A DNA stretch of 64,000 nucleotides from a virus. Every line of letters begins with the position of its first letter. Within the stretch, counting starts at the first letter, position 1. The position numbers and the translations under genes were made by a program. Shown piece by piece: positions 1 through 64,000 of this stretch. The notes beneath the pieces were generated by a model, which was not told where the DNA came from, searched no databases, and saw nothing but the letters and a program-made list of their open reading frames with translations. Location of the stretch: IMG/VR virus record IMGVR_UViG_3300025849_002201. One strand, given 5' to 3'.

Positions 1-398
1 TGTTTAAGAACTAATTTAATTAAATCTTTACGATTGACAACACTGCGCATCTTAGTGCCGTAGATTTTAGGACCAACTCCATTTGTAGCCCATTCGCATA
101 TAGCATTTACATCAAACGGTTTCATCGTGCCGTCTGTAGCAAGTCCTTCGTCAATCTTTAGGAACGTGTCGATACCTTTTTCATCCAAGATGTTAACCAT
201 GCCACGGGTGACTGTGTCTTGGTAGAGGATTGCTGCCCAGATGTTTTTGTCGTTGAAGTCAGGACTTCCGACCATTCGTAAACGCATAGCATGAATTTTC
301 TCCATCATATTGTACTCGGTGTATTCAACACCATATCGATCTAAGGCGCCAGGCGTTGAACCTCCGCTTTGATCTAACGCTGCAATAACTCTGCTCAT
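1..398 (-). CDS. fda: Class I fructose-1,6-bisphosphate aldolase (runs off the window edge)
   Basis: Manual translation from ATG at 398: MSRVIAALDQSGGSTPGAL...HAMRLRMVGSPDF...AAILYQDT...FLKIDEGL...GTKMRSVV. These are the motifs of the bacterial Fda-type class I aldolase. Not in the ORF track because it is truncated. Confidence 0.85.
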   Translation of the reverse strand, partial: MSRVIAALDQSGGSTPGALDRYGVEYTEYNMMEKIHAMRLRMVGSPDFNDKNIWAAILYQDTVTRGMVNILDEKGIDTFLKIDEGLATDGTMKPFDVNAICEWATNGVGPKIYGTKMRSVVNRKDLIKLVLK

Positions 399-670
399 TT
401 AACTAACTTACTCCATGTCTTCAATTTATCACGCTTAGAATCTATTCTAGCATCAATTTCTGCTTTTGTCAACAGTCCGCACTCAACCATTAGATCGATT
501 AAGCACTGTACATCGCCGACTTCTTCAAGTAGTTTAACACGCTGGTCTTCGGTAATCTCGTCTAGTGTTTCAAACTTACGAATAATCTTACTACATCGCT
601 GTGTGAGTTCGCCACACTCTTCCATAGTAATAACCATTAGCTCTTGTAGTTTATTCATTGTACCTGGCAT
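395..670 (-). CDS. MazG-like NTP pyrophosphohydrolase, small
   Basis: EECGEL...LLEEVGDV acidic helical motif. Likely start MNKLQ at 658. Confidence 0.6.
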   Translation of the reverse strand: MPGTMNKLQELMVITMEECGELTQRCSKIIRKFETLDEITEDQRVKLLEEVGDVQCLIDLMVECGLLTKAEIDARIDSKRDKLKTWSKLVK

Positions 671-855
671 TATTGGTTTTCCTGTCTTAATCTAAATGCA
701 CAATAATCATTTTTCCAAAGCCGCCAAACCAAGCCAGCACACAATCCATACAGTGCAGGTTGCCACCATGTAGTAGCATTTATGCCTGCCAGTACAAATC
801 CTAGTATAAAGTCTGCTGCTAGGATTGCTAGCACATAATCATACCATCGTATCAA
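670..855 (-). CDS. Small membrane protein
   Basis: Two hydrophobic segments. Probable TTG start at 855 overlapping the upstream stop (TTGA), rather than 969. Confidence 0.45.
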   Translation of the reverse strand: MIRWYDYVLAILAADFILGFVLAGINATTWWQPALYGLCAGLVWRLWKNDYCAFRLRQENQ

Positions 856-1388
856 CGCTTTAATCCTAGTTCTTTGTATGCAATTTGAATTGCCTTTGAT
901 TGAAAGTATGCATCTGCTAGTGCGTTGTGCAAGTTGCTTTGCATTGCTTTGCGTGGATCCTGTTGGCAACAGCCAAAAAGCGTTCTAGAATCCCGTATAA
1001 TCCAGAAGTTCCACGGAATCGGCTTTGCAGCACGGCGGAACATGTCTTCCAGTATGGTATAGTCAAAACCATAGCCTTGTCCCCATAATGTATCAACACC
1101 AACGACCCACTTGCTAATTTGACGCAAAGCCTCGTCTACACTTACAGCACCAGTTTGGTCAAACGCTTCTTCCATAATCTTTGGATCTTGTTTTCCCCAC
1201 CACTCAATAGTGCTGTCACTAGCTGTACGACCTAGAGCATCTTGTTCATCGATGCTAATCTTTAGATATAATTCACTATGCGGTTCGCTATCATCTAACG
1301 GATTAAATTTAACTGCACCTAGTGATAGTACAGTTGCACTTGGGCTAGTGTCAATAGTTTCTAAGTCGATTGTGCCGTGTGTGGCCAT
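852..1388 (-). CDS. DEDD 3'-5' exonuclease (Rv2179c/RNase AS-like)
   Basis: IDLET motif I, WGQGYGFD motif II, HNALADA motif III. Confidence 0.8.
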   Translation of the reverse strand: MATHGTIDLETIDTSPSATVLSLGAVKFNPLDDSEPHSELYLKISIDEQDALGRTASDSTIEWWGKQDPKIMEEAFDQTGAVSVDEALRQISKWVVGVDTLWGQGYGFDYTILEDMFRRAAKPIPWNFWIIRDSRTLFGCCQQDPRKAMQSNLHNALADAYFQSKAIQIAYKELGLKR

Positions 1389-1414
1389 AAAAATACTCCT
1401 TAATTGTTATATAC

Positions 1415-1443
1415 ATTATAGCATATAGTAACTAAAGAGTCAA
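1415..1443 (-). promoter_or_regulatory. Sigma70-type early promoter
   Basis: TTGACT-17-TATAAT with extended TGn. Confidence 0.75.
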
Positions 1444-1455
1444 GCATTATCTGTG

Positions 1456-2115
1456 TTATAGCTTACCAAAACCCCAAATTCGCTCTTTGCAAAACCAACA
1501 TTCTCCGCAATGCGCAATTTCTGTATTACAACTAACTGTTAACGGAAATAGTGTATCTAATAAATTGTGTTGCTTGTACAACTCTGCAATTTGTCTTTTG
1601 TCTAAATTAAAGAACGGACGTATTTCTCCAAATTCGTGTAATTCACCTTGGAGTTCTATTACACAGTTAATGACCATTAACTTTTTAGTGTACTCACTTC
1701 TTACTTGTTCTAATTCATATATCGGTTTCCACGTAGACGTATAATTCTCAGTACTAGGCGTTGCATTGATTCCGCTGTATATGTATTTGTATTTCTTAGA
1801 TACTACATTATTATAGTTTAAATTAAAAAATGTAGTATGCTCGTCTTCGTCGTTTCTGTCTTTTACAATTGGTTGTAAGAATAAACCCTTGCAGTCAAGA
1901 CTTTGTTCAACAAAGTTAATAATATCTTTGTAGATTGATGTTCTGTTGTTTTTAAAAACAGTTACTGGTTGAATTTTGAAGTTTAGATCATTATCTATAA
2001 TATGCTTTGCTAACAAGTAACAGAGTATACTACTATCAACGCCTCCAGAAAGCCAAATACCGAGGGTGTTGTTATCGTCATCAAAGAAATGATCCCTCGG
2101 TATTAGCAAATTCAT
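1456..2115 (-). CDS. QueC-like PP-loop ATPase
   Basis: SGGVDS PP-loop and C-terminal CX6CGECWFC Zn motif. Confidence 0.7.
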   Translation of the reverse strand: MNLLIPRDHFFDDDNNTLGIWLSGGVDSSILCYLLAKHIIDNDLNFKIQPVTVFKNNRTSIYKDIINFVEQSLDCKGLFLQPIVKDRNDEDEHTTFFNLNYNNVVSKKYKYIYSGINATPSTENYTSTWKPIYELEQVRSEYTKKLMVINCVIELQGELHEFGEIRPFFNLDKRQIAELYKQHNLLDTLFPLTVSCNTEIAHCGECWFCKERIWGFGKL

Positions 2116-2471
2116 TAGTTTACAAATTGTGCAAGTTCTGGTGCTTTCCAGCCTTCTGGCTTTAGCACTTTGCCGTCTTCACGTTTAATTACTTTGCCAG
2201 TATCAGCATTGATTTTTGCAAAGTTAGTTTTCATAACTTCGTTCCATGCTGCTTCGCCATCCCATCCAGCAGCTCTGATAGCACCAATTGTAACAACTAG
2301 GATGTCTACAAGTGCATCAAGTTGTTCTACTTGATCTCCTGCAATAATAGCGTCTTTCAGTTCGCCTGTTTCTTCTGTAATCAAATCAAGATACATAGCA
2401 TAATTGTCTACGCTAGGTGTTTGATCGCATGCCGTTTGAAATAAATCAACGTCTTTAAATGGATTTGTCAT
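2115..2471 (-). CDS. NTP pyrophosphohydrolase (PRA-PH/MazG-like)
   Basis: EETGEL...LDALVD...EVMKTNFAK...REDGKVLKP. Start trimmed to MTNPF. Confidence 0.75.
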   Translation of the reverse strand: MTNPFKDVDLFQTACDQTPSVDNYAMYLDLITEETGELKDAIIAGDQVEQLDALVDILVVTIGAIRAAGWDGEAAWNEVMKTNFAKINADTGKVIKREDGKVLKPEGWKAPELAQFVN

Positions 2472-2484
2472 GTTTTGCCTTATG

Positions 2485-2883
2485 TTATACGAAGTCTTCT
2501 GGACGATGTTTGTCTGCTGACGCACCATCAAATTGACCAAATAGAATGTTTTCTGGTGTCTCGTTCTGCCAACCTAAAATACTTTCAGATTCAACAGTAC
2601 GTAATGTTTGTACGTTGCCCGGATCGAGTTCTACATCAAATCCTCTAGTCCAACGACCGTGTTCTACTAAAATCCAATCACCTTCGTTATAGGGATCTTT
2701 ATTTTCAGGACCTTTAGATACTACGCGGCCCCATCTTGGTTTGATGCCGCGATCTTTACCGTCATCGCTGGTAATAATAATTCCACCAGCAGTTGTTTGT
2801 TCACCAAACTCCATGTCCGATACAATTACACGATTTCTTATAGGCCTTACTTTGCCTTTTGCTACAGATATATTAATTCCCAT
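2485..2883 (-). CDS. groES: Co-chaperonin GroES
   Basis: RPIRNRVIV...TAGGIII...GRVVSKGP...GDWILV. Confidence 0.85.
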   Translation of the reverse strand: MGINISVAKGKVRPIRNRVIVSDMEFGEQTTAGGIIITSDDGKDRGIKPRWGRVVSKGPENKDPYNEGDWILVEHGRWTRGFDVELDPGNVQTLRTVESESILGWQNETPENILFGQFDGASADKHRPEDFV

Positions 2884-3254
2884 TAGTCACCTTTTTTTAC
2901 AAAATTGCCGTCTGCGTCTTCTGTCCATTCATCTTCAGCGTCTTGTGCTGCTGCTAGTTCAGCCTTCTTAGTTGCTTTTTTAACAGGTGCTTTAGTTACT
3001 TCAGGCTGTGCTGCTTCTGCACGTGGAATAACTTCGTCTTGAATGTGTGCTTGAGATGCTTCGTAATAATCACGCAATACTTCTTCACGTTTACGAACAA
3101 TCTTTCCGCCTGGGCCTAGTTCGTCGCCTCTTGCATTAACTCTAGCATTTCCAACTGCCGGAGTCATTTCAAAACGCTGTCGAAGCATGTCCATATCTAC
3201 TGTTTTACCATTCGCTGAACGGTAAACCTTTTTTGCTGGTTGTTTCATAGCCAT
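2883..3254 (-). CDS. Hypothetical phage protein
   Basis: Tightly packed ORF with AGGAG RBS. Confidence 0.7.
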   Translation of the reverse strand: MAMKQPAKKVYRSANGKTVDMDMLRQRFEMTPAVGNARVNARGDELGPGGKIVRKREEVLRDYYEASQAHIQDEVIPRAEAAQPEVTKAPVKKATKKAELAAAQDAEDEWTEDADGNFVKKGD

Positions 3255-3282
3255 TGCTAATCTCCTTTAATTATATACTTAC

Positions 3283-3813
3283 TTATCTCAAGAACTCCCT
3301 CCAATCCAGGTCATACTGGATTGAATTAATTCTATGTACACCTATCAAATACAGCACATAACTAGCAACACTAGATCCACGTCCTACACCCCATACAATA
3401 TCATTCTCACGCATAAAGTCTACAAGATAAATCATATAGCGTAATAGATTATGCATATCACGTTCGCCATATGCTTCCATTTCTTCCCATATACGATCTT
3501 GTACGTGTTGTGGGCAAGGTGTTTTTGCTTTGCCTAGTACATATTCATATACATTGATGTCTTTGTATTCATCAGGCATAAACCATTCACTCTGTAACGC
3601 ACCGTCAAAAGTCTTTTGATCTACATCTAATGGGATATACTTTGTAAGTTCAGGTAGGTATTGTTCACGCATTGCTGCGTTAAACTTTTCTATATCATCT
3701 GAGGGATCACACAATACCACGTGACACTTGTCAACATGACCACTATAGATCATATCAACTAAGTCTTTGTTTGTAAATCGTGGGATACCAAGTTCGTCAG
3801 TTTTCATAAGCAT
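3283..3813 (-). CDS. DNA polymerase III alpha (DnaE)-like fragment
   Basis: GVGRGSSVASYVLYLIGV..I motif of DnaE. Only 176 aa. Confidence 0.75.
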   Translation of the reverse strand: MLMKTDELGIPRFTNKDLVDMIYSGHVDKCHVVLCDPSDDIEKFNAAMREQYLPELTKYIPLDVDQKTFDGALQSEWFMPDEYKDINVYEYVLGKAKTPCPQHVQDRIWEEMEAYGERDMHNLLRYMIYLVDFMRENDIVWGVGRGSSVASYVLYLIGVHRINSIQYDLDWREFLR

Positions 3814-3822
3814 ACACTTATT

Positions 3823-4053
3823 TTAACTTACATTTATTAAACTGTCAAGTCCATTATCAAGATTATTTTGATCTTCTTGCCATTTTTTAGCATCACGGTC
3901 TCTACGTTCGATATTGTGTGCATCTAATTGCATAGAAATTTGCTGCTGTAAAGCAGGATTGGAAGTCTTCCAATATTTTCTTGTTAGATCACCGATGCGG
4001 TCTTCGAGCTCCGCATCAGTTAATCCGTATATTTTTGAAAAAGGATCATCCAT
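3823..4053 (-). CDS. Hypothetical protein
   Basis: Abuts both neighbours, 76 aa. Confidence 0.6.
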   Translation of the reverse strand: MDDPFSKIYGLTDAELEDRIGDLTRKYWKTSNPALQQQISMQLDAHNIERRDRDAKKWQEDQNNLDNGLDSLINVS

Positions 4054-4898
4054 TAGATACTAAATTGACCTTTGTAATCGATATAAACATTACGTCCACC
4101 GTCGTATGTCCAAACATCTAAGTTAGTTTCAACTAACGAACTATTTACTACAAATGCAGGAGCAGTCCAGCTATCTGAGATCGGTGAAGTTAGTGACAAG
4201 TTAGTAAGAGATAATTCGTCAGCTCTAGCAAGTATTGCTTCGCCGCCTGCTGCAAAGTTTCCTTTTACTTTATTAAGCACTAGTCTATTTTCGCCGCCCG
4301 CAGTGTCGATTGCAACTACTGTAGCAGTTGCACCTGAAGTTGCGCCTCTAATAACTGTTCCAACACCTGGTTGATTAAGAACATTTGTCAAGTCGTCAGT
4401 AACTACAAGATAAGCAGTTAAGAAGTCTCTGTAAGATTGCGAATATTTAAACGCTCCGGAGTCTTCAGTATCCCAAATTATTTTTCTAGTCTTAGATTCG
4501 TTTGAAGTAACTTGAATTTCTAATTTTGCAAGGCCGTCTGTAGGCCAGTTAATAAATTGCAGCACAACATTACTAAATGTATTAATATCGTATGCTACTG
4601 TGAACGCTTGATAGTGTCCACGATTGTATTCTATTGTAGTGTTAGTCTGTATACTACCAATAGCATTAAATCCTAGTTGTGATTGCACTAGTTCAACTTG
4701 CTGAATCTTGTTAAAGTTCATTAAGTTGTCAGCATTGTTTTTAACAGTAGTATTTTGCAATACATCTATTTCAGTTTTTGCTGCACTTAAACTGTTTTTA
4801 ATTGTTCCAAAGTTATCACGAAATCCTTGCGAGTCGTTGTCAACGCCGGCTACTGGGTATGCTTCGTTAATATCTTGATAGTTAATGTTACTTGCCAT
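4053..4898 (-). CDS. Putative virion structural protein
   Basis: N-terminal YPVAGVDNDSQGFRDNF and beta-rich C-terminus. Lies in the tail module. Confidence 0.6.
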   Translation of the reverse strand: MASNINYQDINEAYPVAGVDNDSQGFRDNFGTIKNSLSAAKTEIDVLQNTTVKNNADNLMNFNKIQQVELVQSQLGFNAIGSIQTNTTIEYNRGHYQAFTVAYDINTFSNVVLQFINWPTDGLAKLEIQVTSNESKTRKIIWDTEDSGAFKYSQSYRDFLTAYLVVTDDLTNVLNQPGVGTVIRGATSGATATVVAIDTAGGENRLVLNKVKGNFAAGGEAILARADELSLTNLSLTSPISDSWTAPAFVVNSSLVETNLDVWTYDGGRNVYIDYKGQFSI

Positions 4899-4920
4899 GT
4901 TTTGTTATCTCCACTTGTAT

Positions 4921-7900
4921 TTATATTGACTTATTATTTCTAGGCCAAACTATGAATTGTGTATTACTATTACCCAATGTAGCATCAATGATATATCTGT
5001 CTACATAATAATCAAATTGTGTAAACTCAAATCCTGTAGACTTCTGATAGTTTTTTATTTTTAAAATTAATTCTGCTGACTTGCCTGGTTTACAATATGC
5101 TATCGGAATAGCTCTAACATAACCCGGTTGCTTACCTGTTAATGATTGTCTAGTTTTCATCCATAACGGTAAGAATCTATTATCAGTTATACCAATGCCT
5201 TGAAGTCTTCTTCTCATGTTAGTTAGAGAACTAACATATTTTGTATTCGGTGCATTAGGGTTGATATCGCTATCAACAGTAAGTGCGTCAATTGAATTTC
5301 TAAAGAACATAGGATCATCTCTATTATATAACGTATCGTTAGGATCAATGATTCCTTTTACAATATCAGCATTGGTTTGGTCTGCTGTTATTTCTTCAGC
5401 TGAATTTGAAATCTTAATAGTTTCAGCTGCTGATATAATATCTTCAGTGTCGCCTGCATTAAGTTTTTCGTATGGATCTAATAGTTCCAAGTAAACAACT
5501 TCGTATATTGCTCCTTCGGTTTCTACCTGTTTTGCTTCAGCTGTTTTTAGTTCACCAATACGTAGACTTCTCGGCTTGTGACCGACACTAGTTACTGCTG
5601 CAAATTCTCCGTATGATTTTGATTCAATTCCTGCATAGATTAGACTGTTAAGATTACGCTGAATTCCAAAGTTTTCATCGTATGGTCTATAGATAATATC
5701 AGTACTGAACACATTGGAATCAGATACAAATGTATTCCATGCAAGTTTTTTCTCGCTTGCCATCAAAGGTTTAACAAACACATTACTGTATGCTCGGTCA
5801 GCAAGCGGAGTAATAGTCATAGTAAATGTTCTTCTAACAGCGTTAATAGTAAATTTGTCCTTGGCTTCTATAGTAAATGTATAGCTTCTATCTAATGTAG
5901 TAGATGCTCCATCGAAACTTAAGAATCCGTTATCAAAGATAGTAATGCCAGGCTTATCAATAGTTGCAAACTGTCTAACTCTGCCAATTATTTCGCCGTC
6001 TTCGATTAGTGACAATCCGTTTGGTAACTTTCCGTCTACTAGTTTGTAAACAACTGTTGTACCTGGGAATGTACTTTCTGCTGCAATCTTAACTGTACTA
6101 ACTGAGTTAGCCGGAATGTCGCCAAGGTCACTTGGTGTTATCCAGTTAATAGCGCCATCTGCTTCGCCCTGTACTCTTACGGTAAACTGTTTACGCTCTG
6201 AAATAAACTCGTCATCGTCTAGCTCAGTAATTGTTGTACTAAATGCAAAAGACACAGTACCTTGTGTTATATTATCATTAGCAAACTGTAAGCCACTATC
6301 AAATGTTACTCTAACATATGAATTTGTATCAATTACTACTTCGTCTACTGCTGTAACTTTTAAGTTCTTTTTCTTTACAGGGTCGTATGTAGTTGCGCCA
6401 ACAATAGTAAGTAGATCATCTTTTGTACTTGTGCTAAAGAATAGTTGAGTATCGCCGATAGCAAATGGTCTTGCAACATAACCATATACAACTACAATGT
6501 CAGCAACACTTGGATTGTATCTTGTTGCACGGACTGTAAAATTAAATTCTTTAGTAACTTCAGGTTGGTAAGGATAAACTCCTGCAACTTCACCTGTGAT
6601 GTAATCTAGTGTCAATCCTGTTGGCAATATACTTGGAGTTCCGTCAATGTTTACTGGCTCAAGTTGATAATCAATCGGACCAATAAGACTATTTGGATCA
6701 AACACATCTATTACAAGTGTAATAAAACTACCTGCACGTTTAACACCTAAGTTAGCAGGCGTAGTAAATATAGGCTTGCGAACAAATGTCATATCCGCTG
6801 TAAACAGATCTTGACTTGATTTAGTACTTACGTTGTCTGCTCTTGCAGCATCGTCACCTACAACATATATTCTAAATTGTCTTTTAGCAATCGAATCGCT
6901 GTCGTTTACACTAACAATAAACTCGTAAAAGCGGCTGGCTTTCTTAGGAGAACGTGTTGGATCACTTTCATCGTATCCTACATTGTCATACAAGAAACTA
7001 TCATAACCGCTTTGCGAACGTATTGCGTAGTCATACGGATTAAAGTCGTATCGATCTGAGCTATAGCCACCGCCTGTTACCGCTTCAAAACCTAAAGGAG
7101 TAACAGGTTCAGTAAATCCAAATATACGCCCTTCTTTAGTTAGTGTTAATCCAGGTGGTAGTTCGCCACTATTGTCGCCTATAAAGAATTCTAATTCTTG
7201 TCCTGCTGCTATATCGTCGTCAGTTGCTAATAAGTTTATATCTACAAATTCACCGTCTAGTACATAGTATGTACTATTAGGTCCAACTGCTAGATTTCCT
7301 TCAGCAGTTAACCACTCGGGTTCGTCTGGGCCTTCAACTACTAATTTAAATGTTCTATCTTCAACAATACTTGCAGCGCCGTATTGCGCTCTAATAACAA
7401 AGTCGTATTCAAGAGTGTTAGGTACTTCTAACGGTGTTCCTCTAAGACGCTGTTTTTCAATTCGTAAACCTCTAGGAAGCGAACCGCTAATAATACTAAA
7501 CTTAACATCGTTTAATCCTTCTTTGGTTCCTGTACCGTTTGGCAACAAAGGTGTGCTATAGTACTTCTTACCTATCAAGTAAGGATATGTGTTAGTATTA
7601 GGAGACTCTTTAAGGCAACTAGAAAAGTATGCATATGTACCATTTGGATATTCTGGAGTTACACAGAATCTTCCGTTATATTGATCTAGCAAACCTGTTC
7701 CTTCTAAGTAAGCCCAATCTTCTTCATAGTATCCATCCCTAGTATCACCGTTTTGTCTTAAGTCGTCACGCAATATATAACTCGAAGTCATAAACTCTGG
7801 GTGGCTATTTGCATCTAATGGATCACTGTATCCTAAACTTCCGTATATTGGATTTCCGTCAAAAGCATAACCAATAATTGGACTATGTTGAATACCAGTT

Positions 7901-8889
7901 ACATAGCTGATCCAATCTTTCTCAAATAGATTTTTTACTGGTGGATCAAAACGTAATGAAATTTCAATGCCGTTATTTGCATCTATAGCAACATTTGCAA
8001 CACCGTTAGCTCTTGTTTCTACCGGAACAGTTGTGTCATTAATAATAAATCCGTACTTTGATGTTCTACCATAGGTTACAATTCTAGATGTATCCAAGTC
8101 AATAGACAAAGGAGATTCTAAGTTAGCAATCCAAAAATCATTATTGTAAGATACAATATCATTAATTTCATAGTTTATAGAATTGATGTATAGTTCTTTA
8201 TAGTTTTCTGGTTTAAAATATAAAAGTTTTGGATCTGTTACATAATGATAATCGCCGTTAACACTAGGAGGTCCTGAGCCATCATCAATAGTTGTTCCGT
8301 TTGCAACACTTAGTACATTATTACGTGTTAATCTTTCACCCTCAATATTTTCTACAATTGTTGATGCACTGTTGTATATAGCAACACCATTTATAGCAAC
8401 ACCTATTGCACCTGTAGGAGTATCTACTTTTACTTCTGGTGTGTCAGGCTCTAGGGGAATAGTAAAAAGCCAATCTTGCGGAGTTGCTGGGAAACTGTTT
8501 TGCGGATTAGGGTACGGTCCAAACGCATGCTCAGGTAATCCTGTTGAACTTACATAAAACAGCTGATCGTCAAAATCAGTAAATGTTGCTTCACCAAAAA
8601 ACTGTGAAGTTTGTAAGTTACTAATTTCAGATCCCAATGTAACTGGTAATTGTAAGTCGAACGTATCGCCTTCGATAATTTCAGGAATAAACTCTAACCA
8701 ATAACTTTCATTTCTTGGCAATATGCTTCGTCCGTCAACAATAGGATTATCTTTTATTGCACGAAATGTTTTTCCGTTAAACGATACAACATCGCCAATG
8801 GAGTATGCTCTGGTTAAATCATAATCAGAGCCTAATAATAGTGTTCCTATATTGTAATCTGAACGTTGTTTCCATATACTTGTAGCCAT
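4921..8889 (-). CDS. Baseplate wedge-like protein with YHYH and Ig-like repeats
   Basis: YHYH-type segment (GDYHY...HSPIIGYAFDG..IYG...YPNGTYAYF) and repeated G.LP.GL.L...G.I.G Ig-like units. Confidence 0.65.
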   Translation of the reverse strand: MATSIWKQRSDYNIGTLLLGSDYDLTRAYSIGDVVSFNGKTFRAIKDNPIVDGRSILPRNESYWLEFIPEIIEGDTFDLQLPVTLGSEISNLQTSQFFGEATFTDFDDQLFYVSSTGLPEHAFGPYPNPQNSFPATPQDWLFTIPLEPDTPEVKVDTPTGAIGVAINGVAIYNSASTIVENIEGERLTRNNVLSVANGTTIDDGSGPPSVNGDYHYVTDPKLLYFKPENYKELYINSINYEINDIVSYNNDFWIANLESPLSIDLDTSRIVTYGRTSKYGFIINDTTVPVETRANGVANVAIDANNGIEISLRFDPPVKNLFEKDWISYVTGIQHSPIIGYAFDGNPIYGSLGYSDPLDANSHPEFMTSSYILRDDLRQNGDTRDGYYEEDWAYLEGTGLLDQYNGRFCVTPEYPNGTYAYFSSCLKESPNTNTYPYLIGKKYYSTPLLPNGTGTKEGLNDVKFSIISGSLPRGLRIEKQRLRGTPLEVPNTLEYDFVIRAQYGAASIVEDRTFKLVVEGPDEPEWLTAEGNLAVGPNSTYYVLDGEFVDINLLATDDDIAAGQELEFFIGDNSGELPPGLTLTKEGRIFGFTEPVTPLGFEAVTGGGYSSDRYDFNPYDYAIRSQSGYDSFLYDNVGYDESDPTRSPKKASRFYEFIVSVNDSDSIAKRQFRIYVVGDDAARADNVSTKSSQDLFTADMTFVRKPIFTTPANLGVKRAGSFITLVIDVFDPNSLIGPIDYQLEPVNIDGTPSILPTGLTLDYITGEVAGVYPYQPEVTKEFNFTVRATRYNPSVADIVVVYGYVARPFAIGDTQLFFSTSTKDDLLTIVGATTYDPVKKKNLKVTAVDEVVIDTNSYVRVTFDSGLQFANDNITQGTVSFAFSTTITELDDDEFISERKQFTVRVQGEADGAINWITPSDLGDIPANSVSTVKIAAESTFPGTTVVYKLVDGKLPNGLSLIEDGEIIGRVRQFATIDKPGITIFDNGFLSFDGASTTLDRSYTFTIEAKDKFTINAVRRTFTMTITPLADRAYSNVFVKPLMASEKKLAWNTFVSDSNVFSTDIIYRPYDENFGIQRNLNSLIYAGIESKSYGEFAAVTSVGHKPRSLRIGELKTAEAKQVETEGAIYEVVYLELLDPYEKLNAGDTEDIISAAETIKISNSAEEITADQTNADIVKGIIDPNDTLYNRDDPMFFRNSIDALTVDSDINPNAPNTKYVSSLTNMRRRLQGIGITDNRFLPLWMKTRQSLTGKQPGYVRAIPIAYCKPGKSAELILKIKNYQKSTGFEFTQFDYYVDRYIIDATLGNSNTQFIVWPRNNKSI

Positions 8890-8911
8890 AAACCCCTACC
8901 CTTTGTAGTAT

Positions 8912-10516
8912 TTATCCGGCGAAAGGCAAGTTCTGTTGTTCGTTCCTTAACTTAAACACACCGTTGATAACTTTTAATCCATTTTTAGCAACATCAACAA
9001 TTCCTTTATTATACGGATTAAACAAGTATCTGTTAGGTCCGTTTAATAAACTAAATGAATTAGTATAATCGTCGTCTAAACCAGTATCATTTAGCTTTGC
9101 AGTTTGTGCATTATTGATAGCCCAGTCTTGTACTTGTTGAGGAGTACGACCAGGATATGCTTGTAAATACAATGCTGCGGCGCCAGCAACTTGTGGAGAC
9201 GCCATGCTTGTACCGCTGATGCTCATGCATCTATATGTTTCATTTAACGGATAGTTAAGCGACAATATTCCAAATTTGTTTATAGTAGAAGTTGTACTCA
9301 TAATGCCGGTACCCGGTGCAAGAATATTTACTCCTGGGCCATGTTCGCTTGAAACAGCACGGATCTCTCCACCTGCTACATTGTCATCAACGTTTCCTAC
9401 TATCATAGCACGATCACTAAATGGCGAGCCGCCTCTGTGATAGTAAACATTTCCGTTGGTACTTGACGTGTAAAAATTATCATAATCTACGCCGCCAGGA
9501 ACGTCAATCTTTTGATATGAATTACCTGCTGCGATGCATACAAATATTCCTTCATCAATCATTTCTTCAACGTCAACGTCTACTGATGCTACTCTTACAA
9601 CGTGTCTATATCCAGTACCGTTAAATGATCCGACCATACCTTTTGTAGTATCTCTAGCAGTTCCGGTCCACGGAGTACCTCTGTAGGTGCCTCCTGTTAT
9701 ATTAGAAAATATAGTACCATATCCCCAACTCATATTAACAATTGTTGGTCTTTTCTTGCCAGTAACATCGTCTACTAGTTTGTTTCTATGCCATAGTTTA
9801 ATAACATCAAACACATCACTAATAGGAATGCCTGTACCTGAATCACCGGGGCCTTCTAAGCCATTGACTTTAACACTATAGATCTGTGCGTTCTTTGCCC
9901 AACCATAGTTTGTTCCAGCAGCTATTCCGGCGCAATGTGTTCCGTGACCGTCATAATCTCTATAATGGTTTGCATTTTGTACACCAACTACGCCGCTTTG
10001 CTGATACCAATCAATAAGTTGTACACGACTGTTGCCTTTAGCATCATTAAATTCAGGATGTGAATATTCTATCCCACTGTCCTGAATAACAATGTCAACT
10101 CCACTTCCATCTAAATTGTAAGTATGATTAAACCCTGCTGGCACTGCTGTACTAGTATACGGATTATCTTGCTGATCACAACGTAATAGTCCCCAGTTTG
10201 CTCTTAGCGGATTAGAAGTAGAACCTGTTCTATCCATCGAAGCACCGCTTTGTACAACGTTAAGGCCAATTTGAATGTCGTCACGCTGTTCCGGCGGTAT
10301 CTCTACTGCTAATACTCTACTATCGTTGCGCAATGCTGCTGCTTCTTCAACAGTTAAAGCATAATGAGTGTTACGTAGAGATCCTGGTCTTGCATTTGCA
10401 ACATCAATTGACCTACTTGGAATGTCTCCTGCACCTGTTGATGCAATCATTTCTGTGTTAAAGGCATCGTAATCAACTCCTTTATTGAGTGTTACGATAT
10501 ATTCTTTTTCAGCCAT
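8912..10516 (-). CDS. Subtilase (S8) serine protease
   Basis: Catalytic triad motifs VIQDSG, HGTHCAG, SGTSMASPQVAG. Confidence 0.9.
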   Translation of the reverse strand: MAEKEYIVTLNKGVDYDAFNTEMIASTGAGDIPSRSIDVANARPGSLRNTHYALTVEEAAALRNDSRVLAVEIPPEQRDDIQIGLNVVQSGASMDRTGSTSNPLRANWGLLRCDQQDNPYTSTAVPAGFNHTYNLDGSGVDIVIQDSGIEYSHPEFNDAKGNSRVQLIDWYQQSGVVGVQNANHYRDYDGHGTHCAGIAAGTNYGWAKNAQIYSVKVNGLEGPGDSGTGIPISDVFDVIKLWHRNKLVDDVTGKKRPTIVNMSWGYGTIFSNITGGTYRGTPWTGTARDTTKGMVGSFNGTGYRHVVRVASVDVDVEEMIDEGIFVCIAAGNSYQKIDVPGGVDYDNFYTSSTNGNVYYHRGGSPFSDRAMIVGNVDDNVAGGEIRAVSSEHGPGVNILAPGTGIMSTTSTINKFGILSLNYPLNETYRCMSISGTSMASPQVAGAAALYLQAYPGRTPQQVQDWAINNAQTAKLNDTGLDDDYTNSFSLLNGPNRYLFNPYNKGIVDVAKNGLKVINGVFKLRNEQQNLPFAG

Positions 10517-10529
10517 TCTATTTTCCCTA

Positions 10530-12797
10530 TTAAGCTACTGTAATTGTTCCGAACATTGCACCACCGTGGTTAGTACATACATAGTAAAGTGTTGCCGGAG
10601 CGTCCATTGGAACTGTCCAAACGTATACACCTTCGTTGTCGCCACTTGTGCCTGTTGTGTATAAATCACCTGCTGAGTAACCTGCTACACCCGGATCAAC
10701 TGTTTGCAAATTAAACGGATGTGTTGCGCCGTTTGCACTATTATCAAATACATATGTATGGCCGCGATATACAGTAAATGCTGGATCACTTACAGTTCCA
10801 GCAAAACCTGGACCAGTAAATGTAAAGTCTGAAGTTCCGTTAGCGCCAAGTACCCATCCAAGTGTTGGACTCATCATAGGCATCCACATACCTGCTGTAT
10901 ATACATGCGGCTGTGGCAATGTAGCATCTGAAACAAATGCAGTATCGCCCTCGGCTGCTATAAATTCTGCTTGTAATCCTGCAAGTCCATATTCACCTAA
11001 ACTAAACAGTCCGTCGATAATATTTACTTGTCCATTAGGTACAGCTATTTCTAAATTTGTTTCTGACTCTAAGCGTGGAACTCCTGCACCAGATGTATTA
11101 ATAGTAGTTGCATCAACTTCAGCAACAGTTAGCCTTCCGTCAATACTAACATCGCTTGAGAAGTCAGTTGCTTGTACAATAGTAATGTTACTACTGTCAG
11201 ATGTTTGTATCGAACTACCTACAATGTCAAGTCCACTAATCGCTACCGAACCACCTGCTAGACTTTGAATACCAACAGTGCCTGATCCTGCGTTAATATT
11301 AACGTTGCCATTAACAGAACTAATTGCAAGACCTTGTCCACTAGTTTCTTCTTGAATATCTGAAACTAATACTGCACCAGTAAATGTTGTTTGTGTTGCA
11401 CTAATAGTTGTATTGGTAGCAGTTTCAAAGAAGTTAGTGTCAACGTAACCTTTAGTTGCTGCATGCAATGCTAGTGTTGGATCACCTGATAGTGTTAACG
11501 CTCCAAGCATTGGAATAGCACCACTTGTTGGAAGTTTTGTATTGTCTTCAATAACAATGTTTGTACTACCATTAAACGCAACACCGTTAATTGTTCTCGG
11601 AGTAGCTAGTGTTTGTGCTGTAGTTGCAGCAATGTTACCAGTTGCAGTTAAGTTTCCGCCTACTGTTAAGTTACCTGTTGTAACAGTACCAAATGTTACT
11701 GCTGTAGTTGTTAATGTAGCGCCTGATAAATCAACAGTTCCAGTAATCACTAACGGATTTAATGTTGTTGATAGTGTTGTACTTGCGCCGTCGTCTAATA
11801 AATTAAAATCTTGTCCTACAAGTTCAAGGTTGCCGCCGAGCGCACTAATAGTTAAATCTGGACCTCCGTTGATTGTAGCTACATTAAGAATTTGACCAGC
11901 ATTTAGTGTGTTAATAGTTGAGTTGTTAAAATTACCTTCTACAGCACTAACGACATTATTAACGCCGTCAACGATCACAGTACTATCATCACCGAACACA
12001 CTACCTACCATGTCGCCTTCTAGTTCGCCAAGTAGTAGACCTTCAAACGTACCAAAAATCGTAACACCGTCGTCGAGTGTTTGTGTTGCATCAATTACTA
12101 TAGTTGTACCGTCATTAGCATAAACTGTGTTAAGCGTTGCGTTACCAGTTAAGTTACCTGTGACATTACCAGTTAAGTTGTTTACTAGTGTTCCTTCGAT
12201 TACATCTGCAGGAATTGATGAATTCATACTATCAACTAGTAGTGTATCGTCAAAGCCTATAACGTCACCTTTTAGGGAACCAGTTGAGCCTCCGCCGTCT
12301 GCAACAAACTCTATATTGCCGCCTTCTACAGTAACACTACCAGTTAAAACAGATCCTGCAATTACCGACAACCAAGCTGCGCCATCGCCGCCTAGTGTGT
12401 ATGTTAAATTAGTTGCTGGAAGAATATTACTTGCAACACCGCCTGCAAAGTTAATGGCATCATTTGCATCGCCTGTTCCAATGTTAATACTTCCGGAAAG
12501 TGTAATATCACCTGTAATGTCAATATTACCTGTACCAACTATATCGTGTCCTCTAAGATGCAAGTCACCGTCTAGGAAAGGATCATTTGGTGCAAGTTGT
12601 GCTTCTGAATAAAAAGGATCAGTTGGTGGAACACTTAGTCCAGCAACAACGCCGCCTCCTGATGCAGGATTTCCCCCCGGGGTAATACCATCCCCAACAA
12701 ATATTTGTTTGTTGTCGATAGTATATATTAATTCACCGGTCTGTGGGGTATAGACTAGTCTCTCTGCCTCTGTACCCCTTTTAAGTTTTAGTGCCAT
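10530..12797 (-). CDS. Tail fibre protein
   Basis: Mtd-like N-terminus (LKRGT...GEL.Y..D), PRTINGVAF repeat, cupredoxin-like C-terminus (LYYVCTNH). Confidence 0.75.
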   Translation of the reverse strand: MALKLKRGTEAERLVYTPQTGELIYTIDNKQIFVGDGITPGGNPASGGGVVAGLSVPPTDPFYSEAQLAPNDPFLDGDLHLRGHDIVGTGNIDITGDITLSGSINIGTGDANDAINFAGGVASNILPATNLTYTLGGDGAAWLSVIAGSVLTGSVTVEGGNIEFVADGGGSTGSLKGDVIGFDDTLLVDSMNSSIPADVIEGTLVNNLTGNVTGNLTGNATLNTVYANDGTTIVIDATQTLDDGVTIFGTFEGLLLGELEGDMVGSVFGDDSTVIVDGVNNVVSAVEGNFNNSTINTLNAGQILNVATINGGPDLTISALGGNLELVGQDFNLLDDGASTTLSTTLNPLVITGTVDLSGATLTTTAVTFGTVTTGNLTVGGNLTATGNIAATTAQTLATPRTINGVAFNGSTNIVIEDNTKLPTSGAIPMLGALTLSGDPTLALHAATKGYVDTNFFETATNTTISATQTTFTGAVLVSDIQEETSGQGLAISSVNGNVNINAGSGTVGIQSLAGGSVAISGLDIVGSSIQTSDSSNITIVQATDFSSDVSIDGRLTVAEVDATTINTSGAGVPRLESETNLEIAVPNGQVNIIDGLFSLGEYGLAGLQAEFIAAEGDTAFVSDATLPQPHVYTAGMWMPMMSPTLGWVLGANGTSDFTFTGPGFAGTVSDPAFTVYRGHTYVFDNSANGATHPFNLQTVDPGVAGYSAGDLYTTGTSGDNEGVYVWTVPMDAPATLYYVCTNHGGAMFGTITVA

Positions 12798-13122
12798 TTT
12801 TATTTCTCCGTATCTGGTAATATCAACTGTTCTATGTATTTATTTAAATCCGTTAAGGTCCAGCATATGTGCCAAAGGTACCAAAGTCAGGTCCTGTAAC
12901 ATCTGCTTGCCCGAGTAGTCCTTGATCAATGTCAATTGTTGACAATAGATATGGAATGACAGAAGTAAATTGTCCGTTTATTGCGCCGAAATCAAAACTT
13001 GTTAGCGCACTCTCAAGTTCTCTAACATCAATATTATGTACTAAGCCTGTAACATTTCCTGTTAATGCTGCAAATATATTTGTTGCTGTAATATCACCTG
13101 TAATGTCAATATTACCTGTACC
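12501..13122. repeat. Perfect 36-nt direct repeat (12501-12536 and 13087-13122) shared by two adjacent fibre genes
   Basis: tgtaatatcacctgtaatgtcaatattacctgtacc occurs in both. Encodes GTGNIDITGDIT. Confidence 0.9.
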
Positions 13123-13599
13123 GTTGATGTCGTTATTGTTTAGATCTAAATTTCCAGCCAATGTGGGAGTCGGATCTTGACTTAGTCCTAATTCTGTTGC
13201 AGTACTATCGATTGTAATTGTATTATTACTAACTGTAGCACTTATGTTTGTTCCGCCTGCGATAGTAAATGTATCAACACCTACTTGAACAGTATCGGTG
13301 TTAGTGCCATCTGATATTGTTAGGTCGCCAGCACTTACTGCTGTAACCACAACAGTGTCGCCGGTGCCGTCTAATGTAATACCACTGCCCGCTTCGATCT
13401 TTTTAAACTGTAAAACACCTTCTATTTTTTGTTTAAAAAGTCCCACTCCATTATTTCCAATATTTAGGGCCGTGTTATCTAGCCCTAAATTTTGTTCTAA
13501 AAAAGTAAAGTTTTCATTGATCTTGTCAAATGCGGTTCTGATATTATCGCCAGTGCCGTCATTAGCAATATTACCAATGTTTATTTGTCTAATAGCCAT
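12853..13599 (-). CDS. Tail fibre/baseplate-associated protein
   Basis: INIGNIANDGTGDNIRTAFDKINENF attachment-type N-terminus. Confidence 0.7.
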   Translation of the reverse strand: MAIRQINIGNIANDGTGDNIRTAFDKINENFTFLEQNLGLDNTALNIGNNGVGLFKQKIEGVLQFKKIEAGSGITLDGTGDTVVVTAVSAGDLTISDGTNTDTVQVGVDTFTIAGGTNISATVSNNTITIDSTATELGLSQDPTPTLAGNLDLNNNDINGTGNIDITGDITATNIFAALTGNVTGLVHNIDVRELESALTSFDFGAINGQFTSVIPYLLSTIDIDQGLLGQADVTGPDFGTFGTYAGP

Positions 13600-13615
13600 T
13601 TTTGCTCCTCATTAG

Positions 13616-13622
13616 TATTTAT
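13616..13622 (-). promoter_or_regulatory. T4-like late promoter core ATAAATA (representative)
   Basis: Same motif upstream of genes at 8909-8915, 12837-12843, 22186-22192, 55151-55157, 62084-62090. Resembles the T4 late consensus TATAAATA. Confidence 0.6.
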
Positions 13623-13629
13623 CAGTACC

Positions 13630-16600
13630 TTACAATCTACCTACTGCAACTTCAACAATGCCTCTTGCGTCATCGTCTTTGTTGCTAATAGCTTTACCAA
13701 TTACGCTGCCTGTTTTTGGATCATTGTTAACAATCGCAAATCCAGCAATGCCACTAGCAACTAGCATATCGCCTTTGCGCACTTTGCCTAGTACTTTACA
13801 TGGTACACGACCTTGAAGTGCAACCTCTGCTACAAACTCGCCTGCGCATTCGCTGTTCATAGAGTAAGCTGGATTAGTTGTAACAACACCTGCCATTCTA
13901 CGATCACCTGTAGTAGTAGTTGTTGTAACTTCTTCACTTCCGCCAAATACTAATACTGTGCCTGGTTCATACTCTGCATCAGCAACATATTTTTCTGCCA
14001 AGTCAGCATATGTAGCATCTAGTTTAGATCCTGCACTTAGACTCCAGTCACCTGTAATAGTGCCTGCTGTTGCTGCTGCACCAGTTGTTAGGTTAGCACC
14101 TTGGAATGTTCCTGCATAAACAGTTCCCCAGCCAGTAGTAGCATTACCAAGGTTAATTGAATTTACAGTTGGTAAAATACTAGTATCAACCTTAGCAACC
14201 ATACTAATCGTATCAGTTGCAGCGTTACCTAAGTCTGTGTTGCCGGATACAACTAAGTTTCCTGAGATACTTGCACTTGATAGTGATGCTGCTGCAAAGT
14301 TAACATTACCTACTGCACCGCTAATTACTTCACTTGAAATAGTTGCGTTAGGTATAAACTTAAACTGGCTAGCACTGTCGTCATAACCAAAGAATCCTAA
14401 TTTAGCTGTAGTACCATCATGCCAGCGATACAATATACCACGGTCTTTATTATCATCGGTCGCTGGTGCCGAATCTCCACCTAATGTAAATATTGGATCA
14501 TCGACTGTAACAACTGTTGAGTTGAATGTAGTTGTTGTACCATTAACTGTTAGGTTGCCCGCAACTGTTAGGTTGTCGTCAATTTTAACACCATAGTTGC
14601 CTAGTGTGCCTGTATCAGTTGTGTCTCTTGATTTAATTACTAGCTCGTTACTACTTGCACTTGTAATTAAATCTGAACTTAGTCGCAAGTCGCCTGCATC
14701 TACAGTTACACCTGTTACTTTACCATTTGAGCCTGTTAATGATGCAGTAACGTTTGTACCGTTAGTAGCTTGTAGTGTAGACCCTGTCAGTGTATTAATA
14801 CCAAACAAGTTTCCGCCGTCTGCTCTGATAACAACGTTGTTGTCAAAATCACGAATGTTAAGGACATACGGATCGCCAGCAGTGCCAGCTCCTGCTCTTT
14901 CTAGTACTGTTTGGCCAATAATTCTATAAGCTACTGCATTTATTCTACCGTTGGTGTCTGTTTTAACAATGTGTGCTGTTGCTGCTGCTTGACCATCATC
15001 GATGATTTCAACGCCATAGTCTGCTGTAATAGGAACTGCTGCGTTGCCACCGCCTGCTGCAACTGCCGCTGTGTGTGCAGTTCTTGAAACAAGACCTAAT
15101 GTAGTACCAGGAATGTCTGAATGTAGTAATCCGCCACCTTCGTCGACTACAGTGCCAAACGCTACTTCTGAAACAGCACCCGGTGTAGAAGTAGTGCCGC
15201 TTCTACCTAATACAGTATCAGTATTAATCCATTGCAGTTTCTCAGGTGCAAGACCATCTGAAGTACTTGTAGCAGTTTTGTATTGTACAAAGCCTTGTGC
15301 ATCTACATTAAAGTGTACACTACTGTAAGTGCTTAGTCCAAGTGCTGCCTGAATTTGTCTACTAGTTCCTGTTGGAGTAGATGCTCTATGATCTGCAACT
15401 TTCATTAACAATTTGCTTTGTTCGATATCTGCGCTATCGTTGACATCTGCATTTAAGATTACGTTATCTGTGATTTCCCAAATACTTGTGCCGCCAAAGT
15501 AAACTTCTACAACTGGCATAGTCGCGGTACCAAGTGCAACACTAACTGGTGTAGTTCCTACAGCATCGAATGGGAACGGTGGAACATCGTATGCTCCTGC
15601 TACAAGTGCTCCTCCTACTTCTCTAATTTTGATACTAGTTATACTACCATTAATATCAACACCAGTGACTTCAAGTTGTGTCGCTGGATATATATTTCCT
15701 TCAGGATCATTAGTACGTGTTCCACCGGTTAATTGAATAATATCGCCTACGCTTAGATCTGCGCCTGCATTACCTAGTTTAACAGCAACACTTCTTGCGG
15801 CAAATTTAAAGTCGTTGAATACATCGCCTGTTGAGTTAGTTCCAAATGATATCGGAAACGCTTCCTCTCCAGGGAACAAGTTAACTCGTCCTGTTGCAAT
15901 AGATGTGTCTGGATTTGTAACTGTAAAGCTATCGCCAACTTGCGGCAATGATAGTACACTATCTGGAATAAATCGTATACGTGGGTTAGACCCTGCTAAG
16001 TCGAGTAACTGTGCAAACGTGCCTGTTGCTCCGCTAGTAAATGTAATGACACCGTCTGCCACAGGACTACCTGATGAGTAGAATGTGTCAATCGGAACTT
16101 CGTAAACACCACTAAACATTAGTGTGTCACCTGAAGCAGATGTCAATGTTTCAACATCATACAAGTTACTTAACTGCTGGGCAACACGAACTAGTCCGTC
16201 AACATAAATTTTAGTTGATGCATCTTGCTCGTTAATTGGGTTGCGCAAGTTAATAGCAGTATACGAGTCGGTAAAGTTCAAGTCACCTTCTAGTGGTGTT
16301 GATCCGTTTAGCGACACAAACCCTGGTCCTACACGCTGATTTGCAACAACACGACCTGATGCTGTTCCTAAGTCGCCGTGGATAATACCTAAACGTTTGT
16401 CAATGTACTGTCTTGTAGCAAACTCTGTTGGAACTGCGTCCGGTGCATTGTCTGTAAATTCTTCATCAACGGAGAATTCTTTAACTTCAACACCTCTACT
16501 AAACTGTAGTCCGTTAACGTTAGATAGTGCTAGTCGAGCATTGAATGTAATCTCACCAGTACCTTGGTCAATCTTAAAGAACTCACCAACTCTAAAGTTA

Positions 16601-19600
16601 CCGTCTTGGTCAGTACTTGTGTAGAATGTACGTCCGCCATCTGACTCATCTGTTTCTCTAGTGAAAGAAGGTTGTTTAGGTTCACCGTAAACTGCATTAG
16701 GATAGTTAGTAGTGTTATATGAACCTGTACCAACATCAGCAAAGTCGTGGTTTGTAGCACGTAAGTTAGAAATACGTCTTGTAATTGTAGCCTTCTCACC
16801 CTGTGAAATACCTGCAATTAGAATTGTACGTTCATCTTCATCTGAACTTATTCTATGTACACCTAAGTTAATACCAGTAGTTGAACCAGGATTCAAATCG
16901 TTATCGTAATCGTTGTTGTTGATTGCAATGTACGGCCAACCTGTTACATCAGATCCGTCTTCGCCTGCGCCAGTGTAGTAGTTATTAACTTTGTGCAATT
17001 CGCCATTCCAGGCAAATATCATTTGACCACGTTTTAGTCGAGTAATGTCTCTGCTACTAAGAGTATCTTCTTGTATAGCAATCTTGACATCTCCTGATTT
17101 AGAACCGTATGTTCTAGTTCCTACAACTAAGTCAGTAACTTGTGCATTTGTATTGTCTACTGGTAGTTTAACAAAGCTGTATGAACTTTGTAGTGTAATT
17201 TGTGCAGCACTTGATCCAACAGCAGTTCCTAATGCATCATTACTTGCATAATCAATAGTATTGTATCCGATATCTGCTTCGTTAAAGTTAAGTGCATTTG
17301 CTTTCTTAATTGGTCTTGGTGCTGCAACATCGGTAAACACAAAGTTACGAATTGATCTAATTGTTACTAGTTCGTCAGTTGTTAACGGATGCGCTAGTCC
17401 AAACTGTTCAGACCCATCTGTTCCTGTTCCACCGAAGTTAATTTTAAGAACATTTTCATTTCTTGCTGCACCTGGAACACTATCACTAGTTGCTGCAATG
17501 CTGTTAATTTCATAGTAGCGAACATCTCTTGCAAACACAATATCAAATGTTGCTGCTCCGGTATTTACAGCTAGTCCAGTTATTGGTGTAACATCGTTAA
17601 CCCATCCTGTGATGCTATTAGCATTTCCACTAATAACTACTGCATTAATAATTTCACCACTTCCGCCGACTGCTGTTACTTGAAGTTGCACTACAGTATT
17701 AGTGCTTGATCCACCTGGCAATGTAACGTCTAAGATTTCTGCTACAGAATATCCTGTACCTGCATTGTTAACAGTTACTTTCTTAGGTAACAGAGCACGT
17801 TCGTGTCTTACTTCGATGATAGAGTACTGTGGTGGAACATACTTGTAATCATAGATGTACATAGCTTGTTCACCAACTGCGCTTACTTGTGAAACTTTAG
17901 CAGTTTGAATCATGTCATCACGAAGTCTGATACTATCTGGAATTTCATCAGGGTCAACGCCTCTTGATACTAATCCCCAGTCACCGTAGATACTAGATCC
18001 GTTAAGTGAACGAATTTCACCGCCATTGCCTGCATAATATGATCTATGACAGTAATATGTAAACACTGATACAAGTTCGCAAAGTGCGTTGTTGGTTACA
18101 TATACTCCGTATGCTAAATCGTTAACTTGTGTAAAGTCGTTAGCTAGAATAGATCTGTTACCAGCTGTTTCAATTATTACATTTGCTGGCTCAAAAGTAT
18201 CAGCAGTTGTTCTATCACCTACTAAACTATAAGATGCTTCGAACGGAGCTGCTTGTTCGCCATTTGTAATAATATCAATAATATATGCAATGTTGTCTTG
18301 CACAATGTTTAGTGCGCCTGCTTCAGTCTGTATTCCACCGTCAAACGTTTGTGTTGCCGAAGAGTATGTTGTTGCTGGTGCTGTTTGTCCTAATACATTA
18401 ACTGCTAGAGTCGAAATGTACTGAATGCCTGCACTAGTTTCAGCTAATTGATCTGTAATTGCTTTTAATGCACTTACGTTATCATAGTAAGACAATCCTG
18501 CTTCAACTGACTTTTCATAACTTTCGTTGTCTAAGTCTTCAATTAATGCATCAATAATATAACCAACGTCACGTCTACATAGTCCTTCGTTATATATAAA
18601 CAAAGGATATGTTGCATTTACATAGCCAATAACTTCGTCTTGAATAAATTCTTTGTTAAGTTGTAATAGACTTTTTGCATTTGGGTTTTGATCTGGTACA
18701 GTGCCAACTGTAATACCTGCATTAATAAAAGGTGTGTTAGAATCAAAAATTAACGTACAATCGCCTGTTGTGGTGTTGCGATTAATAATGTCGTTAACTT
18801 GATAACGCTTACCCTTTTTAACAATGATAGTTGGAAGTGAAGGGAATCGTTTAAAGCTACCACTTCTCTTGTCTCTTATTCTCGCAGCAACTTCGGTTGA
18901 AGTATTGCCGACACCTTGCGGATTTCCTGCACCTGCATCGTACATGTAACCTTCTAGGTTACTTACTTTACCGTCAATAAGAATACCACCAGCAAATCTC
19001 TGTGTGTCACCTAGCGAACGTGTAAACGATGCTGCTGTTTGTGTGTATGGCGATTTAGTTTGGATCTGTCCGTCTGGGTCAAGAACTTCCATGAAACCAC
19101 CATGATCTTGACAAGTAAATCCACTAATAAATGTTGCGTTGTTCATCAACAAGATGTCCATATCGCGGTTGTTTAGTGCAGGACTGTTAACGTCTTCTGG
19201 ATCTGATAGATAATGATAACCATATTCAACTGCATCGATACTGATAATATATGTTACAAGATCTGTTACAGTTTCAAAATCTCCTGCATAGTCTGCATAT
19301 TTTCTAACATTGTAATCTGGACCAATTTGGAATTCACCTTGACAAGCAATTAATGCAAACTCGTTAGAAGTGTCAGATGCTTGCACTACGCCTCTGGCGC
19401 CTGTCAAGTCTTGAATAACAACATCGCCTTGTGCTAATGTCTGTACGGTGTTAAAAGTAAGGTATTGTTTCTTTGTACCAGCGTTGCCGTCGTATGCTCT
19501 ATCTCTACGGAAGTATGTTTTAGCCCATGGAGATTTTGAAATTGCATCTTTCGGACGTAGAATAACACGTCTAAAGTGATCACCACTTACAGATACGTTT

Positions 19601-21783
19601 TCTGCCATACGAATCGGATAGTCTTCTTCGTACTGACCTGATTCAATGAGTAGTGTGATCTGAACATCTTTAACAGAGTTACCATACTCAACTTCGTCAC
19701 CTGGTTGGAAGTTAGCTTCAGGAGTTAGCAATTCAAAACGTATAATATCACTTTGTGCAGGTGCACCGCGCTGTGTGTAGTTTAATATTTTACCACGAAC
19801 GTCACGACCAGTAATTAAACGTGTTGAAATAATTTTACCTGGAATAATATTGTTATTGTTAAAGTCTGCATTATCAGTATTATCACCTGCTTGGTCAACA
19901 CCTGTGCCTTTGTGATCTAACTGAATGTCATAAACATTTGGCTGTCCAACTACAGGTTGCGGCGGAATAACTACCTTTGCTGCATAGTCTGGACCGTTGT
20001 ACGTAATGACTTGACGATAAGGCCCTGTCATTTGTTGCTTGCCTGGACGAGCTACCGGATCGTAAGGTATAACAAAATCACGAGCAGGATCCATATCAAT
20101 ACGGTCAAAGTCGTCTAGTGTAATACTTGCATCACCGTAAATAACACGTTCGGCGTATCGTGCAGCATGTCCTACTGTTTTAAATGCATTAGCAAAAGAA
20201 CGACCAATCGACTCTGGCGGCACATTGACCATATTATCGTCGCCACTATTCCAACTTACATAAAGGTTAACTTTAGAGTTTGGAGCAGTTTGGTCAACAT
20301 AGTATTTTGATGCTGCTAATAAATCTTGTGCAAATACATCAGTAACATGTGTGTTTAGCGCACCAGTAGTAGAAGCAGTTAAAACATCTAAAGGACTCAT
20401 GCTCCATTCTGTTAAATTGCCGTCGATTACTTCTACTTTTACGCTGTTAGTAACTGGAAATCTCACAGTAGCAATAGCACCAGTATTTGCTTGGATAATA
20501 TTTTCATCTGCTTCTAGTGTAACTGGATCGTTTAGTAGTAATGTAAATCCGTTAGGCGCACCGTCTCCGCTTAGTTCACCTGGGTGATCAGCAAGCTGCA
20601 AATAGCCTGTCATTGTGTCGCCGCTTCTGCGTACTACGCTTTCGCGTGGCATAGCTTCGTCTGCGTTAAATAATCCTTTTAACGATTTGTCATATTCTGC
20701 ATCTTGCAAGTAAATATTGCCAACAGAGTTAAATCCGTTTACAAAATTAGCCTTGCCTTCTTTTGCAAATTCTCTACTAGTGTAAAGCACAATAATGTCT
20801 TCTTCAAAGAACACTTCTTCAGCATTGGCATTATAGATAGTTAATGGAGATACTGCTGTATCAACCCACGAAACACCGTCAACTGATGTTTCTATTGTTC
20901 CTGCACTTACATTAAAGTTTCCTACAATATCTCTAATATATACGTTAGCATCATTTGTTACATTTTGTGCAACAATACCTTCAGCTGCACTTGCAAGCTG
21001 TCTTATTCTTAAACCCCTTGTTAGGTTAACAACACCTGTTAGTGCAAATTTAAATGCAGTATAGCGAGGAACTCTCATATAGTAAGTAAGTGAATTACTA
21101 AATCCTTCTGCGTTACCGATAAACTTAACTGCCTTTGCATCTTCATCACCTGCAAAGCCGTGATTAGCAATAGTAATCTTTCCGTCTGTAAGAGAATCAA
21201 TTGCAAAAATAGGAGCACCTGTAGGTTCGGAGCGTAAACCTAACTCGCCGCGCATCTTATCTTGACCAATTTCTATGTAGTTTGCATCAGCAAAGCCTTT
21301 GTCGATAACTATGTCAGATGCACTGTAATTTGTATTGTAAGCATTATTAACACGTCTAACCATACGCTCTGTTGTGTCTACACCAACAATACCGTATTCA
21401 TATCCTTGACCGCTGCGACCGTGTAGTGTTCCGCCTAGTTCTGGAGTACTATCTAATATAATGTTTGCTGCTGTATTTTCAATAATAATAGCACCCAACT
21501 CTGAGTCAAAGTTGACATTGATACCTTGGCCAGCTGCGCCCTTTAGTGTTTTAAACTGTAGTACATCAGTTCCGCCAACGTTAGTTACAACAGGAATTTT
21601 ATCCTCTTGCCCTATCATTGTAGTCGGTGTATCAGCTAGGTCAACGAAGCCAATTGCGCCGCCTTGTCCTAAGAAACCGTAGATCTCATTAAAGTTTTGG
21701 TTTACTTTATTAAAGGATTCACGTAAACTATCACCAGTTCCGTCATTGCCCTCAACACCAATATTAATCTCGCGTCTTGCCAT
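13630..21783 (-). CDS. Giant tail fibre/adhesin (2717 aa)
   Basis: INIGVEGNDGTGD N-terminus, G/T/A-rich repeats, C-terminal ADLAEKY...GRVPCKV domain resembling an intramolecular chaperone. Confidence 0.75.
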   Translation of the reverse strand: MARREINIGVEGNDGTGDSLRESFNKVNQNFNEIYGFLGQGGAIGFVDLADTPTTMIGQEDKIPVVTNVGGTDVLQFKTLKGAAGQGINVNFDSELGAIIIENTAANIILDSTPELGGTLHGRSGQGYEYGIVGVDTTERMVRRVNNAYNTNYSASDIVIDKGFADANYIEIGQDKMRGELGLRSEPTGAPIFAIDSLTDGKITIANHGFAGDEDAKAVKFIGNAEGFSNSLTYYMRVPRYTAFKFALTGVVNLTRGLRIRQLASAAEGIVAQNVTNDANVYIRDIVGNFNVSAGTIETSVDGVSWVDTAVSPLTIYNANAEEVFFEEDIIVLYTSREFAKEGKANFVNGFNSVGNIYLQDAEYDKSLKGLFNADEAMPRESVVRRSGDTMTGYLQLADHPGELSGDGAPNGFTLLLNDPVTLEADENIIQANTGAIATVRFPVTNSVKVEVIDGNLTEWSMSPLDVLTASTTGALNTHVTDVFAQDLLAASKYYVDQTAPNSKVNLYVSWNSGDDNMVNVPPESIGRSFANAFKTVGHAARYAERVIYGDASITLDDFDRIDMDPARDFVIPYDPVARPGKQQMTGPYRQVITYNGPDYAAKVVIPPQPVVGQPNVYDIQLDHKGTGVDQAGDNTDNADFNNNNIIPGKIISTRLITGRDVRGKILNYTQRGAPAQSDIIRFELLTPEANFQPGDEVEYGNSVKDVQITLLIESGQYEEDYPIRMAENVSVSGDHFRRVILRPKDAISKSPWAKTYFRRDRAYDGNAGTKKQYLTFNTVQTLAQGDVVIQDLTGARGVVQASDTSNEFALIACQGEFQIGPDYNVRKYADYAGDFETVTDLVTYIISIDAVEYGYHYLSDPEDVNSPALNNRDMDILLMNNATFISGFTCQDHGGFMEVLDPDGQIQTKSPYTQTAASFTRSLGDTQRFAGGILIDGKVSNLEGYMYDAGAGNPQGVGNTSTEVAARIRDKRSGSFKRFPSLPTIIVKKGKRYQVNDIINRNTTTGDCTLIFDSNTPFINAGITVGTVPDQNPNAKSLLQLNKEFIQDEVIGYVNATYPLFIYNEGLCRRDVGYIIDALIEDLDNESYEKSVEAGLSYYDNVSALKAITDQLAETSAGIQYISTLAVNVLGQTAPATTYSSATQTFDGGIQTEAGALNIVQDNIAYIIDIITNGEQAAPFEASYSLVGDRTTADTFEPANVIIETAGNRSILANDFTQVNDLAYGVYVTNNALCELVSVFTYYCHRSYYAGNGGEIRSLNGSSIYGDWGLVSRGVDPDEIPDSIRLRDDMIQTAKVSQVSAVGEQAMYIYDYKYVPPQYSIIEVRHERALLPKKVTVNNAGTGYSVAEILDVTLPGGSSTNTVVQLQVTAVGGSGEIINAVVISGNANSITGWVNDVTPITGLAVNTGAATFDIVFARDVRYYEINSIAATSDSVPGAARNENVLKINFGGTGTDGSEQFGLAHPLTTDELVTIRSIRNFVFTDVAAPRPIKKANALNFNEADIGYNTIDYASNDALGTAVGSSAAQITLQSSYSFVKLPVDNTNAQVTDLVVGTRTYGSKSGDVKIAIQEDTLSSRDITRLKRGQMIFAWNGELHKVNNYYTGAGEDGSDVTGWPYIAINNNDYDNDLNPGSTTGINLGVHRISSDEDERTILIAGISQGEKATITRRISNLRATNHDFADVGTGSYNTTNYPNAVYGEPKQPSFTRETDESDGGRTFYTSTDQDGNFRVGEFFKIDQGTGEITFNARLALSNVNGLQFSRGVEVKEFSVDEEFTDNAPDAVPTEFATRQYIDKRLGIIHGDLGTASGRVVANQRVGPGFVSLNGSTPLEGDLNFTDSYTAINLRNPINEQDASTKIYVDGLVRVAQQLSNLYDVETLTSASGDTLMFSGVYEVPIDTFYSSGSPVADGVITFTSGATGTFAQLLDLAGSNPRIRFIPDSVLSLPQVGDSFTVTNPDTSIATGRVNLFPGEEAFPISFGTNSTGDVFNDFKFAARSVAVKLGNAGADLSVGDIIQLTGGTRTNDPEGNIYPATQLEVTGVDINGSITSIKIREVGGALVAGAYDVPPFPFDAVGTTPVSVALGTATMPVVEVYFGGTSIWEITDNVILNADVNDSADIEQSKLLMKVADHRASTPTGTSRQIQAALGLSTYSSVHFNVDAQGFVQYKTATSTSDGLAPEKLQWINTDTVLGRSGTTSTPGAVSEVAFGTVVDEGGGLLHSDIPGTTLGLVSRTAHTAAVAAGGGNAAVPITADYGVEIIDDGQAAATAHIVKTDTNGRINAVAYRIIGQTVLERAGAGTAGDPYVLNIRDFDNNVVIRADGGNLFGINTLTGSTLQATNGTNVTASLTGSNGKVTGVTVDAGDLRLSSDLITSASSNELVIKSRDTTDTGTLGNYGVKIDDNLTVAGNLTVNGTTTTFNSTVVTVDDPIFTLGGDSAPATDDNKDRGILYRWHDGTTAKLGFFGYDDSASQFKFIPNATISSEVISGAVGNVNFAAASLSSASISGNLVVSGNTDLGNAATDTISMVAKVDTSILPTVNSINLGNATTGWGTVYAGTFQGANLTTGAAATAGTITGDWSLSAGSKLDATYADLAEKYVADAEYEPGTVLVFGGSEEVTTTTTTGDRRMAGVVTTNPAYSMNSECAGEFVAEVALQGRVPCKVLGKVRKGDMLVASGIAGFAIVNNDPKTGSVIGKAISNKDDDARGIVEVAVGRL

Positions 21784-21797
21784 CTTTATTTGCTCCG

Positions 21798-22163
21798 TTA
21801 AATTGCTGGGATTGCCAGCTTGTCTATATCAAAATTTACGCTTATTCCGCATCCACATGCTGATTGAGCGTTAGGATTAATGATTTCAAACATTGAACCC
21901 ATAATATCTTTTTTGTAATTTATTTCTGTTCCAACAAGAAACATAATACTTGCTGCACCAATTACAAATGTACAGTTGTTGTCTGTTTTTAGAACTACAT
22001 CATTATCATCAACTTCGGTTGGAGATGCTATTGTGCCCCATTCGTATTCAAATCCTGCACAGCCACCGCCTTTTAGGTTAAGTGTAACTGCATAGCACTC
22101 ATTTTCTTCACAAATTGTGTCGATTTGTTTCTTTGCAGTGTCAGTTAGTGTACAGATTGTCAT
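21798..22163 (-). CDS. iscA: HesB/IscA-family Fe-S cluster carrier
   Basis: GGGCAG and CGCG motifs. Confidence 0.9.
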   Translation of the reverse strand: MTICTLTDTAKKQIDTICEENECYAVTLNLKGGGCAGFEYEWGTIASPTEVDDNDVVLKTDNNCTFVIGAASIMFLVGTEINYKKDIMGSMFEIINPNAQSACGCGISVNFDIDKLAIPAI

Positions 22164-22226
22164 TGAATGATCCTTCTTATGATAGTATTTATTTTTTATT
22201 TTTGTAATCTTAATGTAAATATACTT

Positions 22227-22514
22227 ATGCTCTTAGAACAATACACAGAAAAAAATAAGTATACTCGAAAGTCAAAGAACGGCACAGAACACGTCTATTA
22301 CCGTAATAAAACTTATATCAAGTTGCGGTGTGATTGCTGTATGGAAGCCTTTGTACGTGCAAAGTCAGCAATGGATCCTAAACGTCTTAGTAATTCCTAC
22401 TATCACGTATGTAAGAACTGCGATAGTAAGAAATTTGCACAAGAACGTGGATTAGAAAAACGAAAGATATGGACAATGAAAGTTGATAGCTTAATAGATA
22501 TCAGTATGCTATGA
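22227..22514 (+). CDS. Hypothetical Zn-binding protein
   Basis: CDCC...CKNC. Start trimmed to MLLEQ. Confidence 0.65.
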   Translation: MLLEQYTEKNKYTRKSKNGTEHVYYRNKTYIKLRCDCCMEAFVRAKSAMDPKRLSNSYYHVCKNCDSKKFAQERGLEKRKIWTMKVDSLIDISML

Positions 22515-23291
22515 GTTGCATACGTAAGGCATCAACGACCTTGTGTGTAAATAGGTTTTGTTCTTTTTAATTATACTGCTGATCTTTTTTATTTCATCTA
22601 GAGAATCATTTGCTGCAATTTTAGCGTGTAGGTCTAAGTATTGCGCATCTAAACTTGAGTCTATATTCATATTTAAATATTGATTAACGTAGTGTGCAAT
22701 CGATCTATGTGCTTCTACAGTAGGATGCCCGTCTGGAACTACTTTTGATTCCCAGGGTGCAAAAAAACTATAGCTTTTAAATTTGCCTTCGTCTACGTAT
22801 CTATTAATATCATGTATTAACATTTTAGGATGTGATATTACTGAATTCCAGTCTGCTGGTATTTTAGAAGATTTATATCTACTCCAGTCATCCATAGTCA
22901 AGAAGTAATAATCAATATTTGCAGCTTCTAATATTTTTGCTGCTGCACATACATAATGATAAGTTTTAAATTTTAAATAATCTTCGTTCCACCAGTCAAC
23001 ATTCTGTTCGATGAAATCGCCTACGTAGTATCTATTTCCGGCTGCATCCCAACGTGGTGTTTGGTTAGGCTTCCAATAATCGAATCTTGGCCAGCTTGAC
23101 CATTGTAGTATAACTTTTGTTTCACCTGGCACAAACTTTGATAAGTTTTGCATCATATTAAAAAATATGCGCTCGTTTCCTGCGCCAGATTCTGATACAT
23201 TAAACGACTCAGTGTTACTCATTACAAGCAAGTCAGCCCATGTAGGCCAATAGTATGAACTATAAGAACACCCGTCGATATAAAGTTTCAT
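22509..23291 (-). CDS. SGNH/GDSL-like hydrolase-fold protein
   Basis: DGCSYS, SGAGNERI and late DGHP motifs. Confidence 0.5.
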   Translation of the reverse strand: MKLYIDGCSYSSYYWPTWADLLVMSNTESFNVSESGAGNERIFFNMMQNLSKFVPGETKVILQWSSWPRFDYWKPNQTPRWDAAGNRYYVGDFIEQNVDWWNEDYLKFKTYHYVCAAAKILEAANIDYYFLTMDDWSRYKSSKIPADWNSVISHPKMLIHDINRYVDEGKFKSYSFFAPWESKVVPDGHPTVEAHRSIAHYVNQYLNMNIDSSLDAQYLDLHAKIAANDSLDEIKKISSIIKKNKTYLHTRSLMPYVCNS

Positions 23292-23294
23292 TAA

Positions 23295-23453
23295 TTAGTC
23301 TTCGCTTTTCCAAATAGTCCAAGCGCCGTAAAAAATTGCAGCATATGCAATTAAGTCTACTGGCACTAGTATCATAGCAACACCTGTTGCAATCAATACA
23401 GCACCATCTAGTGATGTTCGTTCAGTTAATCTTTTTGTAATCCAGTTAGTCAT
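23295..23453 (-). CDS. Small membrane protein (52 aa, not in the ORF track)
   Basis: MTNWITKRLTERTSLDGAVLIATGVAMILVPVDLIAYAAIFYGAWTIWKSED, with GGAG RBS. Confidence 0.6.
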   Translation of the reverse strand: MTNWITKRLTERTSLDGAVLIATGVAMILVPVDLIAYAAIFYGAWTIWKSED

Positions 23454-23700
23454 GTCCTAGTCTCCTTACCTGTCTTTCTAAATATGCAACTCTTGATTCT
23501 GTTGCACGTAGTTTATCTTCAATGCCAGTTACATACTTTTGCGACGGTATTGTGTGTTGAGTTCCGTCCTCACCTAATACAGTCATTGTATCAACGCCTT
23601 GACCTCGCAGTCCGCCTAATACTCTATTAGGATTCTTTTCAAATTTCGATTGGGTCTGGCTCGGCGACTTTTTGCCGTACATTCGATTCAAATAGCTCAT
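23446..23700 (-). CDS. Hypothetical protein
   Basis: RBS and upstream late-type motif. C-terminal coiled coil. Confidence 0.65.
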   Translation of the reverse strand: MSYLNRMYGKKSPSQTQSKFEKNPNRVLGGLRGQGVDTMTVLGEDGTQHTIPSQKYVTGIEDKLRATESRVAYLERQVRRLGHD

Positions 23701-24724
23701 TGTTGTTCTCCATACTATATTTATATAGTCCGATACTTGCTAGATTTTTTGCCTTAGCTTCGACCATAATATCTGCCCACTCTAAGTGTGACAACGCCCA
23801 GTCATTAACTGCACTATTCCACATGTAATCACTATGCGCTCTTAGTTTCGCTTTTTTGTAGCCTTGTTCCGTAAGCGCCGCAAAGTCCGGTCTTTGTGTT
23901 GCTGAGTGACCGGAAAGAAGATCTTCTCTACTGCAACTATAATGCATAGCAGGCCGAACACCGCGCCAACTAGCAATAACACGTTTGATCCTGTCGTCAT
24001 TTCTATCAATATATTCTCCTTCGCGACACCAGTGGTGGTGGATGTCTAGCACCAGAGCGAGATCGTCTGCAAGCTCAAGACTGTCTTCGAGTCCCCATTT
24101 GTTTTCGTCGTTTTCGATTGTAATACAGTTTCTTGCCTCCGGTGAGAGACGTTTAAGCGCGGCTTTGATACCGGCTGGACCTTGGCGGCCTGAGATGTGT
24201 ACGTTGCACTTAAAGTCTTGGAATGTGCGTCCGTAACCCATATAGCGGATGACATCGGTGTGATATTCAAATTCTTCTATGCTCCTCTCGACAATTTCGG
24301 GATTGTCACTAGCAAGAACGGTAAACTGACCAGGATGCATACTAAGTCTAACATCAAGTTTTCTTGCAAGCTCTCCGACTCTAGCAAATGCTTTTTCGCA
24401 ATACGCTCGAACATCAGGTTGCTGCCAATAGTAAGTCCAATCACGCTGAGTGTAAACAGGAAGAACATCACTACCAAGTCTAACCATTCGTAACTCATAC
24501 GGCAATCCTCCTACGTATTCAATTAAATTATAGTACGCTTGAATATTGTGTACCATAATATCCCACAAACGCTGCTCTGCAATATCTCGAGTCTGTCTGT
24601 TAAGCCACTGTACTGTTGTACTTTTTGTATTTAGTGGCCGTTGGATTTCTTCAAGCAGTTTTTTCTTTTGTGTTTGATCTGGATGCATGTACTTACATGC
24701 AAAGCCTATACGTTTTGTTACCAT
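23639..24724 (-). CDS. uvsE: UV damage endonuclease
   Basis: RIGFACK, RLGSD..P, RLSMHPGQF, IENDE, DIHHH, AHSDY, MVEAKAK motifs. Confidence 0.9.
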   Translation of the reverse strand: MVTKRIGFACKYMHPDQTQKKKLLEEIQRPLNTKSTTVQWLNRQTRDIAEQRLWDIMVHNIQAYYNLIEYVGGLPYELRMVRLGSDVLPVYTQRDWTYYWQQPDVRAYCEKAFARVGELARKLDVRLSMHPGQFTVLASDNPEIVERSIEEFEYHTDVIRYMGYGRTFQDFKCNVHISGRQGPAGIKAALKRLSPEARNCITIENDENKWGLEDSLELADDLALVLDIHHHWCREGEYIDRNDDRIKRVIASWRGVRPAMHYSCSREDLLSGHSATQRPDFAALTEQGYKKAKLRAHSDYMWNSAVNDWALSHLEWADIMVEAKAKNLASIGLYKYSMENNNELFESNVRQKVAEPDPIEI

Positions 24725-24838
24725 TTTCTATAACTCCCATCGAGTTCGTGTGTGCCTGAATTATGTATTGCCCACGCTATACAGTTGTACCATGCATAGT
24801 GAGGGTGCTGCCTAAGTTTTTTATACCATTGTATACAT

Positions 24839-24867
24839 AGTATAACACGTTTTCTAATGAGTGTCAA
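24839..24867 (-). promoter_or_regulatory. Sigma70-type early promoter
   Basis: TTGACA-17-TATACT upstream of uvsE. Confidence 0.7.
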
Positions 24868-25294
24868 GTTCGTATTCAAAGTTCTGACAATCCATATGTT
24901 TGTTCAAAAACTTTGCACCGTTCTTTAAATGAAAGTTTTTAGCCATTTCTGTTAAAGGACTTAGGGTAACAAACTTGTGTACTTTTAGTTTAGTCTTTTG
25001 AATATGTTCTGCAACAGCAAACACAATATCTCTTCCTGCGCCTCGATCATAACTCCAAACTGTATAAAATACTGCAACACTAGAACCAAGATGATTCATG
25101 TCTGCTTCACATGTAGGAATTTCGTCTGTGTAAGCTACACAGATGACCGCTCGTAGCTGTTCGAAACTCTCGTCTGAGTATAGTCCGTATACTTCACGAC
25201 GACCGTTTAGACGCCATTCTGCGCTAATATGCGGACGCACAGGATCGTCCTTGATTACTTCTTTTACAATATGTTCATTTAATTTTAATAACAT
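24854..25294 (-). CDS. Hypothetical protein (GNAT-like)
   Basis: FYTVWSY..GAG...TLSPLT.MA..FH..NGA. Confidence 0.55.
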   Translation of the reverse strand: MLLKLNEHIVKEVIKDDPVRPHISAEWRLNGRREVYGLYSDESFEQLRAVICVAYTDEIPTCEADMNHLGSSVAVFYTVWSYDRGAGRDIVFAVAEHIQKTKLKVHKFVTLSPLTEMAKNFHLKNGAKFLNKHMDCQNFEYELDTH

Positions 25295-25304
25295 TAACTA
25301 CTTT

Positions 25305-26012
25305 CTATTTCCAGTGTTCCTTGCACCAGGGGTCTATACAATTATGCGGGTTCGGATCTCCATGAAATACTGCAACACTTGTCTGCGACAATATTTCTGG
25401 ATCACCTGGTGTCATAAAGTTACGTACACCTTGTTTGTCTCTTGCCATAGCGGGCTTTTTACGCATTTCCCACTTGTAACTTTGTATCCATTCGTCTGGC
25501 CAAAACTTAAATGCTTTGTCCTTTGTTTTAAAAAATATCCAATCTTGATCGCCGTGCATACGTCTTATTCCGCTGTTGGGGTCTTTTTCAAAATCTCTCC
25601 ATACTTGTGGATGCTGTCCTGTGTTTAATCTAAACACACTACTGTTCATTCGATCCCAACTAGGAATAGAACACCGGTTGAAGTCTCGAATAATACAAAA
25701 GGCATCAGGTTCGTATGTCCAGAGATAATCAATATTTTTAAAAACAATAACATCTAGATCAAAGTATAATATAGTTCCATTGACCGGAAGTTCTGGATTA
25801 AAGAAATAAGGTTTGTACCACCATCCTTTAACTCCGTTAGTTTCCGGTAAAGGAAATACATGTACTGCTGGATCGATGCCTGTTGCATCTTCTGTAAAAC
25901 ATGCAAACTTAAAATCTATTGTACTATAACGCTTGGTCATTCTGTACAACGTATTTACATACTCACTAGTATACTTTCTTCCATGCTTTAAGCATACGAC
26001 CCAACGTTCCAT
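25305..26012 (-). CDS. Glycosyltransferase (GT-A fold, GT8-like)
   Basis: YFDLDV DxD motif, NSSVF, GDQDW, FHG.PNP. Confidence 0.65.
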   Translation of the reverse strand: MERWVVCLKHGRKYTSEYVNTLYRMTKRYSTIDFKFACFTEDATGIDPAVHVFPLPETNGVKGWWYKPYFFNPELPVNGTILYFDLDVIVFKNIDYLWTYEPDAFCIIRDFNRCSIPSWDRMNSSVFRLNTGQHPQVWRDFEKDPNSGIRRMHGDQDWIFFKTKDKAFKFWPDEWIQSYKWEMRKKPAMARDKQGVRNFMTPGDPEILSQTSVAVFHGDPNPHNCIDPWCKEHWK

Positions 26013-26015
26013 AAA

Positions 26016-26462
26016 TTACGCCTCGTAGATTGCCGAGTTCGCACCATGTTCTGCACATTCTACTCGTACACAATAGCAACGGTTGTCGCTCATTTTACGC
26101 ACAAGATTGTCTGCAAAGTTAAATGCGTGTTCTGCAAACTTCTCTGCACCTACACCATCCATAACAACAATTTCTGCTAGGTCAAGTTCTTGTAGTTCCA
26201 TAAACTTTTCTAAGTATGGATCGTTTTTATCAATTGCAGTCTTGTGATCGAAGTTATCTTCCAACCACTTCTTCAAAGGCTTTAGTCCACCAAAGTCTAC
26301 TGCCCAGTTCTTATGATCTAATTTGTTACATCCAAATGTAAATGTAAATGCTAGACTGTAACCGTGTAGCAAATGACAGTGTGAATGATCTGCGTTAGGT
26401 TGACGGAACACCGCTGATAGTCCGATGTTGTGTCCGTAATGTTTTGTTGAATAATATGCCAT
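26016..26462 (-). CDS. queD: 6-carboxy-5,6,7,8-tetrahydropterin synthase
   Basis: HSHCHLLHGY, VDFG.LK..K..L...FDH and E..AE motifs. Confidence 0.85.
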   Translation of the reverse strand: MAYYSTKHYGHNIGLSAVFRQPNADHSHCHLLHGYSLAFTFTFGCNKLDHKNWAVDFGGLKPLKKWLEDNFDHKTAIDKNDPYLEKFMELQELDLAEIVVMDGVGAEKFAEHAFNFADNLVRKMSDNRCYCVRVECAEHGANSAIYEA

Positions 26463-26548
26463 TTCTAGTCTCCTGTTTTAGTAGCAAGTATAACGGCAGC
26501 AGAGTATTTAGAGTGGGATGACGCTAAGACCACTTATTAAACTATATA

Positions 26549-27148
26549 TTAACATATATCATAAACTTTGTCAATATCTAATCTTTCAATATTACTTAGC
26601 GACCATTCTTTTGGACGTTTCCAGTCTTGGTTAGCAAGTATAATGAATTTCTTATATTTGTATACTTCTGCAAGTTTTGCAAAATGAATAATCCAGTATC
26701 TCGGATCTACTGCACGATGATCTACTTTATTGTAGTTCTCTGTACCTTTGTATACGTTGTTATGTTTGTACTGTCCTTCACCTGATCCCCAGAGATCAAA
26801 GCCTAATACATATATTTTTTTATGATGTGTCTGGCAAGCGACTAGTTGTGCAAAGTTTCCACTGCCCCAATGAAAGGGATCGTCGTGTCTCTTGTCGCCT
26901 TCGTATGGAAGTTTTGGCACAGACTTTACATTGGGGTACTTAACTGCAAAGTATTTTACCCAATTGTCTCTAGTGTATATGTTACCTTTGAATTCTGCTT
27001 GACATGCTTCTATTACCATTCGTCTGTCTACACATACTAATTCGTCAACATGAAAATCTCTGTAAACTGCATTGCAACCTACCTTGTGCATGTTGATTTT
27101 ATCTATGTCAATTCCAGATCGGCTTTCACCGTTACCAATTAATAGCAT
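26549..27148 (-). CDS. Hypothetical protein (Rossmann-like, MptE/GT-like)
   Basis: IGNGESR...GCNA.YRD...LGFD. Confidence 0.5.
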   Translation of the reverse strand: MLLIGNGESRSGIDIDKINMHKVGCNAVYRDFHVDELVCVDRRMVIEACQAEFKGNIYTRDNWVKYFAVKYPNVKSVPKLPYEGDKRHDDPFHWGSGNFAQLVACQTHHKKIYVLGFDLWGSGEGQYKHNNVYKGTENYNKVDHRAVDPRYWIIHFAKLAEVYKYKKFIILANQDWKRPKEWSLSNIERLDIDKVYDIC

Positions 27149-27152
27149 ACAA

Positions 27153-27617
27153 CTATTTATTGCGGGGCTCTACTATGAGTAGAATATTGTCAAACGTTTG
27201 TGATTTTTCTTGTGTGAAGATTAGATAGTTGCATACGAAATCACCTGTCATGCTCACACGGTATCTTCCACCTTCATGCATATCATCAGGAACTTCCATA
27301 TGCCAACTGTTAGGAACTTCCTCGCCTGGACGAACATTGCGGAGATATTGTTTTGTAAATGCATCTAGTCTATGCGAGTGTGATCCGTCTTCTGCATATG
27401 CTACACCGTATACGCTAGTACTATTGCATTCGTGCTTTTTATATCCAACCATATAAAACTCAATATCTTTTTCGTTTGTAATTGGATTGTTTGTTATTTC
27501 AATCATAATATCTTGGAATACAAATGCATTTTTAAAACTTAGATAAGCAACTCCGAGACAAATAATAGTAACTAAACTAATTGCACTTATGATGTTTAAA
27601 ATTCCTTTAACTATCAT
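27153..27617 (-). CDS. Membrane-anchored hypothetical protein
   Basis: N-terminal TM helix. Confidence 0.6.
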   Translation of the reverse strand: MIVKGILNIISAISLVTIICLGVAYLSFKNAFVFQDIMIEITNNPITNEKDIEFYMVGYKKHECNSTSVYGVAYAEDGSHSHRLDAFTKQYLRNVRPGEEVPNSWHMEVPDDMHEGGRYRVSMTGDFVCNYLIFTQEKSQTFDNILLIVEPRNK

Positions 27618-27936
27618 TTCTCTTAATTTCCTTTTCTAACTCGCTTTGTATTATAGCATTAATATTCCTAAATTCCGAGCGAACACTGTTTAAATTTTTT
27701 GTAGCTCTTCCAAGTGTTCTAACAAGCTGCCTAATAGTAAATATTGTCCAGAACCACCAGACTACTGCTGTAACAGAAAACAGACCCAGGCCAACATAAA
27801 ACGCTGTGTCAAAATCTATTATTTGTAATGATACTAAAAGTATGGAAATTAGTAGAAATACAGGCGGCAATATTCTTGCATACAACTCCCATATTTCTAC
27901 TTGTCTTTCAACTCTATCTTTTTTTGTGTTCTCCAT
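27607..27936 (-). CDS. Membrane protein
   Basis: Two TM helices plus coiled coil. Confidence 0.6.
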   Translation of the reverse strand: MENTKKDRVERQVEIWELYARILPPVFLLISILLVSLQIIDFDTAFYVGLGLFSVTAVVWWFWTIFTIRQLVRTLGRATKNLNSVRSEFRNINAIIQSELEKEIKRNDS

Positions 27937-27969
27937 ACTGTATTTATTCTACAGTATGCATTTGTGATA

Positions 27970-29253
27970 TTACGCTATTTTTAGCAATATTGTATCAGGA
28001 TTGCAACGTCCGTTAAGTTTTGTATCAGTAGTCGGAATGTCATCTAAGAACTTGCGCAGTGCTACCTTACCTGCACCTTTGAATTCTTTCAACTGTGCTT
28101 CTGGCTTGCGTAGTGTCTTTTGGATACTTTGTGCTTCATCAAATCCTATGATTGTAGTACCCTTGACCTGCAAGCCACTCCCTGCTCGACCCATACCTTT
28201 GGGATCAATGTTCTTAGCAATATATTTGCCTAGCTTGCGTGTCTTGGTATTAAATACCCACAACTCGTTTGCACTAATAATATCTACAGGGTTAATACTT
28301 GCAAGTTTATACTTGTCGTCTGTCTTAGCGTACTTCAGCTTTTCAACTAGCTTGTCTGCACTCTTAGGCTTAGCCTTGCGCGGCGCACGAGTTGCTTTTG
28401 CTGTATCAATTACAAAGTCTAGTGATTGTATCAAACCTTCAATAGCACTTACAAACATCTTAATTTCTGCTTTCTTAAGATGCGCATATCCTTCTTTAAG
28501 TTGTGCCCACATGTCTGCTTCGTGTTCAGTCATCTTCTTTAATTGACCAGCTGTAGGCATACGCTCTAGGTCTTTGAAGTCAGCAATTTCGCCTTCAAAG
28601 AAGGACTTGATCTTACGAGCGTGTGCTTGCGTAACTCCTTGCTTTTGAAAATGCTTTTTAAAGTCAAAACCTTTTGGATCAAAGTTCTTACGATCATTGA
28701 ACCAGCCATCTAACCATTCGTCAATTGCTTCGCTTTGTAATAGAGCTTGATCTCGGATGCGTTCTTGGATAGTAGGAACGTATACGTTCTGTTTGCTCGC
28801 CGCGTCTTCTTGCACTTCTGCAACAATTGCATTGCCTTCTTTAATAATTCGTTCTAGTTGAGGCTTGAGCCATGCAGTTACGGGCTTCAACTCGCCCGAT
28901 GTACCAGGAAGACTGTCCCAGTGCTGTGCGTGTTTAGGATTAAGGTCTGGCATACCGAGACGCAACAATTTACAAATGTATCCAACAGTTACATTTATAC
29001 CGCGTTTCTTTACAGCATCAATATCTGCCTTGGCGTAATCGTTTTCTTTCATCCATGCTAAGGTGTCTGGAAGTAAGTCACTAGCTTTAAAGTTTGCATA
29101 CAAGTCGGCTTTGTAATCTCGTACTCGCTTGTGGTAATCTGCACCACTCCAATTTTCCCAATTTTCAAAATCATAAACATTTTTTTTGTTTTTTGCGATT
29201 GGTGCTAGACGTACTTTTTTACGCGGTGCCTTGATGCCGATGCCTTTTGCCAT
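27970..29253 (-). CDS. Hypothetical phage protein (427 aa)
   Basis: Long ORF with RBS and its own promoter. Confidence 0.75.
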   Translation of the reverse strand: MAKGIGIKAPRKKVRLAPIAKNKKNVYDFENWENWSGADYHKRVRDYKADLYANFKASDLLPDTLAWMKENDYAKADIDAVKKRGINVTVGYICKLLRLGMPDLNPKHAQHWDSLPGTSGELKPVTAWLKPQLERIIKEGNAIVAEVQEDAASKQNVYVPTIQERIRDQALLQSEAIDEWLDGWFNDRKNFDPKGFDFKKHFQKQGVTQAHARKIKSFFEGEIADFKDLERMPTAGQLKKMTEHEADMWAQLKEGYAHLKKAEIKMFVSAIEGLIQSLDFVIDTAKATRAPRKAKPKSADKLVEKLKYAKTDDKYKLASINPVDIISANELWVFNTKTRKLGKYIAKNIDPKGMGRAGSGLQVKGTTIIGFDEAQSIQKTLRKPEAQLKEFKGAGKVALRKFLDDIPTTDTKLNGRCNPDTILLKIA

Positions 29254-29287
29254 TTAACTTACTCCTAAGTTTTAATTTATATTACTT

Positions 29288-29316
29288 ATTATATAGCAAT
29301 GTAAATAAAATGTCAA
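29288..29316 (-). promoter_or_regulatory. Sigma70-type early promoter
   Basis: TTGACA-17-TATAAT. Confidence 0.8.
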
Positions 29317-29323
29317 CCTATAT

Positions 29324-29399
29324 TGGTCCTACTTCTTGGATTCGAACCAAGCCTCCAAAATCCACAATTTTGTGTGCTAACCACTAACACTAAAGTAGT
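29324..29399 (-). tRNA. trnH: tRNA-His(GTG); A73, no G-1, A1:G72 mismatch
   Basis: Cloverleaf, anticodon arm CAAAA-TTGTGGA-TTTTG, T-loop TTCGAAT, CCA encoded. Confidence 0.85.
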
Positions 29400-29403
29400 A
29401 CGT

Positions 29404-29811
29404 TTAACCTACGATTTCGATATCTACGCTTTCGCTGTAATACCCGTTGCTTGTACCGTACCAGCGAATATCTACACTACCTTTCATAGTTCTGAAACGG
29501 TAGTATGTCCAAGTTTCGCTTTCACTCCATTCGTCATCTTCATATTTGCTTTCGCCGTCGTAGTTGCTTACTTCCTCAACCAACAGCAAAGGAGTTCCTA
29601 CTAAGTCATCCAAGTCACCTACGATGTCTTCAATGCTTACACTCTCGCAACAATCTTGGGCGTGATACATACGCACATAGTGATCTTCAGTCAAGTGGAA
29701 GCGAAGTTCGTAATCATCAAGATTTACTACTTTGCAAAGAATTCGTCCTTGCAAATCTTCAAACGATTTTACTGGATCTTGTAAATGGTTATATGTTGCG
29801 TACTTGCTCAT
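29404..29811 (-). CDS. Hypothetical acidic phage protein
   Basis: Start at MSKYAT with RBS. The longer track ORF overlaps tRNA-Phe. Confidence 0.7.
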   Translation of the reverse strand: MSKYATYNHLQDPVKSFEDLQGRILCKVVNLDDYELRFHLTEDHYVRMYHAQDCCESVSIEDIVGDLDDLVGTPLLLVEEVSNYDGESKYEDDEWSESETWTYYRFRTMKGSVDIRWYGTSNGYYSESVDIEIVG

Positions 29812-29831
29812 CTTGTTCTCTCTACTATAAA

Positions 29832-29907
29832 TGGTGCTAGAGGACGGATTCGAACCGCCGACACCCTGGGCTTCAACCAAGTGCTCTACCAACTGAGCTA
29901 CTCTAGC
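29832..29907 (-). tRNA. trnF: tRNA-Phe(GAA)
   Basis: Canonical cloverleaf, loop TTGAAGC, CCA. Confidence 0.95.
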
Positions 29908-29908
29908 A

Positions 29909-29985
29909 TGGCAGTCCTGAAGGGACTCGAACCCCTAACCTACACGTTCGTAGCGTGTTGCTCTAATCCATTGAGCTACAGGACT
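29909..29985 (-). tRNA. trnR: tRNA-Arg(ACG)
   Basis: Arm ACACG-CTACGAA-CGTGT, CCA. Confidence 0.95.
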
Positions 29986-29989
29986 AAAC

Positions 29990-30060
29990 TGGTAGTAAAT
30001 GATAGAATCGAACTATCTCTTCAGGCTTATGAGACCCGAGTCCGGACCACCGGATTTACT
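29990..30060 (-). tRNA. trnM: Atypical tRNA(CAT), probably Met; 71 nt with miniature D-arm
   Basis: Acceptor AGTAAAT/ATTTACT, loop CTCATAA, T-arm GATAG-TTCGATT-CTATC. D-arm is CCGG-TGGT-CCGG with no U8 linker. Confidence 0.7.
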
Positions 30061-30061
30061 A

Positions 30062-30138
30062 TGGAGTGCATGACAGGACTTGAACCTGCATAAAACGGAT
30101 TTGCAATCCGGGGCCTAACCATTCAGCTACACATGCAC
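30062..30138 (-). tRNA. trnC: tRNA-Cys(GCA)
   Basis: Loop TTGCAAA, U73, CCA. Confidence 0.92.
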
Positions 30139-30139
30139 A

Positions 30140-30214
30140 TGGCTGGGGAGGAAGGATTCGAACCTTCGGTACACAGGATCAAAACCTGTTGCCTTACCGC
30201 TTGGCTACTCCCCA
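30140..30214 (-). tRNA. trnQ: tRNA-Gln(TTG)
   Basis: Arm ACAGG-TTTTGAT-CCTGT, CCA. Confidence 0.95.
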
Positions 30215-30219
30215 AAACT

Positions 30220-30296
30220 TGGTGGACTCTCTGGGATTCGAACCCAGGACCTACCGATTAAAAGTCGGTTGCTCTAACCAGCTGAGCTAAGAGTCC
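30220..30296 (-). tRNA. trnK: tRNA-Lys(TTT)
   Basis: Arm ACCGA-CTTTTAA-TCGGT, CCA. Confidence 0.95.
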
Positions 30297-30297
30297 A

Positions 30298-30382
30298 TGG
30301 TGGGGAAGTGTGGTTACGCTCCACTCCCGGTAAAAGACGAGTTTTACAGACTCGCTGCGGAAACTATCCGCTTTACTTCCCC
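30298..30382 (-). tRNA. trnY: tRNA-Tyr(GTA) with non-canonical T- and D-loops
   Basis: Acceptor GGGGAAG/CTTCCCC, arm CGAGT-CTGTAAA-ACTCG, T-loop AGCGTAA. Confidence 0.8.
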
Positions 30383-30383
30383 T

Positions 30384-30458
30384 TGGTTGCTGTGGGTAGG
30401 ATTGAACTACCGACCTAAGAGTTATCAGCTCTTTGCTCTACCACTGAGCTACACAGCA
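30384..30458 (-). tRNA. trnI: tRNA-Ile(GAT)
   Basis: Arm AAGAG-CTGATAA-CTCTT, CCA. Confidence 0.95.
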
Positions 30459-30464
30459 TTAATT

Positions 30465-30539
30465 TGGCACCGGTGGAGAGAATCGAACTCCCTTCGCGCA
30501 GTTTTGGAGACTGCCGCTCTGCCAATGAGCTACACCGAT
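30465..30539 (-). tRNA. trnW: tRNA-Trp(CCA)
   Basis: Arm GCAGT-CTCCAAA-ACTGC, CCA. Confidence 0.95.
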
Positions 30540-30562
30540 ATAAAACTTTTTCCTTCTTCCAT

Positions 30563-30598
30563 AAAAAAACCCCTACTAATATCGCTACTAGCAGGGGT
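30563..30598 (-). terminator. Intrinsic terminator (attenuator 1) directly upstream of tRNA block 1
   Basis: ACCCCTGCTAGT-AGCGAT-ATTAGTAGGGGT followed by T run. Its 5' arm overlaps the 3' arm of an antiterminator. Confidence 0.9.
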
Positions 30599-30628
30599 GT
30601 GTTAAAATAACTTTTCTTAACTACTACG

Positions 30629-30700
30629 TCAAGACACACTCCTGCCTTCGCTAAACCAGCGAATGCAATATTGTTGAATATGTTTCATCATTGTAGTCAT
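30629..30700 (-). CDS. Leader peptide 1, MTTMMKHIQQYCIRWFSEGRSVS (putative attenuation sensor)
   Basis: 23-codon ORF between a promoter and the terminator. Codons 4-16 encode only M,K,H,I,Q,Y,C,R,W,F, the ten tRNA specificities downstream. Confidence 0.88.
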   Translation of the reverse strand: MTTMMKHIQQYCIRWFSEGRSVS

Positions 30701-30735
30701 TTCTATTTCTCTTTGTTTAATTCTTTGTATAACTT

Positions 30736-30764
30736 AATATACTATGTTATTTATCATCTGTCAA
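30736..30764 (-). promoter_or_regulatory. Promoter for leader 1 (sigma70-type with embedded late-type TAAATA)
   Basis: TTGACA-gatgataaataacatag(17)-TATATT. Confidence 0.8.
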
Positions 30765-30798
30765 CCACTATTTGACAATTTAGACAGAAAATTTAGTT

Positions 30799-30873
30799 TG
30801 GTATCCCGTAGGAGAATCGAACTCCTCTTTCCTGCGTGAAAGGCAAGCGTCCTAACCGATAGACGAACGGGAC
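30799..30873 (-). tRNA. trnE: tRNA-Glu(TTC)
   Basis: Loop CTTTCAC, CCA. Confidence 0.95.
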
Positions 30874-30879
30874 AAAAAA

Positions 30880-31142
30880 CGGAAGTAAAAAAGCAAGTAA
30901 TGAACTAGACAATGTGCATTAAGGTACTTCGCATCGCGCTTCACCTTCCAAGCAATCTACAATAAGCAACATGCAGAGGGCTTGTTTATTTCCAGCAATC
31001 AAAGTGCAACTGTTCTGTAAATCTGGAGCATACAAGCACGGAGACGTTTCAAGCGTCCTGAGCTATAGTTGTTGTTTAATTTCTAGTAAACTAGAAACAC
31101 GTAACAACACGGTTGTCCATCCTCATCTCAATTTTACTTCCG
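30880..31142 (-). ncRNA. Candidate ~260-nt structured ncRNA
   Basis: Perfect 11-bp closing inverted repeat (30880-30890/31132-31142), several internal hairpins, no ORF. Confidence 0.55.
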
Positions 31143-31170
31143 GGTAGTTTTACTAAACTACCAAAACCTC

Positions 31171-31734
31171 TTAGAGGATGCCTGCTCGTTCTAAGAAACG
31201 TGCTGTTTCCTCATCCAACTCAATTTCTGTTTGAACATTAAGCTCAAGCAGTGTATCCTGCAACTTCTGCTTCTGACGCTTCAAGTCAGCAACAGTGCGT
31301 TTAAAATCTTCCACTTCTGCCTTGGTAAAGATTGAAGTGTCCACAGCTTCACGACCGTACCCGTAACGATCTTCCTTGCCGTCTTTCAACTTGGCAATCT
31401 TACCTTCAATAACAGCATCACTTAGACGAGCTGCTTTTGTAGCGTAGGTGTTGTTGAACTGGATTTCTTTCTCCAAGTGTGCAACATCTGCTAGCAAATC
31501 GTTAATGCTTTCATCAGCATTTGCACGAGCAACTGCTTTGCGGATAGCGTATAGCGCACCCACTAGCTTGTTGCGTGTTGCACTGTGAGTTATGAATACA
31601 TCACGCACAGCATCGATCTGAGCAGAGTGATCTTCAAACTCGTTAACGCTTACTGATGTTTCGAAAGTCAAACCTTTGATCATTTCGTTGATGCTGTTCT
31701 GTACAGCGTTTGCTTTGCGTAGTGTAATGTTCAT
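31171..31734 (-). CDS. Hypothetical coiled-coil protein
   Basis: 187-aa ORF with RBS and upstream promoter. Confidence 0.75.
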   Translation of the reverse strand: MNITLRKANAVQNSINEMIKGLTFETSVSVNEFEDHSAQIDAVRDVFITHSATRNKLVGALYAIRKAVARANADESINDLLADVAHLEKEIQFNNTYATKAARLSDAVIEGKIAKLKDGKEDRYGYGREAVDTSIFTKAEVEDFKRTVADLKRQKQKLQDTLLELNVQTEIELDEETARFLERAGIL

Positions 31735-31759
31735 CTTCTTTTCCTTTGTGTATGTGTAT

Positions 31760-31787
31760 ATTATACAGTATTTTACTGCTTTGTCAA
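31760..31787 (-). promoter_or_regulatory. Sigma70-type promoter inside tRNA block 2
   Basis: TTGACA-16-TATAAT. Confidence 0.7.
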
Positions 31788-31924
31788 CTATTATTTTAAA
31801 GTGGCATCAGCTTATTCTAGTCATTTGTTAACGGGCCCAGCTGCCTTCAAGCTACTATGTAGCTTCTTTTTACACCTACGTGGGTAACTAGAATTGTTTT
31901 TATTCCCACTCTTCAAAATAAACT

Positions 31925-32001
<77 letters not shown>

Positions 32002-32006
32002 AAATA

Positions 32007-32082
32007 TGGTAGGACGTAACGGGTTCGAACCGCTGACATTTGCCGTGTAAAGGCAACGCTCTACCAACTGAGCTAACGTCCT
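32007..32082 (-). tRNA. trnV: tRNA-Val(TAC)
   Basis: Arm TTGCC-TTTACAC-GGCAA, CCA. Confidence 0.95.
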
Positions 32083-32083
32083 A

Positions 32084-32173
32084 TGGCGGAAGCGGTGGGA
32101 TTCGAACCCACGGAACCTTGCGGTTCGCTAGTTTTCAAGACTAGTGCCTTCAGCCAGACTCGGCCACACTTCC
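32084..32173 (-). tRNA. trnS: tRNA-Ser(TGA)
   Basis: Arm CTAGT-CTTGAAA-ACTAG, long variable arm, G73. Confidence 0.95.
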
Positions 32174-32177
32174 TAAT

Positions 32178-32199
32178 TGGTAGCAGGTGTTACACCCGC
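32178..32199 (-). other. CCA-ended microhelix resembling the tRNA-Gly acceptor stem
   Basis: GCGGGTG-TAA-CACCTGC-TA-CCA. The first 11 nt are identical to the 5' end of tRNA-Gly(TCC). Confidence 0.5.
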
Positions 32200-32285
32200 A
32201 ATAAACTTTTAAAACTGGCAGTCCAACATGCACTCTTTTAACTTATCCGCCCAGGTCATTCGACAACGATAAGTACCAGTTAATT

Positions 32286-32359
32286 TGGAGCGGGAGAAGG
32301 GAATCGAACCCTCGTAGTAACGTTGGCAACGTTCTGCTCTACCATTGAGCTACACCCGC
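32286..32359 (-). tRNA. trnG: tRNA-Gly(GCC)
   Basis: Loop TTGCCAA, U73, CCA. Confidence 0.93.
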
Positions 32360-32460
32360 AATATATAAACGTATAGGCTCCTACTGAAAGTGCTATACAA
32401 ACTCACCTACACTTTGTTTAACTTGCTCGCTCTATGAGCGTTGTAGGCTTAACCGCAATA

Positions 32461-32546
32461 TGGTGTCAATCGAGGAGTCGAACCTCGCCGCAGTAGGTGA
32501 CATGACGCCTGTAGTGTCTGTTACTGTTAGCGAACCCGCATTGACA
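32461..32546 (-). ncRNA. tRNA-like RNA with intact acceptor, T-arm and CCA but non-canonical D/anticodon domain
   Basis: TGTCAAT...CGAGG-TTCGACT-CCTCG-ATTGACA-CCA. Confidence 0.6.
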
Positions 32547-32550
32547 TATA

Positions 32551-32626
32551 TGGTGGAGGTTACCGGGATCGAACCGATGACCTATTGCTTGCAAAGCAAT
32601 CGCTCTCCCAACTGAGCTAAACCCCC
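32551..32626 (-). tRNA. trnA: tRNA-Ala(TGC)
   Basis: G3:U70, loop TTTGCAA, CCA. Confidence 0.95.
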
Positions 32627-32631
32627 GTTAT

Positions 32632-32708
32632 TGGTCGGAGTACAAGGATTCGAACCTTGGACCCTCTGCTCCCAAAGCAGATGCGCTACCAGGCTGCGCC
32701 ATACTCCG
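32632..32708 (-). tRNA. trnP: tRNA-Pro(TGG)
   Basis: Arm TCTGC-TTTGGGA-GCAGA, CCA. Confidence 0.95.
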
Positions 32709-32806
32709 TAAATTAGTTTAAGCAGTTTTGCGTCCTACTTAGGACGGCCAGTCTCCTGGGCACCATTTGCTCAATTGTTTTACAAGGGGAACAAAACCCT
32801 TAAACT

Positions 32807-32889
32807 TGGTGCCCAATGAGGGACTCGAACCCCCACGCTTTCGCACTGGTACCTAAAACCAGCGTGTCTACCAATTCCACCAATTGGGC
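32807..32889 (-). tRNA. trnL: tRNA-Leu(TAG)
   Basis: Arm CTGGT-TTTAGGT-ACCAG, variable arm, A73. Confidence 0.95.
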
Positions 32890-32950
32890 AATAAGATTCT
32901 AAAGGCTTAACTTGTCCCTACTAGGCAACAAGTGCTAAAGAATCATTGTA

Positions 32951-33026
32951 TGGTGCCGCAACAAGGATTCGAACCCTGGACCTACTGATTACAAATCAGT
33001 TGCTCTACCAACTGAGCTATTGCGGC
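32951..33026 (-). tRNA. trnT: tRNA-Thr(TGT)
   Basis: Arm ACTGA-TTTGTAA-TCAGT, CCA. Confidence 0.95.
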
Positions 33027-33109
33027 GTTATCTTCTTACTCTGCAACTAGGACAAAAATCATCGTGTCCTAGTTCAGTTTTACATTCACTACATGTTTTC
33101 ATATAGTAC

Positions 33110-33331
33110 TTATTCGTCGTTGTTGACATCTTCAACAATATTGAGTTGATAAGAACGAATAATTTGTTCTTCTAAGTCGTTCTTATTAAACTCACCCGAT
33201 TCAAGTCTACGTAGTGCATCAGCTGCACTTGAGGCTTGCTTAGATCTAACTAGATAAGCACATACACCTACTAAGTCTGTTCTGTTGATGCCTGTTGCAT
33301 CCATTGCTTCTTCAATAAAGACTCGTCCCAT
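33110..33331 (-). CDS. Small hypothetical protein within the tRNA array
   Basis: 73 aa. Own promoter TTGACA-16-TATACT at 33370-33397. Confidence 0.6.
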   Translation of the reverse strand: MGRVFIEEAMDATGINRTDLVGVCAYLVRSKQASSAADALRRLESGEFNKNDLEEQIIRSYQLNIVEDVNNDE

Positions 33332-33406
33332 GTGTGTAACCTTTCATGCGTTACTGTTTCTATACATTAAGTATAACACCTACACCGTAGATGTCAACCT
33401 GTTAAA

Positions 33407-33481
33407 TGGAGCGGGTGACAAGGATCGAACTTGCGACGAACAGCTTGGAAGGCTGACACTCTACCACTGAGTTACACCCGC
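33407..33481 (-). tRNA. trnG: tRNA-Gly(TCC)
   Basis: Loop CTTCCAA, U73, CCA. Confidence 0.95.
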
Positions 33482-33485
33482 ATAT

Positions 33486-33580
33486 TGGCTTTCCAGCTAC
33501 CTTAGGAGTTTACCCTATAGTGTTTCACTTTACGCTATGACAGCTTTTAACTGAGAGATCATAGCAACTAAGACTGGAAA
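33486..33580 (-). ncRNA. CCA-ended RNA with tRNA-like acceptor stem and non-tRNA body
   Basis: 5' TTTCCAG pairs with 3' CTGGAAA-G-CCA. Internal stems GCTATGA/TCATAGC and CTTAG/CTAAG. Confidence 0.55.
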
Positions 33581-33582
33581 CT

Positions 33583-33670
33583 TGGCGGAGCGACTGGGAG
33601 TCGAACCCAGTGACCGTTTGCACGGTCTACAGATTAGCAATCTGCTGCATTACCATCCTGCCCCCGCTCC
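33583..33670 (-). tRNA. trnS: tRNA-Ser(GCT)
   Basis: Loop TTGCTAA, long variable arm, G73. Confidence 0.95.
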
Positions 33671-33737
33671 GTAAACATATCCCCGATTTATCAGATTCGT
33701 TGCATCAGCTATACTGTATGCAGGATATGTTTAAACT

Positions 33738-33813
<76 letters not shown>

Positions 33814-33815
33814 AT

Positions 33816-33983
33816 AAACTCTACTTACAACTACACTGTTTGCAGACTCGAACTGCGGTTGCCCGTCGGCAAATGAGGACCACCTCACGAACGGAATCGA
33901 ACCGTCTACCTCCCATTATTCACAGTGTATGTGTAAGTAGAGTTTTAGTGATGTATGTTGGTAGCATACATCTTCTACTTACA
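33816..33983 (-). ncRNA. Structured 5' leader RNA with two T-loop hairpins and alternative pairings
   Basis: 24-bp inverted repeat (33816-33839/33922-33945, 2 mismatches) enclosing GCAG-TTCGAGT-CTGC and ACGG-TTCGATT-CCGT. A third copy of the stem strand lies at 33973-33983. Confidence 0.6.
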
Positions 33984-34071
33984 TCTCCTATCATCGCTTG
34001 CGCTAAGGAGCGTAAAATTTTCTATCTAAATTGTCAAAGAGCGTGTAAACATTGCTGCTTACTGTTTATAC

Positions 34072-34100
34072 AGTGTAACAAATAATCTTGTACTTGTCAA
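34072..34100 (-). promoter_or_regulatory. Sigma70-type promoter
   Basis: TTGACA-17-TACACT. Confidence 0.7.
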
Positions 34101-34158
34101 CCTGTTTGTTTAATCTTTCTAGCAACTCTAAACTACTGTTCTTTGTTGCTATGTGTTT

Positions 34159-34187
34159 ATTATAGTGTATTACTTAGTGCCTGTCAA
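34159..34187 (-). promoter_or_regulatory. Sigma70-type promoter (consensus)
   Basis: TTGACA-17-TATAAT, just downstream of attenuator 2. Confidence 0.8.
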
Positions 34188-34207
34188 CTATTATTTTGCC
34201 TAATCAT

Positions 34208-34240
34208 AAAAAAAGCCCCTAACATTTCTGCTAAGGGCTT
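34208..34240 (-). terminator. Intrinsic terminator (attenuator 2) upstream of tRNA block 2
   Basis: AAGCCCTTAGCA-GAAA-TGTTAGGGGCTT-TTTTT. Confidence 0.9.
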
Positions 34241-34265
34241 TTAAAAATCTTGTAGTATGTTCTAC

Positions 34266-34352
34266 TTAACTCTTACAAACCCCGCAGGCATCCGCACCCG
34301 GATTACTTGATCCGACTGTCGAATATTCTACTGATGTTAGTACGAGTTTCAT
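34266..34352 (-). CDS. Leader peptide 2, MKLVLTSVEYSTVGSSNPGADACGVCKS (putative attenuation sensor)
   Basis: 28-codon ORF with AAGGA RBS. 19 of codons 3-22 encode L,V,T,S,E,G,N,P,A,D, the ten amino acids of tRNA block 2, and all ten appear. Confidence 0.85.
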   Translation of the reverse strand: MKLVLTSVEYSTVGSSNPGADACGVCKS

Positions 34353-34411
34353 TGAACTTACTTTTCCTTTTGTTATAGTTTATTTATCATCTTGAACAAA
34401 AAACTATCTGT

Positions 34412-34990
34412 TTATGAGTTTACAATACGTTCGTAAATCTCTTTCCAATTGTTTACTCGAGCAGCATTGCCGCTGTAGTCTTCGTTGTGATCATGAGCAA
34501 TTAGAATACCATCTAGTCCCATGCTAATACCACAGTCTACGTTTTGTGGCTTGTCTTCAATCCAGTAACAACCTGTGTCACGATACTGTTCGAGTACATC
34601 ATCCTTGTCAGCACCGGTATCTAAATAAATGTACTTTTCAAATACGCTGTCTCCAAACATCTCACGCAAGTTCTTAGTACGCAAATGTTGCGAATAATCA
34701 TCATTGCTCAAACTAGTAATACAGTGGAAGATGTAACCGTGTTCTGCATGTAGTTTCTTGACATAGTGAATAGCATCACGCAGTGGCGGAAGTTTACGAA
34801 TCCAGGCACTTTCGTTAAACATACGTACAAGACGCATTGTTTCAGCACGATCTAGTCCGTACTTGATGTCCATTTGATAGTTACCAGTTTCTACAATTGT
34901 ATAACCATGTCGCTTCATCCATTGATCAAACGCATATTCCCAGTCAAACAACACACCGTCTGCGTCAGTTAAAATACATTTATTTTTCAT
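34412..34990 (-). CDS. HAD-family 5'(3')-nucleotidase-like phosphatase
   Basis: DADGVL motif I, IEDKP motif IV. Promoter TTGACA-17-TATAAT at 35025-35053. Confidence 0.8.
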   Translation of the reverse strand: MKNKCILTDADGVLFDWEYAFDQWMKRHGYTIVETGNYQMDIKYGLDRAETMRLVRMFNESAWIRKLPPLRDAIHYVKKLHAEHGYIFHCITSLSNDDYSQHLRTKNLREMFGDSVFEKYIYLDTGADKDDVLEQYRDTGCYWIEDKPQNVDCGISMGLDGILIAHDHNEDYSGNAARVNNWKEIYERIVNS

Positions 34991-35049
34991 ATAGTGCCTC
35001 TTTCTATTGCCTTATTATGTTTATATTATACAATAGAAAGAGACTGCTG

Positions 35050-35379
35050 TCAACCTTTATTATACCATTCTGTTTCGTATTCTTCTACAATGTTTACTGC
35101 ATTAATACGATCATAACGGAAACTGCGCCAACCTTTTGCGTTTACGTCCCACACACTTACAACTGCATCTGATATCTCGCGAACCTTCTTTTGGCTCATT
35201 GCATCTGTTTTAGTTGCAGCTGGCTTCATGTCTTCACGTAGCGTACAAGTCATTACACGCTTGTCACCATTGAGTTTAGTAAAGTCAACTACTAGTACGT
35301 TTTGTTCCAGTTGGAACTTTAGATCCGCTTTTGTCGGGATCCCCTTTAGTGTTGCTATCGTGTCGCTTACTTCTGTCAT
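35050..35379 (-). CDS. WYL/SH3-like phage protein (DUF2693-like)
   Basis: FTKLNGDKRVMTCTL...VWDV..KGWRSFRYDRI. Start trimmed to MTEVS. Confidence 0.7.
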   Translation of the reverse strand: MTEVSDTIATLKGIPTKADLKFQLEQNVLVVDFTKLNGDKRVMTCTLREDMKPAATKTDAMSQKKVREISDAVVSVWDVNAKGWRSFRYDRINAVNIVEEYETEWYNKG

Positions 35380-35380
35380 A

Positions 35381-36055
35381 TTAGTCTCTCCTATTGCCAA
35401 ACAACTGTAGCAGGGCAATAAACAAGTTAATGAAGTCTAAGTATAGTGTTAGTGCGCCTGCAACTTCCTGTGAGCGAGTATCACCGCCTTGACTTACAAT
35501 TTGTCTAATCTTTTGTGTGTCGTAGGCTGTTAGACCCATAAACACAATAATAGCAATTGCACTGATTGCCATTTGCATTACAGTACTGCCGATAAAGATA
35601 TTAACAATACTAGCAATAATAATTGCAATAAGTCCAACGAACATAAACTGTCCGATTGATGTTAAATCTTTCTTAGTTACATAGCCGTAAATACTCATAG
35701 TTAGGAATAAGATAGCCGCACCTAAGAACGCTGTAATAATACTCATACCTGTATACACTACAAAGATAGTAGCAAAGCTCAATCCCATAAGTGCCGCAAA
35801 GCCGTGTAGCATCATCTGTGCTGTGCTATAACTAACTTTGTGCATGTTAAAACTAATTGCAAAGATTGCAACTAGAGGTGCAAAAATAACAATGTATTGC
35901 ATGATGCCTGTAAAAAAGAACTGCATTAGTGCAGGACTAGAACTTACAAGCCAACTAACTATCATTGATGTAATAACTGCTAGTGACATATGACCGTATA
36001 CACGGTTCATTGCTGTGATAAGTTCGTCTGTTGTTTTCCAAGTTGTTGTATTCAT
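35381..36055 (-). CDS. Bax inhibitor-1/YccA family membrane protein
   Basis: About 7 TM helices, AYDTQKI and GALTLYLDFINLF motifs. Confidence 0.9.
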   Translation of the reverse strand: MNTTTWKTTDELITAMNRVYGHMSLAVITSMIVSWLVSSSPALMQFFFTGIMQYIVIFAPLVAIFAISFNMHKVSYSTAQMMLHGFAALMGLSFATIFVVYTGMSIITAFLGAAILFLTMSIYGYVTKKDLTSIGQFMFVGLIAIIIASIVNIFIGSTVMQMAISAIAIIVFMGLTAYDTQKIRQIVSQGGDTRSQEVAGALTLYLDFINLFIALLQLFGNRRD

Positions 36056-36231
36056 AGTTCCTCCCAAATGCCTAATAGTTCTGCACCAATAAGCAAGAAG
36101 CCAGCTGCTACAAAGTTACCTGTAATCAATACAGCACCTGCGGCAATACGAACTACACTTTTTACAAGACTAATATAAAAATGTTTCTTGCTAGGATCTT
36201 TAGGCTCTACTTCTGTTTTTAACTTTTTCAT
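36052..36231 (-). CDS. Small membrane protein (59 aa, not in the ORF track)
   Basis: [35 protein letters not shown]...GIWEEL. Overlaps the start/stop of both neighbours. Confidence 0.6.
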   Translation of the reverse strand: MKKLKTEVEPKDPSKKHFYISLVKSVVRIAAGAVLITGNFVAAGFLLIGAELLGIWEEL

Positions 36232-36848
36232 TATCGTTTATCCACTACCTTATCTGCAAGGCCCCACTCGACAGCTTCGGCTGCTGAAAGGAACGTATCA
36301 AACTTCATAGTTTCTTTCATTTCTTCATAGGTTTTGCCTGCTGTATTGTGTTTGACATACAGTTCTGTTAGACGTTCATTGACTCGCTTAGACTCTTCAA
36401 ACGCACGTCGATTGTCTTCCATCTCAAGCTCTTGTACATATACCGAACCTGAAGTACCACGTGTGCCTGAGCTTACACGGTGAATCATTGTACGACTGTT
36501 GGGCAGTACCATGCGGTTGCCTGCTTCGCCTGCCATAGCAAGGAATGAACCCATTGAACAGGCTTGGCCCATTACAATAGTGTACACAGGACAAGTGATA
36601 AACTGCATAGTGTCATAGATAGCAAGACCTTCACTTACAATGCCACCTGGACTGTTGATATACATATAGATAGGTTTATCACGTTCTTGACTTTCCAAGA
36701 ACAATAGCTGACTACAAATAATACTTGCAGTGTGTTGTTCTACAGGACCGTCAAGCATAATAATGCGGTCTTTAAGTAGGCGGCTGTAAATATCATACGA
36801 GCGTTCGCCTTTTTGTGTTTGTTCAATTACTACTGGTACCAAAGGCAT
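36231..36848 (-). CDS. clpP: ATP-dependent Clp protease proteolytic subunit
   Basis: [42 protein letters not shown]. Confidence 0.95.
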
Positions 36849-36849
36849 C

Positions 36850-37029
36850 TTATCTCTCCACTATTGGGTTTGTTGAATTTGTATCGTGGTAATCACCGCT
36901 TTTGTAATAGTCGCGGGTTGCTGTTTCTTTTACCATAATGCCGTCTCGCAAACGGTATGTTGTGATTTCTCTGCGGACTACACCAGTTGTGTCGCCATCA
37001 AAAGCATTTTTAAAAGGTCCATCTGTCAT
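36850..37029 (-). CDS. Hypothetical protein
   Basis: Start trimmed to MTDGPF after GGAG. Confidence 0.6.
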
Positions 37030-37030
37030 A

Positions 37031-37258
37031 TTAATATCTCCTATCTTTAACTGTACGTTGCACCGGTCCTGGAGTAGTAAATTCCATACCATGTGCATTT
37101 CCTACATACGTTTTTCCATTCCAGCGCATGTGTATTTTATTAGTTGCAATGAATGCGTCAAGTGATTCATTTTCACGAATGTTGTCTACTTCAGCTTCAA
37201 CACTCTGTTCGTTACGAGTATTAGTTAGCATTGCAGTTTTTTCGTATATAGTTTTCAT
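37031..37258 (-). CDS. Hypothetical protein
   Basis: Operon packing. Confidence 0.6.
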   Translation of the reverse strand: MKTIYEKTAMLTNTRNEQSVEAEVDNIRENESLDAFIATNKIHMRWNGKTYVGNAHGMEFTTPGPVQRTVKDRRY

Positions 37259-37488
37259 GTTTTTCCTTGTAATTTTAGATTTAAAACAAAGTTCTCTACT
37301 AACAGTTTAACAATGATTGCAGCATCTGTCAAGTGATTTCTGTCCATTTCGAGAACATGAGCAGCCATCATTGTTATTGCCTGTTCTTCTGAAATGTTTA
37401 GTTCTTTCCAGTCTATCGGATCAGTGATATTAACTTCTTTTGCAAGGTCTATTAATAGCCTTAGCTCATTGTTAGTCGGTTCCATCAT
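37255..37488 (-). CDS. Hypothetical protein
   Basis: ATGA overlaps at both ends. Confidence 0.6.
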   Translation of the reverse strand: MMEPTNNELRLLIDLAKEVNITDPIDWKELNISEEQAITMMAAHVLEMDRNHLTDAAIIVKLLVENFVLNLKLQGKT

Positions 37489-38096
37489 AATAATTTTAAA
37501 TTCCTTCTATCGATAGGGTTACTGAGTTTAGAACAAGGTATACTAATACTAATTCTTTTTTCAAAAGGATCTGCGGCTTGATATGTGTTACTTGGAATAA
37601 ACAACATGTCTCCAGGTCTTAGTATAGTATCAATAACAACACTTCCTGTTGGTCCCAGCTTATCGTACACCTTCCAAGCAGTTTCTCCCGACACTTGAAG
37701 TATAAAATTATCTTCAGTAACACAGTGTATCGGATGACTGTTAGATTTTCCGAGACTACAATGTACATGCATATCAGCTGTTACATTCATGATGTCTTCG
37801 ATTTTTTTACATACTGCGTGAGTAGCAATACTGTGTACACTGAAATTTTCTAAAACAAGTGTATGACCTTGTTTGACATAATCCATTACTTGTTGCTTAT
37901 CTGGTATAGCTTTGTCAAACCAGAAGCTGTTCGAATATTTTAAAGGTATCCTAGTAGCTAGTGTCTTATGTATAATACTCGGATTATATTGCCAAGGATT
38001 ATTAATACAAAACTCGATGTCTTTCCAGTTTACTAATAGATTAGCATCATCTATATAGTCACGTAGCAAAAGAGGTGTATTATCAAGTATTTCCAT
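37485..38096 (-). CDS. JmjC/cupin-fold protein with degenerate metal ligands
   Basis: H...DNFILQVSG...W...L.PGD.LFIP pattern. HxD reads HCV and the distal His reads Q. Promoter TTGACA-17-TATACT at 38126-38154. Confidence 0.65.
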   Translation of the reverse strand: MEILDNTPLLLRDYIDDANLLVNWKDIEFCINNPWQYNPSIIHKTLATRIPLKYSNSFWFDKAIPDKQQVMDYVKQGHTLVLENFSVHSIATHAVCKKIEDIMNVTADMHVHCSLGKSNSHPIHCVTEDNFILQVSGETAWKVYDKLGPTGSVVIDTILRPGDMLFIPSNTYQAADPFEKRISISIPCSKLSNPIDRRNLKLL

Positions 38097-38268
38097 TATT
38101 CCTCACAGTATTAATTTACTCTACAAGTATACTATCATTATGATTCAATGTCAACTATTAATGTTTCGTTACACGAAACAACTCTAAGACTAATCGTCTT
38201 ATCGTAATATACTTCGTATATGAATAATATCTTAATAATTATTTTATTTCATGTAGATCATTTCAGTC

Positions 38269-38600
38269 AGACGGAACCTGCTAAGGTCCCATCCAATCTT
38301 TGACATACTTCATGTGAGTCGTATCCAGCCAAGACATTTGGAAGCAGGTGTTTTGTTGCATCTCCAAGGACTCTAGTCTTTTCCTTACCTGCACTGACAT
38401 AGCTTGCGCTACCTATAACCTCGTTCCTAGTGTTATAGTGTTTAGGAGATGTTTGCTTTCGCAAAGGGGTGAACACGCCACACCACCGGCGACGAGCATT
38501 ACCTCGGCTGGTTCTTGACGAATCGAGCGACCTCGATCAAACGGAGTTCTGATTTGCCTGTGAGATGTGCCTTAGCGTAAGTAATTATGCTGTTGTGTGC
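38269..38600 (-). ncRNA. Candidate structured or pseudoknotted non-coding RNA (or origin-like region)
   Basis: Multiple stems, including crossing pairs 38344-49/38387-92 and 38359-65/38445-51. Confidence 0.45.
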
Positions 38601-38605
38601 CTGAA

Positions 38606-38992
38606 TTATATTGTAGTTAAACTCGTTACCAAGTTCATTGCGACTGCTGTGCCGCTGATTGAACTACCGATCATGATAGCTCTATCGCTCCATACCATTC
38701 CTACATATACCCAACAGGCACTTGCAATAAGATATGCTATTTGTCCGTACTGAATATAACCAGCACTGATAAGAAATACACCAGCAACAGCTAGTACAGT
38801 TGCAAACCATTTTACATACCAGTCTGGTGTTCCAGTTGGCGTAGTAGGTGTTAGATCCTCTACTTCTGTTTGTAGTTCGGCTAGTTCTTGTTTAAGACGT
38901 TTGCGTTCTTTACTCAGTTCCATAGCGAGCTTCGTAGCTCTGCTATTAGTACTTTCTTCGTGGTATTCGTCTTTTGTTAATTCTTCAGCCAT
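38606..38992 (-). CDS. Membrane protein with N-terminal coiled coil
   Basis: Three TM helices. Start trimmed to MAEEL. Confidence 0.65.
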   Translation of the reverse strand: MAEELTKDEYHEESTNSRATKLAMELSKERKRLKQELAELQTEVEDLTPTTPTGTPDWYVKWFATVLAVAGVFLISAGYIQYGQIAYLIASACWVYVGMVWSDRAIMIGSSISGTAVAMNLVTSLTTI

Positions 38993-38994
38993 AC

Positions 38995-39651
38995 TTAATC
39001 CCACAAATTTTCGTAATATTTGCCAAACAGTCTAAAACCGTTGCTCATACGTTCTTGGTGTTTTTTTCTACCTTCGTCGTCTGTCCATTCAAAACGTCCG
39101 CCTAAGATTCTGCCATCTTCACTTTCAATATACGGACCGTAATAATCTTCTTCCCAATGGTCGCGATTCTTTTGTTCGAACGCCCAGATCATTTCGTCCA
39201 TTACCCAATCCCAACGTTCAAAGAACTTAGGATCTACATCGCCACCTTTTGCATACTTGTTCTGTTGCGCCTTAGTAGCACGTAGTTCTTTTGGTACATC
39301 TTCCATGTCAACAAACGGAGCACCATGCTTGGTAGCTTTTAACTGTACAAGCATGGGCAAGATAATAGGAGCAAGGGTATGATCCATACTCCAAGTATCC
39401 CAGCGGTCTATACGTACCTTTACTTTCTGTGTACGTCTATCAAACCATATCCAGTTAAACACATTGTACACGCTTTGTATAGCGTCCTCGAGTCCTTCTA
39501 AGAACGCTTCTTTAAACGGCTGATGCTTGCCCGGGCCTAAACCTTTAGTACCGTACTCCGGCCAGTCCACATAACCATACTTTTTATTCATATGGTTGCT
39601 GTGTATGTTGCAGATTAATCTACTTGGATAGCTGCCTATCTTGACTTTCAT
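38995..39651 (-). CDS. Hypothetical phage protein
   Basis: 218-aa ORF, operon packing. Confidence 0.7.
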   Translation of the reverse strand: MKVKIGSYPSRLICNIHSNHMNKKYGYVDWPEYGTKGLGPGKHQPFKEAFLEGLEDAIQSVYNVFNWIWFDRRTQKVKVRIDRWDTWSMDHTLAPIILPMLVQLKATKHGAPFVDMEDVPKELRATKAQQNKYAKGGDVDPKFFERWDWVMDEMIWAFEQKNRDHWEEDYYGPYIESEDGRILGGRFEWTDDEGRKKHQERMSNGFRLFGKYYENLWD

Positions 39652-39812
39652 TTTTTATTCCTCGTAGTACACTTGCCGCTCATACACATAGGGCAGTAGT
39701 GTTTGCGATCCTCATGCTCAGTTCCATATGCTATTATGACACTACATCCGTCGCAGAGCAAGGCTCCTCTGCCACCATTAAACTTGACTTGTGCAACTTT
39801 ATATTTGCTCAT
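39648..39812 (-). CDS. Small Zn-ribbon protein (54 aa, not in the ORF track)
   Basis: MSKYKVAQVKFNGGRGALLCDGCSVII...HYCPMCMSGKC. Confidence 0.6.
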   Translation of the reverse strand: MSKYKVAQVKFNGGRGALLCDGCSVIIAYGTEHEDRKHYCPMCMSGKCTTRNKK

Positions 39813-39990
39813 AATAATCTACCACCATTACATTTTCTGGTTTGTCAGGAAGTTGGAATGTTTTTGCAAACTCCATTGCTTCGTGTGCGTCTTCAAACAG
39901 TTCGGGTTGTATATCCCAACAATTTTCTGTTTGTTTAGTAATATAAATCCAATCGTCTTTACCGTCAAGACAAACCATCACTGCGTACAC
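39799..39990 (-). CDS. Hypothetical protein
   Basis: Operon packing. Confidence 0.55.
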   Translation of the reverse strand: MYAVMVCLDGKDDWIYITKQTENCWDIQPELFEDAHEAMEFAKTFQLPDKPENVMVVDYYEQI

Positions 39991-40237
39991 GCTTTTTCTC
40001 CTCGTAATTGTGCATCAACATACTTAACTCATCTACCTTGTTTCCTGTTTCTAATACTTCAGGACATTTAGTTGCTAGTAAGTCTAAATCGTAGTTACCT
40101 GGATAGTGACGCAAACAGTAGTATGCTTGCTGGCGTACTTCTTTAGGAACACGAGGAGTTTTCTTTGGATCCATTAGATCTTTTAAGAACTCTTCTGTTC
40201 GCTTTACAGCATTGTAGCGTTCGTATGGTAATGTCAT
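39965..40237 (-). CDS. Hypothetical protein
   Basis: P.ER..A......FL..L.DPKKTPRVP..VR..A..CLRHYP. Confidence 0.65.
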   Translation of the reverse strand: MTLPYERYNAVKRTEEFLKDLMDPKKTPRVPKEVRQQAYYCLRHYPGNYDLDLLATKCPEVLETGNKVDELSMLMHNYEEKKRVRSDGLS

Positions 40238-40380
40238 TTTAAATTAATCCATAGTCCAATCTGTGCAAATGCATAGCCTATCCAAATCATACCGTTAGGG
40301 ATAGAACCCTTGTACCATTGCATCAATCCAACTGTGACGTAACCAATGCCTGTGGTTGCTACAATTATTTTTTCAATCAT
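40234..40380 (-). CDS. Small membrane protein (48 aa, not in the ORF track)
   Basis: MIEKIIVATTGIGYVTVGLMQWYKG...IGYAFAQIGLWINLK. Confidence 0.55.
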   Translation of the reverse strand: MIEKIIVATTGIGYVTVGLMQWYKGSIPNGMIWIGYAFAQIGLWINLK

Positions 40381-40757
40381 GATAGTCCAGTAATAAGTTG
40401 ATAGTTGTCCCATGCCTTTTGTTGTGCAGGAGTATGTTCTTCTGTTGGCACTACACAGTCTAACCAGTAGTAGCGCATACGAGCAGGATGAGCGCCGAAC
40501 TGACGTGGCTGATGTAGTTTACCAGTCTTATGCAAGCTGATCAAAATATCACGCATTGCAGCTTCATAGTCTTCTAGGCCCGCCCATTCGGGATGACTGA
40601 GTCCACCATACAAGTAACCCTCCCAGATACCATTCCAGTGTTTGTCATTGTTTGGATCAATATCTGTGCGAGCAACAATGACTAGCACATCTTCAATGTC
40701 TACCTTTCCCTCAAGTATATCTCGCATACAGCGACTTAAACTTAATCCAACTTTCAT
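40377..40757 (-). CDS. Hypothetical protein
   Basis: Operon packing. Confidence 0.65.
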   Translation of the reverse strand: MKVGLSLSRCMRDILEGKVDIEDVLVIVARTDIDPNNDKHWNGIWEGYLYGGLSHPEWAGLEDYEAAMRDILISLHKTGKLHQPRQFGAHPARMRYYWLDCVVPTEEHTPAQQKAWDNYQLITGLS

Positions 40758-41236
40758 AAGTCATCAATTCCTAATTTAGTAATTTTGTCAATAAACACTT
40801 TGAGTGTGCGATTGTCATCTTGTAGCATGTAACGTACACGCTCATCGTCTTTCAAATATTTTACAAGAGCTCGTCCACTATCATCAATAACTTCAAAACG
40901 ATTTACGCCACGCATTGCTTGATAGTCTTCACCATCGCCGATAGCATTGTGCAGTGCCATAAAGCCACAGTCCATACCACGTGCGTACATACCCGGATCA
41001 AATCCAAATACATTGTACATCACATAACGATAACTGCCGCGATCTTTTAGCTCACCTTGATGTAGGCGTTTGCACACAGCGTAGAAAGCATCTTCACGCT
41101 CTGTTTCGCTTAGACTGTTCCACCAAGCGTCATTGTCGGCTTCGTACTGTTTGCGATGCTTTTCCATCTCTTGTCCAATGTCGCTTAGTTTTTGCAGAGC
41201 AGCTTCACGTTCGTTCATCTTAACCTCTTTTGTCAT
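40754..41236 (-). CDS. Hypothetical protein
   Basis: Promoter TTGACA-17-TATACT at 41243-41271. Confidence 0.65.
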   Translation of the reverse strand: MTKEVKMNEREAALQKLSDIGQEMEKHRKQYEADNDAWWNSLSETEREDAFYAVCKRLHQGELKDRGSYRYVMYNVFGFDPGMYARGMDCGFMALHNAIGDGEDYQAMRGVNRFEVIDDSGRALVKYLKDDERVRYMLQDDNRTLKVFIDKITKLGIDDL

Positions 41237-41271
41237 ACTACTAGTATAATTTCAAAAGGTTAAGTTGTCAA

Positions 41272-41502
41272 CTATTGATTAACGTAATCTGGAAATTGTT
41301 TTGCAAAATCAACGGCATGCTCATCTAATTCAAAGTGAAAAGTATGTTCATACACATTTGTATAAGAACTAAAACTCCACTGATGCCGTTCGCAATTGCG
41401 GCGACACCATTCCTTGCCGCGAGTATCTAAGTCGCTGTGAAGCCGGACACTATGTCCAGGCTTCCAGCTATTCTTGTAGTCAAATTGTTCTTGAGGGGTC
41501 AT
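41272..41502 (-). CDS. Hypothetical protein
   Basis: 76 aa. Confidence 0.6.
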   Translation of the reverse strand: MTPQEQFDYKNSWKPGHSVRLHSDLDTRGKEWCRRNCERHQWSFSSYTNVYEHTFHFELDEHAVDFAKQFPDYVNQ

Positions 41503-41503
41503 A

Positions 41504-41707
41504 TTAAATTACCGTGTGTTCGTTAGAGTTTGGGTTGATTCCAAACTTTTGTACACATAGGTCAACTACTGCATCTGGGATAACGGTATCCATTACAGTA
41601 TTAGGAACCCAAATTCCTTTGAGATTTCCGTCTTTTCCGACGATTAGTCCATAGTCTGTTTCTGATAGTGATTGTTTAAATTCTAGTTCTATATTTGAAT
41701 GACTCAT
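41504..41707 (-). CDS. Hypothetical protein
   Basis: GGAG RBS. Confidence 0.6.
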   Translation of the reverse strand: MSHSNIELEFKQSLSETDYGLIVGKDGNLKGIWVPNTVMDTVIPDAVVDLCVQKFGINPNSNEHTVI

Positions 41708-41729
41708 AATATTCTCCTAAGTTGTAAAG

Positions 41730-42164
41730 TCAGCTTACTTCGGTATACTCGTGTTCTACAAATTTACCGTCTTGGATCTTAAATACGTCTACTTTACCAC
41801 TACTACGGACGTAGGAGCGGCCACCGTCAATCATCTTGCCTTCAATTACTTTGTAATCATGTCGATGCTGACTGTAATAGTATTTACCATCAGCATCTTC
41901 TATCATTCCAAATTCAAAATTTTCTATTTGATCTGCATTAGTAATCATAATAGATGCATTGTCTGAAAAGGGATTCTGATACAATGCAAAGTAGCGATTA
42001 CCAAACTGCGGATGCGGAGTAGCACGATAGAATACATCAGCTGCAAATTCAGCATGTTGTTGAATTGCTGTAGTACAAACGTACTTAACTTCTACACCGT
42101 CTTTTTCACTATAAATCTTTTCTACTTCTGCTGTGTTAAACAGCGGCTCGTGCTGTATATTCAT
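41730..42164 (-). CDS. Hypothetical protein (paralog of 42760-43221)
   Basis: Shared Y.A.YQ.PF, S.H..DY and .GGR motifs. Confidence 0.65.
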   Translation of the reverse strand: MNIQHEPLFNTAEVEKIYSEKDGVEVKYVCTTAIQQHAEFAADVFYRATPHPQFGNRYFALYQNPFSDNASIMITNADQIENFEFGMIEDADGKYYYSQHRHDYKVIEGKMIDGGRSYVRSSGKVDVFKIQDGKFVEHEYTEVS

Positions 42165-42750
42165 CTTCTTTTACCTTTTTAGCGATAGTTTTGTGAATAC
42201 CTGGGTTAACTTTTAGTACATGAGGCATCATTTCGTGTCTAATGTAGTTACGAGTATAACACGTATCTCGGTTGCTGTCATCCTCTTTATATTCTACATT
42301 CTTTAAATCTGCCCAAAGTTCAAAATCTCTTTTGCGTGTGAGACGGAACGGACGGATCACGTTCTTGTTGCGGTACGGAATGATTTTACCTGTGCCGTGC
42401 ATACTGCTCCAAACCCAAGTTTCTACACAGTCGTCTAAATGATGTCCTGTTACAACTGTACCGTTGATGCTGTGAAAGAACTTGTAGCGTTCATTACGCC
42501 AGTATTCTTCTTGGCTTTCGTCGTCACGCTTTGCTCTACCAATTTGTCCATACATAAAGCCGCAGTCATATTTCTTTACTTGTACACTTACATGATTGAG
42601 TGCTTCGCGGCTAGTGACTGTACCATGGTCAAAGAACACAACAGTTACATCGTGGTTGTTAGACAGGAAGTCAAGTGCTGCCATTGAGTCTACGCCGCCT
42701 GAGCAGGCAACGAAAACTTCGCGAGGCAACTTGCCTTGTAGTTTTAACAT
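42136..42750 (-). CDS. tilS: tRNA(Ile)-lysidine synthase-like, catalytic domain only
   Basis: CSGGVDSM, R..RY.F, TGHHLDD..ET, IRPF, DDSN.D..YTRN.IRH. Confidence 0.85.
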   Translation of the reverse strand: MLKLQGKLPREVFVACSGGVDSMAALDFLSNNHDVTVVFFDHGTVTSREALNHVSVQVKKYDCGFMYGQIGRAKRDDESQEEYWRNERYKFFHSINGTVVTGHHLDDCVETWVWSSMHGTGKIIPYRNKNVIRPFRLTRKRDFELWADLKNVEYKEDDSNRDTCYTRNYIRHEMMPHVLKVNPGIHKTIAKKVKEDEYTARAAV

Positions 42751-42759
42751 TTTTACCTC

Positions 42760-43221
42760 TTATTCAGAGTCTAGTTCAAATGTGTATAATTGGCCGTCTT
42801 TGATTTTTAATAGCATTTTTGTTCCATTAGTTTGCGTCATCTTACGACCACCTTGGACCCAAATGCTATCATCCGGAGATCGTCTATAATCGTCTTTGTG
42901 CTTACTCCAAATAACGTCACCGTTATCAGCACGAGCACCTTCCCATTCTAGACCTTCTGCAAATTCATCACACGGCTTAATTACCCACTTAGTATTAAAT
43001 GGATCTTGGTAGATAGCAACATAGTGGCCACCTTCTTTTTGTAATTGCTCTGAGTGTAATATAATGCAAGGATATTCAGTCCAAGCTAGCGCACCGCTCG
43101 ATGGAACTTTTGCAAACGGCATATTTATTTCAGCAACAAATTTTGCATTACGTCCTTCACACGCAATGTTAAGTGCTTGTCTAGAGTACTTCTGATAATC
43201 TACTGTATTAATAATTGCCAT
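42760..43221 (-). CDS. Hypothetical protein (paralog of 41730-42164)
   Basis: See the shared motifs above. Confidence 0.65.
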   Translation of the reverse strand: MAIINTVDYQKYSRQALNIACEGRNAKFVAEINMPFAKVPSSGALAWTEYPCIILHSEQLQKEGGHYVAIYQDPFNTKWVIKPCDEFAEGLEWEGARADNGDVIWSKHKDDYRRSPDDSIWVQGGRKMTQTNGTKMLLKIKDGQLYTFELDSE

Positions 43222-43241
43222 TTCTATCTCCTATACACTAT

Positions 43242-43976
43242 TTATACATTCGTCCAAACATGAGCTAAGTAACCTTTTCCGTTAGTATCGCCGCCGTTGT
43301 TTTCAACTTCAACGCCATTGTACTCGATTGACGTTACAGTGTCTTCACCGTTCAAATATTCTGTTGTATAAACTTTAAGTTTCTTAGGATCAAACTCACC
43401 TACAGTTTCGAAGATACCTTCAAAGAAGCATCCTTTTTCGCTTGAGTATAACTGTGCAATAGCTTCGCAATCTGGCTCGTCGTCTGCACAACCCATTTCA
43501 GTTAGTTCAATCTCGTAGTTGTTAGCTTCCATAATATTGTCAAGATATTCTTGTAGTGGTTCGCGATCTACAACATCTTCATCGCCTACAATATCTGCAC
43601 CATACTCACTGCTTTCAACTTCAGTTACAGTGAGATATGCACTTCCCCATTCGACTCCCATTGAGTGTTCAAACTCTGTGTGCGATTCATACCAAGGACG
43701 CTTGTACATGTCATCGTCTGGATCGTTTAGAAACTGTGCTTCTACAGGAACTTCATCAAGTTCGTCGAAGTCGCAATCTTCTACATCGTCTGCAATCATA
43801 TATTCGACTAGATCGTTGTCGCCATGCTCTTCTGTATGTGCGCTCCAAAAGTCAAGTGCAGCTTTTGAAATACCCATGTATGCACTTTCACCACCGTAGC
43901 CACTTAGCATGATACGATAGTAGCGTGGACCTTTGAGTGTTTCTACTAGTTCTGTTTTTTCTTCAGTCGTTGCCAT
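43242..43976 (-). CDS. Hypothetical acidic protein
   Basis: Start trimmed to MATTEEK. Confidence 0.65.
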   Translation of the reverse strand: MATTEEKTELVETLKGPRYYRIMLSGYGGESAYMGISKAALDFWSAHTEEHGDNDLVEYMIADDVEDCDFDELDEVPVEAQFLNDPDDDMYKRPWYESHTEFEHSMGVEWGSAYLTVTEVESSEYGADIVGDEDVVDREPLQEYLDNIMEANNYEIELTEMGCADDEPDCEAIAQLYSSEKGCFFEGIFETVGEFDPKKLKVYTTEYLNGEDTVTSIEYNGVEVENNGGDTNGKGYLAHVWTNV

Positions 43977-43980
43977 TGTT

Positions 43981-44811
43981 TTATACCTTATATAGTTTGA
44001 CATAATTAAGACGTGTTTCGTCTGCACTAAACAGTTTGTTTTTAGTATGCGATTTTACTTTAGCTTTAATGCGCTTGCGACTACCTACAGTATGTTCATA
44101 TTTGTTCATAAAGCTAACAAGATTGCCATCTGTAGTAACACAGGTATAGTTGTAGCTTTCCCACTGACTGCTGTAACGCTTGTCAAGGACTTCAACTACA
44201 GTTTCTACTTTTTCGCCTACAGGTTCAATGTGCTTACTGTTACGGTACTCAACACGGATAGTTTTCTTTAGTCCGCTTTCGTGTTGATCGCGAGCAATAA
44301 ACTCTGGAGCATAAGCAACACGACCCATACCCATAACCTTGACTTCGTCTTGTGACAGCTCTTTGACCATATCTGCTTTGAAGCCGTCAAGCTCACCTAA
44401 GCCAAGCATAACATATCGACGCATCCACTTGAGTGCTTCTTGCACACTAGCATAGTCTTCTTCAGTAGGTTCAAACATTTCAAAGTCTGAAGGAAGATAC
44501 GGAGCGTCAGTAAGTTGTAGTTTCTTAGTCCAGTAGTAACGCACAAGACTCTTGTTATCAAACTGTGTCTTATTGTTACCTTCTGAAAAGCGACGAGTGT
44601 CTTTGGTGTAGGTATTATTGTTAATACGATATGCCGCATATGCAACAGCAAGTGCGTCTGTGAGTGCTACAGTCTTAGGAGGAAGTGGTTTGCGAGCAAT
44701 TGGAGTGTTATCTTCGTGTGCAAGCTCGTATGCAAGTTCCATGCGTTTGAACTCACGCTTGTCCATGCTGCCCCAATCAAGTGTGCTTGGATCTGGAAGT
44801 GTATTACCCAT
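43981..44811 (-). CDS. Hypothetical protein with C-terminal OB-like fold
   Basis: Promoter TTGACA-16-TATAAT at 44848-44875. Confidence 0.65.
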   Translation of the reverse strand: MGNTLPDPSTLDWGSMDKREFKRMELAYELAHEDNTPIARKPLPPKTVALTDALAVAYAAYRINNNTYTKDTRRFSEGNNKTQFDNKSLVRYYWTKKLQLTDAPYLPSDFEMFEPTEEDYASVQEALKWMRRYVMLGLGELDGFKADMVKELSQDEVKVMGMGRVAYAPEFIARDQHESGLKKTIRVEYRNSKHIEPVGEKVETVVEVLDKRYSSQWESYNYTCVTTDGNLVSFMNKYEHTVGSRKRIKAKVKSHTKNKLFSADETRLNYVKLYKV

Positions 44812-44857
44812 GCTGTGTGCCTCTGTGTTTGCCTATTTAATATAACTATTATAGCAT

Positions 44858-45976
44858 CTATACACTAGATGTCAAGAGAAAACTGTCCAAAAAGTTTCTA
44901 ACAGAATCTTCTGTCCACTTTACATTCTTATCAAATTTTGGAAGACGCCCAATTGCACTATTAAATCCGTATCCTTCTACTTCTTTCCATTTCTTACAAT
45001 GCTCTTTAAAACAATCAGTAAGTAAAAAACTCTTAATGTTTTCTGCTTGCTCATCCGTTGCTTCAGTACAAGCGTGATTGACATCAAAGTCAGTTGTAGT
45101 AACGGTAATAGCTTGTTCATTAAATGATTTTGTTACACTTACTACTAATTTCTGCTTATTATGAAATTTAGGAACTGGCTTATTATATTGTACTAATGTA
45201 ACAGTTTCTGCTAATTTATATACAGGATATTGAAATTCATCAGTTTGTGTTAGACTACGTCCGAAACGAGTGTCAACAGCATTGTATACGAACATTCGCT
45301 TACTAGGTTTATCTGCTGCCAATTTTAATGCATTATACAATGGCATAAAGTCTTTATCAACTACAGTGTAATCAACAATCATACTGTCGTTAGTTTGTGT
45401 GTACTCTGTATTGCCTTGCTTAACTGTTACAGGTCCGCTATACTCTTTGTCTACTACCCAAAAACAGGATTTAGTTTTTAAATGCTTGCTTGCTGAAAAA
45501 TCTACAGTCTTCAAGCCTGGCAATCCAATTACACTGAAGCGTTTACTTTTCTTAAGAACTGACGTAGGCGTTACTAATATTAGCTTACCTTTTTCGGTCA
45601 GCATGTCTAGGCTAGCTTTAGCAAATTCGTTGTATTGTTTATTATTGCCGCCAGCAAGTTTTTTAATAAAGTTCGGATTACTTACAATAACATCATAGCT
45701 GTTATTGATATGATCAGTAGCATACTGTCCAGCTAGTTTATTTTTATTAACAGCATAGTTGATACGCATCTGATTTGATTCACAACCAAACACACGTTCT
45801 GCTATGTTAGTATGCCCGTGTTCTGTTAGGCGCCGTTCAATTTCTTTTACCACTTGACCGCCACCAATAGACGGATCAAAGAATGTTGTAGTAGTATCTG
45901 TCCAAACTGACGCAGGCAAGCAATCTAGCATTGCTGTAACTAATTCGTCAATTTCAAATTTTAATCTAGCCAGCAT
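44858..45976 (-). CDS. DNA amino-methyltransferase (Eco57I/type IIG-like M domain)
   Basis: FFDPSIGGGQ motif I and VIVSNPNF motif IV. Confidence 0.75.
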   Translation of the reverse strand: MLARLKFEIDELVTAMLDCLPASVWTDTTTTFFDPSIGGGQVVKEIERRLTEHGHTNIAERVFGCESNQMRINYAVNKNKLAGQYATDHINNSYDVIVSNPNFIKKLAGGNNKQYNEFAKASLDMLTEKGKLILVTPTSVLKKSKRFSVIGLPGLKTVDFSASKHLKTKSCFWVVDKEYSGPVTVKQGNTEYTQTNDSMIVDYTVVDKDFMPLYNALKLAADKPSKRMFVYNAVDTRFGRSLTQTDEFQYPVYKLAETVTLVQYNKPVPKFHNKQKLVVSVTKSFNEQAITVTTTDFDVNHACTEATDEQAENIKSFLLTDCFKEHCKKWKEVEGYGFNSAIGRLPKFDKNVKWTEDSVRNFLDSFLLTSSV

Positions 45977-47228
45977 TGTCGTACATTACCTCTACCCAGT
46001 CTTGTTTAATAATATCTTGTTTAAACAAATAACTAATTGTTTCGGTCGATACTCCAAATTCTTCTTCAACGCACTCACGCATTGCATCGTCGTTTTCAAC
46101 AACTTCCATTGCGTCTTTTAAAATTTTATTACCTGTTCCTAAGATAATGATATCTAAGTTTTCGATAATAGTAGTAATTACTTCACGAGCTTTTGCAATT
46201 TCTTTTTCTACAGAATGATCCTTCTTTACTCCGGATTTTTTAGTAGTTGCGCTATCACGAGTCTTTCCAGCTTGTGTTTTATCTTGCTTGTCGTTACGAA
46301 AGTAATCACTGTTGCCGTTGGCTAGTGCAGTGATAGCACCAGCACTTAGTAAATTAATATTTACAATTTTACCCAGTACACGACTAATTCCTTTACGTGC
46401 AAGAGCATATTCTAAGTAAGAATCGATATCTACTTTGATGGCGCCGTTTGGTTGACAATTCCAAATATCAATTGTGCGTAAAACATCACGCATTGCTTCT
46501 TGCAAACTTTTACCTGCGTTGCGCTTTTTATAGTTAAGAGCAGTTTCTACAACCATTGCATCAAACTTGTCATCACGATTAGGATCAAAGCTCAGGCTAA
46601 AGATGCGTCCTACTTTGCCTTCTTTGCCTGGCGTAAGAGTACGACTCATTTTTTGTAGTGTAGCACCATTATCTCCACGATCGTAAGCAAGATACAATTC
46701 AGTAATTTCAGGAATACTAAAACTACGTTGTGCCATTTGAGCAGCAATAATTAGTACAGGCCTGCCATTCTCTACAAAGCTCTTAACAATGCCTTCGGCT
46801 TTACGATTGTTTACTTTAACGCCGTTGTGCTTGATAGTCCCGCATAGTACTACTACTTCAAAACCAGGCAACGTTTCTTGTGCAATATTTCCAATAATTT
46901 CTAATACATCATTACGTGTATTTGCAGGCATAAACATCATTGCTACGCGAGCGTGATCTCTGCTATAAATTTCAGCTTGCAAATCTACATTGAGCTCGTC
47001 ATGTCCGCCCTGGCCTAAGAACAAGCCTTGCAATGCACGAGTAAAGAATCCTTTTGACTTCAAAGGATTTGCTGCAAACTTTGCCCAACTAGGTAGTGTT
47101 TTAAAGTCTTCATCAACTTCTCCAGCAGCAATAGCACTATTAACAGGACCCATAAGATCCATTTGGTAACATGCAAAGTCTGGTGCAAGCAGATCTCGTT
47201 TTACGTTGACTTTAAAGTTTGCTAGCAT
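45966..47228 (-). CDS. C-terminal half of a split SF2 helicase/restriction subunit
   Basis: RSFSIPEI...LAYDRG...QKMSR.L.P resembles helicase motifs V and VI. Confidence 0.55.
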   Translation of the reverse strand: MLANFKVNVKRDLLAPDFACYQMDLMGPVNSAIAAGEVDEDFKTLPSWAKFAANPLKSKGFFTRALQGLFLGQGGHDELNVDLQAEIYSRDHARVAMMFMPANTRNDVLEIIGNIAQETLPGFEVVVLCGTIKHNGVKVNNRKAEGIVKSFVENGRPVLIIAAQMAQRSFSIPEITELYLAYDRGDNGATLQKMSRTLTPGKEGKVGRIFSLSFDPNRDDKFDAMVVETALNYKKRNAGKSLQEAMRDVLRTIDIWNCQPNGAIKVDIDSYLEYALARKGISRVLGKIVNINLLSAGAITALANGNSDYFRNDKQDKTQAGKTRDSATTKKSGVKKDHSVEKEIAKAREVITTIIENLDIIILGTGNKILKDAMEVVENDDAMRECVEEEFGVSTETISYLFKQDIIKQDWVEVMYDNAG

Positions 47229-48180
47229 TTTGCGTTGCCTTCTTTTGAATTAGCAGTTCTGGATATGTAACACTTACCATAGTATCAATTGGCCAATGTG
47301 TCGCTGCCCGTTCTGCATTAGTGCCCGTCATAATAATAGTATACACGGTTTCATCTAACTTGTCAATCAAAGGTTGCGCTTGTTTAATCTGATGTGCGCC
47401 AAAATCTGCTTCGTCTACAATAAGCATTTTACTATGCTCGTTATCAAACAAATAGTCAATACGCTCTTGTCGTTTGGTGCCGTTTGCTAGGCTTAGGTAT
47501 GCAAATACTTTTTTGTTGTTTGCAAGAGCGTGTTCGATCTTTTCTTTGTAGCCGTCGATGCCCATGTCTACATGTACATAATTTGCAAACTGTTGGAACT
47601 GTACAAGGTCTGTAGCAAAGCTAGTAAACACTGTTTTAACGTAGCTTGCAACTACAACAATATCTACGTTCATTTCTACGGCAACAGCACCACTCCAAAT
47701 AGTTTTACCAAAGCGGGCACATAGTTCTGCAAGAATACAGCGAGCACCGTTATTAAGTGCATCAACTACTTCTTCTGCTACTTCGTATTGCTTAGTGCTT
47801 AATCCTGCTTCAATTAATGGCTGACCTTGTTTAGCAAGAAATAAGTTAACACGCATATTGAGATCGTCAAATCCTAGTTTATGATACTCTTTACCTTGTG
47901 TACCAGGACTTCCGATAGCAGGACGTATAACGTCATCAATTTTACTTGCACCGTAAAACTTATCTTGAGATTTAGCAAACTCACTAATATCCCATACCTT
48001 TTTAAGTACAGCATCACTATCAAAGTGCCGAGCACGACGAGGGTACTGTGTTCGCATGTACTTGATAGTGTCTTCGACTGCTTCTTCGTATGTACAGTCT
48101 TTGCTTACAAAGTGATCGCCAAACTTTGACTCTTGCAAATTACTTGCAGTATCAAAGTGATTGTATACCATCATTCTCAT
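47212..48180 (-). CDS. N-terminal half of an SF2 helicase (ResIII-like)
   Basis: Walker A LCARFGKT, DEAD box IVDEADFGAH, MTGT. Confidence 0.75.
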   Translation of the reverse strand: MRMMVYNHFDTASNLQESKFGDHFVSKDCTYEEAVEDTIKYMRTQYPRRARHFDSDAVLKKVWDISEFAKSQDKFYGASKIDDVIRPAIGSPGTQGKEYHKLGFDDLNMRVNLFLAKQGQPLIEAGLSTKQYEVAEEVVDALNNGARCILAELCARFGKTIWSGAVAVEMNVDIVVVASYVKTVFTSFATDLVQFQQFANYVHVDMGIDGYKEKIEHALANNKKVFAYLSLANGTKRQERIDYLFDNEHSKMLIVDEADFGAHQIKQAQPLIDKLDETVYTIIMTGTNAERAATHWPIDTMVSVTYPELLIQKKATQNASKL

Positions 48181-48728
48181 TCGAAAAACTCATTAAATGT
48201 AGCTGTTGTTTTTGCTTTAACTGTTTGCCCAAGGCACATATCTTCAAATGAGTTACATTCGTGATCCCATGGATTGTATTCTTTTCTGTTTGAGCGTCGA
48301 GGAGTTCCGTCCATTGCAAACGGAATTTCAATATTTGATGTGCGTGGAATATGTGCGTATTCGCTATACGGAATTCTAAACCAATATGTTACTTCACGTT
48401 TGCGCTCGTATACTTGTACTAGCAAGTCGCCGGTCTTGTTGTAGATACCAGTAACTGGCGCAGAATATACTGTGCCATACGTACAAGTCCTTACAGTTGA
48501 TAGTTTAGCATCACTGCCACAACTTAAATCAGCGTGGTCTTTACTAATAACTTCAGTTCCGGAGTAATTGGCAATAGCAATTTCAAATGCAGTACTAACT
48601 TCAATAATTCCTGTTTGAAGTAGTGTGTCTAATGTAGCTTGATCTAAACTATCAACATTAGGAAGGTAATCTTTGAATTGATTAAAATGTGCAATTTCGA
48701 GTTCTAGGTTTTCAAGTTTATTAGCCAT
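48177..48728 (-). CDS. Putative PD-(D/E)xK endonuclease
   Basis: DL..GSDAK catalytic-like motif. First gene of the RM-like operon. Confidence 0.45.
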   Translation of the reverse strand: MANKLENLELEIAHFNQFKDYLPNVDSLDQATLDTLLQTGIIEVSTAFEIAIANYSGTEVISKDHADLSCGSDAKLSTVRTCTYGTVYSAPVTGIYNKTGDLLVQVYERKREVTYWFRIPYSEYAHIPRTSNIEIPFAMDGTPRRSNRKEYNPWDHECNSFEDMCLGQTVKAKTTATFNEFFE

Positions 48729-48790
48729 GTTAAATGCCTTTATGTTTGTGCCTATACAACTATAATAACATCAGTTACGCAGTTGTCAAT

Positions 48791-49234
48791 CTAAATCTGT
48801 GTCCAGGCCGCAGTGTGTCCATGTTTTTCAGCCCAACGGACAAATAGTCCCACTTCACGTCCGTGTGCTTCAATCTCCCATGGTAGATCCCAGTAGCTGG
48901 TTTTTTTAGGATTGTATGTTTTACCACACCATGTATCGTGTACTGGGTGCAGTTCACGTCTAGCATACTGTTTTACATGTACCATTTCGTGTGCAACAGT
49001 TTCTAACAGTTTACGCAACTTCAATGAACGATCGACCTCGATTTCAAATGTTCGATTGTTGTCAGTTTCCAAACAATACCCCATTGCACCTTGAGGAGCG
49101 CACAGCTTTACACTAATGTCAAGTGTACTCATACGAGGCATTAGAGTCTCAATACAGAACTCTACCATACTCTCTACATAAGCACGTTGATTGGGCTTGC
49201 CGCCTTTAATCGTTAGATTCGTCATCTCTTTCAC
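48791..49234 (-). CDS. Zn metallopeptidase-like protein (HExxH)
   Basis: TVAHEMVH..QY...PWEIEAH. Confidence 0.75.
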   Translation of the reverse strand: MKEMTNLTIKGGKPNQRAYVESMVEFCIETLMPRMSTLDISVKLCAPQGAMGYCLETDNNRTFEIEVDRSLKLRKLLETVAHEMVHVKQYARRELHPVHDTWCGKTYNPKKTSYWDLPWEIEAHGREVGLFVRWAEKHGHTAAWTQI

Positions 49235-49418
49235 CTACCTTAATGATTGTTAAAGTTTGTGTTTCTTCGTTAGTTGTAAATCTCAACAAGTCGCCTTCGT
49301 TCCACCCATTTTCTTCTAAGACTTCTGGAGGGAATGTAAGCAGTAGTTCGCCCGGACGATCTGGATCATCAGAAAACAGATCTTCATACTTATATGTGCG
49401 TTGTGTTGCTTCAGTCAT
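49206..49418 (-). CDS. AbrB/MazE-like small protein
   Basis: LLLTFPPEVL...GW.EGD.L. Promoter TTGACA-17-TATAAT at 49445-49473. Confidence 0.55.
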   Translation of the reverse strand: MTEATQRTYKYEDLFSDDPDRPGELLLTFPPEVLEENGWNEGDLLRFTTNEETQTLTIIKVGERDDESND

Positions 49419-49487
49419 ATGTATAACTCCTTACGTATGCATATATTATAGCAGTAAGTAACACATGTGTCAAGTACTAAATACTAT

Positions 49488-49922
49488 ATGAAGGATGCTT
49501 ATTTGTCCGCTTTTTATGACGTTGTAAAAGATACTCAAAAAACAACAGGTTTTGAGTTACCCGAGCATTTGGAGGCATACGTAGTAATGCTATTAGCGTC
49601 CTTTACAGATCGAACTCACTTCTTACCTGAAGATTCATTTGCTGAAACTTATATACGATTAATTAATTTAAAGTCTCCAAATATTAAAGAATTAGGAGAT
49701 ACTTGCCTATTTGTTTCAGGTGTATTTCCAAAATACAAAACTAGATACGGTTTAAATGTAGAATACTTTAGCAGTATTGGATCTAATAGTTATTTGCAAG
49801 TAGCAGAAACAATGAACGCAGATTTGTTTATAGACCTTAGTAATAGATTTAATTACGTAAGAGAGTTTATTAGTATTACAGTTAATTCTACCAATAATAC
49901 TGGGTTAACTGACTGGATATAA
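49488..49922 (+). CDS. Hypothetical protein
   Basis: TAAATA motif immediately upstream. Start trimmed to MKDAYL. Confidence 0.65.
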   Translation: MKDAYLSAFYDVVKDTQKTTGFELPEHLEAYVVMLLASFTDRTHFLPEDSFAETYIRLINLKSPNIKELGDTCLFVSGVFPKYKTRYGLNVEYFSSIGSNSYLQVAETMNADLFIDLSNRFNYVREFISITVNSTNNTGLTDWI

Positions 49923-50658
49923 ATTTTGCAACTTTAGTAGTAACTCTATTACGGGTAAATTTATATCGAAACTTCCACCAATAATAATTGAATTCATTAG
50001 TGGCATTCATTGTACATCCTACACACATAATAACCGGACTAAAACTTTGATAATTTCTACTAAACATTATATTCCAAAACTTTGTTAGCTGTGCCTTTGT
50101 GTATCGTTTGTCTGTAAAGTCTTGTTGTGTCTTTGTAGTTGTGTCTTCTTGATCCCACTGCATGCGCATCCAATTACCATCGTCGTGTTCTAGTGGTTCG
50201 TCTATTGGATTAACACAATCGTAGTGCCAAGTAACAGGAAGGTGCGACATTGCTTTTACAAATTTATCTCTTTCCTCGTCATTAACAAATACAACGCCAA
50301 CATATCTATGTGGACTATTATCGTGTCCTTGACAGCTAGTAAAAGTAAGATACCCTTTATCCCATAAAGCACGAACAACTGGTTCAATGCCCGGCTCTAC
50401 ATTCATTCCGCTCCAAAACTTTTCTGCATAAGGACTTACATAGTGACTTATGTAGTTGCCGTCTTTGTCTACTTTAGTATATGTTCTTCCGTCGTTAGAT
50501 AGTTTTGTATTATAGTTACGATATAGACTATATTGATGTACTTCTTCATTAGATGCAAATGTTGGTCCACCATTATGTCCTACAACAATTTCTTGCTGAA
50601 TAGGTTTAAGCTCTCCTGCTATTACATATGCTGCTGGATCTATAATATTACGTGACAT
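49888..50658 (-). CDS. Hypothetical protein
   Basis: 256-aa ORF. Confidence 0.6.
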   Translation of the reverse strand: MSRNIIDPAAYVIAGELKPIQQEIVVGHNGGPTFASNEEVHQYSLYRNYNTKLSNDGRTYTKVDKDGNYISHYVSPYAEKFWSGMNVEPGIEPVVRALWDKGYLTFTSCQGHDNSPHRYVGVVFVNDEERDKFVKAMSHLPVTWHYDCVNPIDEPLEHDDGNWMRMQWDQEDTTTKTQQDFTDKRYTKAQLTKFWNIMFSRNYQSFSPVIMCVGCTMNATNEFNYYWWKFRYKFTRNRVTTKVAKFISSQLTQYYW

Positions 50659-51728
50659 TTTAATTTATCATATAGTGAATCATAAGGCAATGTTTTAAAA
50701 AGATTGTAGTTGTGTTGTATTATGTTAACATTGTCATTGTATAAAGTATTTACTTGCTCAATCGTTAACCGTTGTATCTTTTGAATTTCGTGTACGAATC
50801 CTTCGTACCTTGCTTGGTCGTTTGTGTAGTTGCAATAACTATAATCAATAAATTCAGGAAACAAAAATCCTCTACGCTTTAGTTCGTCGATTATACCCGG
50901 TGCTGCATAAGGTAATATAAAGTTTCCCTTTATCATCGGCTCCCAAGTCTTTTCTGTGATAGACTTAACTATGTTATCCTGATGCATTGCTACACTTTCA
51001 ACATATACGCTCACAAAACTTTCATTGTAGTATTTGTCAGCAATAGGCGCATACACACCTCCATTAGCTAGTTGGCTACTGTAATGGCTTTCCCAATGAT
51101 TTGTTTTGAAAATAACACCAGTGTCTGGATTAGACACAAGTACATTATTCCATTTTTTAGAAACGAATAAGTCGTGTAGTCGTTTTCTTATTTCAAGTCG
51201 TTGTATTGTTTCCATACTGCCATAGTATGCTCTATTTGGACATAGTATATTATATTTGATATTTTTATCTATGCCTTCTAAGAAAAAGATATCTTTCTTA
51301 AATCGTCTAATCCAAGGTGACTTTCTAACTCGACTGGGTATTATTTTTCCAAATCCGTGCAGTCCTTTAGATCTATTGAACAGCATGTCATAAAATATTG
51401 CGCCAACAAAGGGAGTATTATATGCTGTGCTTAACACAGTAACATTTTGATATCTTTCAACGTAACTGTGTTGAAACCTACGTTTGTCGTTGTCTTCGTG
51501 GTCGTGAAACAACGCTAGAACTACAACTGGTGTATTGTCTTTAAATTTCTTAATAAAATAATCGTGCTGTGCATCAGCTTCGTGTCCGTAAAGATGAAGA
51601 AGCGGAACAAAGTCCGCTTCTTCTACATTAGATGTAAAATCAATCTTTTCATCAAAAGCAAACGGCATAACATGTGTTATGCTGTCGTTCAACAAAGGAG
51701 ACGTTTTATTATCTATATATGCTTGCAT
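50640..51728 (-). CDS. Glycosyltransferase-like hypothetical protein
   Basis: SFVSVYVES...ITEKTWEP...F..P..F..FIDYSY motif typical of phage GT-B-like proteins. Confidence 0.5.
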   Translation of the reverse strand: MQAYIDNKTSPLLNDSITHVMPFAFDEKIDFTSNVEEADFVPLLHLYGHEADAQHDYFIKKFKDNTPVVVLALFHDHEDNDKRRFQHSYVERYQNVTVLSTAYNTPFVGAIFYDMLFNRSKGLHGFGKIIPSRVRKSPWIRRFKKDIFFLEGIDKNIKYNILCPNRAYYGSMETIQRLEIRKRLHDLFVSKKWNNVLVSNPDTGVIFKTNHWESHYSSQLANGGVYAPIADKYYNESFVSVYVESVAMHQDNIVKSITEKTWEPMIKGNFILPYAAPGIIDELKRRGFLFPEFIDYSYCNYTNDQARYEGFVHEIQKIQRLTIEQVNTLYNDNVNIIQHNYNLFKTLPYDSLYDKLKCHVIL

Positions 51729-52258
51729 TACCTTTTTAGGTATTCCAAACAGTTCTCTGGAGTTGACTGCTCGTATGGGTCTTCATCTTCGCCGTCATTG
51801 TTGATGCCGGGCTCTTGCCACCAGCGCTCTACAACTCCGTCGTTGATGATAGCCATATAACGCCAGCTACGCAATCCAAAGCCTAAATGATTTTTACCAA
51901 TAAGCATGCCCATAAAGCGAGTAAAGTTGCCAGAGCCATCTGGAATGACCTTTACGTTTTTAATCTCTTGTTGTTTTGCCCAAGCGTTCATAACAAACGC
52001 ATCGTTAACGCTCATGCAATATACTTCATCGATGTCCATGTTACGAATATTATCGTAATTTTCTTCAAAGCCAGGTAGCTGATATGTTGAGCAAGTAGGT
52101 GTAAATGCACCCGGTAAGCTAAACAATACAACACGCTTGCCTTTAAAGTAATCGTCTGTAGTCATGTCTTGCCAGCGATACGGATTAGGTCCGCCAATAC
52201 TTTCATCTCGAACTCGTGTTTTAAATGTCACTTTTGGGATTTTAAATCCTTCAATCAT
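51728..52258 (-). CDS. Peroxiredoxin (Prx5-like redoxin)
   Basis: FSLPGAFTPTCS, SVND.FVM.AW, RSWRY. Confidence 0.92.
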   Translation of the reverse strand: MIEGFKIPKVTFKTRVRDESIGGPNPYRWQDMTTDDYFKGKRVVLFSLPGAFTPTCSTYQLPGFEENYDNIRNMDIDEVYCMSVNDAFVMNAWAKQQEIKNVKVIPDGSGNFTRFMGMLIGKNHLGFGLRSWRYMAIINDGVVERWWQEPGINNDGEDEDPYEQSTPENCLEYLKR

Positions 52259-52382
52259 AAATGTGTATCTCCTAAAGTTATGTGATCACTATATATAATA
52301 ACAGATATATTTACATGTGTCAACCAGTTTTATACTATGTTTGTAGCTAAATAATACTATAGCAAAGCGTGAGGGCGTTTTT

Positions 52383-52661
52383 ATGGACTTTCTAACATTG
52401 GCAAGCGAAGTAGGCTTTCCTATTGCAGGAGCATTAGCTGCCGGCTACTTTGTTTTCCTAACACTCAAATTTATTCTAGGCGGAGTGGAAGACAGTGTAA
52501 AAACACTCAACGGTATTATTGGCTCGCTGGATAACCGTGTACAAATTATGAACAACGACCTAGTTAAGATAGATGCACTGCTAAGTTATGCACTTGGAGT
52601 TAAACCCAATATTGACAGAATAGCTGCCAATGAAGGCAAAAACGATGCGAGGAGAGATTAA
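52383..52661 (+). CDS. Small membrane protein (holin/YvrJ-like)
   Basis: GFP-TM-coiled coil. Paralog of the next gene. Confidence 0.65.
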   Translation: MDFLTLASEVGFPIAGALAAGYFVFLTLKFILGGVEDSVKTLNGIIGSLDNRVQIMNNDLVKIDALLSYALGVKPNIDRIAANEGKNDARRD

Positions 52662-53002
52662 TGGAAATTGATATTGCTGGCGCAATCAAAGACTTTGGCT
52701 TTCCTGTTATTGCTGCGTTTGGCATGGGATACTTTATCTTCTTCATATGGAAGTGGGTAACAGAAACTATTGATCCAGTTATTGGACAAAGCATGGGTAC
52801 ACTAATACGTCTTGTTGACCGTGTGCGTATGTTAGACAACGACATGATACGTTTGAACAGCAAACTTAGTATGGTGTTAGAGCATAGAGCCAGTCTTAGT
52901 CCAGAACAAAAAGAATTCTTAGATGAAGCTATAGTAAAGTATCAAAGTCGCAGCGAAACGTTCAATAGTACCGGCAAGCCCGACGAACCAAAAAAAAAGT
53001 AG
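52661..53002 (+). CDS. Small membrane protein (holin/YvrJ-like), ending at an A-AAA-AAG slippery site
   Basis: GFP-TM-coiled coil. The -1 frame is open to 53106. Confidence 0.65.
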   Translation: MEIDIAGAIKDFGFPVIAAFGMGYFIFFIWKWVTETIDPVIGQSMGTLIRLVDRVRMLDNDMIRLNSKLSMVLEHRASLSPEQKEFLDEAIVKYQSRSETFNSTGKPDEPKKK

Positions 53003-53092
53003 AACCGGTTAAAACTAAAGCAAGTAAAGGTGGTCCGCCGTGGCTACTTTTATTAGTTGTATACGGCGGCACCACTGGATTATTGTTATTGC

Positions 53093-55132
53093 TTACTTTG
53101 TTGTAGCTACAAACACGCCATTCCAATCTTTAGGCAAATCTTGTGTTAGCATATACTCACAACGTTCAATCCACATATCGTAGTACTTTTCCATCTTGCC
53201 TTCAAACTGTGGCTTCAACTTATTACATGATTCAATAGCTTCTTGGAATCGTTGCTGCTGATACATTTTATGCATGTCTTCATGTCTACGCTTGCTTGTT
53301 GCATAATGTTTCTTAACATCATCTAGCACTGTGTAGATAGCAACTCCTACAGTTTTACCTTTAACTGCTAAGTCGTCTACCTTTAGGAAGAAGAAGTCTT
53401 CCTTGCACTGTTCTACAGTTGCTCCACCTACTAGTAACAAGCATCCGTATTCTTTACACTTGCTTTCTATTCTTGCTGCGGTACTGACTGCGTCTCCAAG
53501 GACGTCATAGCTGTGTCGTTTTGTGCTGCCCATCTCACCCAAGTATCCGAGTCCAGTATTGATGCCAGCGCCCATACCAACGGCAGGTCTTCCTTGAGGT
53601 ATGACAAAATCTTCATTAAACTTCTCCACTGCTTTTAGCATACGTAATCCTGTACGTACTGCTGAATCAGCATGTTTAGGATCATCTGTTGGTGCATTGT
53701 GTACGTGCATACTAGCATCGCCGATATACTTGATAACCATTCCGTCTGCATCAAGTATAGGCTGTGTAATGCTGTCCATGTACCCATTCATAATTTTAGT
53801 AAGTCCCTTTACGTCATCACCAAACGATTCGCCTAATGGCGTAAAGCCGCGCAAGTCTGAGAATACAATACTAATTTCACGTTTCATACCGTCTTTGATT
53901 AGACTTGGATTTTCTTGTAGCATACGCACAACAGTAGGGCTTGCATATCCAGCAAACTGTTTCTTAATTGCCTGCTTCTCTAGGAACTCACGTACAAACT
54001 TAATACCGTATACCTGTAGTGCTATTAGTACAAACGTAATAACTGGCGCTGTAACGTCTAATAACAGCTTGTCTGTTGCATAAGCATACATTGAATAAGG
54101 AACTACACTGCCTATCATCACAACAGTTGTAGCAAGTCCTACCCACAACCAACGACTTAGAAGTATAAGCAATAAACCGCCTATAGCAAGTGCTAGTAGC
54201 TCTGCTGTAGGTGCCCAGTCTGGACGCTGTATGTTTGTACCTGCAAACATTGTGCCTATTAGTGCAGCTTGTGTAGTGCCTGCGTACTGTGCTCCTGTTG
54301 CTGTAGGAATAGGATTAGCAATACCTGCTGCTGTTACATCTACAATAACTACTGCACCACCAAGGTCCTCTGGTAAGTTTGTTACGCTTACACTCTTTGA
54401 ACGTTGGCTCCAATCAATCCACACACGCCCTTCACTATCAGTTGGTATTATACCAAACTGAGGAATACGCATTTTCTCAACACCAGCTGCATTTAGTTTG
54501 ATTTGAAAGTTAGGGTCGCCTGCGATAACACGTAGTGTCTCAAGTGCTAGACTAGGATATAGTGTACCGTCTATGACAGCGACAGTTGGCATACGTCTTA
54601 CGACACCATCTATCTCCGGCTCTGTTGAAACGATTCCCGCACCAACACTGTTGTTTTCAAGTTCTGGTATGTTCGCAATGATACCGCCGTATGGTAGTAT
54701 GCGATCCAAGAACTGTGCTTGTAGTATTGCTGCCCCAGGATTGATGGGCTCGTTCTTTGTTTTGTCGCTGGGACGACTTGCTAGTATAACTGGATAGTCT
54801 AGCATAGTTTCTGCTAGTTCGGCATCGCCACCTAGTCTGTCTACTTCGGGCATCATTACGTTCCATACAACTAAGCCTGCGCCTCTGTTGTACAAGTCTT
54901 TAATGATGTCTGAGTATATGTTGCGTGGGAAAGGATATTGTCCGTACTTTTCCAATGCTGCTTCGTCTATCTCAGCAACATAGATATTATTCTCTGCTGG
55001 TTCTTGATTAACAATTAATTGGTCAAAGTAATTTAGTTTAATACTTTGTATAAAGTTATTAGGTACTGCAAATGTATACACTAATGCAGTCAGTGTAATC
55101 AATGCCCACCATGGGGATAATAATCGTTTCAT
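53093..55132 (-). CDS. CHASE2-domain class III adenylate/guanylate cyclase
   Basis: Periplasmic CHASE2, 3 TM helices, FSDLRGFT, KYIGD, GDAVSTAARIE. Confidence 0.92.
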   Translation of the reverse strand: MKRLLSPWWALITLTALVYTFAVPNNFIQSIKLNYFDQLIVNQEPAENNIYVAEIDEAALEKYGQYPFPRNIYSDIIKDLYNRGAGLVVWNVMMPEVDRLGGDAELAETMLDYPVILASRPSDKTKNEPINPGAAILQAQFLDRILPYGGIIANIPELENNSVGAGIVSTEPEIDGVVRRMPTVAVIDGTLYPSLALETLRVIAGDPNFQIKLNAAGVEKMRIPQFGIIPTDSEGRVWIDWSQRSKSVSVTNLPEDLGGAVVIVDVTAAGIANPIPTATGAQYAGTTQAALIGTMFAGTNIQRPDWAPTAELLALAIGGLLLILLSRWLWVGLATTVVMIGSVVPYSMYAYATDKLLLDVTAPVITFVLIALQVYGIKFVREFLEKQAIKKQFAGYASPTVVRMLQENPSLIKDGMKREISIVFSDLRGFTPLGESFGDDVKGLTKIMNGYMDSITQPILDADGMVIKYIGDASMHVHNAPTDDPKHADSAVRTGLRMLKAVEKFNEDFVIPQGRPAVGMGAGINTGLGYLGEMGSTKRHSYDVLGDAVSTAARIESKCKEYGCLLLVGGATVEQCKEDFFFLKVDDLAVKGKTVGVAIYTVLDDVKKHYATSKRRHEDMHKMYQQQRFQEAIESCNKLKPQFEGKMEKYYDMWIERCEYMLTQDLPKDWNGVFVATTK

Positions 55133-55273
55133 GCCTACTCCTATTTAGAGTATTTATTTGGATTTAAAAGTTGATCCCAACTAGGTCCTACATTTTGCCA
55201 ATAGTCATTGCTTATTGGTTGTAGTATTAAATAAATCATTACAAAAAGCATTGCTACCATTGCTAAACTAAAT

Positions 55274-55645
55274 TTAATCATCTCTATTGTCCCACGGTGC
55301 GTTTTCATAACATCCTGCTGGCAGTGTATCTTTGTAGTTTACACCTGCTCTAAAGCCGTCACCTGTGCGTTCCATGTAAGCACTTTCAAACGGCATTTCA
55401 CGTGGTTTGCCCCAGCAACGATTTAAACTCTGTCCTGGAAATCTATAACGTGGATTGTGTTTGAGAAAGTCTCTTAGTTCTGCAAGTTCTTGTGCGTTCT
55501 TGCCTTGTCTCCAATCGGAGTAGCAACTTGCAGCTTGATTGTAGTTTGATGTATTTTGTATACAGTACTTGATTACATCGTTATTTTGATTTGCTATTGC
55601 ACTAGGTGCCAATAGAATGAATGCGATGGTTAGAAATGCCCTCAT
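55274..55645 (-). CDS. Secreted hypothetical protein
   Basis: Signal peptide and 4 Cys. Confidence 0.6.
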   Translation of the reverse strand: MRAFLTIAFILLAPSAIANQNNDVIKYCIQNTSNYNQAASCYSDWRQGKNAQELAELRDFLKHNPRYRFPGQSLNRCWGKPREMPFESAYMERTGDGFRAGVNYKDTLPAGCYENAPWDNRDD

Positions 55646-55726
55646 TGTCTTGCCCTTCTGCAGATGCCCATATCTGCTAAAGGTATTTAGTCAGAAAAAT
55701 AGGCCCCGAAGGGCCTATCTATAGTT

Positions 55727-57169
55727 TTAGAACTTCCAGACAAGTCCTGCTGAAAGACTATTTGTGTCGCCTAAGTTTGTCATTGAGCGAGTTGCTTCTA
55801 CTCTCCAAGTAACTTTATCAGTTTCTTTTTCAAGACCTAGTGAAAAATCATTAACACCATCTGTGTGATGCATTGCTGTAAAATCAACTAGTCCTAGATC
55901 GCCACGTAGACCAATTGTACCATAACCGTACATGTCATCTGTGCTTGCTACTGTTCTTGCTGTTTGTACTGAACCGTTTTCAACATATCCGTCAACTGTA
56001 CGATTACCACGTGTGTAACCAATAACAGGTTGTACCTTGCCAGTGTCCGGTGAGTATGTTACGCTTAGACTTGTGTCTGTGCCTTTGGTTGCGCTATCGT
56101 TTGCAAAGTCACCGATAGTGCGTGATACAGTATAGTCTGTTGTTGCACGACGGAACTCTACAGCAACGTTGTTTTTCTCAACACCAACTGCTACTACATC
56201 TGTGTTAGCTGTTACAGTATCATCATTACCAGCTAGGCTAGTGTCTAATCTAGTAAAGCCACCATTAATAGTTAAACCATTATCAGTAGTTTTAGATCCA
56301 CCAATAACAATACCACCAGTGTTACCACTCATACCGTTGTTATATGTACTGTTCATTCTAATACCTTGAATGTTGTCAAAGTTTAGATTTCTTACAGTAC
56401 TTGATACAACGTCTTGCGCTGTTGCTACTTGATCAATGCGTCCTTCAAACGGCGTTAGTGCTGTGTTTGTAACTTGTACATTATCTGTAGTACCATCGCT
56501 CATATTATCCCAGGTTGTGTCAGTTTGTGTTCTTGATACAACTTGTATAACACCACCGCTTACTGCAATATATCCTACTACTTGGCTGCTACCTTGATTT
56601 ACTACTGTTGGGGCACCGCTTGCTGATCCAGCGGCTACTTCGTTAATGTCAAGTATGCCGTTTAGGTTAGCATCGCCGTTTAAGTCACCTTGTGTTAAAT
56701 TGATTGTTAAACTACGAATAACTTCATCCATTGGCATCCAGTCTGCTGTTGGCGATGCTGTTGGATCTGATGATTCAGCATTACCTAATGGAATATAAAC
56801 AAATGTGTATTGACCAGTGACAAGTCCTGTGTAGTTAATACCTTGCCATACATACGATTCCTGTCCTGTCGGTCCGTTTGGATCGTAAGGAACAAGTTGT
56901 GTGCCGTCTGATGTAAAGAAGTTTACGCCGCTTAGTAGACCAGCAGGTGAATTTTGTGATAACAAGTTAAAAGCATCAATGCTTGTGCTGCCATCTGGTT
57001 TAATTATTTTAATTTCAGCTTCGTTAAAAGCCATACCGTGCCAGTTACCGTACCAGAAGTTTAATCCTCCGCTTCCGTCACCTACATAGCCAATTGAGTT
57101 TGTGTGCGCCAATGCTGTAGACGCCATTAAAGAAGCCGCAACGACTCCTGCGATTATTTTCTTTTTCAT
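55727..57169 (-). CDS. Outer-membrane beta-barrel (autotransporter-like) protein
   Basis: Signal peptide, passenger region, alternating beta strands ending in WKF. Confidence 0.7.
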   Translation of the reverse strand: MKKKIIAGVVAASLMASTALAHTNSIGYVGDGSGGLNFWYGNWHGMAFNEAEIKIIKPDGSTSIDAFNLLSQNSPAGLLSGVNFFTSDGTQLVPYDPNGPTGQESYVWQGINYTGLVTGQYTFVYIPLGNAESSDPTASPTADWMPMDEVIRSLTINLTQGDLNGDANLNGILDINEVAAGSASGAPTVVNQGSSQVVGYIAVSGGVIQVVSRTQTDTTWDNMSDGTTDNVQVTNTALTPFEGRIDQVATAQDVVSSTVRNLNFDNIQGIRMNSTYNNGMSGNTGGIVIGGSKTTDNGLTINGGFTRLDTSLAGNDDTVTANTDVVAVGVEKNNVAVEFRRATTDYTVSRTIGDFANDSATKGTDTSLSVTYSPDTGKVQPVIGYTRGNRTVDGYVENGSVQTARTVASTDDMYGYGTIGLRGDLGLVDFTAMHHTDGVNDFSLGLEKETDKVTWRVEATRSMTNLGDTNSLSAGLVWKF

Positions 57170-57249
57170 TTTTTTGCCCTCTTGAAAGAACGCCCTCACG
57201 CTCTACTATATGTATTTACTGCGGTAATTGTAAAAATTATGTACAATGT

Positions 57250-58371
57250 TTATCGTTGCTGGATATCAATAGTGTTAACACCAACGCCAACTCGATAGTC
57301 GTATGCTGCTTCGTCACCTTGCTCTACATTTAGTGTGTATCCACTGGCTGTGCTTAGAGATAAGTCTATATTATTTTCTACACTTGCATCTTGTCTTATT
57401 ACACGGTAGATATTGTCTTCTATATCAAAAAAGAATCCAGTCTTTTCATCATAACCTGTTTGCACTTCACTTATTAGTGTTTCGTTTTGTTTGTCTAATT
57501 CGTCTCTAAAAAACTCTGCTAATGCGGCATTTAGTGCATCAATCATATCGACCAAAAGCTCACGTAGATAATAGTCTGCACCTCTGTCTAGTTCAGTTAC
57601 CCATATGTCTTTGATACTATCACCTAGTACATCTTCATCTAGTCCGTCATATTCTAAAAAATCTAGTGCAAGAAAGTCTGTTGCTCTTTGTGCTTCTGCT
57701 TGTACTTGTTCTGCTTCTTCGATTGGATCAGCACGTCTTACAATAAGCATACCTGTTATCTGTGGTTCTGTGAGAGCTACAACAATCGGTTTACTAGGAG
57801 GACTGCGTAGACTTGTTACTCTAGTCATTTGAAATGCTTGATTCATTACAACAAATCCAGCATCGTTTTCGACAGCAATTTCGCCTACAACACAATCACC
57901 ATTTGAATCACAACTTGGTAGGAGGGTAATATATGATTCGCCAATTTCGTTTACAAGCATATTAAAGTCTGTGCCGCGAACACTTATAGTCGCAGTTGGT
58001 GTGCGTAGTCTTACGTTCTGTCTGCTGTTCTTTGCTATTTGTCCACTAGCATAACGAACAGCACCTAGTGTTGCCCGCATGTTTAAACTACCTTTGCCAG
58101 TTGCAGGATCGTAGACAAACTCGTCAATTACTACACGACTGTTATCAATAACATCCAGTCGTGTTTCATCAACAAAGTCTATCTGCATACGACCCTTGGT
58201 AGTTTCAGCAACATCCATTTGCTGTATTTCAACACCCACACTATTGCCAACATCCTTGTTGTCACGTTTAATAACACCACTGCCGTCAAGTGTTGTAACA
58301 GTGCCAATGTTTGCTGCAACTGCCGAGGCGGTAGTCAAGAATATGGTTACGACTAATATGAGCGTTTTCAT
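57250..58371 (-). CDS. FecR-domain protein
   Basis: Signal peptide, F.D.T...V..NS...IDEFVYD, TPTATISVRGTDF. Confidence 0.85.
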   Translation of the reverse strand: MKTLILVVTIFLTTASAVAANIGTVTTLDGSGVIKRDNKDVGNSVGVEIQQMDVAETTKGRMQIDFVDETRLDVIDNSRVVIDEFVYDPATGKGSLNMRATLGAVRYASGQIAKNSRQNVRLRTPTATISVRGTDFNMLVNEIGESYITLLPSCDSNGDCVVGEIAVENDAGFVVMNQAFQMTRVTSLRSPPSKPIVVALTEPQITGMLIVRRADPIEEAEQVQAEAQRATDFLALDFLEYDGLDEDVLGDSIKDIWVTELDRGADYYLRELLVDMIDALNAALAEFFRDELDKQNETLISEVQTGYDEKTGFFFDIEDNIYRVIRQDASVENNIDLSLSTASGYTLNVEQGDEAAYDYRVGVGVNTIDIQQR

Positions 58372-58372
58372 A

Positions 58373-59119
58373 TTAGTCAGTTTGTGTAATGTCTATTACA
58401 CTACCGTTAGTAGTAGTATCTAACACAACAGTCTTATCAAGTGTACCACTTTGTGTAATAGTAACAACGTTTGCACTACCAGTTAGATCTAAATCAACAG
58501 TATGTCCGCTTGTGCCGCCTGAGATGTCAAGATCAACAATGTTACCGCCGTTGGCAGCACTTAGACTTGCATCGTTAGTACTTGTTACCGTTGTCGTGTT
58601 ACTCGGTAATGTGTTGATAATGTCAACTGTAATGTTAGCTTTTACACCGTTGATGTCAGCATCAATAACGTTGTCGTCACCTGTTACGGTAAATGCTACT
58701 ACTGAGTTTCCTGCATCAGCTGTTTCACCAATTTTAAACGTAAAGGTGTTATCATCACCTGTTGTTGTTATATCTAATGTTACAGATTCACAGTTGCCGC
58801 CACCTGCTGTACCTGCACTATCACATAGCAAGTCTACTGTGTTGTAGTCGCCTGTGAACGCCCATGTGCCTGTGTAGGTGTCTCCGTTGATTTTTGCCGA
58901 TATGTCGTTGCCATCACCTGTTTGTGTAATGTCAAACGTCATAAAGTCACCATTTAGTGTTACTACCGTTGTTGCATCTCCGAATTCGTTTCCGCTGCCG
59001 TCTTGTACAATGTCTAAATCTAAAGTATCACCTACTTGTGTGATATAGATGTCATTGGCCAGAGCTGGTGCTAGAAACATTGCCATCAACGCCGATAATG
59101 TTAATGTTTTTAACTTCAT
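58373..59119 (-). CDS. Curlin-like repeat secreted protein
   Basis: Signal peptide then ITQ.G..N / .G..N beta-repeats, no large hydrophobic core. Start trimmed to MKLKT. Confidence 0.65.
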   Translation of the reverse strand: MKLKTLTLSALMAMFLAPALANDIYITQVGDTLDLDIVQDGSGNEFGDATTVVTLNGDFMTFDITQTGDGNDISAKINGDTYTGTWAFTGDYNTVDLLCDSAGTAGGGNCESVTLDITTTGDDNTFTFKIGETADAGNSVVAFTVTGDDNVIDADINGVKANITVDIINTLPSNTTTVTSTNDASLSAANGGNIVDLDISGGTSGHTVDLDLTGSANVVTITQSGTLDKTVVLDTTTNGSVIDITQTD

Positions 59120-59921
59120 TTTGTTTACCCTCCTGGAACTTCCAAAGTCCCTTACGTTCACCCTCATGAACTAGTTCTACAATACCCTGTTCAATAGCTG
59201 CCCTCACAGCATAGTTGACAGGTTCATTTACGCTAAATCCTGTTTCAGTTTCTAGCAATCGAGTTCCCATGTCTAGGAACCTAAATATGTCCGCTCCGGA
59301 CCTGTGGCTAGCAATGGTCTTTTCCGTTGCTATACTCAGCAGCACTTCTCCTGTACTAACTGATACGATACGCATCACCACTGTTACGTTATCGATTCTG
59401 TATTCGGTGCTTGCACCTATGCCCATCCAACTGGCTCCCAATCCTCCGACTGCTACATTGCTATCATATCCAACAATGCCGCCTTCGAGAATAAGCCCTG
59501 CAAAACGTAGCGGTTTTAAAGGTACTGCGTCTTCACCTTCGTAGTTTTCACGTGTTTGTCTAATAAGTTGACGCTCTTTAATAAGATTGTCCATGCCCAC
59601 ACGTTCTACTACTTCAAACCAATCTCCGTTGCCCACTTCTTGTAAGGCTTTGATAACCCAGGCTTCTGAACCTTGTGTAACAGCACTGCTTAGGTTACTT
59701 ACACTGTCACTAGGTTTACGCTGTCCTGTTTTGTCTGTAAAACTGTAAATAGCAATTGTTATTTTTTGCCCGTCTAACTCTGGTACGTCTTCTAGTCTTT
59801 GCTGTATCGGCGAATCTTGAACTGTGGGAGATGTTTTAGTATCTTCTAGTATTTGCATACTAGGGCCCATTGCACACCCGCCTAACAGTGTTGCTGCTAA
59901 AAGTGTTGCCAGTAATTTCAT
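59052..59921 (-). CDS. csgG: Curli secretion channel CsgG homolog
   Basis: Lipobox LGGC, F.D.TGQRKP, S.AVTQG, WF.VVER, EGGIVGYD. Confidence 0.9.
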   Translation of the reverse strand: MKLLATLLAATLLGGCAMGPSMQILEDTKTSPTVQDSPIQQRLEDVPELDGQKITIAIYSFTDKTGQRKPSDSVSNLSSAVTQGSEAWVIKALQEVGNGDWFEVVERVGMDNLIKERQLIRQTRENYEGEDAVPLKPLRFAGLILEGGIVGYDSNVAVGGLGASWMGIGASTEYRIDNVTVVMRIVSVSTGEVLLSIATEKTIASHRSGADIFRFLDMGTRLLETETGFSVNEPVNYAVRAAIEQGIVELVHEGERKGLWKFQEGKQNEVKNINIIGVDGNVSSTSSGQ

Positions 59922-60370
59922 TAGAAGTTGAACTCCCCACTAGCAGGAATAGTTACAGTTGTTATTGATCCGTCATCGCTTACAATAGTTAACGTGATGT
60001 TTCCGTCTGCTCTAACCCAAGTAATCTCTGAGCCTTCTATTTCTGCTGTGCCTGTGTTAGAACAATTATCTGAACAATCAGCAAACATAGCGTCTACCAT
60101 TTGCTTAGATAGCTGTGCGTATATACGTGATTCAACGTTTTTAAGAAACTTGTTTAGCGTAGTATTTTCGAGTTCGCGCTCAATACGTCTAGCTTCTGAT
60201 TCGGCTTTTGCTTCTAAGTCTGCTTTGCGATTGTGTTGTAGTTGTTCAGTAGATAGTACATGCGAACTATAGCCTTGCCCTGAGAATCTTGGATTTTTAA
60301 AATTCCAAGTTAAATCTGCCCAAGCTGTATTGGCGCACATAAACAATATTAATATTGTAATGTATCTCAT
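59921..60370 (-). CDS. csgF: Curli assembly CsgF homolog
   Basis: Signal peptide, F.NP.FSG, RIY..LS.Q. Confidence 0.8.
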   Translation of the reverse strand: MRYITILILFMCANTAWADLTWNFKNPRFSGQGYSSHVLSTEQLQHNRKADLEAKAESEARRIERELENTTLNKFLKNVESRIYAQLSKQMVDAMFADCSDNCSNTGTAEIEGSEITWVRADGNITLTIVSDDGSITTVTIPASGEFNF

Positions 60371-60488
60371 TTAAATACCCCCTATCCCTATACTATATTT
60401 AAGTGATTACAACCAAAAATTTAATATATACATAAAGAAAATGCGACTCGAAGGTCGCATATAACTGATTATCTAAATAACGAAGTAT

Positions 60489-62060
60489 TTAAGGACGTTG
60501 TCCTGGTTTGAATAAGAAACTAAATCCGCCACTTGGCTTTTTAGTTGCATAATAGTACGCTGTACAATCAAACAATATAGTACCTTCAAATACTGGGGGA
60601 TAAATTACAGCAAAGTTTACAAATTCGCCTTCTTCGCCTTTAGCTTTAAATCCTGTCTTAACTTGTACCATATTAGAACTTTCAAGTACTGATGCAAAGA
60701 ACGCATAAACTGTTTTTGCATCTTCGTTGATTTTATTTTGCACAATACGTGCAAGACTTGCACTAGCATGATACCCTGGCATATATAGACCGTGTGTTAG
60801 AGTCGGCTTATATCCATCGTATCCTACTGTCATTGAATAAAAACTACCATTGTCAATTGCTTGTAGACCTTCTACGTCTTTTGGATTAGCATTAATTATG
60901 TCGTGCGCTTGTTTTGCAACTTCAGGAGTAATAATATTCAGTCTCGCTGCTAAAGCAAACGGCTGCATCATACTAGTATTGTTTTTACAAATGTCTAAGA
61001 TATCAAGTTGTAACTTAAACTTTTCGTCGAAGCCGGGAACGCGATCTCTAATAACGTCTCCACGCTTTTCAAGTGCTTCAGTAATTCCTTTGAGACTTGC
61101 TGCTGCTCCGCCTTTTTTATCTTTAGAACTTACGCCTACTTTTGTGCCTGCTGCTGAATACATATAACTATCAATTAGCTTTTCTGCAATGTCTAGTGGA
61201 AATTCAACTTCAGTCATTCCTGCCCAAGTTAATCCTGGCTCAAGTACGTCTAACAACTTTTGCTCTGCGTCTCTATAACTACCACTTACTAATTGCCCTG
61301 TTTGAAGTGCAATAGGTGCTACTGTTTCGCCTAGTTGTACTTCGTAGTTAGCTTTGTATTCTGGATTAATAGGACTCGGACCTCTTGCAAAGTTTTCAAT
61401 CAGACCAATAACATTTTCATGTTCTTCTTGTGGTATCTTAGCACTAGTCTTAATTCCTTCTTTAACTGCATTAAGAATATTTGCAACTTGCATTTTCTTA
61501 CCAACAATATTTAAAAAGTTAGGGAACATGCCAACTGCACCGTGTGTGCCAGTTTTGTTTGCACCACGCTTGATTGTAATAGGTGCACCGATTGCATTTA
61601 GATCTTTTACAAACTCAGTTACGCCCCAATAGATGTGATCTGCTGCGTCTTTATTATTTTTATATTTTCCGTAGTATGTTCTGCCCTGGGCACTTGTTAG
61701 TTCGACAATAATTACAGCAAAGTTTGCTCTCTTCTGACCTTTGACAAATTTAACTGCATTAGGATGTATTTTCACTTCATCTACTAGTTCTGCTTCAAAC
61801 TGATCGTCTGGTGATATCATGTCATTTGATAGTGCAGGAACATCGTTGTTTGCTGTTGGCTCGTCAACTGGTTTAGCTTCGTAACGCTTTACTCCAGCTT
61901 CTAGTGGAAACTTGTAAGCATTAGTAATATTATATTCAACTCCGTTGCTGTCTACAAAACTGTCACCCTTACCAGCTTGATGATCCATTGCTGTGCCTAC
62001 AACGCCGCGGGTTGCTTCGAACACTTTTTGTGCTACATTTTTGATTTCTAGAAAACGCAT
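60489..62060 (-). CDS. Hypothetical protein (possible PD-(D/E)xK-like C-terminal domain)
   Basis: 523 aa, late-type motif upstream, LID...VSSK. Confidence 0.6.
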   Translation of the reverse strand: MRFLEIKNVAQKVFEATRGVVGTAMDHQAGKGDSFVDSNGVEYNITNAYKFPLEAGVKRYEAKPVDEPTANNDVPALSNDMISPDDQFEAELVDEVKIHPNAVKFVKGQKRANFAVIIVELTSAQGRTYYGKYKNNKDAADHIYWGVTEFVKDLNAIGAPITIKRGANKTGTHGAVGMFPNFLNIVGKKMQVANILNAVKEGIKTSAKIPQEEHENVIGLIENFARGPSPINPEYKANYEVQLGETVAPIALQTGQLVSGSYRDAEQKLLDVLEPGLTWAGMTEVEFPLDIAEKLIDSYMYSAAGTKVGVSSKDKKGGAAASLKGITEALEKRGDVIRDRVPGFDEKFKLQLDILDICKNNTSMMQPFALAARLNIITPEVAKQAHDIINANPKDVEGLQAIDNGSFYSMTVGYDGYKPTLTHGLYMPGYHASASLARIVQNKINEDAKTVYAFFASVLESSNMVQVKTGFKAKGEEGEFVNFAVIYPPVFEGTILFDCTAYYYATKKPSGGFSFLFKPGQRP

Positions 62061-62086
62061 GTCTACTTCCTAATTCTTTTTAGTAT

Positions 62087-62773
62087 TTATGCAAGTTTAG
62101 GAAACAACATGTCTGTACAGAACTTGTCTACATCAGCTTCGTTAAGTCCTAGACTTTTCATTGTGCGCGGAGTGTGTGGATTCTGTTGCTGGTTGTGACA
62201 GTAATAGTTCTGTGCGGCAGCTACTAGATCAGTATTTTCAGTTCCAGTAAACTCGCCAATCTCATCAAAGTATGCACGAAGGTTGTCTTGTGCTAGTTCA
62301 ATGATAGCAACTGCTTCTTCTTCTGTGCTTACATTGCCAGCGGCAAGCATTTTGTCTGAGAAAATATTAGTAGCCCACTCTGGTAACTGTCGTTGTTTGG
62401 TAGGAATAAAGTCTGCAACAGCTTCTTTGTATCCTGCAATCATAGGATTGTCTAGGTCAGCACTTGCACTAAAATCATGGAACGCACCTGTCATTTTATT
62501 CTTACCAGCAATAACATCAAACCCGTAGATAGGACCAGGATTGCTTAGTACAGGAAACACGCATACATGCATCATCCATAACCCCTTGGTGTCACGAGCA
62601 TCTACTACATCAATGTGCGCCCGGCGTACATGATCGTTACGCCAAACACGATTGACCCAAGTATCGTTATTAAAGTGAGCAAGCCCTGGCTCTTCAAATT
62701 CAGTTGCTTGTTCATCAAATATCCGTATAATTTCATCTTTACACTCAATTAGTCTATCCCAAATAATACTCAT
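62087..62773 (-). CDS. pcyX: Ferredoxin-dependent bilin reductase (PcyX-like)
   Basis: RRAHIDVVD, MMHVC.FP, P.YGFDV.AG, FHD.S, QNP.T.R. Confidence 0.85.
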   Translation of the reverse strand: MSIIWDRLIECKDEIIRIFDEQATEFEEPGLAHFNNDTWVNRVWRNDHVRRAHIDVVDARDTKGLWMMHVCVFPVLSNPGPIYGFDVIAGKNKMTGAFHDFSASADLDNPMIAGYKEAVADFIPTKQRQLPEWATNIFSDKMLAAGNVSTEEEAVAIIELAQDNLRAYFDEIGEFTGTENTDLVAAAQNYYCHNQQQNPHTPRTMKSLGLNEADVDKFCTDMLFPKLA

Positions 62774-63306
62774 GTATCTAGTTCCTCAAACAGTTGCATA
62801 GCAAATACAAAACAGCGGTTTGCTTCATCTGCCATGTCATCGTTGAGCATAGCACGTACTGTGGCTTTTAATTCGTCTACATTATCAAAGTCATACATTC
62901 TACCAGATCCTGGATTACGTTTGCGGATCATCTGTCCGCCGTACATATCTCCAAAGTGTCTTACGTACAAGTGTGCAAGAATATCATCATGGGCAGTTAG
63001 TGTCATTACATGCGAAGCGTAATTATTTACAACAGGACACAACAGATCGGTATTGCGTTGAATTCTATATTCGTCTTCGAGCTCTGACAGATCTTTTAAA
63101 ATAGCATCTGCTCTGCATATATCTTCAATGCCAGTGAGCACACTCAATTCTTTAGCACGACTTTCTAATACTGCATACTGCACGTACTGATTGTATATGT
63201 AGCGATGATACTCTTCAGGTGTCATTCCTTTAAGTAATTTTCTTGCGTGTTCAGTACGTTCAGCTTTACTATGATTAGCCCATGTTAACTCTTTAAGTTT
63301 GCTCAT
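62770..63306 (-). CDS. hemO: Heme oxygenase
   Basis: LKE.T...H..AE, AH.YVRHFGDMYGGQ.I. Confidence 0.9.
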   Translation of the reverse strand: MSKLKELTWANHSKAERTEHARKLLKGMTPEEYHRYIYNQYVQYAVLESRAKELSVLTGIEDICRADAILKDLSELEDEYRIQRNTDLLCPVVNNYASHVMTLTAHDDILAHLYVRHFGDMYGGQMIRKRNPGSGRMYDFDNVDELKATVRAMLNDDMADEANRCFVFAMQLFEELDT

Positions 63307-63608
63307 GCCTTTTCTACTTTGACTTTTAGCGGAAATCCATGTTCTTTGCTAAGTGATAAAGTTTCTTTACTTTTCTGTTCTGCAATATCAAACGGGTATA
63401 CACCTGCAATGCCAGCGCCTTCTGTATGAATACTCATAGTAACTTCTTCTGCTTCTACACTGTTATGCTTGTATATATGCATCAGTACTTCCATAACAAA
63501 CTCCATCGGAGTTTTGTCATCATTTAGCATTACTACTTTGTACTTGCCTGGTTCGCGAGTAACTACTTTGATCTTTTCATCGATCTTTACATCTGCAAAA
63601 TCGCTCAT
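63303..63608 (-). CDS. clpS: ClpS N-degron adaptor
   Basis: YKVVMLNDD.TPMEFV..VL...IH.EG.G..G.Y..DIAE.K. Confidence 0.92.
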   Translation of the reverse strand: MSDFADVKIDEKIKVVTREPGKYKVVMLNDDKTPMEFVMEVLMHIYKHNSVEAEEVTMSIHTEGAGIAGVYPFDIAEQKSKETLSLSKEHGFPLKVKVEKA

Positions 63609-63658
63609 TATCTTTCCTCTTTTTAAAATGGGGGAGATATTTCACTCCCCCTGACTGC

Positions 63659-64000
63659 TTACTCGCTGTCTGTTTCGATTGCTTCTTGCACATGACCGTT
63701 CCAGTCTGTGATAGCAATTTTCTTTGGTTGTAGTTCTTCTGGAACTTCACGTTTTAGATGTACGTTAAGCATACCTAGTTCAAGTCCAGCATTTACTACT
63801 TCAACGTGATCAGCAAGTGTAAACTCTCTACGGAAGTTACGTCCGCCAATACCTTTGTGTAGGTAGTTGACATGTTCGTCTCCCTTAGGAGCAGTTCCTT
63901 CAATACGCAGGATCTTTCCATCCTTTGTAATATCAAGATTGTCCATACCAAAGCCCGCAACGGCAACTGAGATCATATACTCGTCTTCGTTGATTTGTGC
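63659..64000 (-). CDS. ibpA: Small heat-shock protein Hsp20/IbpA (5' end outside the window)
   Basis: Y.I..AVAGF, YLHKGI..R.F.R.F.LA, A.L..G.L...L....PE. Confidence 0.92.
   Translation of the reverse strand, partial: AQINEDEYMISVAVAGFGMDNLDITKDGKILRIEGTAPKGDEHVNYLHKGIGGRNFRREFTLADHVEVVNAGLELGMLNVHLKREVPEELQPKKIAITDWNGHVQEAIETDSE

What the first reader, a model, noticed from the sequence alone, without database searches (positions are those of the whole stretch)
30563..30764. Leader-peptide attenuator whose codons list the tRNAs downstream (block 1)
Minus-strand order: promoter (TTGACA-17-TATATT), purine-rich RBS region, 23-codon ORF, intrinsic terminator, then tRNA-Trp about 23 nt later. Codons 4-16 are ATG ATG AAA CAT ATT CAA CAA TAT TGC ATT CGC TGG TTT (M M K H I Q Q Y C I R W F). 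They include every one of the ten downstream tRNAs (Trp, Ile, Tyr, Lys, Gln, Cys, Met, Arg, Phe, His) and nothing else, and each codon is readable by the encoded anticodon. Assuming ~45% background for these residues, 13 in a row is p<1e-4 before requiring all ten. The last codons (GCAGGAGUGUGU, 30634-45) pair 11/12 with ACACACCCCUGC (30591-602), which overlaps the terminator's 5' arm, so the two hairpins are mutually exclusive. A further hairpin UUCGCU/AGCGAA over codons 13-18 resembles a 1:2 pause structure. Inference: a ribosome reaching the stop covers the antiterminator strand and transcription terminates. Stalling for lack of any of these charged tRNAs allows read-through. This would be a multiplexed tRNA-depletion sensor, for example against host anticodon-nuclease defences or starvation. 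The his/trp/thr attenuation mechanism is established. I know of no description of it controlling phage tRNA arrays.
Basis: partly seen in the sequence, partly recalled or inferred. Interest (0 to 1): 0.98.

Follow-up and report, generated by a model that had tools for sequence, protein, structure and literature searches.

The report
Leader-peptide attenuator gating phage tRNAs
In front of ten tRNA genes of an uncultured marine phage sits a tiny translated gene spelled in exactly the codons those tRNAs read, wired to a stop/go RNA switch, so the phage probably makes these tRNAs only when ribosomes decode those codons slowly; I found no published case of this control for tRNA genes.

Summary
On the minus strand lie a sigma70-type promoter (30764-30736), a 23-codon ORF (30700-30629), a strong intrinsic terminator (30598-30562) and, about 23 nt later, tRNA-Trp and nine more tRNAs. 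Codons 4-16 use only, and all of, the ten amino acids of those tRNAs (about 1e-8 by chance).

The element belongs to a family of more than 60 distinct leaders in uncultured marine Kyanoviridae-like phages, all upstream of tRNA-Trp-headed arrays. In 67 of 69 members the terminator's 5' arm can instead pair with a G-run inside the last leader codons.

Leader codons track array content:
- Permutation test, z about 10 overall and 6-8 within clades.
- ATA runs occur with tRNA-Ile(UAU) or CAU tRNAs.
- In the window's own lineage Tyr>Ile and Lys>Thr changes sit in genomes lacking those tRNAs.

The match is statistical, not absolute. Arrays change faster than leaders, and some relatives keep codons for lost tRNAs.

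Best reading (0.7) is a ribosome-mediated attenuator that senses decoding speed. Function is inferred, not shown.

Eight literature searches found no description. This scan's own unchecked notes report the same design on other phage DNA in at least 61 genomes.

The parts
30736..30764 (-). Sigma70-type promoter, TTGACA-17 nt-TATATT. The spacer holds GATAAATAA, which is conserved in relatives.
   Evidence: 11/12 match. The same promoter position and spacer motif appear in family members.
30701..30714 (-). Purine-rich ribosome-binding region AAAGAGAAATAGAA. The main family has AAGGAAT here.
   Evidence: The nearby real gene at 29811 uses a similar GAGAGAA site.
30629..30700 (-). Leader ORF of 23 codons plus TGA, encoding MTTMMKHIQQYCIRWFSEGRSVS.
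   Evidence: It is the most conserved segment among 10 lineage members: 94.7% pairwise identity against 75-82% for the promoter and 5'UTR.
30653..30691 (-). Sensor codons 4-16 (M M K H I Q Q Y C I R W F): every amino acid of the ten downstream tRNAs and no other.
   Evidence: Against leader 2 and block 2, Fisher p = 2.4e-8.
30634..30645 (-). Antiterminator 5' strand (segment 2), inside codons 19-23, ending 2 nt before the stop codon.
30591..30602 (-). Antiterminator 3' strand (segment 3). It overlaps the terminator's 5' arm.
   Evidence: -22.9 kcal/mol, z -4.9. In 67 of 69 family members the C-run pairs with a G-run 10-13 nt before the end of the stop codon.
30562..30598 (-). Intrinsic terminator: 13-bp stem, 4-nt loop, U7.
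   Evidence: Across the family the stem is 98% paired, with 4 pairs showing compensatory changes.
29328..30539 (-). Regulated block 1: tRNA-Trp, Ile(GAU), divergent Tyr(GUA)-like (30383-30297), Lys, Gln, Cys, Met(CAU), Arg(ACG), Phe, a 135-aa ORF (29811-29404, phrog_2650), and His.
   Evidence: No consensus-grade promoter lies in the roughly 23 nt between the terminator and tRNA-Trp. Only two 9-of-12 matches lie inside the leader/terminator itself.
34208..34352 (-). Paralogous second leader (34352-34266) and terminator (34242-34211) upstream of tRNA block 2. This is a separate finding, used here as support.
   Evidence: (an HMM built without window sequences hits it, E 2e-4).

Best explanation
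This is a ribosome-mediated (leader-peptide) transcription attenuator that controls a phage tRNA operon.

How it most likely works:

1. Transcription starts at the promoter at 30764-30736, and a ribosome translates the 23-codon leader.
2. If the ribosome passes codon 15-16 and reaches the stop codon before RNA polymerase has made the terminator's 3' arm, it covers the strand GCAGGAGUGUGU. The terminator hairpin then forms and transcription ends about 23 nt before tRNA-Trp.
3. If the ribosome is delayed at any of codons 4-15 (marginally 16), that strand is free. It pairs with the terminator's 5' arm, and polymerase reads on into the ten tRNA genes. A delay would arise when the charged tRNA for Met, Lys, His, Ile, Gln, Tyr, Cys, Arg, Trp or Phe is scarce.
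4. The same read-through is predicted if no ribosome loads at all.

The result is negative feedback on decoding capacity: the phage makes this tRNA set when those codons are read slowly.

Shown here: the anatomy, the mutually exclusive pairings, conservation, and co-variation of leader codons with array content. Inferred: translation of the leader, the kinetics, and the direction of control.
For: 1. Anatomy and energies.
2. Codon content is far from chance: about 1e-8 jointly, and first of 359 small ORFs.
3. Leader 1 matches block 1 and leader 2 matches block 2, p = 2.4e-8.
4. Homology to a family. An HMM built without window sequences hits both window elements. In the set found through a neighbouring protein, 15 of the 17 tRNA-Trp genes examined carry the element.
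5. Co-variation of leader codons with arrays. At least two ATA codons occur in 15 of 17 leaders with tRNA-Ile(UAU) or CAU tRNAs, against 1 of 42 without. In near-identical leaders, a Gly/Cys codon swap accompanies a tRNA-Gly/tRNA-Cys swap (L133 vs L228). L216 has no Pro codons and no tRNA-Pro.
6. Window lineage. The only two non-synonymous changes in codons 4-16 are TAT>ATT and AAA>ACA. Both occur in genomes lacking tRNA-Tyr and tRNA-Lys respectively.
7. The leader ORF is the most conserved segment.
8. Geometry. The stop codon sits inside the antiterminator's 5' strand in 67 of 69 members. The array-matching excess lies at codons -8 to +3 around Trp and is absent from the last five codons. Footprint-masked folding places the permissive boundary at codon 15/16 in the window and 8 codons before the stop in 55 of 64 members.
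9. Terminator stem and a leader-closing helix co-vary.
Against: - There is no expression, Ribo-seq or termination data.
- Concordance is loose at fine scale. In 12 of 18 nearest-neighbour pairs the arrays differ without any matching codon change. Many leaders keep Cys and Pro codons with only tRNA-Trp downstream.
- L082/L257 lack Arg and His tRNAs, and L245/L249 lack six of the ten tRNAs, yet they keep most of the codons. L248 keeps TAT without tRNA-Tyr.
- Arg(GCG) and Gly(UCC) tRNAs are not matched at strict codon level.
- Each sensor codon occurs only once or twice, which should give low sensitivity compared with hisL or pheL.
- The RBS of the window lineage is weak.
- At equilibrium the terminator state is 4-8 kcal/mol more stable for every ribosome position that leaves the antiterminator strand free, so the model depends on kinetics.
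- The permutation tests do not fully remove shared ancestry.
Confidence: 0.7

Rival explanations
1. It is a general translation-capacity sensor that is not codon-specific. Any slow or absent translation of the leader gives read-through, for example through few free ribosomes, stress or host shut-off. The codon match would be secondary or historical.
For: Without a ribosome the antiterminator forms with probability 0.99 in the window and in 54 of 64 family members. Leaders change more slowly than arrays, and many codons are 'orphans' with no matching tRNA downstream.
Against: The codon content is specific to the block behind each leader. It also co-varies with arrays within clades. A general sensor would not need that.
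Confidence: 0.15
2. It is an independent small-peptide gene with its own terminator. The tRNAs would be expressed by leaky read-through, and the peptide itself would be the functional product.
For: The ORF, RBS and reading frame are conserved across the family. The N-terminal MxKTNT and C-terminal G(R)GMS motifs are conserved.
Against: The conserved C-terminal codons coincide with RNA pairing strands, and the stop codon co-varies with codons 2-4. The middle of the peptide is hypervariable and tracks tRNA content. No consensus-grade promoter lies between the terminator and tRNA-Trp, so the tRNAs depend on passing this terminator.
Confidence: 0.07
3. It works by nascent-peptide or polyproline (EF-P-dependent) arrest: the conserved C-W-P-P motif stalls ribosomes by itself.
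For: WPP is nearly universal in the main family, even where no tRNA-Pro follows.
Against: The window lineage has no Pro codons at all. In the main family the Pro codons double as the strand that pairs with the G-run (57 of 62 leaders), which explains their conservation. L216 lacks both the Pro codons and tRNA-Pro.
Confidence: 0.05
4. It is a chance ORF between a promoter and a terminator.
For: Short ORFs are common: the window has 359 ATG ORFs of 15-40 codons.
Against: The joint probability is about 1e-8. The ORF ranks first of 359. It is conserved at 94.7% identity, and the architecture recurs in more than 60 distinct relatives.
Confidence: 0.01

Closest known systems
Leader-peptide attenuators of enterobacterial amino-acid operons (trpL, hisL, pheL, leuL). 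Basis: my own knowledge of the textbook systems.
   Same: Promoter-proximal short ORF, sensor codons upstream of an antiterminator strand, a terminator whose 5' arm is shared with the antiterminator, and a stop codon placed so that a terminating ribosome masks the antiterminator.
   Different: The regulated genes are tRNAs, not enzymes. The sensor is 13 mostly single codons for ten amino acids, not a run of one codon. In this window no competitive 1:2 structure exists, so an untranslated leader is predicted to read through. In trp an untranslated leader terminates. No Rfam leader family matches.
Multivalent attenuators (ilvGMEDA: Ile/Val/Leu; thr: Thr/Ile) and the pheMST leader that controls Phe-tRNA synthetase. 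Basis: my own knowledge.
   Same: More than one amino acid is sensed by one leader. pheMST shows that attenuation can control a component of the translation apparatus.
   Different: Those leaders sense two or three amino acids, against ten here. The product regulated here is the sensed molecule's own gene, which gives direct feedback on tRNA supply.
T-box riboswitches
   Same: They couple tRNA status to read-through of a terminator upstream of translation-related genes.
   Different: A T-box binds uncharged tRNA directly and needs no translation. No specifier loop or T-box motif is present, and there is no Rfam hit.
Codon-matched leaders before tRNA arrays in other phages, as noted earlier in this scan (unchecked AI notes)
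   Same: The same design is reported in phiCbK-like Caulobacter phages, a marine Bacteroidota phage and a roughly 330-kb phage.
   Different: Those are different sequence families. The family here is Trp-headed, from marine Kyanoviridae-like phages, with the consensus GGGGUAUGUCUUGA ... AAGCCCCUAGCA ... UUAGGGGCU7.

Membership tests
Ribosome-mediated leader-peptide transcription attenuators | Short ORF with start codon and ribosome-binding site just downstream of the promoter | tested here: met
   The RBS, start codon and frame are conserved in more than 60 distinct leaders. The window lineage has a weaker, purine-rich RBS.
Ribosome-mediated leader-peptide transcription attenuators | Leader enriched in codons that report the regulated function | tested here: met
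   13 of 13 codons match the ten downstream tRNAs. Family-wide association has z 10.2, and 6.3-7.8 within clades.
Ribosome-mediated leader-peptide transcription attenuators | Intrinsic terminator between the leader and the regulated genes, with no consensus-grade promoter after it | tested here: met
Ribosome-mediated leader-peptide transcription attenuators | Antiterminator mutually exclusive with the terminator, with its 5' strand overlapping the end of the leader ORF | tested here: met
   (67 of 69 members).
Ribosome-mediated leader-peptide transcription attenuators | 1:2 anti-antiterminator or pause hairpin | tested here: inconclusive
   In the window the leader-internal fold has z -1.65 and does not compete with the antiterminator. 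In the main family the G-run can pair with the Pro codons (57 of 62), and a helix between codons 2-4 and the stop region co-varies. Even so, the antiterminator still wins in 54 of 64 members.
Ribosome-mediated leader-peptide transcription attenuators | Leader translated, and read-through rises on ribosome stalling | not testable with these tools
Six metatranscriptome runs hold parts of the stretch, but only as contigs.
Ribosome-mediated leader-peptide transcription attenuators | Regulates amino-acid biosynthesis or aminoacyl-tRNA synthetase genes | tested here: not met
   The downstream genes are ten tRNAs and one small ORF. I therefore file it as a new variant, not as a member of the classical set.
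T-box riboswitch / Rfam leader families (Trp, His, Leu, Thr, Phe leaders) | Match to the curated covariance models | tested here: not met
   The permissive cmscan (E up to 1) of 28000-35500 listed matches to only six families: tRNA above its gathering score, and Plastid-ycf2, Plastid-psbl-rps4, YrlA, mir-1285 and sX4 below theirs. No leader or T-box family appeared.

The most novel reading that the evidence does not exclude
Phages run a previously undescribed class of multiplexed decoding sensors: leader-peptide attenuators that list, codon by codon, the tRNAs encoded behind them, and that co-evolve with the array. Phage tRNA genes would then be switched on only when the host pool fails to decode those codons, whether through codon-usage mismatch, host tRNA decay or anticodon-nuclease defence. 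The window carries two such units that split the 20 amino acids 10 + 10.
Probability: 0.6. Interest if true: 0.92.

Novelty: new variant of a known kind. Interest (0 to 1): 0.87.

Why it matters
Why phages carry tRNA genes has been debated for decades. Proposed reasons include codon compensation, replacement of degraded host tRNAs, and escape from tRNA-cleaving defences (for the last, see eLife 2023, PMC10264068, which I read by title and abstract only).

A sensor that turns a tRNA array on when its own codons are decoded slowly would show that the phage measures decoding capacity in real time. It would also make the question testable, because the leader says which shortages matter.

It would extend leader-peptide attenuation, a mechanism known for amino-acid and synthetase genes, to RNA genes, and to a ten-input OR gate. 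It would also give synthetic biology a compact reporter of tRNA supply.

Tried and rejected
- Near-identity search of the region against cultured phages found nothing. A distant search with a family member hit only tRNA-Trp genes.
- The cultured relatives Melnitz and HTVC008M have scattered tRNAs and no such element, so no culturable model was found.
- No whole genome is held for the window.
- The first set of loci, found through the phrog_2650 ORF, was not syntenic and gave no leader homologs.
- RNAalifold on the MAFFT alignment recovered only the GGGG:CCCC core of the antiterminator, because the inner part is misaligned. I therefore folded members one by one.
- Equilibrium folding of the full transcript always favours the terminator. 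I rejected it as a test because attenuation is kinetic, and replaced it with folding of the nascent transcript.
- I considered and rejected a promoter inside the switch: TTGACG-17-TATTTT at 30632-30604 matches 9 of 12, which is chance level, and it would start inside the terminator.
- Eight literature searches found no description.

Full report
**1. The observation**

Reading the minus strand, in order:
- TTGACA-17 nt-TATATT at 30764-30736. The consensus scan scores it 11 of 12.
- A purine-rich stretch, AAAGAGAAATAGAA.
- An ATG at 30700 opening a 23-codon ORF, MTTMMKHIQQYCIRWFSEGRSVS, with TGA at 30631-30629.
- A 13-bp hairpin at 30598-30569 followed by seven U.
- About 23 nt later, tRNA-Trp at 30539.

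ARAGORN and Rfam then give Ile(GAU), Lys, Gln, Cys, Met(CAU), Arg(ACG), Phe and, after a 135-aa ORF, His.

The 87 nt between Ile and Lys are not called as a tRNA. They fold as a cloverleaf with anticodon GUA, and they align with the canonical tRNA-Tyr of two relatives. However, they have a non-canonical T loop. 'Tyr' is therefore a divergent, possibly impaired, gene.

Codons 4-16 contain all ten amino acids of these tRNAs and nothing else. Each codon is readable by the encoded anticodon.

**2. Is it more than chance?**

The ten residues make up 33.7% of the window's long ORFs. Simulation gives:
- P = 5e-6 for a run of 13 or more in 22 residues.
- P = 2.8e-3 that 13 such residues cover all ten.

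Of 359 small ATG ORFs in the window, this one ranks first on both run length and coverage.

The window also holds a second leader (34352-34266) in front of tRNA block 2. Comparing the variable parts of the two leaders against the two tRNA blocks gives 13/0 versus 1/19, Fisher p = 2.4e-8.

**3. What the genome is**

There is no near match among cultured phages. Proteins point to a marine myophage related to Kyanoviridae: a cyclase-domain protein is 52% identical to Methylophilales phage Melnitz and 35% identical to Pelagibacter phage HTVC008M. A relative's contig of 179.6 kb is rated 50% complete. Melnitz and HTVC008M do not carry the element.

**4. Relatives**

A search for the leader peptide found two contigs with the same leader. 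The 427-aa gene next to the array retrieved 43 relatives. Upstream of 15 of the 17 tRNA-Trp genes examined in that set lies the same architecture: TTGACA-17-TATAGT, AAGGAAT, a 17-24 codon ORF, GGGGUAUGUCUUGA, then AAGCCCCUAGCA...UUAGGGGCU7 and tRNA-Trp. The two without it are an internal tRNA-Trp in L118 and the block head in L113.

A pattern scan and an HMM raised this to 130 hits and 67 distinct leader/array pairs. The HMM was built without any window sequence and hits both window elements (E 7.6e-6 and 2e-4). Both window leaders are therefore diverged members of this family.

**5. Do leaders follow arrays?**

I used 59 distinct leaders. I left out copies with less than 1.5 kb of DNA after the terminator, duplicates and the block-2 leader. 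tRNA-Trp was excluded because it is constant.
- Leaders hold 192 codons cognate to their own array, against 114 ± 7.6 after permuting arrays (z 10.2).
- Permuting only within four leader clades still gives z 6.3-7.8.

Per tRNA:
- tRNA-Ile(UAU) arrays have 3.3 ATA codons, against 0.45 in the others.
- 15 of 17 leaders with a UAU or CAU tRNA have at least two ATA codons, against 1 of 42 without. This suggests that many 'Met(CAU)' genes are lysidine-type tRNA-Ile.
- Cys, Pro, Gln, Tyr, Ser(UGA), Arg(ACG) and His are also enriched.
- Arg(GCG) and Gly(UCC) are not enriched at strict codon level.

Telling pairs:
- ...SII**G**WPS... with Gly(UCC) against ...SII**C**WPS... with Cys.
- ...LQ**R**WCP**E**Q... 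with Arg(ACG) and Glu.
- A leader with no Pro codon and no tRNA-Pro (L216).

Among 18 independent nearest-neighbour pairs with different arrays, own arrays fit better in 6, equally in 12 and worse in 0 (sign test 0.016). Arrays therefore turn over faster than leaders, and the rule is statistical.

**6. The window's own lineage**

Sixteen loci share the window's terminator; four of them re-sample contigs already in the set. The leader ORF is the most conserved segment, at 94.7% pairwise identity, against 75-82% for the promoter and 5'UTR.

The only non-synonymous changes in codons 4-16 are:
- TAT>ATT, in contigs whose arrays have no Tyr gene (L254, L247, L245/L249; in L255 only tRNA-Trp was found in the 1.1 kb available).
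- AAA>ACA, in L245/L249, whose arrays lack Lys.

Counter-examples:
- L248 keeps TAT without a Tyr gene.
- L082/L257 lack Arg and His tRNAs anywhere on a 179-kb contig, yet keep CGC and CAT.
- L245/L249 keep Ile, Gln, Arg and His codons with a four-tRNA array.

**7. The switch**

The strand GCAGGAGUGUGU (codons 19-23) pairs with ACACACCCCUGC, which includes the terminator's 5' arm. This hairpin folds at -22.9 kcal/mol (z -4.9); the terminator folds at -20.1 kcal/mol (z -5.7).

Across 69 distinct members, the terminator's C-run pairs in 67 with a G-run 10-13 nt before the end of the stop codon. Mean energies are -19.5 kcal/mol for the antiterminator and -18.2 for the terminator.

The terminator stem is 98% paired, with four compensatory pairs. 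In the main family, codons 2-4 pair with the last codons, and the stop codon co-varies: UCAAGA with UCUUGA, UUAAGA with UCUUAA, UCAAAA with UUUUGA. The Pro codons can pair with the G-run, which explains why WPP persists without a tRNA-Pro.

At equilibrium the terminator state is favoured for every ribosome position that leaves the antiterminator strand free, as in trp, so control must be kinetic.

I then folded the RNA that has emerged when the polymerase is making the 3' arm, with a footprint masked from -15 to +12 around the A site. In the window, the antiterminator forms (P at least 0.99) with the A site at codons 2-15 or with no ribosome. It cannot form from codon 16 on. That is where the run of block-1 codons ends.

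In 55 of 64 family members the last permissive codon is 8 codons before the stop, at or next to the universal Trp codon. The excess of array-matching codons lies at -8 to +3 around Trp and is absent from the last five codons.

**8. Mechanism**

A slow ribosome on any sensor codon leads to read-through and more of that tRNA set. A fast ribosome reaching the end of the ORF leads to termination. This gives negative feedback on decoding capacity. Unlike trp, an untranslated leader is predicted to read through.

Shown here: the anatomy, exclusivity of the two pairings, conservation and co-variation. Inferred: translation, kinetics and physiological purpose. The anticodon-nuclease idea is only a hypothesis.

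**9. Comparison with known systems and novelty**

It works like trpL/hisL-type and multivalent (ilv, thr) attenuators, and like pheMST in regulating the translation apparatus. It is not a sequence member of any Rfam leader or T-box family. Its regulated genes are tRNAs, so it fails that one classical feature.

Eight full-text searches found no description. This scan's earlier unchecked notes report the same design in other phage families, in at least 61 genomes, and one look-alike of this sequence family. Those notes are leads, not evidence.

**10. Limits**

Shared ancestry is only partly controlled. tRNA calls rest on ARAGORN, and arrays near contig ends may be truncated.

Noticed in passing
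window 30297-30383 (-): Divergent tRNA-Tyr-like gene. It has a GUA anticodon and its acceptor, D and anticodon stems are kept by compensatory changes relative to the canonical tRNA-Tyr of L081/L082. Its T loop is AGCGUAA and its T stem has 4 bp. ARAGORN and Rfam both miss it.
   Followed up: partly
window 34208-34352 (-); L244 (reverse complement) about 1950-2200: The second leader and terminator before tRNA block 2 is a family member. It is also present in the L082 contig, with a different terminator sequence but the same architecture. In both, a full-consensus sigma70-type promoter follows the terminator (34187-34159 in the window), so this unit can gate only transcripts coming from upstream.
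   Followed up: partly
window 30747-30759 (-) and the promoter spacers of family members (for example L101, L093, L109): The promoter spacer carries a conserved (G/C)ATAAATAA motif, which resembles T4-type late promoters (TATAAATA). This suggests a dual early/late promoter.
   Followed up: no
Family loci, for example L102, L104, L125, L224, L227, L179, L156: tRNAs that ARAGORN calls Met(CAU) sit behind leaders with two or three ATA codons. They are probably lysidine-type tRNA-Ile2. In the window lineage the CAU tRNA goes with two internal ATG codons and no ATA.
   Followed up: partly
Main-family leaders (alignment A2): A helix between leader codons 2-4 and the last codons plus stop co-varies with stop-codon identity (TGA against TAA). 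The Pro codons can pair with the G-run.
   Followed up: yes
window 29404-29811 (-): A 135-aa ORF (phrog_2650, function unknown) is embedded between tRNA-Phe and tRNA-His. Homologs occur in many viral contigs, several of them inside or beside tRNA arrays (L003, L009, L010, L058, L060).
   Followed up: partly
window 53093-55132 (-): A 679-aa protein annotated in relatives as carrying an adenylate/guanylate cyclase domain. It is shared with Methylophilales phage Melnitz (52% identity) and Pelagibacter phage HTVC008M (35%).
   Followed up: no
L245 about 11305-11440: In the four-tRNA relative, about 137 nt separate the terminator from tRNA-Trp. They include a second GGGGCTTTTTTT-type run, possibly a remnant of a second terminator.
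   Followed up: no
I saw them in the sequence but did not analyse them.
   Followed up: no

Follow-up and report, generated by a model that had tools for sequence, protein, structure and literature searches.

A candidate tRNA-matched leader-peptide attenuator before a tRNA gene block of an uncultured T4-like phage

Introduction

Enterobacterial leader-peptide attenuators, including trpL, hisL, leuL and pheL, combine a short translated leader with three pairings of the leader RNA (1:2, 2:3 and 3:4) and an intrinsic terminator. Some are multivalent: the ilvGMEDA leader senses Leu, Val and Ile, and the thr leader senses Thr and Ile. Aminoacyl-tRNA synthetase genes are likewise subject to such control, via the pheST (pheM leader) attenuator and via T-box leaders; we know of no pheM- or T-box-type system that controls tRNA genes. 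The tRNA genes of phages are usually discussed in terms of codon-usage compensation or of counter-defence against host systems that cleave tRNAs and, to our knowledge, the control of their expression is largely unknown. A full-text literature search, in which few subscription journals were covered, found no published description of leader-peptide control of tRNA genes; older work, e.g. on T5, could contain one, and old T5 papers are said to mention such ORFs, for which the search gave no confirmation.

Here we describe a locus in a 64,000-nucleotide stretch of viral DNA (IMG/VR record IMGVR_UViG_3300025849_002201; the window), in which two blocks of tRNA genes are each preceded by a short leader. 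Judging from its sequence, its predicted folds and its relatives, the leader before the second block (leader 2) is probably a working tRNA-matched, ribosome-mediated (leader-peptide) transcription attenuator. As in trpL, hisL, leuL and pheL, a ribosome at the end of the leader ORF would shield segment 2, and segment 1 and the stretch immediately behind it contain the sensing codons. Leader 2 differs from these systems in that their targets are biosynthetic enzymes, whereas its own are tRNA genes; in that the signal would be the supply of tRNA rather than that of an amino acid; in that it has no runs of a single codon; and in that strong promoters lie behind its terminator, with an upstream late-type motif in place of a dedicated sigma-70 promoter. 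With the ilvGMEDA and thr leaders it shares the proposed sensing of several amino acids by one leader with mixed codons; those leaders, however, monitor two or three amino acids with many codons for each, whereas leader 2 spreads its codons over ten amino acids and twelve tRNA species, at one to three for each. As with pheM and the T-box leaders, genes of the translation apparatus would be regulated by the sensing of tRNA status via conditional termination, but pheM senses a single amino acid, and T-box RNAs bind uncharged tRNA directly and have no leader ORF. The mechanism class is thus that of the textbook leader-peptide attenuator; what is new is the tRNA-gene target, the checklist logic, in which twelve tRNAs are represented by one to three codons apiece, and the bypass promoters behind the terminator.

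Results

The leader 2 locus and its gene order

The phage represented by the window is uncultured, marine or estuarine, and T4-like; DNA runs from several marine studies contain the stretch, and its proteins are distantly related to those of phiM12-, PA5oct- and Kyanoviridae-type phages. ARAGORN and Rfam searches of the whole window identified 21 tRNA genes, all on the minus strand and within 29328-33813, which fall into two blocks (Table 1; the coordinates of leader 2 locus features are all given for the minus strand). Block 2, the presumed regulated genes, encodes 12 tRNA species for 10 amino acids, including two Ser and two Gly isoacceptors. In the direction of transcription, the order is phosphatase promoter, phosphatase gene, leader ORF, terminator, two sigma-70 promoters and then tRNA-Asn at 33813.

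Table 1. Features of the leader 2 locus and of the associated tRNA blocks
Feature	Coordinates	Strand	Comment
Consensus sigma-70 promoter of phosphatase gene	35053-35025	-	
NT5C/HAD-like phosphatase gene	34990-34412	-	upstream of leader 2
12-mer GATGATAAATAA	34380..34391	-	contains ATAAATA (34387-34381); candidate T4-type late promoter core
Shine-Dalgarno-like AAGGA	34365..34369	-	12 nt before ATG; same distance in all homologues
Segment 1	34328..34362	-	start-codon region and first codons; pairs with segment 2 in full-length fold
Leader 2 ORF	34352..34266	-	28 codons plus stop; reads MKLVLTSVEYSTVGSSNPGADACGVCKS; codons 3-22 sensing; last 6-7 codons overlap segment 2
Central hairpin inside ORF	34289..34325	-	GGAU/AUCC core over Gly-Ser-Ser-Asn-Pro codons
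Segment 2	34254..34287	-	ORF 3' end, stop codon and spacer; partner is segment 1 or segment 3
Segment 3	34228..34255	-	includes terminator 5' arm; antiterminator with segment 2, 23 pairs
Intrinsic terminator	34208..34242	-	stem 34242-34229 / 34224-34211; GAAA loop; U-run 34214-34208
Consensus sigma-70 promoter behind terminator	34159..34187	-	TTGACA, 17 nt, TATAAT; 12/12; bypasses attenuator
Second sigma-70-like promoter behind terminator	34072..34100	-	TTGACA, 17 nt, TACACT
tRNA block 2 (presumed regulated genes)	30799-33813	-	Asn, Ser(GCU), Gly(UCC), Thr, Leu, Pro, Ala, Gly(GCC), Ser(UGA), Val, Asp, Glu
Leader 1 (MTTMMKHIQQYCIRWF...)	30563-30764	-	antiterminator: GGCAGGAGUGUGU pairs with ACACACCCCUGCU
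tRNA block 1	29328-30539	-	His, Phe, Arg, Met, Cys, Gln, Lys, Ile, Trp

The upstream unit, comprising the phosphatase gene and its promoter (34412..35053), delivers its transcript into leader 2: the spacer between the phosphatase stop codon and the start of leader 2 is 59 nt, and a terminator scan found no minus-strand terminator between the two. This proximity, together with the strong promoters that stand directly behind the terminator, would also suit an ordinary operon end, at which the terminator closes the phosphatase transcript and insulates the tRNA promoters, the small ORF being incidental and its resemblance to the tRNA set a matter of common amino acids. The distance from the terminator of leader 2 to the first tRNA gene, tRNA-Asn, is about 400 nt, of which about 250 nt, between the second downstream promoter and tRNA-Asn, is structured RNA. 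In this structured region (33814-33990, minus strand), GTAAGTAGAG / CTCTACTTAC motifs recur and hairpins carry T-loop-like sequences; the region is kept in relatives (L003:7150-7330; L092 at about 8600-8837, on the reverse strand of the stored locus), and L092 has an inserted HNH-type endonuclease-like ORF immediately before tRNA-Asn.

Predicted alternative folds of the leader RNA

The minimum free energy (MFE) fold of the full leader RNA obtained with RNAfold (-57.7 kcal/mol; z -7.06) comprises a 1:2 helix of 27 pairs, the central hairpin and the terminator, the stem of which has 14 pairs when its A-U ends are counted; in the finished RNA, the 1:2 helix encloses the start codon. When the terminator 3' arm was omitted, RNAfold instead gave the 23-pair 2:3 helix, which occupies 10 nt of the 14-nt terminator 5' strand (34242-34229). 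An initial annotation of the locus, made from the DNA sequence, had proposed that 13 of 14 nt at the ORF end pair with a strand overlapping the 5' arm of a GAAA-loop terminator; both 14-mers are in place, GGGGTTTGTAAGAG (34283-34270) pairs with TTTTTAAAAGCCCT (34247-34234) in the fold computed with the terminator 3' arm omitted, and the terminator itself was found at 34242-34211, with a U-run at 34214-34208. Of the two strands of the 2:3 helix, the one from the ORF end has the leader stop codon at its 3' end. As modelled, the layout is the classical four-segment one (1:2 / 2:3 / 3:4), in which the central hairpin of leader 2 is possibly a pause hairpin.

In these respects leader 2 resembles described attenuators: a short ORF with a start codon and a ribosome-binding site, albeit at long spacing, lies just upstream of an intrinsic terminator; terminator and antiterminator are mutually exclusive, with the antiterminator strand inside or beside the ORF end; a 1:2 anti-antiterminator is present in the MFE fold, predicting termination if the leader is untranslated; and the sensing codons are cognate to downstream tRNA genes. 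It departs from them in that its terminator does not stand between the only promoter and the regulated genes, two sigma-70 promoters lying behind it. No T-box or other Rfam cis-regulatory family was found near the gathering threshold in 29000-34500, even at E values up to 1.

The leader ORF and its codon list

The unannotated ORF proposed at 34266-34352 is present there, and the AAGGA assigned as its ribosome-binding site lies at 34369-34365, although its 12-nt spacing from the ATG is long for that role. Codons 3-22 are as the initial annotation listed them, covering ten amino acids and both the Ser and both the Gly isoacceptors; by strict wobble rules, each of the 12 tRNA species of block 2 finds a cognate codon among them. 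The fit is imperfect for four of the 20 sensing codons, CTC, GTC and GCC requiring extended wobble and TAT having no partner in block 2. Among the 48,374 stop-free windows of 20 codons in the six frames of the whole stretch, 12/12 coverage was reached by the leader ORF and at one other place; with windows of 27 codons, the whole-ORF length, taken from long ORFs, it was reached by 31 of 17,928. At the level of amino acids the match over the whole leader 2 ORF is weak (p about 0.02), because the ten block 2 amino acids are common ones that make up most of any protein, and this weak match would fit an incidental ORF at an operon end. Each block 2 tRNA has one to three codons in the leader, mostly non-adjacent; since these are scattered single codons, in contrast to the classical runs of one codon, sensitivity to any single tRNA may be low. 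Immediately after the leader, GTTAAGTAG (34254-34268, minus strand) carries stop codons in two frames; in L083, which has a one-base indel, the second stop in this region is used and the position of the ORF end is unchanged.

The one codon that the initial annotation had noted as an outsider, the Tyr codon TAT, indeed pairs with no block 2 tRNA, and an Rfam search at E values up to 1 found no hidden tRNA-Tyr in block 2 of the window. Two relatives, L003 and L085, have a tRNA-Tyr in block 2 together with Tyr in leader 2, and TAT in leader 2 of the window is therefore best read as what looks like a relic. In the window, a tRNA-Tyr(GUA)-like cloverleaf lies between tRNA-Ile and tRNA-Lys (30383-30297, minus strand); it has an acceptor stem of 7-8 bp, a CCA end, a good anticodon arm and a non-canonical T-loop (AGCGUAA), the aberrant T-loop being the reason why ARAGORN and Rfam miss it. 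Tyr occurs in leader 1 only in the window, L092 and G002, and L092 and G002 have a canonical tRNA-Tyr between their Ile and Lys tRNAs.

Relatives of leader 2 and conservation of the pairings

A blastn search with 33800-34500 against 50,697 phage records returned no match among cultured phages, and neither did a search of IMG/VR for an exact 32-mer of leader 2. The nearest named phage, C48C1, has 60% identity at the phosphatase gene, is non-syntenic and has no tRNAs beside that gene. When neighbours of the phosphatase gene were inspected, the leader was present in L003 alone among 80 loci; L015/L016, L026, L041 and L049 have tRNAs and no matching leader. Homologues of leader 2 were identified in IMG/VR via the phosphatase gene and two degenerate peptide patterns (L003/L084, L083/L086/L087, L085, L088 and L082), by synteny (G002) and with a pattern comprising the upstream 12-mer region and the start context, from which the coding part was excluded (L107, L136, L152, L155 and L111/L124). 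All leader 2 units have an ATG frame of 27-31 codons (37 in L111), an AAGGA at equal distance, a terminator directly after the frame and tRNA genes downstream; despite indels, the stop codon lies in or just after segment 2 in all 12 units. In G002 and L107 the unit lies behind genes other than the phosphatase gene. In L003 (6806-6853), and likewise in L083 and L085, a 15-codon ORF (MTAEEYWKWIHANVQ) with a GGAGG ribosome site follows immediately after the leader 2 terminator; L085 differs from L003 in this ORF by synonymous changes only, and it is absent from the window, which has a sigma-70 promoter there instead.

The 2:3 antiterminator is present in 12 homologous units of uncultured marine phages, with differing arm sequences. 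In seven genomes, pairing with the ORF 3' end takes up 8-10 nt of a terminator 5' arm that is 9-10 nt long (z -2.8 to -5.4; 0-2 of 300 shuffles were as stable), and in five further leader 2-type units the antiterminator has z values of -2.2 to -3.0. The terminator is kept in all homologues; its arms vary between units (GCCCUUAGCA, CCCUCCUAG, CCUUCCAAGC, GCCCCAAGC and CCCCCAAC), both of them differing in sequence in L082, G002 and L136, and the ORF-end strand varies in step. The 1:2 helix was also found in the MFE folds of L083, L085, L088 and L082. An RNAalifold consensus contained the central hairpin and the terminator only, with the long-range helices, including 1:2, missing; each sequence was therefore folded separately.

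Comparison of the window with L003 is informative as to what is conserved at the ORF end. An insertion and a deletion shift the frame of the last five codons (GVCKS versus RGLQS), with retention of the G-run, and both pairing strands are shorter by one base; among the homologues more widely, peptide tails differ by frameshift (GVCKS, RGLQS, GVCKVK and others) and the G-run is kept. Judged by these sequences, it is the RNA rather than the peptide that is under selection at the end of the leader ORF. Around the central hairpin, synonymous positions show high conservation, and substitutions in codons 3-22 remain within the amino-acid set of the block. A peptide function for the conserved G-x-x-N-P motif was considered and rejected in favour of an RNA constraint, since the central hairpin, read as codons, yields the motif, and this hairpin is placed alike, with a different stem (CUAGGG/CCCUAG), in L107 and L155.

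Leader composition follows tRNA content

The residues of leader 2 and of leader 1 were compared with the tRNAs unique to each block in five genomes that have two leaders, the seven tail codons being trimmed. Fisher p values were 6e-6 for the window, which bears out the complementary amino-acid sets proposed in the initial annotation, 7e-6 for L003, 4e-7 for L083, 2.5e-3 for G002 and 2.4e-4 for L107, with totals of 82 concordant and 4 discordant amino acids; the related units are homologous, so these statistics are not independent. Without trimming, p for the window was 1.5e-3 and the totals were 76 concordant versus 11 discordant.

The partition itself differs in L107 (leaders at 427-516 and 8989-9066), in which the 'block 2' set is joined by Trp, Gln, Cys and Met tRNAs, and tRNA-Glu is grouped with those for Lys, Phe, Ile and Tyr. 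The L107 leaders follow their own blocks, Gln and Trp codons being in the leader 2 homologue and Glu (twice) in the other leader; block A encodes both Gln(UUG) and Gln(CUG) tRNAs, and its leader has both CAA and CAG and covers all 13 block amino acids. The L136 leader covers 11 of 11. In L111 (6088-6201; the same in L124) a leader of 37 codons, followed by a terminator, holds all 20 amino acids, and the associated block has 25 tRNA genes for 19 amino acids, all of which the leader covers; the upstream GATGATAAATA motif and the start context are common to the L111 leader and the leaders of the window. The L107, L136 and L111 units were found by a pattern lacking the coding part and are still codon-matched to their blocks. 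Similarly, L082 has Trp in its leader and a tRNA-Trp in its block. There are also mismatches: the L083 and L088 leaders have Glu and Tyr codons for which no tRNA was detected, and leader 2 of G002 has two Phe codons and one Trp codon, the matching tRNAs of which are in block 1.

Comparison with leader 1

Leader 1 is preceded by a sigma-70 promoter (30764-30736), and tRNA-Trp lies 30 nt after its terminator. Its 13-residue core is unique among 64,087 windows. In the L003 counterpart (10690-10880), one compensatory G-C to A-U change in the antiterminator was seen by eye, and the substitutions between the window and L003 (H/Q, Q/K and Y/H) stay within the block 1 set. The two leaders had been described as having the same architecture with unrelated sequences. 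The design is the same, but leader 2 lacks a strong sigma-70 promoter in front, and two promoters and about 400 nt follow its terminator; the sequences are not wholly unrelated, as the exact 12-mer GATGATAAATAA occurs upstream of both leaders and, within the window, nowhere else.

Promoters before and behind the terminator

The ATAAATA motif lies 28 nt before the leader 2 ATG, and the corresponding transcript would start near 34374. There are 14 copies of ATAAATA in the window, of which ten are within 90 nt upstream of same-strand genes and two are before the leaders; non-coding DNA makes up 11% of the window. Genes preceded by ATAAATA and having a PHROG function encode baseplate, tail / tail-fibre connector and virion proteins, and large structural genes have the motif 16-39 nt ahead of their start codons (e.g. 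the copies at 62084, 55151, 13616, 12837, 8909 and 4918, all minus strand). By its distribution, ATAAATA is probably the late promoter core of this phage; in relatives the motif upstream of leader 2 is kept as GATAAATA or CTAAATA. The exact TATAAATA was rejected as a late promoter, three copies being found versus 6.9 expected in the window; it is the shorter ATAAATA that is enriched.

No sigma-70 promoter with at least 10 of 12 matches was found within 250 nt upstream of leader 2, where there are weak candidates only (e.g. TTGTTC, 16 nt, TATAAC), and a sigma-70 promoter immediately before the leader was rejected on this basis. Strong sigma-70 promoters after the terminator are present in 8 of 11 related units. 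Since two promoters lie behind the terminator, block 2 can be expressed without the attenuator, and leader 2 cannot be its sole control; with none that is strong before leader 2, the leader could gate upstream transcription only, which the ATAAATA motif suggests to be late. Metatranscriptome assemblies from one marine study contain up to 56% of the 31-mers of 34200-34400, with no strand or end information and with possible DNA carry-over, and give a weak hint of expression.

Discussion

The leader ORF, the three alternative pairings and their conservation, and the match between leader codons and tRNA genes, together with its co-variation, are observed features of the locus. The core proposal of the initial annotation, i.e. 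a translated codon-list leader coupled to a terminator/antiterminator switch, is supported, at the level of computation, by the folding, by helix-level covariation across 12 units and by the co-variation of leaders with tRNA genes.

We infer that the leader is translated, that ribosomes stall on it, and that read-through is regulated and late in timing. Transcripts would enter leader 2 from the promoter of the phosphatase gene and, by inference, from a T4-type late promoter at ATAAATA. An undelayed ribosome would reach the stop codon and cover segment 2, such that the 3:4 terminator forms and transcription ends at 34208-34214. A ribosome delayed on codons 3-22 would instead cover segment 1 and leave segment 2 free to pair with the terminator 5' arm (2:3), in which case RNA polymerase would continue for about 400 nt into the tRNA genes. 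When there is no translation, 1:2 and 3:4 would both form, leading to termination. The net effect would be negative feedback, with slow decoding of block 2 codons giving rise to more block 2 tRNAs. Because there are two strong sigma-70 promoters behind the terminator, tRNA synthesis early in infection should not depend on the attenuator; its main role would come after sigma-70 promoters are shut off, when late-type transcription and that from the upstream gene must pass it.

Three other explanations merit consideration, the best placed of which is the ordinary operon end described above. We regard it as unlikely, since it does not account for the conservation of the 2:3 helix despite changed arms, for the frameshifted peptide tail with its retained G-run, for coverage of all 12 tRNA species including both Ser and both Gly isoacceptors, or for the manner in which Gln, Trp, Glu and Tyr codons switch leaders with their tRNAs; further, the G002 and L107 units sit behind other genes.

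Slightly less probable is that leader 2 is a translation-coupled attenuator which reports general translation capacity (ribosome availability, or the early/late state) rather than particular tRNAs, the codon match being a by-product of phage codon usage. The evidence for the RNA switch fits this explanation equally, single scattered codons confer little specificity, and the phage tRNAs read its preferred A-ending codons anyway; however, shared codon usage cannot explain why two leaders in one genome use complementary sets that follow their own blocks, nor do the sets re-partitioned in L107 accord with it. Least probable of the three is that the frame is untranslated and belongs to a structured non-coding RNA, for instance one that is released at the terminator as a stable small RNA, that directs processing or that binds a protein; this would be in keeping with the very stable fold, the conserved synonymous positions around the central hairpin, the long Shine-Dalgarno spacing and the buried start codon, but not with the retention of the ATG frame and AAGGA in 12 of 12 units despite indels, of a stop codon in or just after segment 2, and of codon 3-22 substitutions confined to the amino-acid set of the block.

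A tRNA-matched, leader-peptide attenuator before block 2 is thus the reading that we favour. If this is correct, tRNA genes would for the first time be known as the target of an attenuator, and multivalent attenuation, so far of two or three amino acids, would reach ten. Such a leader would also provide a sequence signature for regulated tRNA clusters in metagenomes, and a compact natural sensor of tRNA supply that may be reusable in synthetic biology. The co-variation of leaders with tRNA genes would help to recognize the functional members among odd tRNA-like genes, such as the Tyr gene at 30297-30383.

More broadly, the results may bear on how marine T4-like phages maintain decoding during infection, via a testable link from decoding speed to tRNA synthesis. 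We consider it an evenly balanced proposition that these phages have a decoding homeostat, in which each tRNA cluster is guarded by a 'checklist' leader with one or a few codons per tRNA and in which, late in infection, with the sigma-70 promoters off, a cluster is transcribed again only if ribosomes falter on any of its codons, as could result from host tRNA depletion or from cleavage by anticodon nucleases. The leaders would then evolve in step with the gain and loss of tRNA genes and with their movement between clusters.
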